Below, in pieces: positions 1 through 53,894 of a stretch of 53,894 bases of DNA. The DNA is taken from contig NC_068986.1 of NCBI RefSeq assembly GCF_001194135.2, forward strand, positions 36,869,368 through 36,923,261, in the 5' to 3' direction. Position numbers and translations under genes: made by a program. Source of the DNA: Octopus bimaculoides (lineage: Eukaryota). Each line of letters starts with the position of its first letter. Position 1 is the first letter of the stretch. The notes under the pieces were generated by a model. That model saw nothing but the letters and a program-made list of their open reading frames with translations. It had not been told where the DNA came from and searched no databases.

Positions 1-212
1 TATATATATATATATTTAAGCATAGCGATATAAATCACGTAGTGGTACAACTCAATATACTGATGCTTCAGAAAAAGGCGTTAGTCGAGTATAGAATGTA
101 ATACAGGATTATATAAAAGGCATTATGTAATAAACTTCATTAACTTGTAGCTGTTTCTGTTATTAGATGCGTGTACTATATACACGCTTCTTATAACAGA
201 TGCGTACACTAC

Positions 213-558
213 GGTGAAGGCGCATGGCTCAGTGGTTAGAGGGTCGGGCTCACAAACATGAGTCAGTGAGTTCGATTCCATGACCGGGCTGTGTGTTGTG
301 TTCTTGAGGAAGATACTTTAGTTCACGTTGATCCAGTTCACTCAACTATAAAAATGATTTGCGACATCACTGGTGTTAAGCTGCATCGGCCTTTGACTTT
401 CCATTGGATAACATCGCTGGCGTGGACAGAGGAGGCTAGTATGCATGGGCGACTGCTGGTCTTCCTTAAATAACCTTGCTCGCACTTATGCCTTGGAGAG
501 GAACTTTCTGGGTGCAATCTCATGGTCATTCATGACCGAAGGGGATCTTTACCGTTTT
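213..558 (+). mobile_element. tRNA-derived SINE, family C (CORE-like centre)
   Basis: A box TGGCTCAGTGG and B box GTTCGATTCC, then the CORE-like motif GTGTTGTGTTCTTGAGGAAGATACTTT. Related copies lie at 11170, 42994 and 52894. Confidence 0.8.
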
Positions 559-987
559 TACATAGTACACAACCACACGTTGTGTAATTATATGAATACG
601 ATAGGCTTCTGCATAGTTTACAGTTACCAACTTCCACTTGCTAAATATCAGTCAACGTGAGATTATAATAGAAATCACAAGCGAGCTATTACGTAGTAGT
701 ATCGAACCTGAAAACTAGTTTGCGAAACAGACTACCTAACCACACAATCATACTTTCCTGTCCCTACATGAAACATTTGTATGTGTGTGTGTGTGGCAAG
801 TAACCGAATTTGATGCACTGTTTTATCCGTATAATATTTGGTATTGCTGATAAATAAAATTGCATTTTGTATTCTTAATTTCCATGGGAGTGCACTAAGA
901 GTAATCTTTCTAAGAAAACCTTGAAACAACAGCATCTACTTTACCTGTGTAAATATGTATGCGTGTGTGCGCGTATGTGTTTGTATG

Positions 988-1041
<54 letters not shown>

Positions 1042-2615
1042 GTTATCTATGTGTCTGCAATATGATCGCATTATCATCATGATTATTTACAGATGGATTA
1101 AGGTTCGGCTACATAGTTTCTTGGCAACATAGTTAACAAGCTTACTTCATAACTATGTGGTTATGCTTTTTTTTTCCCACTGCATGGCAAGTGAATCTGA
1201 CATGAAGCTTAGGCAAGTAACTCTTACAGAGCCTCGTAGTAGGTTTCCTCTAACACAAGGTTTAACACTACCACAAGGTCCTTGGGTACCTTTAGAGAAA
1301 TCCACTTTATTCTTTATTTTAAGCCTCTGGATTAGCTTCCTTTCATTCCACACACCATATCGTCGTTGTCATGCATAGTTCGCTTTCGCAGCGCATTCAT
1401 GAACTACAACAAAAGTCTTCCAGATTAAGTGCGAGTTCTATCGCGTGAAGCCACATCGTTCCTTCGTTCTGACTTTCTCATTGTGTTTTCTGGACAGGTA
1501 TATCAGGGTCGTTTCCCTTCACTTTTCCTAGCTGGCTAGCCGTTGGTCTACAAGGAGCTAATCCGTTCTTCGACATGTTGTTTTAATCCTGCTGTGTGTC
1601 CGAAAACCTTCCTCACAAGAGTAGCAAATTACTTAAGTGAGGAAACCGATTTAGTCGCCGACCCCTCGACCATGGAAAGTGTAGTACAGGTTTGCATGGT
1701 ATCAGTAGCAGGTCTCATCAGTCTGTGATAAGATTTCTGATCTGACTACAATCCAACATGCAAGCCCTTAAAAAGTCAATGGTTCTGTTTTTCTGCTTCC
1801 AAATACTTTTATTAAAAAGGAAGTTATGAAGATTACGAAGGAAAACAGTGTCCATGATCTTTAACACGAGTTTCCAGACTGGTAGGTGGAAGATATCTTC
1901 AAACTAGAGACCGGGCCAAAATGCTTGCAACACACTCGATTCCGCTAAAGTCGCTCAAGGTACCAAGTGGGGTGGGGGGTTAAAACCGGGCAACAGATTA
2001 AGTCTATCATCAAAAAAGGCTGTAGTGAGGTTTGAACTCAGAACACAAAGAACTGAAACAAACACCGCAAGGAATCCGGTCCGCCAATTTCGGCGATGTT
2101 ACACAACCTCGAAATTTACCTGAAGCTTCATAGTTTCAAGTGCTTAAATTTCCAACGACGATAAAGGAATGAGTGATTGAAAGAATAAAAGAATAAAAGT
2201 ATAAAAGACTGAATGAATGAGAGAATTAATGTTTCTATTATTAAATTTGTTTTTAAATTTGAGATATAATCGGTTTTTGAAGGAGGAGAGTTTTCATTTT
2301 GTTTGTTATTTTCTTTATATTTAAATCGACCTGTGGAATAAAATAAAATTATTCAATGAAGCATGATTCGTTCTATTAATCATTTGTTACTTTTGTGACT
2401 AGGGAATGAAATGGAATTTTCCGGTGCGCATGCTTTTAAAAAGCATTAGGTGAAGAACATGAAATGATAGATTGTTCCATTGGGAATAAATACCGGATCA
2501 TGAGCTTATCTCAGTTTGTACTTTGTTCTTTTTATTGATTTTTAATGTTGATGTGTATTTCAATATCATGAAAATGACAAATATTGATTTATCAATTTGG
2601 TCACAAGACCACAAA

Positions 2616-2815
2616 TTGTTGTTTTTGCTGTTGTTTAACCCACGGTCACCCCCCAACCACCGGAGCAAACCTATTGTGAAAGGTGTCCCAGCCATTTCTA
2701 TATCGTCTTTCTGCCGTGCATTACATATCTAGGAACATTTGGCCTTTCTTTTTATCAGTCCCGTAACTGTCATTTGAGGAATACTTCGCTGATATCTCTC
2801 TATTTGTTGGAGCAA
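2616..2815 (-). mobile_element. Dispersed repeat family D (retroelement 3' end with (CAA)n tail), decayed
   Basis: (GTT)n followed by TTTAACCC..GGTCA..GAGCAAACCTAT..AAAGG..CCAGCC. The same motif order recurs at 6416, 7092, 7466, 44310, 49915 and 50120. Strand is inferred from the tail. Confidence 0.6.
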
Positions 2816-3287
2816 GTAGGTAGTAGGTCCTCTGAGAATTATATCTCATTTGATTGTATTCACTCTCAATAAGAACCATGGGTGGTTCTTATTGGAACAG
2901 GTATAAAAAAAAGTGAAAAATTCATACATAGTAGGATTTGAACGCTAAATTCAAACATATTAAACTAACAAAGTTTTTATCCACTGTTAATCTGCTTATG
3001 CCATTTTATCTCTTCCGATGGCAATGCTCTGAAGCAATCACCAGAAAATTTAATATTAAATAATGGTCGTTTGGTTTTACTTTCAGCCGCTGGCTTTCTC
3101 TTTCACTTTTGCTTCAGTTATTGTATCTCGGCCATGCTAGAACTCCGTATTAAAATGTTCTAGTTGATAAAATCTATTTGAATCTTTTAATCGAAACGAT
3201 AAGTTATAGGTACATAGACAAACAAATACACGTCGTCAAACGATGACAAGCATAAAATAAAAAAATTAAAAATGTAATGGTCTCAAC

Positions 3288-3562
3288 CATATTTTCCAGG
3301 TCCGCCGGTGCTGCCTGGATTACCATATCCAGGCTCTGCCCTTGCCAATTTTTATGTGCAGTGCTGGTGGTTTGGAGGACCACTATCTTTTCTTCCATGC
3401 CCAGCAGTATAGCAGCTACTAGCCAGGCCACATTTATTTCCGGAGCTATGTCTTCTACCGTTATCATGGAAGTACGCCTTCCAAAGTATATGGGCAGAAG
3501 TTGTGTGCCTCCCCTACGGGGGAAGGATTCGAACTCGCCTTGAATGCTGTGAATATTTTTTC
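3288..3562 (-). other. GC-richer open reading segment: candidate exon or relic of a non-LTR ORF1 (RRM-like)
   Basis: Stop-free GKNIHSIQGEFESF...PIYFGRRTSMITVEDIAPEINVAWLVAAILLG...DLENM set in AT-rich flanks. Possible acceptor TTTTTTAG at 3563/3562 and weak donor GTTGAG at 3287. Confidence 0.35.
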
Positions 3563-4039
3563 CTAAAAAATAGTATTGTCGTTGGAAAAATATTCCAAAT
3601 ATTTTTGAGAAAAAATACATGGTATTAAATTCAACAATGCAGTTAACGTTCAATACAGAAGAAAAAAGGAATACGGAGGAAAAAAGGAATTATGCTGACA
3701 TAATGAATGTGTCGCATCAAAACGTAAGCGTATCAAAAATGGAATACCAAGCTTGCTTCAGCATGCTTACAATTGAAAGGGAAGATGTTCGTATCTCTCC
3801 ACCAAGTGAAATAACGATGCAAAGAAACAATAGAATTCTAGGGTCGATATAATCCACAAAAACCTTCAAGGCGGTACACGAATGAGACTAGTCCAATTAC
3901 TGAACTAAATAAAAGGAAAACAAGTATATTTGTTTATAACAGTAAAGATTAAAAAGAATTTTATTAGATTTTATGTTTGACAAAATATCCATCAGGCAAA
4001 CACTAAATATTGTTGATTTAAAACAGTTCAGCTTGGTAG

Positions 4040-4420
4040 CTCCTGTAAGCCCTTAGCACAACACATTGACTCGCTCTTTATGCATGAAGAGCTGATAGAT
4101 TTTCAAGCCAGACCAGTTTGCATAACAATTTATTTTGCAGTAAAGAAAATTTAGTTTTTATATACACTCTGGTTTTTAAATGAATCTAAGTCAGTTTTAC
4201 ACCCAATTGTCTCAGCTGAGTCTCTTATTTGGTTTTCTATCAAATCCTTGGTTTTGTAGCAAGAAAACCTGGTAGAATTGTTTTTCAAGCTATAGCCACT
4301 GTTTGATTTGAAATCAGCACTGCAGCCTAAAGATAGCCATCAATAATACAGAACTTCTGGTTGCTTAAACAGTCTATAACCAATCAACCTTGTTCCCTTA
4401 CAGCTAATTGGTCTGAGCCG
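4040..4420 (+). mobile_element. Possible highly decayed hAT (Charlie/Buster-type) transposase C-terminus
   Basis: Frame-broken pieces HEELIDFQA and LVE.FFS/A resemble the QEELIELQSD and SYLVE.GFS motifs. Heavily degraded. Confidence 0.3.
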
Positions 4421-5144
4421 TTCGAGTATTAATCAACTTTGTCACGGAGCCAGTTTACCATCGATCACATGAAACGCGTCGCCAAACGTTTTACTAGTAG
4501 ATATACAACACATAATGAATTGGTGAACTGTGTGGCTCTCGCATGCGACACTATAGATCGCGGAACACCGACACTTCTAATAGATATCTATTTGTTTGTC
4601 TGGTTGGCTCTATGTATGTGTATGCTGTTTTATTTGTAAATGAAAATTGGATTCTCTAGGATATCAACGAAATGTGCTGGAACATTGTGATGAAATCATC
4701 TGGTGTTTTAAATGGGTTAATATCTATTACGGGATCGGCTGAAGTGTAAAACTAATTTATCTGAAAGATGACAATGAGCTACAACCATTCTCTTTCATTC
4801 ACACGTACACGCTAGATAATTATATTAAATGGATGCAGGATGGTGGATTTATGAATACGTAGAGTTCTCTTGAGCAACGACAACCACCACCACCACGACT
4901 ACCACCACCGAATCTACGTCGCAGTTTTTGTTTCAAGAGGGAGGGGGGGGGGTTCTATATAACGTAAGCAATATTGTAATTGATATATCTTAGCTAGTTC
5001 CATCCAGAAATTAACTACGCTTCTTTTTTTTTAACTGACGGAAACTGTCTCTGGAGGAAAAGATAAACATGTTAATACACAGAAACAATACGCCACATAT
5101 TCACACAGGCACATGTTCAAAGGGACACACACATTCATTTGGGC

Positions 5145-5338
5145 CTATATATGTGTATATATATATATAGAGAGAGAGGGAAATGTTTATTGATACAAGA
5201 TATACAAATATATATACGTGTATGTATCTACAAGCATATATATATATATGTATATATATACACACATGTATATACATTTTAAGTATATTCGTATACGTAT
5301 ACGTGCGTATATATATATATTGTGCAATATGTTAATAT

Positions 5339-5396
<58 letters not shown>

Positions 5397-5420
5397 CACA
5401 TATATATAATAGTCATATAT
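5145..5420. repeat. Compound (TA)n/(TATG)n microsatellite
   Basis: Directly visible; produces the YIYI pseudo-ORFs. Confidence 0.95.
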
Positions 5421-5888
5421 AAATATATGTGTATGTATGTAATGTAATATACAGTCTGTATGTATACACCTGAATATATAGAGAGCAAGTCAACGGACTG
5501 CTCTCAATGATGAGCTGTTTCAAATAAAATTGTTTTGATGATATTAAAGACTTGATAATCAAATAATCCGGCTGATTGTTTCATTATTTAATGAAGGCCA
5601 TCTAATTGTGCAACTGAGATTCGTAATCTTTGAAGTAAACCCGTAGATAGAATAGGTGTCTCTGAATCAGCTTGTATATACAGACAGGCAGACAGACAGA
5701 TAGATAGGTAGATAGGTAGATAGATAGATAGATAAATATGTATGCGTGTGTATGCATATATACATCATATACATTTGCGCATATACCTCGTACAAGCTTA
5801 CAAACACATGCGTTGATCCACATAGGCAGTAACATGTCTGAGTTTAAATGTATGCATGTTTTTTTTTTATGTCTATGCACAAGTAAAC

Positions 5889-5923
<35 letters not shown>

Positions 5924-5960
5924 GATGTATATATACATGTATACGCGCGCGTGTGTGTGT

Positions 5961-6283
5961 GGTGGAGGTGCAATGGCCCAGTGGTTAGGGCAGCGGACTC
6001 GCGGTCGGAGGATCATGGTTTCGATTCCCAGACCGGGCGTTGTGTGTGTTTATTGAGCGAAAACACCTAAAGCTCTACGAGGCTCCAGTAGGGGGTGGTG
6101 GCGACCCCTGTTGTACTCTTTTGCCCCAACTTTCTCTCACGCTTTCTTCCTATTTCTTGAGTAAAGCTGCGATGGACTGGCGTCCCGTCCAGCTGGTGGA
6201 AGCACATACGCCATAGAAAACAGGAAACCGGGCCCATGAGCCTGGCTAGACTTTAAAAGGGGCGCATAATAATAAATAATAAT
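5961..6283 (+). mobile_element. tRNA-derived SINE with CORE-like and V-domain-like segments and a (TAA)n tail
   Basis: A box TGGCCCAGTGG, B box GTTTCGATTCCC, GCTGCGATGGACTGGCGTCCCGTCCAG (resembles the V-SINE domain), ending ATAATAATAAATAATAAT. Confidence 0.8.
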
Positions 6284-6599
6284 ATGCGTGTGTACCTATC
6301 GACATACATACATACATGCATACATACGTGTGCTTAATCTTATTCTTAATGAGAGGTGAAGGAACAGAGATTGATTAGGATTAAAGCAGATGCTACAGAT
6401 GTCATTGTTTTCATATTGTTGTTGTTATTTAACCCTTGGTCATCGGTTACGATCCAAGCCGTGACCATCTCAATTTATTACCATATGATATATATACACA
6501 AGCCTTCATTTTTTAAATAATAGCGTATGAATTGACAGTTGCTTATTATTTTCAGCCCATCGTTTTTGTTGAGTTTTTCTTCATTGGTCTGAAGCTTTA

Positions 6600-6800
6600 C
6601 GAGGAGGTGCTGAAAAGCTCCTGGTTTTAAAGGTGTCGCGAAAGGCCTGGTTGGAAGCCCAAACTTCCGAGTTCTTTTACAGGGCTTAGAAAAACTGAAA
6701 GGTTGCTGCAATAAGTGTGTGAATCTGAGAAGAGAATATGTTGAAAAATCATAATGTATTTTCTTTTACTCTAAGCCAGGAACTTTTCAGCACTCCGTCG
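6600..6800 (+). mobile_element. mariner-derived MITE (internally deleted)
   Basis: About 30-bp TIRs (CGAGGAGGTGCTGAAAAGCTCCTGG / CCAGGAACTTTTCAGCACTCCGTCG) with TA on both sides. Interior encodes GLEKLKGCCNKCVNLRREYVEK, the mariner C-terminus. Confidence 0.88.
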
Positions 6801-7079
6801 TACAGCGTTGATACCTAGCTATGCTATATTCTTCTATGAAATTCACGAGTTCCATTATCTTTTGTATGTTATCAAACATCAATACGATATTGATTTAATT
6901 GAATTTCCCTTCTCATTCCCACCCTTGTAGTATACTTAGCACCAATAAGTCAATCAATCAACGAAGTGTTATTATGATAGAATCATTTCATCTCCAAGAT
7001 AATCCCATGCGAGGGATTAAGGTCATTCTGCAACCTAATGATATATTCATCAATTATAGAAGCCTAGTAATTATTGACG

Positions 7080-7660
7080 TTGTTCATGTGTTGTTGTCGT
7101 TGTTGTTGTTTTTGTCAGTCCAGCCAACATGAAGCTTAACTATCGTGAACGACATTCCTAACACAACATATCATTATGTCTCCTCCTTTAAGATGATAGG
7201 GAGATTTAAGTTTGACTACAATTTCTAAAAAGTCGTAAAAGAATTTCTTCGCTGGTTCGAGCTACAAACAGGCTTGGAATGGCAGATTGACACTATACTT
7301 CAATGTTTTCTACCGACTGACCACTTTGCTGGTGATAAGATAGAGAAAAGTAGCGTCCAGGTAATAAGCATTCGGCCGTCATCTTTAAAATTTGCGTTGA
7401 AATGTTATGTTGTTATTGTTGGTGGTGTTGTTATTTTTGTTATTGTTGGTGGTGTTGTTTTTGTTCTTGTCGTTGTTTAGATCCAGGCCAATTGTGATCG
7501 GGCAATCGTATGATAAAAAACATTTGAACCATCCTTCTCTTATGTTCATTTCATCTAGTTCACCTAGGTCTGTAGTTAATCCAATGTGTCCTTCTTTCCT
7601 AAGTCGGTGGAATGTAATTTCAAGAATATTTGTGGAGTTATTTCTAGCATACCGTGCGAC
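7080..7660 (-). mobile_element. Two decayed family D copies (about 7080-7270 and 7466-7660)
   Basis: (GTT)n-like tails followed by the family D motif and ATGTGTCCTT..TAAG..GGT..TGTAATTT. Confidence 0.5.
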
Positions 7661-8069
7661 CTTCATAAAATAACTCGTTGACTAGAGCAATTTTTTACTG
7701 AATTTATCAATTTTTTCAATGTGGAAGTCCATCAGTGGTATTTGATGATTTCTCTAATGATTATTGTAAATTGTTCCAGAAAATATTCTTCGATCGAAAC
7801 GTTCAGGACAATAAAAATACGATATCTAAATATTATCGATTTAATTGAACTTGAAATATATCGTTCCGAACAAGTAAAAATTAAAAGTTCATCAAGTAAA
7901 AATAAAGAAACGAAATAAGAATAATAAATAAAACGAAATAAACAATAATCCTATACAGCAAACCCAATAATCTTTTTATACACGTCGTAGAATTAAATAT
8001 TACATATTCGAAATGAATCAAGGAGTATAAAGTTTATTCCATACTTCTCAATTATTCATGTATTAACAT

Positions 8070-8645
8070 CAATATACATTTTATAAACAGCTGCTCCGAT
8101 GCTACGTGCGACCGATGTAATTTGTTCATTGTCAGGCTTCTGTTTTAATTTTTTTCATTTCTGCTTTGATCACAGCTGCAAGTTGCTGTAAATTCTCCTC
8201 AGAACAAAAGAATATTGGTGTTATCTGTAAATAAAGCAAATTTCAGAGCGATTTATGCATAAGGTTAACCATGTAAGCCCGAACATTGACCTCTAGGGAA
8301 CTCCACAAACACTATTTATGCATACCAGCATGCTCGTCTCTCTTTACGAATTGCTGAATGATTCTTACATAGATTCTTAATTAAGTTCAAATCCTCTGAT
8401 AATATATCTTTACAATTTCTCGTATAATATATTGTGGTTGACAATATTAAAAGTTGTTTTAGATCTATAAATACTCTGATAGTATATTGTTTTATCAATA
8501 CAATTACTAATTTCTTCAGTTAATTCAATTAGATCCAACAGCGCTGAACACTTCGTTTTGAAGCCTAAATGACTGTCAGTAGTAATTTATCCATCTCAAT
8601 GAATTTATCTACTCCTTCAATAAAAAGTACTTTCATAAATTTTTT
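8070..8645 (-). mobile_element. CR1/L2-group LINE reverse transcriptase relic
   Basis: Frameshifted motifs in correct RT order: DKFIE..LLTDSHLGF, IRVFIDLK..FNIVNHNIL, CGVP*RSMFG (CGVPQGSVLG) and KFALFTDNTNIL.CSEENLQQL (FADD region). Confidence 0.8.
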
Positions 8646-9724
8646 TGCAGATGCCACAACCTTCGCATTTTTGATTTTGCGAGTCGAATGCACAATACAG
8701 GTCTTTAAACTGTTGACACTCGAGTGTGAAGCATTGGTCTTTTCTTGAAGTACGCCACATAAAAGTAATTAAGAAGGTTGAGATTTGGGCTATAACTGAG
8801 CCAGATGTTGACCCTCACAGAAAATGGCACCTTCCCACCAAGGAAGGCCTGTGTTGCTTTTGACACATGACATGGTGCAGAATCTTGGATAAGCACCACA
8901 TTGTCAAGTCCAAACTTCTGCTCCATCCAAAGTAACAGAGTTCTTCAGGATGTCCAGATACGTCTTTATACCGATCTTCAAGCCAGACTCTACGAAGTAT
9001 GGATCCATGAAACTTCTATCACCCGCCACAGCTCCAAATATCATCACAGGATTCTTAGTCTCAAACACAGGGCGGACGTTAGAAGGGTTATAAGCAATCA
9101 CTCGAGAATTTCTGAAATTCACCCCAGCATCCACAGTGAACTTCTTGTCCACAAACATGAGAGTTTTTCCTGCACCTTGATGTTTGATGGATGGCAGAAA
9201 CTTTGGGCATTTCTCGGTTCTGGATACTTTGGCCTTGGATTTTAGGTTGTGATGGCGTCGTCGTATAGAGCTAGTTACGCCAAAGTTCCTGTTTACAGCT
9301 CTGGACATTGTGGAAAGGGACACATTGCGTTTTTTGCAAGAGTTGTCATAGATGTGAATGTTGTCATAGATGTGGCTTCAATTGAGCGTTTGAGACCAAC
9401 GATGAAGTATAGATTGTGCTTGGAATCACTTCAAGTCTTGTGTTCTTTTCGATCAATCTTTCCCTCTACACGATAAACTGTTGCTTTTGGAAGTTTCGTT
9501 AACTGGACAATTTTATTGGCGGTGTGCCCGACGTGCGTCAAAACAACAATGACGAAACGATTCTGTTGCTCCATGACTTTCCATTGTCGAATCAGTTCGC
9601 TATTTACCTGAAAAATAGCGAAGAGGATTAGATTTTCAAGCAAGCAAGGTTTTGTCAAAAATAAAATGTTAAACTCACTAAGTCAACTGCTTAAAATTGG
9701 TCTCAATTTATCTGCAAGACTCTG
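8645..9724 (-). mobile_element. Tc1/mariner DD37D (maT-type) transposon relic, 3'-truncated
   Basis: N-terminal HTH (MEQQNRFVIV...KATVYRV), FVDKKFTVD, VMIFGAV, then QDSAPCH followed 37 residues later by NLLNY (third D mutated to N). 5' TIR CAGAGTCTTGCAGATAAATTGAGACC with TA at 9725-9726. Confidence 0.9.
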
Positions 9725-9814
9725 TATCCCTTATACAGCTCTGTGTGTGTGTGTGTGTGTGTGTAGTGTTCTGAAGTAAGAGAAATAGGGCACATTTGTA
9801 TATATATATATAAT

Positions 9815-9910
9815 CTTTTATTCTTTTCAGTCATCTAACTGCAGCCATGCTGGAGCAACGCCTTTAGTCGAACAAATCGACCCCATGACTTAGTCATTGT
9901 AAGCCTGTTC
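9815..9910 (-). mobile_element. SINE family A, 3' tail (cut by gap)
   Basis: Matches the tail of the full copy at 33143 (CAGTCAT..ACTGCAGCCATGCTGGAGCA.CGCCTTTAGTCGA). Confidence 0.8.
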
Positions 9911-10397
9911 NNNNNNNNNNNNNNNNNNNNNNNNNNNNNNNNNNNNNNNNNNNNNNNNNNNNNNNNNNNNNNNNNNNNNNNNNNNNNNNNNNNNNNNNNN
10001 NNNNNNNNNNNNNNNNNNNNNNNNNNNNNNNNNNNNNNNNNNNNNNNNNNNNNNNNNNNNNNNNNNNNNNNNNNNNNNNNNNNNNNNNNNNNNNNNNNNN
10101 NNNNNNNNNNNNNNNNNNNNNNNNNNNNNNNNNNNNNNNNNNNNNNNNNNNNNNNNNNNNNNNNNNNNNNNNNNNNNNNNNNNNNNNNNNNNNNNNNNNN
10201 NNNNNNNNNNNNNNNNNNNNNNNNNNNNNNNNNNNNNNNNNNNNNNNNNNNNNNNNNNNNNNNNNNNNNNNNNNNNNNNNNNNNNNNNNNNNNNNNNNNN
10301 NNNNNNNNNNNNNNNNNNNNNNNNNNNNNNNNNNNNNNNNNNNNNNNNNNNNNNNNNNNNNNNNNNNNNNNNNNNNNNNNNNNNNNNNNNNNNNNNN

Positions 10398-10476
<79 letters not shown>

Positions 10477-11169
10477 ATGTGTGTGTGAGAAAGAAAGGAA
10501 GAAAATAAATACATAGTTTTCAACATGATAAAATATAAAAGTAATTATTTTCATTTTTCACAAAATCTTCATTTTTAATCACGCTGTGTACAGCGAACGC
10601 AACCTATAAATGTTTGCTGTTTGCTTTTGTCGTTGTTGGAACTGATTACTCAAGAAATAATTAATCCTTTGTTTATCGAAGTTTTGCTTCAAAATTGCAT
10701 GTGACTTACCTTCTTGCTAACAAAATATACCTTCGTTTTCTTTACTACCTAATTATTTTATGAAAATTCTAGTTTTTTACTTGTCTAATGTCTCTTTATG
10801 TTAACCTATTTTCTTGCAACAAAAAATATAATTAGTTGTGTAAAGGAAAATTTTAATACATAAAGTTTTAATTGAGAAATGCGTTTAAAATAATTAAAAA
10901 GATTGCTTCTTTATTATTATAAATTTTGATTTATCTTATTTTGTAACGCGAAATGTAACAGAGATTATTTTTATTACATCGATGCCATGATTTTATGCTA
11001 ACATTGCCGGAAAACCCCAATAATTAATAGTACAGTCGGCCGCCACTTTCGAGTGGGTCTGGCTTGATAGCATGAACTGTGCCATTTCTCATTCTTTTTA
11101 GGTGAAGTTGTAAGCAAATATAGACACCCTCTCGTCCCTATTATCTTCGACCCCACGAAAAATCTACTA

Positions 11170-11340
11170 TGTGGCAGCCGGTGGAAGAGAGATCTGCAGT
11201 AGCACTTGGCTGGTACACATTTCTCAGCTGAGTGAGCTGAAGTAACGTGAAATGAAGTGCCTTATTACACAATGCATCTCCTGGTCAAGGATTTGAACCC
11301 ACAACTATAGGATTATGAGCCGAACACTCATTACTCATGA
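11170..11340 (-). mobile_element. SINE family C, decayed
   Basis: Reverse complement of the head and CORE part of 213-558 (CAGCTGAGTGAGCTG..AACGTGAAATGAAGTG, GGATTTGAACCCAC). Confidence 0.65.
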
Positions 11341-12932
11341 TATGTTTCATCTACATATGTAGATATCCTAATATCACTTACTGCTCTACTCAGTTGCAGT
11401 ATTTAAAGAATAATCGTTAATTAGCATACTATGATATGCAAAGTAGAATTTATTATATTTAAGAAAAAATTCTTCATTTATTTTGCTTTTACAACTTTAC
11501 TAGTGTTTCACACCTTCAACATTAAATCAATTCCCTTAAATTGTATATTTATGCACAGGTATCATAGCGATTTCTTCTCAGACCGTCGAAAATTAATCCG
11601 AAATAATTTTAAATACTGAACAACGTTTTCAATGATAATGAAAGTTTTAAATGCTAAAGATAATCAAATATGTCCCCTGCCCTATGATATAAAAGTATTA
11701 TTAATATTGTTTCCTCTGTATTTGATCTGACTCAGATTAGCAAATATTGATGTGACCAAAGATGTTTCAATCGTCGTCATTTTATTTATATACTACTATA
11801 TTATATTGTTTCATACAGTTTTTTTTTTTTCAAATGTTACTGTACCATTTGGTGGAAATTTGACATCTATTTCCCACAGGAAACAATTTGTTAGAGTAGC
11901 TAGAACGTCGGCTAGAATTCCTCGAGGTATTCGTTTCGTCTCTCTGACGACGAATAACTTTTATGTCTTCAATCAAAGCTAACTTCTAGCTAATCAATAG
12001 GAACATAAAGAATAGAAGTCAATGAGAAAGACTCTTTGGAGTTGCTTGATTGTTAGACATAACAGTTAAATCTAAGATCTACTCAAACACTCTACTATCG
12101 AGTAGGGTGCTTCGTAAGATTTTAAGTACCGACTTTTAGCTACGGGTTAATTTGCCGTGTAAATGAACTAGAAAATGAAAATTGGATTCAAGTATATATG
12201 GTACGGGAAATTCTGATATATTTCGTCAGCTTTCTTTCAACATATATATTTTCATAGAAATGTCTCATCTAGGCAATGTTTTTAGGGAATGCAAAATAAA
12301 AATACAGGGAGAGCGACAAAAAAATATGCATTTTTCATGCAAAGTGAAATTGTTTCAGATTTTAGTTTTCTACTTGGGTGAAAAAAATTTTAATAGCTTT
12401 ATGACATCTTGAATTTACTTTCCATTAAATTTTTGCTTGTGATACTAAATTGTTGATTGAGTGGATGGTTAATAGGTTGGTGGTTTATTTGATTCACTAG
12501 TGTTTTTTTTGTTATTGTTTTCTTTTGTTTACTTGATTTCTCAAATATGATTTTAGAATTCTGTTTATTTTCCGTAGAGTGTCTAGCGATATCGATCTTT
12601 CGATAATTTGATTCTTATAGCATGTTGATGCTTTTTTTGGTGGGGAAGAGGTTATCATATTAATTTTCTAAACAGCCAAATTTAATATAATTTTAATTTC
12701 TAATAGCTTTTTCAGGAACCTTTCTTCAGAAATCCAGAATCCACAAAATTTCCAATACCAGAAAAATTCTATACTTTAGATTATATTTAAAGCCATTAAA
12801 ATACATTAATTCGCATATGGACTGCACTGAAGCAATTTTTTTTTTAAGCTTACGCAGTCAAGAATAATACTTTTCATTATTTTAATTATTCTAAAATAAA
12901 GAAAGCATTATTTTAATTGCCCAACCACTCTA

Positions 12933-13235
12933 GTGCTAGGGTCGTTGGTACCGACCTCACACCCGCTTCAAAACTGTTGGCCGTATACCTAAATGAAGCA
13001 GCAATATTTTAATTGTCAGAGGACTGTAAATTGGGCGAATAGTTAGAGAAGTGAAAAATAGTTCGCAGTAGTTATTCTTGCTCTTAAGTTCTGAGTTCAA
13101 AACCCTCCGATGTCAACTTTAGCATTCCCATATGTTTGTTAAAATAGTGTACCAGGCAAGTGCTGGGGGAGGATGGTACTGACAAGCCTTCTCCTCTCGT
13201 AATTGCTGGCCTTGTCGCCAAAATTAGAGACAATG
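12933..13235 (+). mobile_element. SINE family B: tail stub plus a decayed full copy in tandem
   Basis: GTTCTGAGTTCAAA B-box region and tail AATTGCTGGCCTTGTCGCCAAAATTAGA. Confidence 0.6.
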
Positions 13236-14379
13236 TAAATAATTCTGTGTAAATGTATGTGTGTATTATATATATATCATTTGATTCGTTTACGGGAAAC
13301 GTTTTTGAATATGACTATAAAAGCTTCTATTTTATTATGCTGACTACACCCTAATGATACCAACTGGCAATAGAATTTTTGTGGGGGTTGAACTGAGCTT
13401 ATGCCGATATAATGTAGGATAAATAAATAAATAAATATATGAAGTAGTTGTATGCTGTCAACTTAATGTGACAGTCCCCTGAAGGGAATAATACTACTGT
13501 TGGTTAGACCTAGCAAGCTGCACCGCTGTGTCCTTATGTTTACAAGGGGGAGACAAGCATCTCCACCAAGCTAATCCTGCATCCAGTGACATGTTTCTGA
13601 GTTTTTGCTCGTCATTAGTGATGGTAGGGATTTCGTCACAAATATTTGAAAAAATGGATAAATTCGAAAAATAGTTAATAAATATGAAAATGGCGTATAT
13701 AATCAAGATGGAGTATTTCAAGGGAAGTAACTGATTTGGCCTAACTATAGCAACTGAAAAATTATAATTATACAATATTTAACTCTGGTACTTATCAGCA
13801 AATGAGAAAATGCTATTCTAGGTGTATATTATCGGTTCCGTTGTTGTAAAGCTAAGGGTTCAACAAGAAAGCAATGAGACAAAATATGAAAGTAAATAAT
13901 TTTGTAGAGACAAATAGAGGTAGAAATGTATATACAAGCATTAATTACGAACGAGAAATAATGTAGGAATACCCTGTGTAGTATGAAGTTACACACAAAT
14001 ATATATGATCAAAAATATTTAGAAATAAATGACAATTACTATACATATGTGTAAGATTACTAATTTCAGTATATGGTGAAACAAATTAAAGCGTATACTA
14101 CAAGAAAACAGACAAATGTGGGAAAGAAAGAAAAGGGCTGGGTAGATTGTCAAGAATGTACACGAGGTAAACACATTCATAAACACACATGCATACACAT
14201 CTTTATCTACGTTTATAAGAAAAGACATATGAAAAGACATACATTCGCTAACTATATAAATATCAACACCGGTGTATATTTGTAAATACACATACTTGTA
14301 CAACTCCTACGGAAAAAAAAACTTACGAAGGGAAAAAAAAACGAACTTATATAAGCGCAGATAAACTTGGCTGATTAGT

Positions 14380-15100
<721 letters not shown>

Positions 15101-15307
15101 TCTAGTCTGCAACATTTTGGTTCTTTTTTTATGGTGTGATGTGATTCTAAATAGGACATCAATTTATGTCTACTTCAGTAGTTAACTAGCGCTATAGATC
15201 AAAAATGCGAAATTGCTCTTTTTTCGTATTCTACAATATGTTTTCATGGTAGTAATTTTGCATTTCAAAACATTTTATTCATTTAAAATTATTGAACTTA
15301 CAACAAG

Positions 15308-15321
15308 ATGGAAGCCAAGTG
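15308..15321 (+). CDS. Candidate short first coding exon (MEAK+TG)
   Basis: CAAGATGG Kozak-like context, ATG GAA GCC AAG TG, then consensus donor GTGAGT at 15322. No partner exon identified. Confidence 0.2.
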
Positions 15322-15540
15322 GTGAGTTGCTTGTGTAAACCCACAAGCTGACTTCCAACCGTTTTCACAAAATTTGTCAAAGAGAGGAAACCTGTGAGCA
15401 TAAATGACACCAAGACAGTGGGATGCAGATTAAATGGAAGACGATAGCTGTAGCCTAATAGGGAAATAAAGCAAAAGGGAACAGGTTCGGTGAACAGGTC
15501 ATTAAAGGTGCACTAAACTCTTTCTATGTCTTCGTATTTG

Positions 15541-15541
<1 letters not shown>

Positions 15542-15629
<88 letters not shown>
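15542..15629. repeat. (CA)n microsatellite
   Basis: Perfect dinucleotide run. Confidence 0.98.
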
Positions 15630-15631
<2 letters not shown>

Positions 15632-16129
15632 TGAGATTAGGATGCTTTATGAAAAAATATTTTGGTTTATAATTGAAAGTTCTCCATCTTACTCAAGTTT
15701 TAGGTACTGGTTTCCAATTTTCTTTTTTGCATATTTACAGTCAAACCCTTTTGTAATGGTTTCTTGAAATGCATTTGAAATACAGAATTTTAATAAAGAA
15801 CGAATTTTTGTTTTTTATGTTCATTTGATCACTGCATCTGAGCGAACACTCGGATAACAAAACATCTGTGTGCATAAATGATATAGTTTTGGGTAGAGTA
15901 GCTGGTGTCTATAAGTTCAGTTATCTTCTGTTGATGAAATTTTCAAACGGGTCATATCAATTTTATTTTCAATGCTATAAATTTTTAAGAAAAGTTCTCT
16001 CGAGGCACGTTAGCGACCTCTGATTTTAGTTGTTCCTGATAAAGAATTTGGAACTAAAATCTCGGAGCTATATTTTAGATAATCGCTTTGTTACTTGGTG
16101 TTGTTTAAGAGGAACGGCTATTGAGAGAA

Positions 16130-16780
16130 TAAAACACACTAAAAGTCTGGCATGGGTAACCACAACTCATTGGAGAGTACGACAGACCACAAATATGCAT
16201 CTTCTACATAAATTATATTATGAATTGAAAATTAATGTAGGTTATGCAAAACTTGAACCAAAGACATTAGCGAGATCATTGCCAGCTGTAACAGAATGTC
16301 ATATAGATACTTCACAAAACGCTTAATTAGTAACCAGGGCAACCCTAGAAAAGAACTAGAAAGAATAAAATAGTAACAAATAAAGACGTACATATTCAAA
16401 TACAGGGAGCAAAATAATATTGGCGGAATCTAGGAAGTAAAAGTACCAATATGATTAGAATACAACCGACCTGATATTGTTTATTAGGACCATAGAATAT
16501 GCATTTGCTATCCCTGGAAGCTCACACTTGACATCAATGCGGTGAGAAAAGATACAGGGAAGAAAAAAAGACATCTGCTGACCATTGATGAGGAGTTTGC
16601 GAATCAAGAACTCAAATTGTAATTTCAGCTTTATTATTGTGACAGAATATGTACAGATTCGTCTGTATCAAATATGGCTCAACCTGCTTCATTGAGAAAG
16701 AACGTACTTGCATAAGCTACTGATGATCACACTATATAATAATCTACAAAATCATTAAAAAATCCTAAAAGATCTCACTA
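16130..16780 (+). mobile_element. R2/R4/NeSL-group non-LTR retrotransposon 3' relic (zinc knuckle plus restriction-like endonuclease)
   Basis: CRLCKT*TKDISEIIASC (CCHC knuckle, H lost), then RMSYRYF, YNRPDIVY*D (PD motif), LDIN, PLMRSLRI and FIIV, in the expected order with frameshifts. Confidence 0.7.
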
Positions 16781-16982
16781 AAAAATCTACAGGATCTTAG
16801 TAAAATTTAATGGGTGAATAGTTGTGCAATGATAAGGAAGAAAACAATAAACCAGTTTTAAATAAGATTTCCTTTTACAACCTTCCCTTCAAGCAGGTCA
16901 CCAGTCAGAATAAACACTGAAAGAGTTAAAAAAAGAAAGCATACGTACATCAATTCATAAATAAATACACACGCGCACGCAC

Positions 16983-16984
<2 letters not shown>

Positions 16985-17049
<65 letters not shown>

Positions 17050-17066
17050 GAGAGAGAGAGAACGTG

Positions 17067-17123
<57 letters not shown>
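16985..17123. repeat. (AG)n plus (GATA)n microsatellites
   Basis: Directly visible. Confidence 0.97.
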
Positions 17124-17124
<1 letters not shown>

Positions 17125-17538
17125 GTGTGTGTATATATTTATATATATATACGTGTTTATCTATTGATACATACATATATATGTATGTATAACCGTATTT
17201 GCATACACACACACAGACACACATCTACACACACTTTTACGAATGTAGGCAAGTAGGTATGCAGATGGTTACAGAATTAAATATGTAGGCAAGTATGTAA
17301 GTTAATAAATTTCTGTCGGTTGGTAGGTAGAGAGGTATTTTAGGAAGCAGTTAGAAAGACAGCGAAGAGCTTTTTAAACATATTGATTTCAGCATAAATC
17401 AATTTATAATTATACATTCGTTTAGCAGTAAAGTTATGCAATATTTTGATATTTGACTTGTATTCTCGCCATGTCTACTGAGGCATTTTTTATGTCAGTT
17501 GGAAATTTCATAAATCAACGTTAATGTATTTTTTTTTA

Positions 17539-17801
17539 TCTTTTACTTGTTTCAGTCATTAGACTGTGGCCATGCTGGAGTACCGCCTTGAAAAATTATT
17601 AGCTGAATGAATCGAATTCAGTACTTTTTGCTTTTTAAAGCCAGCCACTTATTCTATCCCACTCTGTTGTTGGAACGCTAAGTTACGGAAACGTAAACGC
17701 ACCAACACCAGTTGTTAAGTAATGGGGAAGGGATAAACACAAACATATACATACACACAAACACTCATGCAAACACACACACATATGTCTGTATATATTG
17801 G

Positions 17802-17844
<43 letters not shown>

Positions 17845-17977
17845 CTTTGCCTACGAAATCCACACACAAGGTTCGAGGCTATGGTAGAAGACATTTCGCA
17901 AGGCACCACGCAGTGATATTGAACCCGGAAACATGTGGTTGAAAAGCAAGCTTCTTACCACAGATCCTCGCCTGCGC
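17539..17977 (-). mobile_element. SINE family A, near full length, internal (GATA)n expansion
   Basis: Collinear with 33143-33575 from tail (TCTTTTACTTGTTTCAGTCA) to head (CTTACCACAG..CCTGCGC). Confidence 0.85.
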
Positions 17978-18180
17978 TGTGTAAGCAAACTTTAATTGCT
18001 TTGTAATTCTTCCTCGAGTTTATACTCGAAAACTATTGAGATGATGAGTACAAATATATATATAATACAAATTATATATGAGCATATGCATGTATACATA
18101 CATATATGTACATACCTACATCTACATATATATATAGATGCATATCCGGGTAAAGGACGTCGAAAAAGGAACGGGAACAA

Positions 18181-18183
<3 letters not shown>

Positions 18184-18251
<68 letters not shown>
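18184..18251. repeat. (AGT)n microsatellite
   Basis: Perfect trinucleotide run. Confidence 0.98.
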
Positions 18252-18278
18252 CGATAGCAGTATTTGTGATATAATATT

Positions 18279-18466
18279 GGATTTCAGAGGAGGGGGTAAG
18301 TCGATTACATCGACCCAGTGCTCAGCTGGTACTCATTTTATCGATTCCGAAAGGATGAAAGATAAATGTGACCTCGGCAGAATTTGAACTCAGAGCGTAA
18401 AGACAGACGAAATGCCGCTAAGCATTTCGCCCGTCGTGCTAACTATTCTGCCACCTCGCTGCCTTA
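18279..18466 (-). mobile_element. SINE family B
   Basis: CTGGTACTCATTTTATCGATTCCGAAAGGATGAAAG central domain and GAATTTGAACTCAGAGCGTAAAGACAGACGAAATGCCGCTAAGC head. Confidence 0.88.
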
Positions 18467-18511
18467 CGATGGCATAATATGAGCGATTATAAGATATAAG
18501 ACTGCCGATTG

Positions 18512-18650
18512 TGAGAATCGTTGGAACGTAAGCTACGTGCAATCATTACTGTTTTGTGTGCTATGCGAGTTCAAAATCCGTCGAGGTCAACATTGCATTT
18601 CATCCTTGGGGAGGTCGCTGAAAAACGTACCGGTCCTATATTAAGATCGA
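18512..18650 (+). mobile_element. SINE family B, decayed, head-to-head with the previous copy
   Basis: GAGTTCAAAATCCGTCGAGGTCAACATTGCATTTCATCCTT. Confidence 0.7.
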
Positions 18651-19339
18651 TTATTTTTTTCTCTCATTTTTTTCTTCTTGTCCAGTTTGTCTCTTATTCT
18701 CTCTTCTGAAAGCAATCGGCGGTGGTCAGAAATGGAATGGCACTGTCTCCGATAAAGCTAAAACATGTTCAAGACTTCCCGCGTGTCTCGCTGGTGCCCC
18801 TGGCCCAAGAATAGCAAAATAAAACAGTATTTGTGATAGAAAAGACGGCAATTTGACCAAACTGGCCGAATCGTCCGAGTATCGGACCTAATCCCTTCAA
18901 ATATCCAGCTACATCTCCTCATGTTTTGAGTTCAAAATTCCCCAGAGTCCAGCTGTACGTGTCATTCTTCTGGAATCGATAAAATTGAAGTGCCAGTCAA
19001 ATACTGCTTCTGATTTAACTGGCTGTACCTTGACTCGAGTGGTTTCGTCTTGTTTCAATCGTAGAAATCAATATTAGTATTTGAGAAACGGCAGACGATT
19101 AGTTTGCAATAATTCTGCTAGCAATAGTTATTATTACAGACGTGGTGGCAATCATCGTGATCGTTAAGTGTTGTAATAATATCGATAATGGCAATATAGT
19201 GTTTTTTAAAAGCTAACATTGTACTCACAGAACTCCAAATATTTGGGTGGTTACAACACTGAATAGTGTAATCATTGGATGCGGCTGTAACGGCTGTGGC
19301 TTCAGTATTCGATTTTTATTACTTCTACAGTTAATAATA

Positions 19340-19344
19340 GTCGT

Positions 19345-19385
<41 letters not shown>

Positions 19386-19527
19386 TAGTAGCAGCAGCAG
19401 CAGCATTAGTATTGGTGGTAGAGGTGAAAGTAGTGGTGGTTGTAGCGGTGGAAGTAGCCGTGGCCATGGTGGTGATGGTAGAGGTTGCAGTAGTGGTAGT
19501 TTTGGTATTAATAGTAATTAATGGTGT

Positions 19528-19583
<56 letters not shown>

Positions 19584-19716
19584 TTGATGGTAGAGGTGAA
19601 AGTAGTGGTGGTTGTAGCGGTGGAAGTAGTCGTGGCCGTGGTGGCGATGGTACAGGTTGCAGTGGTGATAATTTTGGTATTAATAGTAACAGTGATGGTG
19701 ACGGTGGTGGTGGTGT

Positions 19717-19766
<50 letters not shown>

Positions 19767-19930
19767 AAGAAGTTGGTAGCAGTGGTGATATTGGTGTTCG
19801 TGGTAGTGTTAGTAGCAGTAGTAATGGTGCTAGCGGTAGAAGCAGCAGCACTACCACCACTTACTAGTTGTATTAGTAGTAATAATCGCTGTTGTTGTTT
19901 TTGACGAAGTGGTAGTAGTCGTCGTAGTAG
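19340..19930. repeat. (GTA/GGT/GCA)n low-complexity tract with a 172-bp-period tandem duplication
   Basis: Units starting GTATTG.TGGTAGAGGTGAAAGTAGTGGTGGTTGTAGCGGTGGAAG at 19409 and 19581. Confidence 0.9.
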
Positions 19931-20351
19931 CTGTAGTAGAAGTATAAAGGCTCAATTCTATTTAATAATTATGATCCTTTAAGGTCGAGAATATAATAAC
20001 ATTACTCAGATAGCATTACAGTACAAACATCAATTCCTTTTGACTTGTTGTAAAGTTTATAATATAACAATGCGCTGTGTCGTGAACATTTTATTTGCAT
20101 TTGTGTGCGTGCGCGCGCGTGTGTGTTTCTTTTTTGTTGTCAATTCTATGAGTTGTATGTTAAGTAAAATAAAATAAAATGTTTTCGACCGGAAATTGAA
20201 TCCTGATCGAGCATTCAAATTTGCTAGGTGCTGACTTCTTTATTAACAGCGTTCGCTTAATAACGTATAATGGAACATCTTTATTGAGCTACCGATGACT
20301 TCTTGGAGTAAGAAAGGACAACCATTTTGTTTTCAAAACCCAAGACGAATC

Positions 20352-20416
<65 letters not shown>

Positions 20417-20440
20417 TATCATTATCATCATCCATCATCC
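20352..20440. repeat. (GTA)n plus (ATC)n microsatellite
   Basis: Directly visible. Confidence 0.97.
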
Positions 20441-21351
20441 TCTTTGGGCTTGATTAGCCCCGGATCAGTTTTGACCACCCCACCTTTCACGACTACACTG
20501 TGTAATTTATCTGTTGTAAAAATACAAAGGATAAAGCAAGAATGATTTGAGCGGTGATTTGGTTGATATATCTAACAAGTCGAATAAACGTGAAAGGGCT
20601 TTTTCGTTGGCTTCTGAAGAGGCACTTTCATGCGAGATGGAGATGCGAGATGGCTTTCATTATTACAAACATAAAATGTGTTTTTGAGTTTAGTGAGAAT
20701 AATGTTGCTTGGCAGTCTAAAGTAAAATCATTTTTGTTTTTTTTTTTAATGTTCTTTGTTTTTTTTAACGAGAGAGGCTTTTAAGAGAGAGCATAACAAA
20801 AGATTTGCTACTTGTCACAAAAAAAGAAAATAGATAGAATTAATAGACAAAATGGAAGAACTCNNNNNNNNNNGAAATAAGACAATTTTTTACATGAAAT
20901 AAATTCGAATACAAAAATATTTTTCTGTTCTATAACACAAAATAGATAAGTATACGAAGTTTGAAAGTCTTTCCGTACCAAAAACACTACGTAAAACATT
21001 AATGAAAAATGTGGCCCCCGTTTTAAAAAAGATCCGAGATTAATGTTTTGTGCAAAAGAATTGTGACAAAATCAAAAACGGTAAAAGAATGCAGAGACCT
21101 TCCCAGTGAAATATCAAAAATCGGCGGTGGGGGTATTAAATGAACAGGGATTAATTCAAAAGCAGGCTGTTCTGTTGTTCAGATCAACTGGAACCCTCGT
21201 TGTCTTAAGTGATTGGGTGCTAAGATTCAAGTTTACCAATTCTTCTTGCATCTCCCCACATAAAAAAAAACACAAAAAACTACTATCCACCTGCAGAATT
21301 CAAATATTATCTACCACATTCTCACTCCAATGTCCCTATTTATACATTATA

Positions 21352-22212
21352 CAGGGTGCGATGGATAAATTGTTGCCATTTTATATTTTTTGTTTTCGCG
21401 CATGTGCTTTGCTTTTGATTTTATCAACTACATAGTATAGTAGTGTCAATTGGGCACCGTCTCTGAGAAAAACAGCACTATGACACAATTCATTCTGCCA
21501 AAAATTTGGAAACATGCTTTACTGCTTGGCATTCGCGCTGGAAGCTACAATACGAACACTTCAGATTGTTTGAATGTCAATCTGAGAAAAACGCAATCTG
21601 AGGAAATGTACTGTGATAAAAATCAGACATCCAGTCAACATCATGGTATTTGGAATGATCTCTAGTGATGCCGACTTTATGACTCCATCATCCTCCCGCA
21701 CGGCCTCGGGTTCAACACGGAGGCCTACATCAAGTGACTGGAGGAGATGGTACTGCTCTAGATCAAGAGAGTGGCTGCTGGAAGACATTATGTCTGGCAA
21801 CAGAACACTGCATCAAGTCTCACAAGCAGAAGAACCCAGTATTGGCTGTCATAAATTTCTGCGACCACATCACTCCCAACATCTGGACACCTAACTTCCC
21901 AAATTATTATGTACGAAGCGCAGTTGAGCGGGGGACCAACAAAGCTCCTTGCAGCACCAAAGATGAACTGAAGGCATGGATTATGGCAGCATACATCATC
22001 GTAAACAAGGAGACAATCCAGAAGAGTTGCACGAGATTCCGAAGTTTTCTGGAGATCGTGGTTGAAGCCAATGGCGATTTTAGTGAATAAATTTACTCTT
22101 TAGTATTTCAAAATATTTTATGCAATTTCGGAAAACATATCTATTAAAATGAGATAGCAGTGTTATTTCTATTTTTATGCCATTTCGATGACAATACATT
22201 CACTGCACCCTG
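21352..22212 (+). mobile_element. maT/DD37D-type transposon, internally deleted, both ends present
   Basis: TA+CAGGGTGC left end and GCACCCTG right end. Fragments MTQFILPKIWKHALLLG, HPVNIMVFGMISS, NFCDHITPNIW and FLEIVVEANGDFSE*. Confidence 0.88.
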
Positions 22213-22756
22213 TGTATTTNNNNNNNNNNNNNNNNNNNNNNNNNNNNNNNNNNNNNNNNNNNNNNNNNNNNNNNNNNNNNNNNNNNNNNNNNNNNNNNNN
22301 NNNNNNNNNNNNNNNNNNNNNNNNNNNNNNNNNNNNNNNNNNNNNNNNNNNNNNNNNNNNNNNNNNNNNNNNNNNNNNNNNNNNNNNNNNNNNNNNNNNN
22401 NNNNNNNNNNNNNNNNNNNNNNNNNNNNNNNNNNNNNNNNNNNNNNNNNNNNNNNNNNNNNNNNNNNNNNNNNNNNNNNNNNNNNNNNNNNNNNNNNNNN
22501 NNNNNNNNNNNNNNNNNNNNNNNNNNNNNNNNNNNNNNNNNNNNNNNNNNNNNNNNNNNNNNNNNNNNNNNNNNNNNNNNNNNNNNNNNNNNNNNNNNNN
22601 NNNNNNNNNNNNNNNNNNNNNNNNNNNNNNNNNNNNNNNNNNNNNNNNNNNNNNNNNNNNNNNNNNNNNNNNNNNNNNNNNNNNNNNNNNNNNNNNNNNN
22701 NNNNNNNNNNNNNNNNNNNNNNNNNNNNNNNNNNNNNNNNNNNNNNNNNNNNNNNN

Positions 22757-22839
22757 CGACAACTGTCTTTTGCTATTGCCTGGGGTCAAGCAAAGGCTTG
22801 TGAGTGAATTTGGTAGATAGAAACTGAAAGAAGCCCGTC

Positions 22840-22898
<59 letters not shown>

Positions 22899-23130
22899 TT
22901 TGTGTATGTGTTAGTTTCCCACCGCTTGACAACTGGTGTTGGTATGTTTACGTCCCCGTACCATGAGTGGTTGGGCAAAATAGACCAATAGAGTGTCAGG
23001 ATTTACAAAACAAAAATAATAAGCACTGGAGTCGATTCATTCGACAAAATTTCTTCAGTTCTTCAAGGTGATGCCCCAACATAGCCACGGTCTAGTGACT
23101 GAAAGAAGAAAAAGAAAAAAGGGAAAAAAG
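22757..23130 (+). mobile_element. SINE family A (head lost in gap), internal (TG)n
   Basis: GAAACTGAAAGAAGCCCGTCG, CGCTTGACAACTGGTGTTGG and tail GTGACTGAAA..AAAAGA. Confidence 0.85.
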
Positions 23131-24206
23131 AATTTCGCTTCGAAAATATACTCTAAATAAGTCACAATATCTTCTATAGCTATGAGTACGAGCTCGATAG
23201 ACTTGATATCGCTAGCCACACCTCTCAATTACCGAAGTCAGTATAAACCTGTTAACAAAAATAATCGTAAACTCACTATTACTGGTGTAGTTGTGCAACA
23301 ACAATTGTTTGATACATATATAGATATATAGATATATATTTAACAAAATCCTAAGAGATGCTTGTTAGAAACCCAAAAGTTTCAATAATTAAATAAAACA
23401 CCGTTTTGATATGTTGACAGTTTTCGTTATTATTTACTTAGTAGTGGTTTATAGATATTTAAAATCTATATATCTAATATTGTATGTTATTTTATGAGAA
23501 GATGAATATTTTGACAGTTTGTTAAGGAAATATAAATGCAAAATAATTTTAAAATGCAACTTTCTGTAAAACTGTTAAATGTAAAAAACTTATATATCCA
23601 TGAAAAGTTTTTGGTTTATTCTTCCTAGCATCGAGCGTAGATGTGTGGTTTCCTCTCATTTAAAATTATTCGTTCACAAGCAATGCTCAAACGGTGAAGT
23701 AAATACAAAAAAGAATTCTGACGAAGAGAAGGTATTTTTGATTGATATTACTCATATAAATATACATATCTATATATTATCTCTGTGTAATCGTAAGCGC
23801 TGGATAATCAAGTGGAGAACTTTAGAAACGTCTTCAATAATTTATTTCAATTATAAGTTGGGCAATGATTCAGTAATAAGGCCCTCGCACAACCACTCCT
23901 AACTATGAAATATTAAAAACAAATCAGAGCTTTAGTTTATTATTGTTTCTTTATATTTATTTACATGTATGTATGCATGTACGTATGTGTGTATGTATGT
24001 AGGCATGTATGTAGGTTTAGTCTACATACATCTATCTGTGATCATCCCATATTTAATCCAGGTATTGTACATTTACTGTCACATCATCCAACGTATCATC
24101 GCCTTTTAAGATGGTAAGATGTGGTTTGAAGTACAATTAGATTCTAATTCAGACAGTTTGAAGTGCTGCACAAGGTTGCCTCATATGAAAGAATATATGA
24201 ATTTAT

Positions 24207-24261
<55 letters not shown>

Positions 24262-24503
24262 ATTAGTGGCCAGAATTGAGGACGGGTCCACACTTTTTGC
24301 TAATTGAATATATTCCTGTTTCTTGCTCATAATTATTTCCGTATTCATCTTCAACAGACACTTTATTCTTCACCAAACTGTTGGTTTAAACTTAATATTG
24401 GTTTTTGACTGAATATGGCGACTTATAGCTTTAAAGACACAAAAACATATTTATCAGCTTAAACCATAAAAGGCAAGATCGCTTTACAATATGGTAACTT
24501 CCA

Positions 24504-24805
24504 TTAGCATTCAGTTGGTTGACCTTCATGTTAAACAGTACATCAATTTTTCTTGGCATGAACGCGATAAGATTCTTCAAGTTCTTTGGTTTTAAGAATC
24601 TAAACCAGGCATTGAGGATTAGTTCAATTAACTGAATTATGTTGCTTGGATTGTAAGCCGATACCAGTCTTTTGAGTCTAGATCATAAATTTTGTATTGG
24701 GTTAAGTTCAAGTCTGTTTCTATGCTGTTGTAAAATGTTTATGGTCTTTCAACCATTTTATACTAGATATTATTGCATGACATGGGACACCGTTTTGCTG
24801 TAAGT
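24504..24805 (-). mobile_element. Tc1-type (DD34E-like) transposase C-terminal relic
   Basis: LQQNGVPCHAIISSIKWL (QQDGAPCH), NPIQNL*SRLKRLV (NPIENLW) and LIAFMP...GQPTEC* (GYPTKY). Confidence 0.78.
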
Positions 24806-25739
24806 TGTTTTATTTTAATCATGCGAAAACATGTCGCTAATTGAAAACAGTACTTTCGTTTCCAAAATATTGCTGGAATTTTCAGCATTTCTCATAACTC
24901 TCCATGTGTAATTACAGTAAGGCTAACACTTCTGTATACAAACACACAGCATTACACTGACAGGTTTCTTCCCTTGTGTGTTGTAATACGCTCAAGTACG
25001 AAATATATAGCTCGCGGCTGATGTATCAGAAGGATGCATGTTCGAATGATGTCGGGGGTTACTAATGACGCGTGGTTGTTTGATACTTGATTTGAGCTGA
25101 TCAATTATGATATGCTTCAGACGTTTGAGTCGCCGTTGTCGAAGTAGATGGCTTTATCATCATTGTTGTAGTGTATGTGCGGAATGCCGGTGGCTACGTG
25201 AATAATAATTGAAGTACACTCTCGAATATTTAACTTTGATATTTTTTACCCGGCATCATATTGTGTTGGCTTATTAAAATAAACATTATTAATAATTGCC
25301 GACTGAGAGGAAAGAAAAACTGCTCTGTGAATGTAGGAAGCTATCTGTGGGACATCGTGTGGCGTGTCCGAGTTCCTAAAGTAGTCTGAGTAAAAGTCCT
25401 AGGTCATCTGTAGCGCCAGTGGCCTGTCGAACGTTTGAGTCTTGAGTAGTCTGAGTGTCAACAGGTAAGGCGTATGAATCAGTCGGCTGGACTCAACATT
25501 CCTCAACGACTTAAATGCCAAACAGTTTTTTATAACGTAACAGAGGATAGATTCTAGAACATTCGAGAAAGCCACATTGACGCTGAATGTCTGATTTATA
25601 GATCAATCACGTAAAACCATGATGGTTTACTCGTGATACTTAACCAGGTTTCTAGAGGTTCAGGTTCAAATCCCTGCTAGAATTTCGATTCAAGTGCTCT
25701 TCAAAGCAGAAATCTTCCTCCCATAATTCATATATGACT

Positions 25740-25960
25740 TTGTGTAAAAATTCTACTGGCCATCTTTCTATCTTCTTGCTATGCTCTCTTCTCTGAAGGA
25801 CATTCAGATGTGATTTTTCCTTGGTATTCTTGATTTAACTCCTCCATCAAATACTCGGCACATTAAAGTTCTGCCCCTTAAACTGAGCCCAGTGACTTCT
25901 AACATTTTGTTGTATTAATTTTATGTCTTTTGATAAATTACAGTTAAATCAGCGTTTATA
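25740..25960 (-). mobile_element. Possible LINE RT C-terminal relic
   Basis: KDIKLIQQ and HLNVLQRRE weakly resemble CR1/L2 C-terminal motifs. Very decayed. Confidence 0.3.
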
Positions 25961-26671
25961 CTGCTCTTTTGCTTCATCTTCCTTTTTTTTTTCTTCTTCT
26001 TGTCCTTGTTTAATTGTTCATTTTCTAACATTCAATAAAACGTTGACAGATGCTCCTTACGTCCAATTTTGTCGCACTTTCTCCCAGATTTCTAGACAGT
26101 TTTTTTTAATTGTATACTTCTCAGATATTTAGAGCCCTTCTTCACTTAGGTATATTCAGTATTTCCTTGTACAGAAACCAAACGTGACAAATTATAAAAG
26201 TAATTACAAAACGAAAGCTAGTGATGTTTAATCGGCTAAAAAAATGATGTGATTGTGACTAATAAACAATTCATCATGAAAATGACGGTGATTGATTATC
26301 TAAAGAAGCGTGAGCTAGCCTCACCACTCATCAGCTGATCATAACTCAGTTCTGATTGGCTATTTGTGAATGGCCAGTAAAGAAATGCCAATTGACTCCC
26401 ATATAATTTCGTTTTTATATAGTCTGAGTTTGATAATTATCTGTTTTACTATAAACAAAATATCAATTTGAAAGCAACATATAACAAAATCGTTTGAAGA
26501 TGATTACATTGCTGTAGCCATCTTCAATCGATGATTATTGTTAATTATGAAAGGAAACAGGCATAAATTTGACAAGTAGCAACTATGTAGGAAAGTGTGT
26601 ATATGTGTGTATGCGTGAGTATGTATGTACGTATGTACGTATGTATGTATGTATGTATGTTTGTATGTATG

Positions 26672-26767
26672 TCATTATTCAGTTTTATTTCAAGATTTCT
26701 TGCCAAAAGCCGTTTTCTAGCCGAGATCGAAGGTTCTTTCATTGGAATTTCAACATCAACAACAGGG
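26672..26767 (-). mobile_element. About 96-bp non-microsatellite insert embedded in (TATG)n
   Basis: Complex sequence abutted by (TATG)n on both sides. Strand and family are uncertain. Confidence 0.45.
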
Positions 26768-27057
26768 TATGTATGTATGTATGTATGTATGTATGTATGT
26801 ATGTATTTGTATGTATATGTGCAGATTTGTATGTTTTGTTTTATGTATGTGTTCTCATGCATATAGTTACATATCTAGACATGCTCATATGTATATATAT
26901 ATATATAAATGATGAACTTCTGGGAAGTTTTACAGAATTTTACAGTTCCAGTCACGAACTGGATCTGTAGTCTTCGAATTAGCTTTCTCCTTTCTGGTTT
27001 TGAAAAGTCTAATTTCTCAAGATTGGTATTTAGGCAGTGTGTTACATATCTCAGTCT

Positions 27058-27433
27058 TGAGGGACTTCAGAAAGAGATTTCGCCGGAAATTGCCAGAACA
27101 CCAGGACTAGAACAATACACCAGTCCACAGTTCCAGCCTGGTAACCGTCTACTTGACAAGGACGGGCATCAAAACTCTCTCTCACCCTCCCTGCAGTTCA
27201 GTTCTTGCTCTCTGTGACTTTCGGTTGAAGAGGAAGTTGAAGGAGGCTGTGATAAGAGTCCTGGACACCTTCATTTTGGAGGACTTTCATGGGACCTTCA
27301 CGAAGTGGCTGGAGTGCTACAAGCGCATTGAAGTAAGAGGCACTTACTTTGAAGTAGATCGGAGTTTTTTAATTCTTGGAAATTAATAAATGTCTCTCTT
27401 GACAAAGTCTCAAAACTTCTGAAATGCACCTTG
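27058..27433 (+). mobile_element. mariner (DD34D-type) 3' fragment with TIR
   Basis: HQD*NNTPVH..HPPCSSVLALCDF and KWLECYKRIEVRGTYFE. Right TIR AGTCTCAAAACTTCTGAAATGCACCTTG followed by TA. Left boundary uncertain. Confidence 0.85.
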
Positions 27434-28676
27434 TATGTTCTTATATTTCCATTTATTTTAAGATATTATTTTACACCTCTATTCCTGGGCAATTTCATAA
27501 CTGTTTAACTCTTTAATTCTGTGTCTCAAAGCTATATGTTGGTTCAGGTATGTTTATATTTCACTGGTGATACGAATTGTACATTCCAGTATTATTTGTG
27601 TGCGTCTATTGTTTAACTTCGATTTACGTATGCTATGATTATAATTATTCTACAACCATCGTGTCTTTTTAAAAGTAACTAGGACCGCGTTATCGAATGA
27701 ATGTGCCCTTTCTATTTCAAGTCGATATCATGTGATCTGAAAGAGACTACACAGGTATTCCTAACAGTTCGAACAACTGCATAGAAGATCTATAGTTGGC
27801 TGCTAGTTTCTCATATCATTAAAGCGACTAATGTAGCGAATTACTAGGAAAAAGATTTCGACAAATGGATTGTGTGGGACTTTTTTCTACGCTACGAAGC
27901 CTCTGGGACGTTATTATTAATACGACCTTTTCAAAATACTGGCTGTGTGGTTAAGCAGTTCGCTTTCCAAGCAGTAGATTCAAGTTTGGTTCAACTGAGT
28001 GCCGCCTACTTTTTTCCTTGCATTTCTCTTGATGAAAGACAACCATTCGAAATGTTTCTTTCTTCCCACGTAAATTAAATAAACTTGTTTATATTTCTGG
28101 GGTTTTTTTCTTTCCTTTTTTTATATTTTGTTCCTGAAATATGTTCGATTTTAATGGCATGTTCTGACGCAAACCATCCACCAGATTGCCACTAAATTGA
28201 AATTACGGTAATGATGGAAAATATCCGGGAAAAATAACACCCCATCGTCAAGGATAGGACAATTTACACCATAGATCTGATGAATCAGGACCGATCTGTG
28301 GTTAAAACAAAAACTAATAATTGATAGAAGACAACGAATTTTATCATAGAAAATTATTCGTATTATTTTGCTTTTATTTCTCTTCCACTTATTGAGCTCC
28401 TTCTTGTTTTCTTTTCTTCCTTCTTTCTTTCTTGACAAATTTGATGTTTTCCTTTCACTGTCTTATTTTCATTGAAAAGAAGAGATATGAAAAAAAGATA
28501 ATTGTGATTCACAAAATGGAAATTAGTTAACCAGTCCCAGATGGTGATGTTTGACATAAGCAAAGATTCGGTTAAGGTCAAGGAGGTACGTGTGTGATCA
28601 TGTGATTACAACACTTAAAATCTATACATCATTTATTCAAAGGTCATCGATTATTTTATTACAATATATGTCTGTG

Positions 28677-28714
<38 letters not shown>

Positions 28715-29392
28715 TGAATGCATATATATGCATATTACGCAAACATATATATATATTCATACATACATATATACATTATATATATATATATTTATACATA
28801 CATGTATACATACATAAATACATACAAAGAAGATACGTATTCATATTCCTATGAGGTGAGTACGCATGAATAAGAGTACATGTAAGTGGAATACATACAC
28901 ACATACATACCTCTGTCTGTGCGTGCATGTGGGTAAGTATATATACACGTTTGTTTGTATCTGAATGTATGAATGTATGCATTTATTTATATATACATAT
29001 ATGTATGTATTGTGTGTGCGTGTATGTGTGTGCGCATGCTCTTAAAGTATAAACAGTATATATTCTATGATACGTACAGCAAAGAACAAAATCTAAAGAA
29101 AAATTATAATATAAAGCAATTTATTGGCCATAATATTTGAAAATATGATATCTTACTGAATCTAACAACATTGAAAACGATATATCAATATAATATCCCT
29201 GAGTTTCATTAGCAGGCAACAGATGAAAATAGTTATAAACGGTATTTCACGAAAACCAGCACTGGTAACATTAGCAAACTGAGACTTCTGGGCAATTATG
29301 GTACGGTTTCGAATACTTCGTGCTTGAAATTTTAAGGGAGTATCTTTCAATTTTCAAAGCATTAAACGCTAATTACCACAGGACATCATCTT

Positions 29393-29640
29393 CTCTCTTT
29401 TGCTTGTTTCAATCATTTGACTACGGTCAGAATGGAGCACCATCTTGAAGAATTCTCGTCGAACGAATCAAACCTTGTACGTATTATATTTGTCAGACTT
29501 CGCATTTATCTATTGGTTTCTGTTGCCGAACCGTTACCTTACGGTGGCGTAAACGAACCAACACTTGTCGTCAAGCGGTGGTGAGGGACAAACGCAGGTA
29601 CAAAGATACACGCATAAATACACAAACACGCACACACATA
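29393..29640 (-). mobile_element. SINE family A, 3' half
   Basis: CTTGTTTCAATCATTTGACT, GCCGAACCGTTA and GTCAAGCGGTGGTGAGGGACAAAC. Confidence 0.8.
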
Positions 29641-30076
29641 TGTTGAAAATAGGGGAAAATTTTATCATAGCATGTTGCAATGCAATAAAGTTCCCTGGTG
29701 ATCAGTTGTGGTTAAGCAACCAATTACACTGGAAATATCCAATGCAGAGTTCTAAGCAATCATAATGATGCAACATGCGTAGGAACAGATGATATACACT
29801 TATGTTTATCGTAATTTTATCCAAGATTTGTTCTGTTTGCCATAACTAATAATAGTAGCTTAACCACTACGCTGGAAGCAGACAGTATGATCATAGTCTA
29901 TGTGAACCTCTAACCTTCACAGTAACAGACGTACATTTAATTTTACTCAGAAGATATGCACATGCATATACGTTTATGTAGGTATGTATTTTTATGTATA
30001 TATAATTATGTGGTAATGCTTCAGCAAATAGAAAAGCATAAAAGCACTCGATCAGCTAAGAGAGTAAAGATTATAC

Positions 30077-30110
<34 letters not shown>

Positions 30111-30960
30111 TACACCTACATGTTATACGCTTATATATGTATGTGTACATATATGTGTGGGGAGGTGTACAGATGTGCCTATTTATTTATGTATGTATAC
30201 GCATATGCAACATGTGTATGTGTTTATGTTTTTATACGTATACATATATATCTGTACACATACGTGTGAGTGCGTTTCTTTTTCTTTTCCATTTTTACAT
30301 GAAATTGATTTCAGATGTAGATTATCAATGGAGTTTACACAGTGAGAACATAATTTAACTGAGAGTGATAAGTCTGCACGCGAGCGTGTGTGTGTGTGTG
30401 TGTGTGAAGTAGTGAGATTTAACCGTTCCGAAGAAAGGCAGCAAATATAACTCAGAGTCAGAATCAGTTACAGATATTTACAGATATTTAACATTGATTT
30501 GATATGAGCAATCTGGCCATTTTATGGACATTAGGAGAGCTTCTCTGATAACGCTTACCTCGCAAAAATATAGCACAAAAAGAAGAAAGCAAAAATGAAA
30601 GCAAGGTGAAAATATGGATATTAAACAATCCGATATTTCACATGCTGATTTTTCTACTTATGTGTACATGTGTACAAACATGCATATATATACATGTGCA
30701 TATATATATACATATATATGCATATATATACATGTGCATATATATACATGTAAATGCATATATATAAATGTGCATATATATACATATGTATAAATGCATG
30801 CACGCGAGCGCGTGCATGCAGCTATATGTATATAGCGATCTATCGTAATTTCTTATACGTGTACAGTGTTAAATAGTACAAAAATATATCAGTAACAGAC
30901 GAAAATCATCCAGCTGCGGCACTGACCTTGCTAAATGGGCACAGCGATTTGACGTATTAT

Positions 30961-31173
30961 TTTCTACTCTAGGCACAAGGCCCGAAATTTGGGGGAAGGA
31001 GACCAGTCAATTAGATCGAGCCCAGTTCACAACTGGTACTTAATTTATCGATCTCGAGAGGATGAAAGGCAAAGTCGACCTCGGCGGAATTTGAACTCAG
31101 AACGTAAAGTCAGACGAAATACCGCTAAGCATTTCACCCGGTGTGCTAAAGTTTCTGCCAGCAAGCCGCCTTA
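30961..31173 (-). mobile_element. SINE family B (tail variant AGGCACAAGGCCCGAAATTT)
   Basis: Well-preserved head and central domain, collinear with 39104-39336. Confidence 0.9.
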
Positions 31174-31241
31174 GCGATTTGAAATATTGCCTGATATATA
31201 ATCCACCTAAAATCATACATGTAGGTAGGTAGGTATTGCAT

Positions 31242-31287
<46 letters not shown>

Positions 31288-31300
31288 TGTGTGTGTGAAA

Positions 31301-32065
31301 GTAGTGAGTAAAGGAAGATTTTGCACAATAGAGTTGAATGCCTCACTGTTTCTGGGGTTGTATGTTGATATAAATAGTAGTGTTTTGAGATGAGTTGTGG
31401 TGTTATGTTTTGTTGTTCTTAGTGCTGTTATGTCTAATTTTTTGGCACGTTTAATTCCCTCGTCTACAAGTGAGGGTAGATATTGTCTTTCAGTAAGTGT
31501 TGTTTTGAGGTCTTGAAGACGAAGCTCCTGAGTTGTTCTATCAGATACTATTGTGCAAATTCTTTTTGCCAAATTGAAAATATCCCTTGAAAATAAATAT
31601 CTCTTGAAAATAAATATCCCTTGAAAATAAATATCCCTTTTTACTAACTAGAGATCCAAAAATGAACGACATCCTGAAAACGCACAAACTCATCAAATGT
31701 AAAAATCAGCACAAATCGCTAAAGAGGCTACTAACAAATGCGAAGCTCTACAAAAAAACCACGAAACCAACAGTTAAAAAATGTGGACGCTCAAACTGTG
31801 GAACCTGCCCCAACTTACTTGAAAGCTCTGATTTCCTTTTCAAACATGGACAGAGGTTCACAATTAAAACTAGCTTCACTTGTGCCTCTGAGAACCTAAT
31901 TTATGTAATAACCTGCTCGGGTTGCGGACATAACTATATTGGACAAACGAGTATGACCTTGAGAAGGAGAACCACTCTACATAAAGAGCAAATCCGTTTC
32001 CCGCATTACAGGCAAATTCCTCTCAGTGAACATATAGAAAAATGTGCAGATAACATCAAACCAAA
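31301..32065 (+). mobile_element. Penelope-like element fragment with GIY-YIG endonuclease and inverted 5' segment
   Basis: Plus-strand ORF 31662-32075 has CGRSNCGTC, FTCASENLIYVITCSGCGHNYIGQT and LRRRTTLH..QI. The RT-EN linker (LAKRICTIVS...FISTYNPRN...QNLPLLT) lies on the minus strand at 31301-31586. Confidence 0.92.
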
Positions 32066-32287
32066 AAACACTTAACTTGGAACCAATATTGCAGCGATGA
32101 TGACGTAATATCTACTGTTGATGACTATTTTTGACCAACAAGATGAAAGCTTATTCACTAATGCGATCCAAGCACTGCAAGACCGATAGGAGAAGTATAT
32201 GGACAACAAGAGGGACTACGTTTAAAAATTTGGTCACATTCCTTAAAACTATCTTGGTCAACTTATGAACTTTTCAGTCGACCCTTG
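32063..32287 (+). mobile_element. mariner 3' end with TIR
   Basis: KKHLTWNQYCSDDDVISTVDD..DQQDESLFTNAIQALQDR*EK...DYV. Ends TATGAACTTTTCAGTCGACCCTTG followed by TA. Confidence 0.85.
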
Positions 32288-32548
32288 TATATTAGACGCA
32301 GCTGCTACAAGTTTACGCTGCTTATCCGTCCACTTTGATAAACTATTTAGTTTAATTTCCATTCCTCACATACAGTATGATTGATGTATTTCCTTTTATC
32401 AAGTCCTTCTACCCCATCCCAGCTTTCTCATTATTTCGTTTCATATATCCCATGTGCAGCTGGTCGGAGACATCTTATATTGTCTAACTGACCCTCACGG
32501 CATTTCTATCTTCTCTTTTCTTTCCATTCTTTTACTCTTGTTTCTTTG

Positions 32549-32594
<46 letters not shown>

Positions 32595-32891
32595 NNNNNN
32601 NNNNCTATCTATCTATCTATCTATCTCTCACCACAATCATCATTGCCACCTATTTCCATCTCTCCATCTCTAACCACGTCTCTGGCTATGTTTCCTTTCA
32701 CTTTACTAAAATATTTACTCCTCTTCTTTTCACGTTTTCTTTTCCATCTTCTCTACCTACATCTGTATCTCTCATCACACCTCTGTATTGCTTCCTTATC
32801 TCTAACTTATCAACCCTAATGTTTATATAAACACTACTTATGATACATTTGCCGTTAGTCTTCTGAACAAAATGTCGTGAACTTGCCACAG

Positions 32892-32947
32892 ATGCTACGC
32901 AGTCATCAAGATACATGCTAGTTGATGCTATCTTTGCTTATAAATTT
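32892..32947 (+). CDS. Candidate 56-nt internal exon (ATQSSRYMLVDAIFAYKF)
   Basis: CTTGCCACAG acceptor, one open frame and donor GTAAGT at 32948. No homology recognised. Confidence 0.2.
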
Positions 32948-33142
32948 GTAAGTTTTACACCTATCTACATAATTTTCATTATCATATCAATTATTCACTG
33001 ATCATTTGAAACAGCTGCACAGACAAGACCTACTTTGATCATATAAGCAATATTTTTTTCATATAAATATATTCCTTACACCTTGTCAGTTGTTCCTATA
33101 TATACATATACATACACGCACGCACACTCACACATATAAGTA

Positions 33143-33575
33143 TCTCTTTTACTCTTTTACTCTTTTACTCTTTTACTTGTTTCAGTCATTTGACTGTGGC
33201 CATGCTGGGGCACCGCCTTTAGTCGAGCAAATTGACCCCAGGACTTATTCTTTGTAAGCCAAGTACTTATTCTATCGGTTCTCTTTTGCCGAACCGCTAA
33301 GTTACGGGGATGTAAACGCACCACCATCGGTTGTCAAGCGATGTTCGGGGGACAAACACAGACACACAAACATATACACACACATACATATATACATATA
33401 TATATATATGTGACAGGCTTCTTTCAGTTTCCGTCTACCAAATCCACTCACAAGGCTTTGGTCGGCCCGAGGCTATAGCAGAAGACACTTGCCCAAGGTG
33501 CCATGCAGTGGGACTGACCTCGGAACCATGTGGTTGGTAAGCAAGCTACTTACCACACAGCCACTCCTGCGCCTA
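33143..33575 (-). mobile_element. SINE family A, full length (tRNA head, CORE-like CCTTGGGCAAGTGTCTTCT, internal microsatellite, (GTAAAAGA)n tail)
   Basis: Best-preserved copy: A box GTGGCTGTGTGGTAAG, CORE-like block and repeated tail unit. Confidence 0.92.
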
Positions 33576-34328
33576 TATATATTACATTTAGTACATATAC
33601 ATGCATATATACATATGTGTGCGTGCATGCATGCATATCTATTATTTGTGTGTATACAGAAATATTGTTTGTGTGTATACAGAGAGGAGGTAAAATTGCG
33701 AGTATGTGGTTTTAGCAAACCCATTTTGAGCCTCATTGTGAAAATATACACTGTGGTTAAAACAGGATTTTTTTTTCACTGTAACCAGAAAAATTAGATT
33801 GTTCTTGCTAGTTTCAAAATTTATTACTGCTTCCTGAGCGACCGTTTAGTCTTCTTTCTTTCTGACCACAAAGAGAACAATCATTTATAGCTAGTTATAT
33901 TAAACAAAAATCTCTTGCAGAACTAGATAAATTGATCTGTCTAGCATGCATAAAAGTGAAAACGTTGACAATGAAAACTTTATTTATCATTTAATTGTAA
34001 TAAGAAAAGTACAGCGTTGGAATATTTCATTTAAAGCGCTATTTCATATACTAATTATTCATACTCTTTTACATACGTCAGATAGAATATAACCTATTTT
34101 TGCTTTCAGTGGGGAGAAGAGGAGCCGATTACTCTCTGATGAAGCAATGATAATAACCGAAACTATTCGCATCAATCTCCTTTTCCTGGGCATAAAAACA
34201 AATCGCGTGGTTTAAACACGGAATCTATTTTTCACAAGGATGCTTAGTGTGTATATTTATTAAAGACATGCGCTCTACAATCAACGTACTGCCCCTATCT
34301 TAATATTGCTCCACCTTTTAGAGCTAAT

Positions 34329-34332
<4 letters not shown>

Positions 34333-34377
<45 letters not shown>

Positions 34378-34507
34378 CACACATACACGTACGCACACAC
34401 ACAAACATGCGCACAAACACACACGTATGTATGTATGTATGTATGTTTGTGTGTGCATGTGTATAAGTAAACATATATATCTTTTCTTTCAATTTTTCTT
34501 CCATTCC

Positions 34508-34548
<41 letters not shown>

Positions 34549-34621
34549 CATACACACATACATACACACATATATAAATATATATATATTTATATATATA
34601 CATATATATATACATATATAA

Positions 34622-34652
<31 letters not shown>

Positions 34653-35120
34653 CGTATGTATATGAGATAAAAGAGAAGGAAGAAAAGATGAAAGAAAAAA
34701 ACGTAGGAAGACGGACGGGAAATATAAAAGAAAAAATTAAAATCAATTGATTAGTATGGCCAAAATTCATTTTGAGATTCACGATATTATAAGTGAATTT
34801 CCTTGGGGAAATTTCATAAGTATTTGACAAGAAAAAGAGTGTCAGCTATTTTGGGGTGGTACGCAATCTAATATTTTTGCTCAATAATATGTGTATGTCT
34901 ATATGTACGTGGGTGAACAGTGACACGTGGAGGTACTTAAAGTTAGGGTGAGATAGAGTTAGTAAAACAAGACAGTGGACATATGTATGCATGTATGTAT
35001 GTACGTATCTATGTATGTATGTATGTATGTATGTGGGTACGAGATTAAAAATACATAGACACATATAAATGTAGAGAGAAAAAATGCTAGGCAATCAGGG
35101 ACGGTAGAAATGGATGGATT

Positions 35121-35162
<42 letters not shown>

Positions 35163-35462
35163 TATGTGTGTGTGTGTGTATGTGAGTGTATTATGGATAG
35201 CTGTTTATGTAGATGAACGGGTAGATAAACACATGCATACATACATTCATTCATATATACGTGTATGTGAGTGCCTGTGTTTCAGTATGTATGCACTCGT
35301 ACGTATCTCCACATATGTATGTGCGCGTGCGTGTCTCCACATATGTATGTGCGCGTGCGTATTTAGAGATTAGTTCCTATCTTGATCATTCTGTATTTCG
35401 TACAATAAACGTATATGTATATGTGTGTGTGAGTACGTATGCATATATGTATATTATGTGTA

Positions 35463-35519
<57 letters not shown>

Positions 35520-35588
35520 TATATAAATATATATATAATGTACGTACATATATATATGAATATATATGTATATATATATATATGTATT

Positions 35589-35623
<35 letters not shown>

Positions 35624-35625
35624 AG
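34333..35625. repeat. Compound microsatellite blocks ((CA)n, (TA)n, (TATG)n) with short unique spacers
   Basis: Directly visible. Confidence 0.9.
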
Positions 35626-36113
35626 AGAGAGGGGCAAGATTAATTCTTACACATATTTCTACAAGTTCTTTCGGTAAGTGGTTAAATTATTTTTGTCAGT
35701 CTCGACCTTCCATTAGTGTTTTAAAAGCTATCGATCATCTGTCATCAATTAAAAATGAACTCTTGAAGGAGGATAAAGATAAACGCGAAAATGGTTTGCA
35801 ATGTTCTCCTCCGTTGAAATGCAAATTTCTGCTTTTTGTAGTCAAGTGATATTTTTAATTGATGCAAATTAACATCTGTCCCCAAGTCAGCAATGAATGA
35901 TTAGACTCATGATCAAAAGCGTTTCAGTGATGGCCTTTTGTATATTTTATTCGGCGTATCTGTCACTATTTTTCCAACGTGTTCTACGTTCTTAAGACAC
36001 TATGGTGGGATTTGAGAATGATTCGACTGCTATAGATCCTTCCTTGTTTCCAAAACAACAATACAGGGATCCAGTTCGATAAGGCTCTCTGCTCGGTTTT
36101 TATCCTACATATA

Positions 36114-36600
36114 CAAGGTGTTATCAAAAAGTTTCCGGATTAGCTCTGTAGCGCGCCAACAGATGGCAGCACACGGTTGCGTGCGCAATTGGGAGTGACA
36201 TTCATGAAGCAGTGTGCCGAGTGACATCGCTGTATTTACTTCGCAAGCTGTGAAATTTGTATTTTTGTGCTCATGTGTATGTTGTAGTCTGCAATTTTGT
36301 CATGGACAGGAAGTTGAAACAAAAGGCCCACGTGAAATTTTGTATTAAACTTGGGAGTTCTGCTAGAGGGAGACATTGAGCATGCTTCGGAAAGCTTACA
36401 CCAACGAAGTAATGGGAAGCAATGGGTCGTACATAATCTTTCAAGTGGCACGAGTGCTTCAAAAGCGGGAGAACGTCCCTGGAAGACGGTGAGTTATCTG
36501 GAAGACCTGTCACGAGCGACAGCCCCGGAAATGAGGAGAAAATTCATCAGCTTGTGTAAGAGAATCGTCATGGGACAATAAACGACATTGCTATTGTTGT
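36114..36600 (+). mobile_element. mariner 5' fragment (TIR, 5' UTR, HTH domain)
   Basis: TA+CAAGGTGTTATCAAAAAGTTTCCGGA, then MDRKLKQKAHVKFCIKLG and FKWHECFKSGRTSLED..SGRP. Confidence 0.88.
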
Positions 36601-36848
36601 TGCAGTGGAACTGCGTCAGTGACCACATTGTGCTGTGCAAATGTTATCACCTCATGAAGTAGCTTAAACGGTAATTGAGCAGAGATATTTATTAGTAAAT
36701 GGTTATAATTGATTTGTCCACGGTATAATTGCTTCAGTGTTAACACACGAAGAAAAGATAAAGTGACTTGCTAGACAAGCACAACTTTGAAAGAGAAAAA
36801 TTCATATCTATACATACACAGATACGCACGCATATATGTGTTTGTGTG

Positions 36849-37020
36849 TATACGACGAGCTTCTTTCAGTTTCCATCTACCAAATTCACTGAGAAGGGTG
36901 TGGTCGGCCCGAGGCTATAGTATAAAACACTTACCCAAGATGACACGCAGTGGGATTGAACCCGGAATCATGTGGTTGGAAATCAAGTTTCTTACTACAC
37001 AGCCTTGCCTGCACCTATGC
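36849..37020 (-). mobile_element. SINE family A, head and CORE part
   Basis: CTTCTTTCAGTTTCCATCTACCAAAT and CAGTGGGATTGAACCCGGAATCATGTGG. Confidence 0.85.
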
Positions 37021-37023
37021 CAT

Positions 37024-37098
<75 letters not shown>

Positions 37099-37829
37099 TT
37101 AATGTATTTAATTTTTTAACACTCTTCAACTTATGCGAGTTTAAGATATGAGTGTGTGTGCGCGCGCGCGTGCGTGTGCATATGCCTGTGTATGTTTGTA
37201 TAGAGAGTATCTAAAGTATAAATGATTGGATATTTCTGAAGTATGCTAAGACCGTAATCGAACATTCTTATTTATTTTCTTTCAAATGTCATAAGTGTTC
37301 TCCTACTAACTTGATTTGTTTAGCAAGTTCCTCGATCATTCACCAAGCTCAATTAATACCTAAATCTTGTATTAATTCGTGATATTTTCTGACCCACATG
37401 ATAATTCCCCGTTGTCTATTATTATCACAAATGTGTTACAATAGCAAAATAAAACTACAATGTAATTCAAAGTCGCCATTATTGTCAACACTCTCCTTAA
37501 TTGCTGCAGCAATATTACAATGGTTTTATTGTCGTTCTGCGGCTTTTATATTTGACCAACCTATATTTAGTCATACGAGATTGCATATTTATGTCTTGTA
37601 CAAATATATACAAGTTTATTAGCCAACGAACCGAATCTCTCCCTCAAATCAATTCTTATTCAGTGCCTCCGTCGGTGAAGGTTAGCCACCTGCACATGTG
37701 TGTGCTGACTTGGACATGGTATTTTTAGAAAGATTAGCAGTTGCCCATACATGTAGGCCACTCGTCTCCACAGCACTGGTGTTTTTTTAAGAGGATGGCT
37801 ACCGAATTAGACCGATACAGCGTCATTCC

Positions 37830-38062
37830 AATGTTTCCACGGGCATTACTTTCAAAACACGAAGACCGGAAGCAGATATAGCGCAAGGTATCTTAACCGT
37901 CCTTCTAAGAGTTTTGCAATTTCACCGCTCTTGAATCTCTCATTTCTATTGATCTCGAATAGAAGAAAGGTGAAGTTGACATCAGTGGGACTTCAACTCA
38001 GCGAGTAGAATCTCAGAACAAATAGCTCGTGATTTCCTGTCCGGCACTGTAACGATTCTGCC
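37830..38062 (-). mobile_element. Two tandem decayed family B heads
   Basis: GAAAGGTGAAGTTGAC..GGACTTCAACTCAG and GTAACGATTCTGCC. Confidence 0.55.
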
Positions 38063-38070
38063 TATTCATA

Positions 38071-38309
38071 TAAGTAGATTTGGTTGACGGAAACTGAAAG
38101 TAGCCCGTCGTATATATGTGTGGAGGGTATATATGTGTGGAGGGTATATATGTGTGTGTGTGGTGGAGTATGTGTCTGCTTGTGTGCGTGTGTGTGTGTG
38201 TCTTTGTGTCTGTGTTTGTCCCCTACCGCCGCTTGACAACTGCCACTGGTGTGTTTACGTCCCTGTAACATTAGTAGCTCGGCAAAAGAGACCAGTAGAA
38301 TAAGTACCA
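38071..38309 (+). repeat. SINE family A body; local duplicate of 39439-39656
   Basis: Shares non-consensus bases with the 39439 copy that the other in-window copies lack. Confidence 0.85.
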
Positions 38310-38445
38310 TCCATCTCGTTCTTTGTCTACCCCTAGGTTTCCTGCCGGTTGCTTTGGCTTGAAGAAACTGCTTTCTGATTCTTTTAGTGAATCTCTGATC
38401 TAAGAAAATTGTTTTATACAATCCAGTCTGAATAACGTCGAGTTT
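38307..38445 (-). mobile_element. RTE-clade LINE ORF2 C-terminal fragment
   Basis: KQFLQAKATGRKPRGRQRTRW, the typical RTE G.R.RGR.R.RW motif. Confidence 0.65.
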
Positions 38446-38479
38446 TTTTTTTTTAATGAATGATGTTTCATTTACATGC

Positions 38480-38570
38480 AAGCATACATACATACGTACG
38501 TACATACATATATACATACATACACGCACACACACATATACATACATACATACAAACATACATACATACG

Positions 38571-38658
<88 letters not shown>
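38480..38658. repeat. (CATA)n plus long (CA)n microsatellite
   Basis: Directly visible. Confidence 0.97.
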
Positions 38659-38661
<3 letters not shown>

Positions 38662-39067
38662 TAAACTTCCTAAATAACGGAAACCTCAGGGATTTGAAAT
38701 GACGTTATTCTGAATTTTCCGTTGTCTTGGCAGTCTCTTTTAATGTATTTCTTGCCGCAAATAAATGTTGTATAGCAAATAAAAAAAGAGAGAAACTCAC
38801 TAATAAATACCATTTATTCGATAGCAGAAGGAATTTTGGCAAAACAGGAACATTTCAAAATATTTTTTATTAAAAAGCAATAGTTTTTTTTTTCCAAAAT
38901 TGTAGAATCGGACGTAAACAAATTAGTGAGTTTCCAACAGTTTATTTTTTATTCGTAACATAAAAAATGCTAGTGATGAATCATGTCTGAGTTAAATCGC
39001 CTTAAACATACATTTTCAAAATGTCCTCTACGTCTGCACTTCTGCTCTTAACACTACCACAAAAGTA

Positions 39068-39762
39068 TGCAGGCGTAAGCGTGGCTGTGTGGTAAGAAGC
39101 TTGGTAAGGCGGTGAGCTGGCAGAAACGTTAGCACGCCGGGCGTAATGCTCAGCGGTATTTCGTCTGCCGCTACGTTCTGAGTTCAAATTCCGCCGAGGT
39201 CGACTTTACCTTTCATCCTTTTGGGATCGATTAAATAAGTACCAATTACGCACTGGTGTCGATATAATCGACTTAATCCGTTTGTCTGTCCTTGTTTGTC
39301 CCCTCTGTGTGTAGCCTCTTGTGGGCAGTAAAGAAATAAGAAGCTTGCTTTCCAGCTACATGGTTCCGGGCTCAGTCCTACTACGTAGCACCTTGGACAA
39401 GTGTCTTCTACTATAGCCTCAGGCAAATCAATACTTTGTAAGTAGATTTAGTTGACGGAAACTGAAAGTAGCCCGTCGTATATATGTGTGGGGGGGCATA
39501 TGTGTGTATGGTGGGGTATGTGTCTGCTTGTGTGTGTGTGTGTGTGTCTTTGTGTCTGTGTTTGTCCCCTACCGCCGCTTGACAACCGCCGCTGGTGTGT
39601 TTACGTCCCTGTAACATTAGTAGCTCGGCAAAAGAGACCAGTAGAATAAGGTACCAGGTTTAAAAAATAAGTGCCGGGGCTGATTCATTGACTAAAATAT
39701 TCGCTTAGGTGGTGCTCCAGCATAGCCAAAGTTTAATGTCTAAAACAAGTAAAACATAAAAG
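39068..39762 (+). mobile_element. SINE family A, full length, interrupted by a family B insertion
   Basis: Head GTGGCTGTGTGGTAAGAAGCTTG resumes after the insert as CTTTCCAGCTACATGGTTCCGGG. Tail CCAGCATAGCC..AAACAAGTAAAA. Confidence 0.9.
39104..39336 (+). mobile_element. SINE family B, young full-length copy with 11-bp TSD
   Basis: TAAGAAGCTTG at 39093-39103 and 39337-39347. Intact head GGCGGTGAGCTGGCAGAAACGTTAGC..GAGTTCAAATTCC and central TTTCATCCTTTTGGGATCGATTAAATAAGTACC. Confidence 0.93.
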
Positions 39763-39959
39763 CTGGATGTATGTATATGTGTGCATGTGTATGTTAGTAC
39801 ATGTGTATATGAGTGTATGTCTATGTGTTTGTATGTGTGTCTATATATGCGCTATTTCACTTTTTGTATTTAATAGTATTCTTCCGAGAAAAGGAACTGG
39901 TTTTTAACAAAGAAACTAAAGATCTATCTCTAGAATTTGGATAACAACACCAATATTTT

Positions 39960-40128
39960 TTACATGTCGAACTTAAGAAACTCTTGCATATTTTTACTGT
40001 TCCACTTTCAGTTGAAGAGCGTAGGCTCGAAACGTCAAAGACTTTCTCTATTCCCGAGCGTTAAACTAATAATCCATTTGTTGTTTACACCACCTGTCTT
40101 CGTCTGCTGTTTTTTCGTAAATTCTCCC
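39960..40128 (+). mobile_element. Probable Penelope-like terminal repeat (pLTR) with a hammerhead-like motif, ending at a (TAGA)n run
   Basis: CTTTCAGTTGAAGAGCGTAGGCTCGAAACGTCAAAG has minimal type I hammerhead geometry, the kind known from PLE termini. Left boundary approximate. Confidence 0.6.
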
Positions 40129-40168
<40 letters not shown>

Positions 40169-40305
40169 GCTCCAATGAAACTATAAGGTGTTACTCAGCC
40201 ACTCAATTGAGTCCATTGCATTTTATAGCAGAAACAGCTGTAAGCTAATGAAGTTCCTATGATAATCGTTTATTCCTTTGTCATCTCATTTTCTTATACA
40301 CACAA

Positions 40306-40349
<44 letters not shown>

Positions 40350-40916
40350 TCACTCACTCACACACACATGCACACACATATGCACACACACACACACACA
40401 TGATGCTTTAACAAGACAGAAAGGAAGAGGTAATCATCAGGTGGTGATCAGTCGAGTCACGGATATTATTCCAATTCGCTTTCCACTATTATCTATTCCA
40501 CCCATTTTATACTTCTATGCACGTAACAGATTCTTTATTCTGCTCTCTTCTAAAATACAAACCTTCCTTGTCACTGAAAACAAATCAGTATTAATAAGAT
40601 ATTTCTTTATCTATTTATTCACTCATTTTTTTTTTCACCATGCTTTCCTACCGAGAGCTTCAAAAAAGTAACAAAGAGGAATCATATTTCAAGATCTCAC
40701 CATATGGGTCTATTGTGTTATTCCTCAGCTTGAGACAATTTTTAATTCATTCGCCATTCAACAAGAAATTTTCTCTTAGCAGGGAAGTCATGAATAATAA
40801 TATAACAATCGACCACTTTTGAAAAGATTGTACAAGGTTTCAATATTTAATAAAAGCAATAAACTTAACCAATGGGACTGAATCTTTTTTTTTTACATTT
40901 TGTTTATTCTTCTTTC

Positions 40917-40947
<31 letters not shown>

Positions 40948-41166
40948 CATTCTTTTCAAATATTCAAACGGTTTTATACAGCAGAACAGAACAGGGCAGC
41001 TTTCATTTCAGCAAATTTTTTGTATTACATGTTGCAGGATGTGACATTCCATAGCATATCTGTTTCAATGCAGAAAGCATAAAATTTGAAGCCACCGGTT
41101 GATGTTTAATGCAAATATATGTATGAGTGTGTATATGTGTATATATACACATATATATAATGTATG

Positions 41167-41256
<90 letters not shown>

Positions 41257-41530
41257 GTGCGTGTGTGTATGTATATATATACCTATGTAAATATATGTGT
41301 GTGGGGATGCGTAGAAGTGAAAATTTATATATATACAGAACAAATAGTGAAGGATTATCAATCCCAGCAAAATAGTCCATATGCTCTATGTTAGAACACC
41401 AGACTAAAAATATTACTTACATTAGTGAAGGAGTCCATGTAATCTATTGGCAGGGTCCCCAGTTATGGTTAATCATAACTCAACATTATTATTAAGGTGG
41501 CGATTCTATCAGCTCAGCTCGCCACCTTAA

Positions 41531-41705
41531 TAATAATGGTTTCAAATTTTGGCACAAGGCCCCAGTGCTTGATTGGTACTTACTTTATCGACCCCAAAAC
41601 GATGAAAGGTAAAGTCACCCCAGTGGACTTTGAACTCACGACTTCAAGACGGGCGAAATACCGCTAATCATTTTTCCTGGTCTGCTAACGATTCCGACAG
41701 CTTAA
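41531..41705 (-). mobile_element. SINE family B (tail variant GTTTCAAATTTTGGCACAAGG)
   Basis: TGGTACTTACTTTATCGACCCCAAAACGATGAAAGG and TTTGAACTCACG..GAAATACCGCTAA. Confidence 0.85.
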
Positions 41706-41844
41706 ATCATAAATGTTACATTGTAAAGCAGAACATATGTTTTGCTAAGTAAATTTCTTCCTTATTTCTGAGTACTTTGATTATGATCAAAGTGTAGCAC
41801 TTTTAGTGAACATCAACAGTTGAAGTAACAAATGATTGATGAAT

Positions 41845-42464
41845 AACCATTTGTTTATTTCTCTACATTCACCACAAAATTACAGTTAACATAATTACGT
41901 GAAGTCAGCTGATGAGTAGACAGCATTGTTTTACGTCAACAGTCAGCACAATTAAATCGCAGCAGTTTAGCTAAATGTAGATAGGTACCATATAGAGGCT
42001 CAAATGCATGCAGCTGATGCACCGTATAACACTGTGTAACACGATTTTTGTTCTTGAGTAGCAACTGTTATTTCTTATTTACTTACCTCTAGAAAGTATG
42101 AAAAACGTCTAATATTTCCTTTTATATTTATTCAAACCCCAAAGAATCCCACTCAAGACATTGCTATGATGCTCCCCTATTATACCTGTTCATGATCAGA
42201 GATGCACATTTTGTCAGCTACTCAGGGTAAATAAGAAATAACAGTTGCTACTCAAGAACAAAAATCGTGTTACACAGTGTTATACGGTGCATCAGCTGCA
42301 TGCATTTGAGCCTCTATATGGTACCTATCTACATTTAGCTAAACTGCTGCGATTTAATTGTGTTGACTGTTGACGTAAAACAATGCTGTCTACTCATCAG
42401 CTGACTTCACGTAATTATGTTAACTGTAATTTTGTGGTGAATGTAGAGAAATAAACAAATGGTT
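41845..42464. repeat. Long inverted repeat: 238-bp arms (41845-42082 and 42227-42464), 144-bp spacer, one mismatch
   Basis: Base-by-base comparison shows identical arms except G41946 opposite T42363. Confidence 0.97.
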
Positions 42465-42993
42465 TCAAATTTTGGCACAAGTGGTTATGGTCACGCAATG
42501 GTATTGAACAGAATATTTGCTACAACGATATTTCTGCTTCAGCAGCTCAGCGCTAAATCTGTTTGAAATGTAATGGCAAACATTTCAGTTTCAAAACATT
42601 GATGTCCAGGTCAAAAAGCAAATTTTGAAGGGAATAGTAGTCATTTTCTTTGATTTCTAGATAGAAGCAAATAGGAAGTAATACTTACTGACCAGAGACA
42701 AGAAAATAATTAAAATTTTGTTACACAGTGTAATCCACTAGTGTTTTGTAAGTTTTCCGAGATGAATTCAATCCCTATTTTGGGTATGTATTGTAGAAGA
42801 ACATGCTCCGCCAAAATAACTATCGTTAGATACAATACATCACAGCATAGTATTTATAAGTTCTCTGCCAAATTTATGCGTTAGTAGATCCTGGAATTCA
42901 TTACTTCCTACATTCACTCGATATTTAGCCTTGAGAGTCCTAATTTTCTAAGTAGTCTTGGACACTGAATTTGGGCTTTGGAAAGGGACATTT

Positions 42994-43205
42994 GTGAAGA
43001 TGCATGGCTTAGTGGTTAGGATGTTGCACTCACGAACGCAAGATCGTTGTTTCAATTTCCGGCAAAACATTTCATTTCTCATTGCTGGAGTCCACTCAGC
43101 TGTAAACGAATGACCCTGCGACCATTTTGAGGAAATGTTGCAATCTCGGTTACTTAATCGCCATGGAAACCGGATACTCGGGCCTATAAGTCTTAAGACA
43201 CGCAA
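42994..43205 (+). mobile_element. SINE family C head with partial CORE and V-like remnants
   Basis: GTGAAGATGCATGGCTTAGTGGTTAGG, GCTGGAGTCCACTCAGCTG, ACCCTGCGA and GCCATGGAAACCGG. Confidence 0.7.
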
Positions 43206-43770
43206 GTAGTGTATGGATGACATAATTAGGTATAGCCCTTTCCACGACGGAAGCGGTGCTAAATAATATATAAATGACAGAATGTTTGTTATTTTTAAGA
43301 ATTGGTATCGAATCTTTCCCTAAAGCATATCAAATTATACAATATGGACATCATCAGTAATATTACACAAGAGACACCAAAAGTAGTAATTGGATAGCAG
43401 GGACCTTCAATCAATTAATAAATCAATCAGACGACATTTTGTCTATTTGAATTCTGTTCGATCTTTATTTCAGACGACACCAGTTGCAAACAGACAGACA
43501 TTTTATGATAGTAAATAATATTCTTTAATGCAAGCAGATAAAAACAATAAGTGACGCAGACGAAGTATTGACAAAATATCGACAAAATATTGACAGAATA
43601 TTGACAAGCAGTGTTGTGGACTGATTATTGTAATAACTGGAACCAACTTCAATGATTCAATCGTTTATTTCGATTACATTCAATGATTGTTTCTCTTGTA
43701 TATACAACTCATCAGATTTGCAATTCCGAAAGCTGGCTAATAGCACCAGGAAGTTTGTTTTCAACTCATG

Positions 43771-43812
43771 GTGTTGTTGCTGTTGTTGTTGTTGTCGTCG
43801 TCGTCGTCGTCG

Positions 43813-43880
<68 letters not shown>

Positions 43881-43890
43881 GCTGTTGTTG
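43771..43890. repeat. (GTT)n with an internal (GTC)n patch
   Basis: Directly visible. Confidence 0.97.
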
Positions 43891-44309
43891 GCGATGATGA
43901 TAATTTTGTTGTCGTAGTGTCTAGTTAGAATCACGTTGAATTATTTCAAAAATGGAGTTTTTCATCCCTTGAGAGTTTTGTGTGTGGAATTTGTGTACAA
44001 TGCAGTAAGTTTTCTCCCCAACGCTACCACCACAAGATGTAAATGATGTGCCTTGAGCTTATATATGTACACCTAATACTTTTCAATCGCATCTAAATAT
44101 CCTATTCTCCGGCATTCACTGTTGAAATATTCCAGTTTTATTATCCACCTGAGTTACGCTAAATAATTTCATTACCAGGTAAACTGCATGTCTTTCTTGT
44201 ATATCATTCAATGATGGCAGTGAGCCATAGATTGTCCAAACGCCTTACAAAACTTTCGCATAATATCGAGCAATATTCGTGCTGTTCTTTTAGCTGTTGC
44301 TGTTACTTT

Positions 44310-44480
44310 CGTTTTGTTGTTCTGAGTTAGCCCTGATCAAGTAGGCCTATAACCATAGACATTCCAGCCGAGACCATCCCTTCTTTTAGGGAATATTCAA
44401 GACTATATGATCCAAAATACTCTTTCCTTTAAAAAATAAACGGCGGGCGTGGGCTTTGAGCGAGATACGGCAGTTGTTTC
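44310..44480 (-). mobile_element. Family D copy
   Basis: GTTAGCCCTGATCAAGTAGGCCTAT..ACATTCCAGCCGAGACCATCCC, the best-preserved copy. Confidence 0.7.
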
Positions 44481-44599
44481 TAGCAAAAAGAGTGAACAGA
44501 AACACAGTAGTTTTCATTTGGGAATTTCTAATTTCAATATTTTCATGTTGCCAGTGCGACAGCAGAATCGTTAGAACTTTGAAAGACCTGCTTACTAAC

Positions 44600-44762
44600 A
44601 TTTATTCAAACCTTCAATGTTATGAGGTCAAATCCCGCATAGATCATACCTTTCTTTCATCCAAGGTCGATAAAATACACTAGTCACATACTGGGTTCGA
44701 TATAATCAACTACTCCTCTCCCCTCAAAACATTTAGTTTTGTACCTATGTTGTAAACAATAT
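44600..44762 (+). mobile_element. SINE family B, decayed
   Basis: CTTTCATCCAAGGTCGATAAAATA and CTGGGTTCGATATAATCAACT. Confidence 0.7.
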
Positions 44763-45134
44763 TTTTGCGTTTTATATTATAAGATTTCCCAACGTAATTT
44801 GAATAGAAATAATTTGCTTGGTTCCTTTAATTTAATTTTCAAGAAACAGCATTATACTAGCTGCTGAAATACATTTTAATCAACTCTTTCCTTTGTTAGA
44901 TTAGATTATGTTTACTCGTTGATGAGGATATTGTAAGAATTTCGAAACACGGAGACCTTTGGTATCGTTTACAGCTAGAATGTATGCGAAATACAATTAC
45001 GTAGTTTTATAGAAGAGGGTAGCCCCTATTTATGTATGCATGTGTGTGTGTACGTACACACATATGAATATACATACATATATATATATGTGTGTGTGTG
45101 TACGTACACACATGAATATACATACATATATATA

Positions 45135-45199
<65 letters not shown>

Positions 45200-45990
45200 N
45201 NNNNNNNNNNNNNNNNNNNNNNNNNNNNNNNNNNNNNNNNNNNNNNNNNNNNNNNNNNNNNNNNNNNNNNNNNNNNNNNNNNNNNNNNNNNNNNNNNNNN
45301 NNNNNNNNNNNNNNNNNNNNNNNNNNNNNNNNNNNNNNNNNNNNNNNNNNNNNNNNNNNNNNNNNNNNNNNNNNNNNNNNNNNNNNNNNNNNNNNNNNNN
45401 NNNNNNNNNNNNNNNNNNNNNNNNNNNNNNNNNNNNNNNNNNNNNNNNNNNNNNNNNNNNNNNNNNNNNNNNNNNNNNNNNNNNNNNNNNNNNNNNNNNN
45501 NNNNNNNNNNNNNNNNNNNNNNNNNNNNNNNNNNNNNNNNNNNNNNNNNNNNNNNNNNNNNNNNNNNNNNNNNNNNNNNNNNNNNNNNNNNNNNNNNNNN
45601 NNNNNNNNNNNNNNNNNNNNNNNNNNNNNNNNNNNNNNNNNNNNNNNNATATATATATATATATATATATATAAATATATAGGTGACATAATTAACTTGC
45701 TCAGGACCGACTAAAATCATAGTTCAAGCTGCTTCCTAAAGTACTGAATAATGTGCTCTGCATCCGCATCTGTTTATATATGTGTATATTTATGTTTTTG
45801 TATATATGTGTGCGTTACTGCATGCGTGTATAGTTATATACGTATGTGCGTACGTATCTGTACTTATGTGTACACATGTGTGTTTGTATATGAATACGTA
45901 TGTGTACGCATATGCATGTGTCATACATTAGCGCATCTACTTGTATGCACGCATGCATGTCGATGTTTAGACGTATTTGAATAATATGTA

Positions 45991-46229
45991 CAGGGTTGGC
46001 CAAAAGTCACCTGACAGTAGATAAAAACGCATTTAATTCCAAGATTAAAACAAAAAATCATTTTATATGAGACTTCGCTAATAAATAGACAAATGTTGAA
46101 CAAAAATGGTGATTTTAACTCATGGCATTCAATTATTAAACATTCATAATTAGAATGAATCAATAAAATTGAATATTAAGTATTTATGAAATTTTTGGCT
46201 CACTGTCGGGTGACATTTGGCCAATCATG
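45991..46229. mobile_element. Tc1/mariner-type MITE
   Basis: TIRs CAGGGTTGGCCAAAAGTCACCTGACAGT / ACTGTCGGGTGACATTTGGCCAATCATG, TA on both flanks, AT-rich non-coding interior. Confidence 0.9.
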
Positions 46230-46920
46230 TATGTGTGCGTGTGCAGTCGTATATGTGTGTAGGCAGATTTATCTGGTTCCAAGAGAACAAAGGCATAATG
46301 AAACTTATGTAAAACAACGTAGTTGTCGAAATTAAACTGGATATAAGGAGAATATAATAAAGAGTTAATGTACGGAATACAAACTCTTCTTACAGCTAAC
46401 AAAGGAAAATGGCGTGTGCCATACACAAAATGTTTATTGTTGAATTTAAACGCCTTCTGTCGTGTATTTGGTTTTCAAGTTTTATTCATTGCATTTAAGT
46501 TGTTATAATATTTAATCAAATTAAATGAAAAGATGGAAAAAAGACAAAAATCTCTCTACCGAATACAGAATGGTTCGTGTGTTTTGTGTGTCAATACTTA
46601 TCGTAACTGATATCATGGTGTAATTCATATGCAGCTCTTTTGTAAGCATTCTGCAACAAAGATAAATGATGGACATTTTCTTTTAAACCCTCATGTATTA
46701 TGCTTAGCTGGGAGATGCTGTCTGAGTACGCACTGTAGGCAATGCCTACAAAGACTAAATCCATAAATATTAACTGTTAAACAAAAGGAAGTGAATTACT
46801 TCTAATTCATTATCAAAATGCTAAATGAATATATAAAATACTGTGTACAATTTAGTAAACGGCTGTTATTTGGATGTTAGGCAGGCACAATAACCGCTGT
46901 CATTTAAGTTCAATCTGTAC

Positions 46921-47087
46921 ACTAGTGTGAAACACTAGTTTTTGAAATATTAAAATTAAAAATATTATTATTTCTAATTTTTAGTATTTTTAATTTTAAT
47001 ATTTCAAAAACGTGAAAACTTATAAGAAGGACAGTATATATTATTATTTCTAATTTTTAGTATTTTTAATTTTAATATTTCAAAAAC
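46921..47087. repeat. Combined hairpin, 27-bp inverted repeat and 50-bp direct repeat
   Basis: ACTAGTGT-GAA-ACACTAGT; IR 46938-46964 / 46985-47011; DR 46962-47011 / 47038-47087. Confidence 0.92.
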
Positions 47088-47472
47088 TTTAATAATATAT
47101 AGGTATATAAAGGGTTCTTAATGCATCTCTGAAGAACGGAATTACTAACAATAAGATTATCTTTAGATCACTTTGCGATTGTAGTAATATCCGTGAAACG
47201 ATCGTAAGATATTTTATTTTATTCTTTTAACTTTAGGCTTCTTTATATTTTATATTTATATTTTATATTTTAGAATTTATAATATTCATGCTTATTTACA
47301 CCTANNNNNNNNNNNNNNNNNNNNNNNNNNNNNNNNNNNNNNNNNNNNNNNNNNNNNNNNNNNNNNNNNNNNNNNNNNNNNNNNNNNNNNNNNNNNNNNN
47401 NNNNNNNNNNNNNNNNNNNNNNNNNNNNNNNNNNNNNNNNNNNNNNNNNNNNNNNNNNNNNNNNNNNNNNNN

Positions 47473-47505
<33 letters not shown>

Positions 47506-49624
47506 TGTATGTATATGCAGTAAATATATGAGGATATATGCAGTAAATATGGCATCGATAATTTAGAATTCTTCTACCAAGGTAAAGAAGAAAAAGATGC
47601 TATACTTTCTTACAACAATCAGCAACGTCAATGCTTTTGATGCTAATCGCCTGAATCAAGTTAGTAATAGAAAGAACCTGAAGATTATTTTTCTAGTGTG
47701 AAGTTCATTAATTTATAAAGGTAAAAAAAACCTTACTAGTTATTTATCTGGGTTTTTCTTTTTTTTTTTTTGCAGTATTTGATTGACTAATTATGCGGTT
47801 GCTACATAACTATATAGTTACTTCACATTTTGATCATTCTCACAATTATTCGTAATCAAAAAAAAGTTCGAAGACATAATAAGGTATCTTCTAGCTAGTG
47901 CAATAAATGAGATTGATGCATTTGGTTCTGCAAGATATCTCTAAGTAGGCCAATAAATACCTCACTCCTCAGGTGCAACAGGTTCATAGAAAGAAAAGTT
48001 GATTAAAGAAACGATGGAACGAAATCTGAGAAAAGTAAATTTGTGCAAAAGAAATTTGCTTAATTTAGTAATAATTATTGCAGACTTCTCTTCATTAGCT
48101 GTTTATAACTATCAGCCACTAGTTAATTAGCACCTGGTTTCCATATACCGACTTTAAAATTGTAAATCCTCACACAAATCGTCGCAAAATTAATAATAGC
48201 ATCAGATATCATTCACGCAGCTTTGACTACAGCGTTACTATTCACTTATTTTGTTTCCAAAACACAAGATTTAAAAAACAAAAGGGCAGGGTATCAGTGA
48301 GCTACAGTATATCTAAATAGTTCGCTATTCTTGCGGCAGCCATTAATAAATAAAACTTAACTTTACATAAATTTACTTTACTGGTTGGAGAGACGTTTCA
48401 TTAACAATGCTGGTTATAAACTTATAAATAGTTGTGCATCAATGATATCATGTAGTTAAACAATGACAAGATGTGGTAAAATGGCAGTTAGCTCATCGGA
48501 TAGAATGACTCGTAGTATTTGCTTTGGTAGTTAGTACTCTGAGGTCAACTTTTAATTTTTTCGGACTTGAAAAATATAGAAATGCAACTTAACAATCATT
48601 TGTAGTATATACAATGATCGTTTGACCTGCACATGTGATGTGTTTTGCCCATGATAACTATAAAATGTTATGACACTAAATTCACTGATTGAATTTAGTG
48701 TTATAACATTGAAGTCGGCTTATGAAATTTAACCTTTTGACGATGCCATGTAGCACAGCAGACTTTTGACATTTCAGTTCAACACTTTATTTGCTCGGTT
48801 AGATTCGACTTTCTTCGTAACTATTTCTTACAAGACCATGTATTTGGTTTCTTTTATTCTTTCCTTGGTTTCAGCCAGAGGCAGTGACCATGTTGGAACA
48901 TCGCCATTGTAGAGAATCTGATCAACATTTGTAGTAGGCTGGTGAGGTTTTTTTATCGATTGAGAGACGTTGCTATCAGAAAACAAAGAGCTGAAACAGA
49001 TACGGAAGGCATCTCCGTCTGACAGTTCCGTCAAGCCTCTGCCTTCCATTGGTACTTTTTTTATGGACCCTGAAATGAGAAAAAATAAAGCTGACCTCGG
49101 CAGGGTCTGAATTCAGAATGCAGTAACTGTCAGAACATACACCACGAGGTATTCTATCCAAATCTACCAATTCACTTTCTTTTAGAATGCTACCAAAGTC
49201 ATCCAAAGGCAAAATGGTTGTGATTGTGATAAATGAAAGATGTGAAACAGATTCGAAACCTTTGTGAATTACATGTAACGCATGCAGTGCTGATTTGTTC
49301 CTGTTTCTATTTAACTATTTATAACAATTATTTGAACTCGTGTACGTCAATGAAGTACCACGAGAGCAGTTGTATAAGGTTCTACCGTTTGTCCAAGTGT
49401 TATTTTGATGTTGCTGTGTTTAACCTCAAGTCTGTTCTTATTAAGTTGACCTATGAACAAGGACCTTCCCGTACATTGTCCAATGAAGCCATACTTTTCT
49501 TGAAGACTTTGGGGGTGTAATTTGAAGTAACTTTGATTTCTGTTTCTTACAGATCAGCAAAGAGAAAGATCTTCCTTTGGCGGTTCGTTGCATTAATGCT
49601 AAAAAATAGTTATTTACTTTTAAA

Positions 49625-49828
49625 TATTTGTTTCAAATTTTGGTACAGGTCCTGCAATTTGGGGGAAAGGGTAATTCGATTACACCGACTCCAGTGTTCA
49701 ACTGGTACTTATTTTTTCGACCCCGAAAGGATATGAAAGTCAATCTCAGCAGAATTTGAACCTAAAAACGGACGAAATGCCGCTAAGGATTTTGTTCAAC
49801 GTGCTTAATAATTCTGTCAGCTCAGCTC
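49625..49828 (-). mobile_element. SINE family B
   Basis: GTTTCAAATTTTGGTACAGG tail, CTGGTACTTATTTTTTCGACCCCGAAAGGAT and GGACGAAATGCCGCTAAG. Confidence 0.85.
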
Positions 49829-49914
49829 TTTCGATTTACATTTTGAATATTAACATTAGTTCAGATGATGTAGATCACTTTTTAGAAAAAAATATAAATT
49901 GTTAAATGTTATTG

Positions 49915-50300
49915 TAACTTAGCACTAGATCAACCCTGATCGAGAAGACCAACAATGAAAGACATTCCAGTCGTGATTATCTCGTCTTGTTTGGTATTTT
50001 GCTTAAATTTTTTTTAATAAATACACTGTAAGAGTTGTTGTTGTTGTTCTTCTTGTTCTTGTTCTTTTTGATGCTGCTACTACTGTTGCTGTTATTGTTG
50101 TTGTTCTTGTTAATGTTGTTGTTGTTTGACCCCTACGCCAGCGCTTACCAGTCATACCTATGGTGAAAGGCATCCCATCGACTTTTCGTTCGCTGCTTAC
50201 TATTGACTATATTACCCAATGTGTTCTTTCGGAATTTAAAGTGGTAACGTTTGATTTGAGGAATATTTCACTGTTATCACTAGCAAGTTGAATGCCGGTT
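49915..50300 (-). mobile_element. Two family D copies separated by a (GTT)-rich tract
   Basis: CAACCCTGATCGAGAAGACC..AAGACATTCCAGTCGTG and GTTTGACCCC..ACCTATGGTGAAAGGCATCCC. Confidence 0.65.
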
Positions 50301-50933
50301 TGTCGGTTCGTTTATCAGCGTTTATTTAGACATTCTCTAAAACAGTAGTTTTTAGTTCATGCCCCACTCCTTGAAATCGTTCATTTGTCTGATTCCTTTA
50401 GACATTATTAGTGGAAAATGTACCTCAGTTTTGTAATAAATGGCTGATAATAGAAAGGGGTCACTTTCGAGAAAGTTAAAATCCTTTAATAAAAATAGAA
50501 TTTATTAAATTTACCAAATAAAAACTAAATTTGTAATATTGTTTTTGTTTGGTTTTGAAATCTATTTCTATAAATATTTCAAAATTGATAATTTGTATTG
50601 AAAACAATTTCTGAGCAAAAATTTAAAATAATAAACAAAGATGTTAAATCTCAATTTTCAAAGCTAGCCTGTTTTCTACCATTGACGTAGCAAACTCCAT
50701 AAAAATATCAGAATCTATTAATTGCACATTTAGTCTCTATTATTCTATTTCACAAAAACAAGAATAGTTTGTGTGTTTAATAAAACAAACATTTATACTC
50801 AAACACTTTTTTCTGATGTAATACACATAACAAGAGAAAAAAATTCTATTGACACCCAGAAAGATATTAACTTCTAAAAAAAATATTTTTTGAGCACAAA
50901 AATAAAAACATATTACATTTTTATTGTATTTAT

Positions 50934-52061
50934 TCTGTGAAATCCTTGTGGCAGATGCAGTTTCGCAAGATTTTCAGCATCATTATCCATGGTTGTTAGG
51001 GGCAAACAAAGATCATCTCTACGTATAATACCTGAGTGGTTGTAAGCTTTTGATTGTAAGGAAGACACTCTGGAAACAACCGACCCAACTAGGTAAAGAA
51101 GTAAGAAAAGCAATAAAATATAATTTTACTTCCAGCCAAAACAATGAGAATTTCAGAGCAATTTCACTACTTGTCCATAAGCTATTGAATCTACGAATAA
51201 TTAAATTTAGTTTTATCACTCTGCAATTCAAAACAGGAAATGCTGTCTGATATCAACATCAGCTGCATTTGTCTCGAATGGGTCTACCACCTAAATTGGA
51301 AGGTCCACTTCCAGAAGATCTTTGAACCTAATTTCCATATCATTACGCAGATTTTTCAAATGCTCATTGTACACTAGAATAACATCCATTTACAGCCCAA
51401 CCATAATAGTCGTGAGGGCTGGAAAATGCATCAAAACTTTGAGCCCAATATTTAACCAGAATATATTAAGTTTTCCAAGTAAAGCACCAACAGTTTCTTT
51501 GCAACTTACAAAAAGCAAAGAATGATTTTACGTTGTAGCTGTTTGTTCTATAAATTTAGCTTCAAAATATCTCAAAGGTAGATGTCACATTTGGCAACTA
51601 GGATTTCTTCTCCATGCTACTGACAATTCGGAAACATTATAACACTGTCTCAAACTTCAACAAAGCAATGCTGGCAATTACCCTGATAGATTGTCACTAG
51701 ATATATGAACTTCATCGCAGTAACATATTTAATTCATACGAGACTTTCCAATGCCAACTTGATACTTTATAATTCATGATTAAATTATTATCGAAGCTAT
51801 TATGAATGATGAATTATTATCAAATCATTCTTTATTTTTTCTGTCTTGACAGAACTTAAGATACAGCAAATGCATTGTATGTGAGTGTACGTATGGTTTA
51901 ATAATTTGTTAAAGATTTAAAGACAGTAGTAGAAAATTTTAAAAAGATACAGAGTAGTAATCGTGAGGCATCCTTCACTGAGCCTGTGTCTACTTACCTA
52001 GTTCTCAAATTTTTCTGTAACCTCACTGAATTTTGCCATGACCTCAGGTTAGAAAACACTG
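50934..52061 (-). mobile_element. hAT (Charlie/Buster-type) transposon relic
   Basis: VYNEHLKNLRNDMEIRFKDLLEVDLPI*VVDPFE and LYLVGSVVSRVSSL..IIRRDDLCLPLTTM..LHLPQGFH (dimerisation domain). Candidate TIR CAGTGTTTTCTAACC at 52061-52047 with flank CTCTAAAA. Confidence 0.85.
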
Positions 52062-52289
52062 CTCTAAAAGAAATATGTCATTAATCGATGACTATTGGTT
52101 ACCCAGATCAACAGTTAAAATGTCTTCACATTCAACTTCAAGAGGATGGCTACCAGTAATTCTTTCCAGCTACGATAATGTAAAATACCAGTCAAATACT
52201 TCGGCTCGATTTATTCCACTCTGCATTGTGTTTATGCTTTAAACCATTTTTACGTTTTTTGTCTTCCTTCATTAATAGATGCAGCCATA

Positions 52290-52760
52290 GCAGCGCATTT
52301 AAGACATCTGGTTCGCAGCCATGTAGTTTTGGATTCGTTAAGTGGTTTCAGCTATAGTACATGGTTGACCTGCACATTGTGAATGAATTTAATAAGTGGA
52401 AACTGCATAGAATATAGTCTGTATATACGTACTTGCATGTGTGTGTGTGTGTGTATGTGCATGTTTTTTGTGCTTGTCTTCTCATAGCTTGACAATTGGT
52501 GTTGGTTTGTTTACATCTCCATAACTTAGCGTTTCAGTAAAAAAAAAAAAAAGAGCGATAGATTAATTACATTACTTAAAAAGAAAAAGTACAACGGTGT
52601 TATTTTTTTTTCTTTTTCGTTTTCTTAGACTGATAAATTAATCAATCGGTCTTTTTTGCCGAAACGCTAAGTATAGAGGTGGTATTGTTCGACTAAACAT
52701 TTCAAGGCAATACCCCACCATGGTCCCACTCCAATGGCTGAAAAAGGCAAGTAAAAGCCT
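52290..52760 (+). mobile_element. SINE family A, old, with an internal inverted fragment
   Basis: AGCTTGACAATTGGTGTTGG, ATAACTTAGCGTTTCAG and tail CATTTCAAGGC..CCATGG..AAGTAAAAG. Confidence 0.65.
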
Positions 52761-52893
52761 AAACAAATAAATACTAAAGACAAAACTAAAAGTGGTTTGT
52801 ATTGTTGAAGGTTTCTCTGTAAACTGCTGAAGTATTAAAAGTAGAATTACAAAATAAACATATCAAATTAATATTATTAGCATTAAAAAAATT

Positions 52894-52928
52894 GTGAAGG
52901 CCTATGGCTCAGTGGTTAGAGCGTCAGG
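52894..52928 (+). mobile_element. Truncated family C SINE head
   Basis: GTGAAGGCCTATGGCTCAGTGGTTAGAGCGTC; stops before the B box. Confidence 0.65.
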
Positions 52929-52941
52929 CAGGGAGGGAATA

Positions 52942-52978
<37 letters not shown>

Positions 52979-53894
52979 CGTGAGAGAGTTAGGGGTTGGG
53001 GGTTCAACCCACTAAGGGATAGTATCTATCCAGTATACTGCTGGGAGGGTACCCAATTATTGCTACACTAGTGCTATACTAGGTGCAATCAATGGGAGCG
53101 GGTAAAAGTGGAGGTTTTACCCAAAATTTGTATAACAATTAGCTACGGTTGGATAGCCACTGGCCGGTCAAGATGCTAGCTTGCCTGCGCACATNNNNNN
53201 NNNNNNNNNNNNNNNNNNNNNNNNNNNNNNNNNNNNNNNNCTCACGCCCATCGTAGCTAAGCGTAGGCAGTTTAAAACAATAGTTGCCCAATTGGAAGGA
53301 GGGAAGTTAACGGTAGTAATTAACCCTCCCCCATTAGCAGCAGAATGGTAGAGCCGTTGAAGAAGCAACAGGATATCTTACACCGCTAAGTTTGAAAGTT
53401 TGGCATATTATTGTTGTTGTTGTTGTTGTTGTTATTTTTGTTGTTGTTGTGACAACTGTTATTGCTACTAGAACATTAATAACTTGTATAAAATGAACTT
53501 CTACATAGAACCTTCCAATATATATAGAAATGACACACACACACTCAGCAAAACTTACTTTCTAAAAAACACTTACAGCTTTCTAGATACGGCTAATAGC
53601 GCTGATGCCACAAACAACGTATGTGGTGGAATGTTTGCTTATAAAAACTTGTATATGCACACATGGGAGTAAGGGGACATCCGAGTAAGGCTGTGCACAC
53701 GAACCCACACATATATATATGCATTGGAGTGTCTATAGCTACCTATTTATAATGTTTGTAGGCTCTTTGTGTGCCTTGTATTTTTAAGAGGTTTTTTGAC
53801 ATATATCTTTTTTATATTTTTGCATGTCCCACATGCTATACCTTCATTTTTCATTTATGTATTCTTTATTATTTTTTTTTCCTGCTGTACCCTT

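What the first reader, a model, noticed from the sequence alone, without database searches (positions are those of the whole stretch)
41845..42464. 238-bp inverted repeat with one mismatch: a near-perfect long hairpin of apparently unique DNA
Seen: the arms differ at one position only (G41946/T42363). That is a G-U wobble in a plus-strand transcript and an A-C mismatch in a minus-strand transcript. There is no TSD and the ends do not look like TIRs, so it does not resemble a MITE. The outer end runs through AATGGT into a 24-bp string (42458-42481) identical to 41535-41558. Established: long perfect dsRNA is a substrate for ADAR and Dicer, coleoids edit RNA heavily, ADAR favours A-C mismatches, and such repeats can extrude cruciforms. 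Inference: a recent fold-back duplication by template switching, or arms kept homogeneous by conversion; if transcribed it would be a strong editing or endo-siRNA locus.
Basis: partly seen in the sequence, partly recalled or inferred. Interest (0 to 1): 0.7.

Follow-up and report, generated by a model that had tools for sequence, protein, structure and literature searches.

The report
Young inverted duplication in octopus-like DNA
A 238-base stretch of non-coding, repeat-rich octopus-type DNA was recently copied backwards 144 bases away, most likely by a replication slip, giving a near-perfect hairpin of a kind that is common in octopus genomes and has no shown function here.

Summary
Arms 41845-42082 and 42227-42464 are complementary at 237 of 238 positions (G41946/T42363), with a 144-nt loop and sharp ends. 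This cannot be chance.

The element is non-coding and matches no Rfam family. It lies in a 12.6-kb gap-free stretch of SINE- and microsatellite-rich DNA that shares repeat families with Octopus sinensis.

Three features point to a young local inverted duplication by replication template switching rather than a transposon:
- No target-site duplication of 2-12 bp exists.
- The right arm overlaps by 7 nt (AATGGTT) an isolated 24-nt SINE 3'-end string identical to a SINE copy 923 bp upstream. This fits microhomology or a templated insertion.
- An old, 67%-identical inverted fragment (42620-42734) runs without a gap across the left-arm/loop junction. That junction is therefore ancient, and the left arm is probably the source.

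One difference in 238 nt suggests an age near 0.6 My (roughly 0.02-3 My).

Two smaller perfect hairpin loci lie elsewhere in the window, and a perfect 215-bp inverted duplication lies in 20 kb of O. sinensis. Published work finds such repeats unusually frequent in octopus.

Transcription, editing, small RNAs and genome-wide copy number could not be tested. It is an ordinary member of a known class.

The parts
41845..42082 (+). Left arm of the inverted repeat (238 nt). It is the probable source copy.
   Evidence: Its inner junction with the loop (42082|42083) is crossed without a gap by the old third copy, so this junction predates the young duplication.
42083..42226 (.). 144-nt loop (spacer), unique in the window. 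It begins with TTAC, repeating the last 4 nt of the left arm.
   Evidence: The first 47 nt match the reverse complement of 42620-42666 at 32/47. That is the only one of 51,746 window positions reaching this identity.
42227..42464 (-). Right arm, the reverse complement of the left arm. It is the probable new copy.
   Evidence: The sequence just inside it (42180-42226) matches the third copy at only 7/47. Its outer 7 nt overlap the SINE-derived 24-mer.
41946..41946 (.). The single mismatch: G here opposite T42363. This is G-U in a plus-strand RNA and C/A in a minus-strand RNA.
42458..42481 (-). Isolated 24-nt fragment of a SINE 3' end (GGTTTCAAATTTTGGCACAAG plus AAT of the tail). Its first 7 nt (AATGGTT) are also the last 7 nt of the right arm. 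This is read as a microhomology or templated-insertion junction.
   Evidence: It is identical to 41535-41558. DNA to the right (42482-42640) has no SINE homology: score 18 against a shuffle mean of 16.8.
41535..41705 (-). SINE copy A, a tRNA-derived SINE family with at least 6 copies in the window. Its 3' end is the possible template of the 24-nt string 923 bp downstream.
42620..42734 (-). Old, roughly 67%-identical inverted copy of 42026-42129 (the inner 57 nt of the left arm plus the first 47 nt of the loop).
   Evidence: Gapped score 47 against a shuffle maximum of 35. Ungapped 85-nt match, E = 1.4e-8. Identity on each side of the junction is 25/38 and 32/47.
41827..41855 (.). Small quasi-hairpin at the outer edge of the left arm: AACAAATGATT / gatgaat / AACCATTTGTT (10 of 11 paired). 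Its role is unexplained.
   Evidence: My rough estimate of the chance probability is about 0.01-0.02.

Best explanation
The structure is a young, local inverted duplication in non-coding, repeat-rich octopod DNA. It was made in one replication or repair event by template switching, the same process as template-switch mutation or MMBIR-type fold-back but with a long 238-nt copied tract.

Most likely course (inferred):
- A strand being synthesised in the plus sense left its template after 42226.
- It copied the plus strand of the already replicated segment 42082 down to 41845 backwards.
- Its new 3' end AATGGTT then re-annealed. Either it annealed directly to an AATGGTT that followed the departure point, or it first annealed to the AATGGTT of SINE copy A 923 bp upstream and copied 17 more bases before returning.

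The result is a 620-bp hairpin-capable element with sharp ends and no target-site duplication. The two arms have since acquired one substitution (or one assembly error), which puts the event at roughly 0.6 My, range about 0.02-3 My. This uses the octopus repeat calibration of 0.09 JC distance per 25 My from PMC13282606.

Shown here: the repeat itself, its sharp ends, the lack of a TSD, the 7-nt overlap, and the older fragment crossing the left junction. Inferred: the mechanism, its direction and its age.

There is no evidence of any function. If the locus lies in a transcribed region, the RNA would form a 238-bp duplex and would be an expected ADAR hyper-editing or Dicer substrate.
For: - The repeat is real and far younger than anything else nearby. 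It is 99.6% identical, against 70-88% for all other repeat pairs in the window.
- Both ends are sharp, with no decayed homology beyond them.
- No TSD of 2-12 bp exists at any boundary offset within 12 nt. The only hit is an 11-nt near-repeat that is itself part of the arm.
- The arm's outer 7 nt are the first 7 nt of a 24-nt string identical to the 3' end of a SINE 923 bp away. That string is an isolated fragment with no further SINE homology. Duplication models explain this overlap. A transposon end would need a 4-7-nt coincidence.
- The old inverted fragment 42620-42734 aligns without a gap across 42082|42083 (E = 1.4e-8; 32/47 in the loop part, unique among 51,746 positions). It does not align with the sequence inside the right arm (7/47). 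The arm's inner end is therefore not an element terminus, and the left arm sits in ancient context.
- The element has no coding capacity (longest open frame 45 codons), no Rfam family and no protein-database match.
- The same signature recurs. Perfect 20-bp and 27-28-bp hairpins of non-simple sequence occur at 41484-41538 and 46937-47088, where shuffles give none. A perfect 215-bp inverted copy of an internal transposase fragment occurs in O. sinensis.
- Template switching is documented to create perfect hairpins in a single event, also where no repeat pre-existed (PMC10710096).
Against: - No outgroup or pre-duplication allele was available, so the ancestral state is inferred, not seen.
- The inner junction shows no microhomology (0-1 nt). 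Instead TTAC is present twice, and both units are already in the old fragment.
- A 238-nt copied tract is much longer than the 30-55-nt stems catalogued for template-switch hairpins in primates (PMC10710096).
- Direction is not certain. If the spacer was later flipped by exchange between the arms, the old fragment would equally fit the right arm as source. The A/T-rich arm end next to the SINE fragment also looks like a natural SINE tail.
- Genome-wide copy number is unknown, so a low-copy foldback transposon is not excluded.
Confidence: 0.58

Rival explanations
1. It is a single non-autonomous foldback or MITE-like DNA transposon of 620 bp, with 238-bp terminal inverted repeats. It inserted recently, and the old fragment at 42620-42734 is a decayed relative.
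For: The size and hairpin shape fit. Palindromic MITEs are a known source of tight dsRNA, for example the Xenopus Harbinger repeat (PMC5625713). MITEs and many TIR families are annotated as recently active in O. vulgaris (PMC13282606). A second, old, partly homologous fragment lies 155 bp away. Absence of other copies in about 100 kb has little power.
Against: No TSD of any length from 2 to 12 bp exists, and no recognisable superfamily terminal motif. The right end overlaps a SINE-derived 24-mer by 7 nt, which a transposon end would match only by coincidence. The old fragment covers only 115 bp. It does not extend along the arm or the rest of the loop as a family member should.
Confidence: 0.17
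2. It is an old inverted repeat whose arms are kept nearly identical by recurrent gene conversion or by template switching between the arms.
For: Homogenisation of inverted-repeat arms by template switching is documented (PMC8604942, PMC13100816, abstracts). The old third copy shows that inverted copies of this segment have existed here for a long time.
Against: The old copy has drifted to 67% identity, so conversion does not protect this sequence in general. The arms are short, and both ends are sharp with no graded identity. There is no sign of selection or function that would maintain an unstable hairpin.
Confidence: 0.08
3. It is an assembly artefact: one real copy was traversed twice in opposite directions, or a chimeric fold-back molecule was assembled.
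For: The window comes from a scaffolded assembly with eight N-gaps of varied length. A repeat longer than short reads is hard to resolve.
Against: The repeat lies inside a 12.6-kb gap-free stretch (32605-45199). It has a unique 144-nt asymmetric loop and different unique flanks on each side. The arms differ at one base, which a twice-traversed graph node would not normally give. Library fold-back chimeras are palindromic to the read end and lack a spacer (my own knowledge). A comparable perfect repeat exists in a chromosome-level O. sinensis assembly.
Confidence: 0.07
4. It is a functional hairpin-RNA gene, selected to produce endo-siRNAs or to act as an ADAR-regulated dsRNA.
For: It forms a 238-bp almost perfect duplex on either strand. 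The octopus shows the strongest hyper-editing signal among 21 species, tied to long near-perfect dsRNA (PMC5625713).
Against: No transcription evidence could be consulted. The arms have no detectable homology to any protein-coding sequence. There is no Rfam match. The extreme youth and neutral-looking context (SINEs, microsatellites, dead transposons) need no selection.
Confidence: 0.05

Closest known systems
Template-switch mutations (Ripley quasi-palindrome model; Loytynoja & Goldman 2017, PMC5453318; Monttinen et al. 2023, PMC10710096)
   Same: A reverse-complement copy of nearby sequence is made in cis in one event. It gives a perfect stem with sharp ends and no TSD, and needs no pre-existing repeat.
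   Different: The copied tract here is 238 nt, against tens of nucleotides in the primate catalogue (stems of 30-55 nt were selected there). The ancestral state is not observed here.
Microhomology-mediated break-induced replication / FoSTeS fold-back inversions and ODIRA (PMC10766183, PMC4689423)
   Same: Template switching occurs between strands at a fork. Junctions have short microhomology (here 7 nt at one junction), and there may be an extra short templated insertion from nearby DNA.
   Different: Those events usually span kilobases to megabases and create copy-number change of genes. This one is 238 bp and interstitial, with no triplication.
Palindromic MITEs, e.g. the ~200-bp Harbinger repeat of Xenopus tropicalis (PMC5625713)
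   Same: Both are short non-coding elements that fold on themselves into a tight duplex and would be hyper-edited if transcribed.
   Different: MITEs are dispersed multi-copy families with target-site duplications. Here no TSD is present and no second full copy is known.
Hairpin-RNA (hpRNA) endo-siRNA loci of Drosophila and inverted-repeat siRNA loci of mouse oocytes (my own knowledge)
   Same: Both are long inverted duplications with a spacer that give a long perfect RNA hairpin.
   Different: Those arms derive from target genes and their small RNAs are documented. Here the arms match no gene and no expression data exist.
Inverted SINE/Alu pairs as ADAR substrates (PMC5625713)
   Same: Two inverted, closely spaced similar sequences form intramolecular dsRNA.
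   Different: Those arise from two independent insertions of a repeat family. Here the arm's inner end is not an element boundary, so the arms are not independent insertions.

Membership tests
Template-switch inverted duplication | Reverse-complement copy of a sequence lying close by on the same molecule | tested here: met
   Arms are 144 nt apart and 237/238 complementary.
Template-switch inverted duplication | Sharp copy boundaries with no target-site duplication | tested here: met
   Complementarity ends abruptly. No TSD of 2-12 bp.
Template-switch inverted duplication | Microhomology or templated insertion at switch points | tested here: inconclusive
   There is a 7-nt overlap (AATGGTT) with a 24-nt string identical to DNA 923 bp upstream at the outer junction. 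There is 0-1 nt of microhomology at the inner junction.
Template-switch inverted duplication | Ancestral or outgroup sequence lacks the copy | not testable with these tools
   No cephalopod genome could be searched by DNA. Exact-match scans of metagenome and prokaryote collections were empty.
MITE / foldback DNA transposon | Terminal inverted repeats and small size, non-coding | tested here: met
   620 bp in total with 238-nt inverted ends. No open frame exceeds 45 codons.
MITE / foldback DNA transposon | Target-site duplication flanking the element | tested here: not met
   None found at any boundary offset of +/-12 nt, for lengths 2-12.
MITE / foldback DNA transposon | Multiple dispersed copies with the same termini | not testable with these tools
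   No further full copy exists in the 54-kb window or in 49 kb of fetched octopus-like loci. This sample is far too small to exclude a family.
Two independent inverted insertions of one repeat family | Each arm is a complete element with its own ends | tested here: not met
   Old homology runs without a gap through the arm's inner end into the loop.
hpRNA / endo-siRNA locus | Long RNA hairpin potential | tested here: met
   -442 and -449 kcal/mol, z = -47 and -58.
hpRNA / endo-siRNA locus | Transcription and 21-23-nt small RNAs from the arms | not testable with these tools
   No expression data were accessible.
hpRNA / endo-siRNA locus | Arms homologous to a target gene | tested here: inconclusive
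   A six-frame pseudo-protein of the arms and loop found nothing among 5.8 billion proteins. UTR or non-coding targets cannot be tested.
ADAR hyper-editing substrate | Clusters of A-to-G mismatches in RNA reads | not testable with these tools
   Only the structural precondition (long near-perfect duplex) is met (PMC5625713).
microRNA precursor | Match to a curated family, or a hairpin of about 60-90 nt | tested here: not met
   No Rfam hit in the element. The stem is 238 bp.

The most novel reading that the evidence does not exclude
This 1.3-kb neighbourhood holds four inverted-copy structures of different ages: a 20-bp perfect hairpin at 41484-41538, a quasi-hairpin at 41827-41855, the 238-bp repeat, and the old 115-bp inverted copy at 42620-42734. 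It may be a recurrent template-switching hotspot. More broadly, octopus genomes may generate long perfect inverted duplications at an unusually high rate. That would supply the long dsRNA behind their exceptional hyper-editing signal and could seed new hairpin-RNA genes. This locus would then be a newborn example that is transcribed and edited or diced.
Probability: 0.1. Interest if true: 0.6.

Novelty: new member of a known kind. Interest (0 to 1): 0.25.

Why it matters
On its own the locus matters little. It is a neutral-looking structural mutation in junk-like DNA.

It is a clean, datable example of how a long perfect hairpin can arise in one step. Its junctions (a 7-nt overlap with a SINE-derived string, and an older copy that polarises the event) make the mechanism readable from sequence alone.

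A genome-wide count might show that such non-transposon inverted duplications make up much of the near-perfect inverted repeats reported in octopus (0.44% of random loci, PMC5625713). That would help explain where the substrates of cephalopod hyper-editing come from.

Tried and rejected
- **Independent assemblies via arm ORFs.** Exact look-up of the 42-aa arm ORFs in public assemblies found nothing on record.
- **Protein search of the element.** A six-frame pseudo-protein of arms, loop and junctions against 5.8 billion proteins gave no hit.
- **Protein search of neighbours.** The same with ORFs within 10 kb plus the GIY-YIG ORF gave no hit. The orthologous locus in other assemblies could therefore not be reached.
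- **Exact DNA scans.** A 31-mer of the arm found nothing in metagenome contigs or in prokaryote genome contigs, as expected for animal DNA.
- **Literature search for the SINE.** Sequence strings of the SINE found nothing. The SINE's identity as an octopus SINE rests on my memory plus shared repeats with O. sinensis. The window's SINE consensus was not found in the 20 kb of O. sinensis fetched.
- **Rfam.** There is no family above threshold in the window. Only a sub-threshold mir-126-like hit on the small hairpin at 41476-41546 appeared, and it is outside the element.
- **SINE homology of the right flank.** The MAFFT alignment seemed to suggest an internally deleted SINE. A scored test against shuffles rejected this.
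- **11-nt near-repeat as a TSD.** AACAAATG(A/G)TT was rejected as a TSD because its right copy is the arm's own terminus.
- **Microhomology at the inner junction.** None was found. The TTAC-TTAC doublet is already present in the old copy.

Full report
**Observation**

- Arms 41845-42082 and 42227-42464 are 238 nt each and complementary at 237 positions. The only mismatch is G41946 opposite T42363. BLAST gives E = 5e-121.
- The loop is 144 nt.
- Complementarity stops abruptly at both ends.
- As RNA, the plus strand folds at -442 kcal/mol and the minus strand at -449. Shuffles give about -130 and -143, so z = -47 and -58.
- The mismatch is a paired G-U in the plus strand and an unpaired A/C in the minus strand.
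- The 24-nt string 42458-42481 is identical to 41535-41558.

**Context**

- The window is eukaryotic, 34% G+C, and has eight N-gaps. The repeat lies inside a 12.6-kb gap-free stretch, 32605-45199.
- It is full of TG/TA microsatellites. It holds at least six copies of one tRNA-derived SINE family, a Penelope-like GIY-YIG ORF and a dead mariner-like transposase.
- That transposase remnant is 64% identical to an Octopus sinensis protein.
- Window repeats match repeats in a 20-kb O. sinensis locus at 73-85% nucleotide identity. An octopod origin is therefore well supported, although the species is unknown.
- No tRNA and no Rfam family reaches threshold.
- The element has no open frame above 45 codons and no relative among 5.8 billion proteins.
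- At 99.6% identity it is far younger than every other repeat pair in the window, which are 70-88% identical.

**What the ends say**

- No target-site duplication of 2-12 bp exists at any boundary offset within 12 nt.
- The 24-nt string is the 3' end of the SINE (minus orientation) plus AAT of its tail. It equals SINE copy A, 923 bp upstream.
- The DNA to its right has no SINE homology at all, so the string is an isolated fragment.
- Its first 7 nt, AATGGTT, are also the last 7 nt of the right arm.
- A transposon terminus would share these bases only by coincidence. A copying event explains them in one of two ways: the copy ran 7 nt into the string, or those 7 nt were the microhomology used for the return switch.
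- The perfect 24/24 identity to copy A contrasts with 17-30% divergence among SINE copies here. It also fits a short templated insertion from copy A during a multi-switch event.

**The older copy**

- 42620-42734 is a roughly 67%-identical inverted copy of 42026-42129. The gapped score is 47 against a shuffle maximum of 35. The ungapped 85-nt match has E = 1.4e-8.
- It crosses the left-arm/loop junction without a gap, at 25/38 in the arm and 32/47 in the loop.
- Among 51,746 positions in the window, only this one reaches 32/47 against the loop start.
- The sequence inside the right arm matches it at 7/47, which is random.

Two conclusions follow.
- The arm's inner end is not an element terminus. 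That rules out two independent insertions of a 238-bp repeat.
- The left arm/loop junction is ancient. The simplest history therefore makes the left arm the source and the right arm the new copy.
- A later flip of the spacer would allow the opposite direction, so direction is favoured, not proven.

**Mechanism (inferred)**

- A nascent plus-sense strand left its template after 42226.
- It copied 42082 back to 41845 from the other strand, or from itself.
- It returned through AATGGTT, with or without a 17-nt detour on SINE copy A.
- The inner junction has no microhomology. The TTAC-TTAC doublet there is already present in the old copy.

Template switching is documented to make perfect hairpins in one event without a pre-existing repeat (PMC10710096) and to homogenise or enlarge inverted repeats. 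The tract here is much longer than the catalogued primate cases.

With one difference in 238 nt and the octopus repeat calibration of 0.09 JC per 25 My (PMC13282606), the age is about 0.6 My. The Poisson range is roughly 0.02-3 My.

**How unusual it is**

- Two further perfect inverted-repeat loci of non-simple sequence lie in the window. They are 41484-41538 (20-bp stem) and 46937-47088 (27-28-bp stems). Shuffles give none.
- The only O. sinensis stretch fetched holds a perfect 215-bp inverted copy of an internal transposase fragment, with a 1436-nt spacer.
- Porath et al. report that 0.44% of random 50-bp loci in O. bimaculoides have a >95% identical reverse-oriented partner within 2 kb. This is among the highest of 19 species, and octopus has the strongest hyper-editing signal (PMC5625713).
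- The finding therefore belongs to a common, already noted class.

**Rivals**

- A low-copy foldback or MITE-like transposon remains possible, because genome-wide copy number could not be measured. It is disfavoured by the missing TSD, the overlap with the SINE string and the truncated shape of the old copy.
- Conversion-maintained old arms and an assembly artefact are each unlikely but untested.
- A selected hairpin-RNA function has no support beyond the fold.

**Verdict**

The structural interpretation is largely supported, and the functional interpretation is untested. This is an ordinary new member of a known kind, and its interest is low to moderate.

Noticed in passing
window 41484-41538: A perfect 20-bp hairpin with a 15-nt loop: CATTATTATTAAGGTGGCGA / TCGCCACCTTAATAATAATG. 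It is built from a SINE head plus a SINE tail and lies immediately left of SINE copy A. It looks like a short template-switch product. It gives a sub-threshold mir-126 Rfam hit (29 bits against a gathering score of 47).
   Followed up: partly
window 46937-47088: A 27-28-nt A/T-rich segment pairs perfectly with two downstream reverse copies. Those copies sit in a ~47-nt direct repeat (TTATTATTTCTAATTTTTAGTATTTTTAATTTTAATATTTCAAAAAC, present twice). This is a hairpin plus a tandem duplication.
   Followed up: partly
L001 8493-8707 and 10144-10358 (Octopus sinensis CM016867.1): A perfect 215-bp inverted repeat with a 1436-nt spacer. Its arm is an internal transposase-coding fragment. The right arm sits in natural transposon context. 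The left arm abuts a (TA)n run and a SINE-like insertion. It is a second young inverted duplication of a non-terminal fragment.
   Followed up: partly
window 41827-41855: A quasi-hairpin, AACAAATGATT-gatgaat-AACCATTTGTT (10/11 paired), lies exactly at the outer edge of the left arm. A similar decamer, ACAAGTGGTT, lies at 42477-42486. Its meaning for the switch points is unclear.
   Followed up: partly
window 8708-9377 (minus strand): A frameshifted mariner-like (DDE_3) transposase remnant. It is 61% identical to an intact 288-aa transposase on two marine (Tara) metagenome contigs and 64% identical to an O. sinensis protein.
   Followed up: partly
window 31614-32072 (plus strand): An ORF with a GIY-YIG nuclease domain, scoring at the Pfam threshold, as in Penelope-like retroelements.
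   Followed up: no
window 18289-18467, 30961-31173, 39104-39275, 41532-41702, 49623-49824, 13055-13234: At least six copies of one tRNA-derived SINE family at 69-91% identity to their consensus. This consensus was not found in the 20 kb of O. sinensis or in the other fetched loci.
   Followed up: partly
window 22758-23121, 33162-33552, 36849-36994, 38071-38309, 39337-39762: A second dispersed repeat family, whose translated motif is RRASFSF.LPNSL, has five or more copies at 70-88% identity.
   Followed up: no
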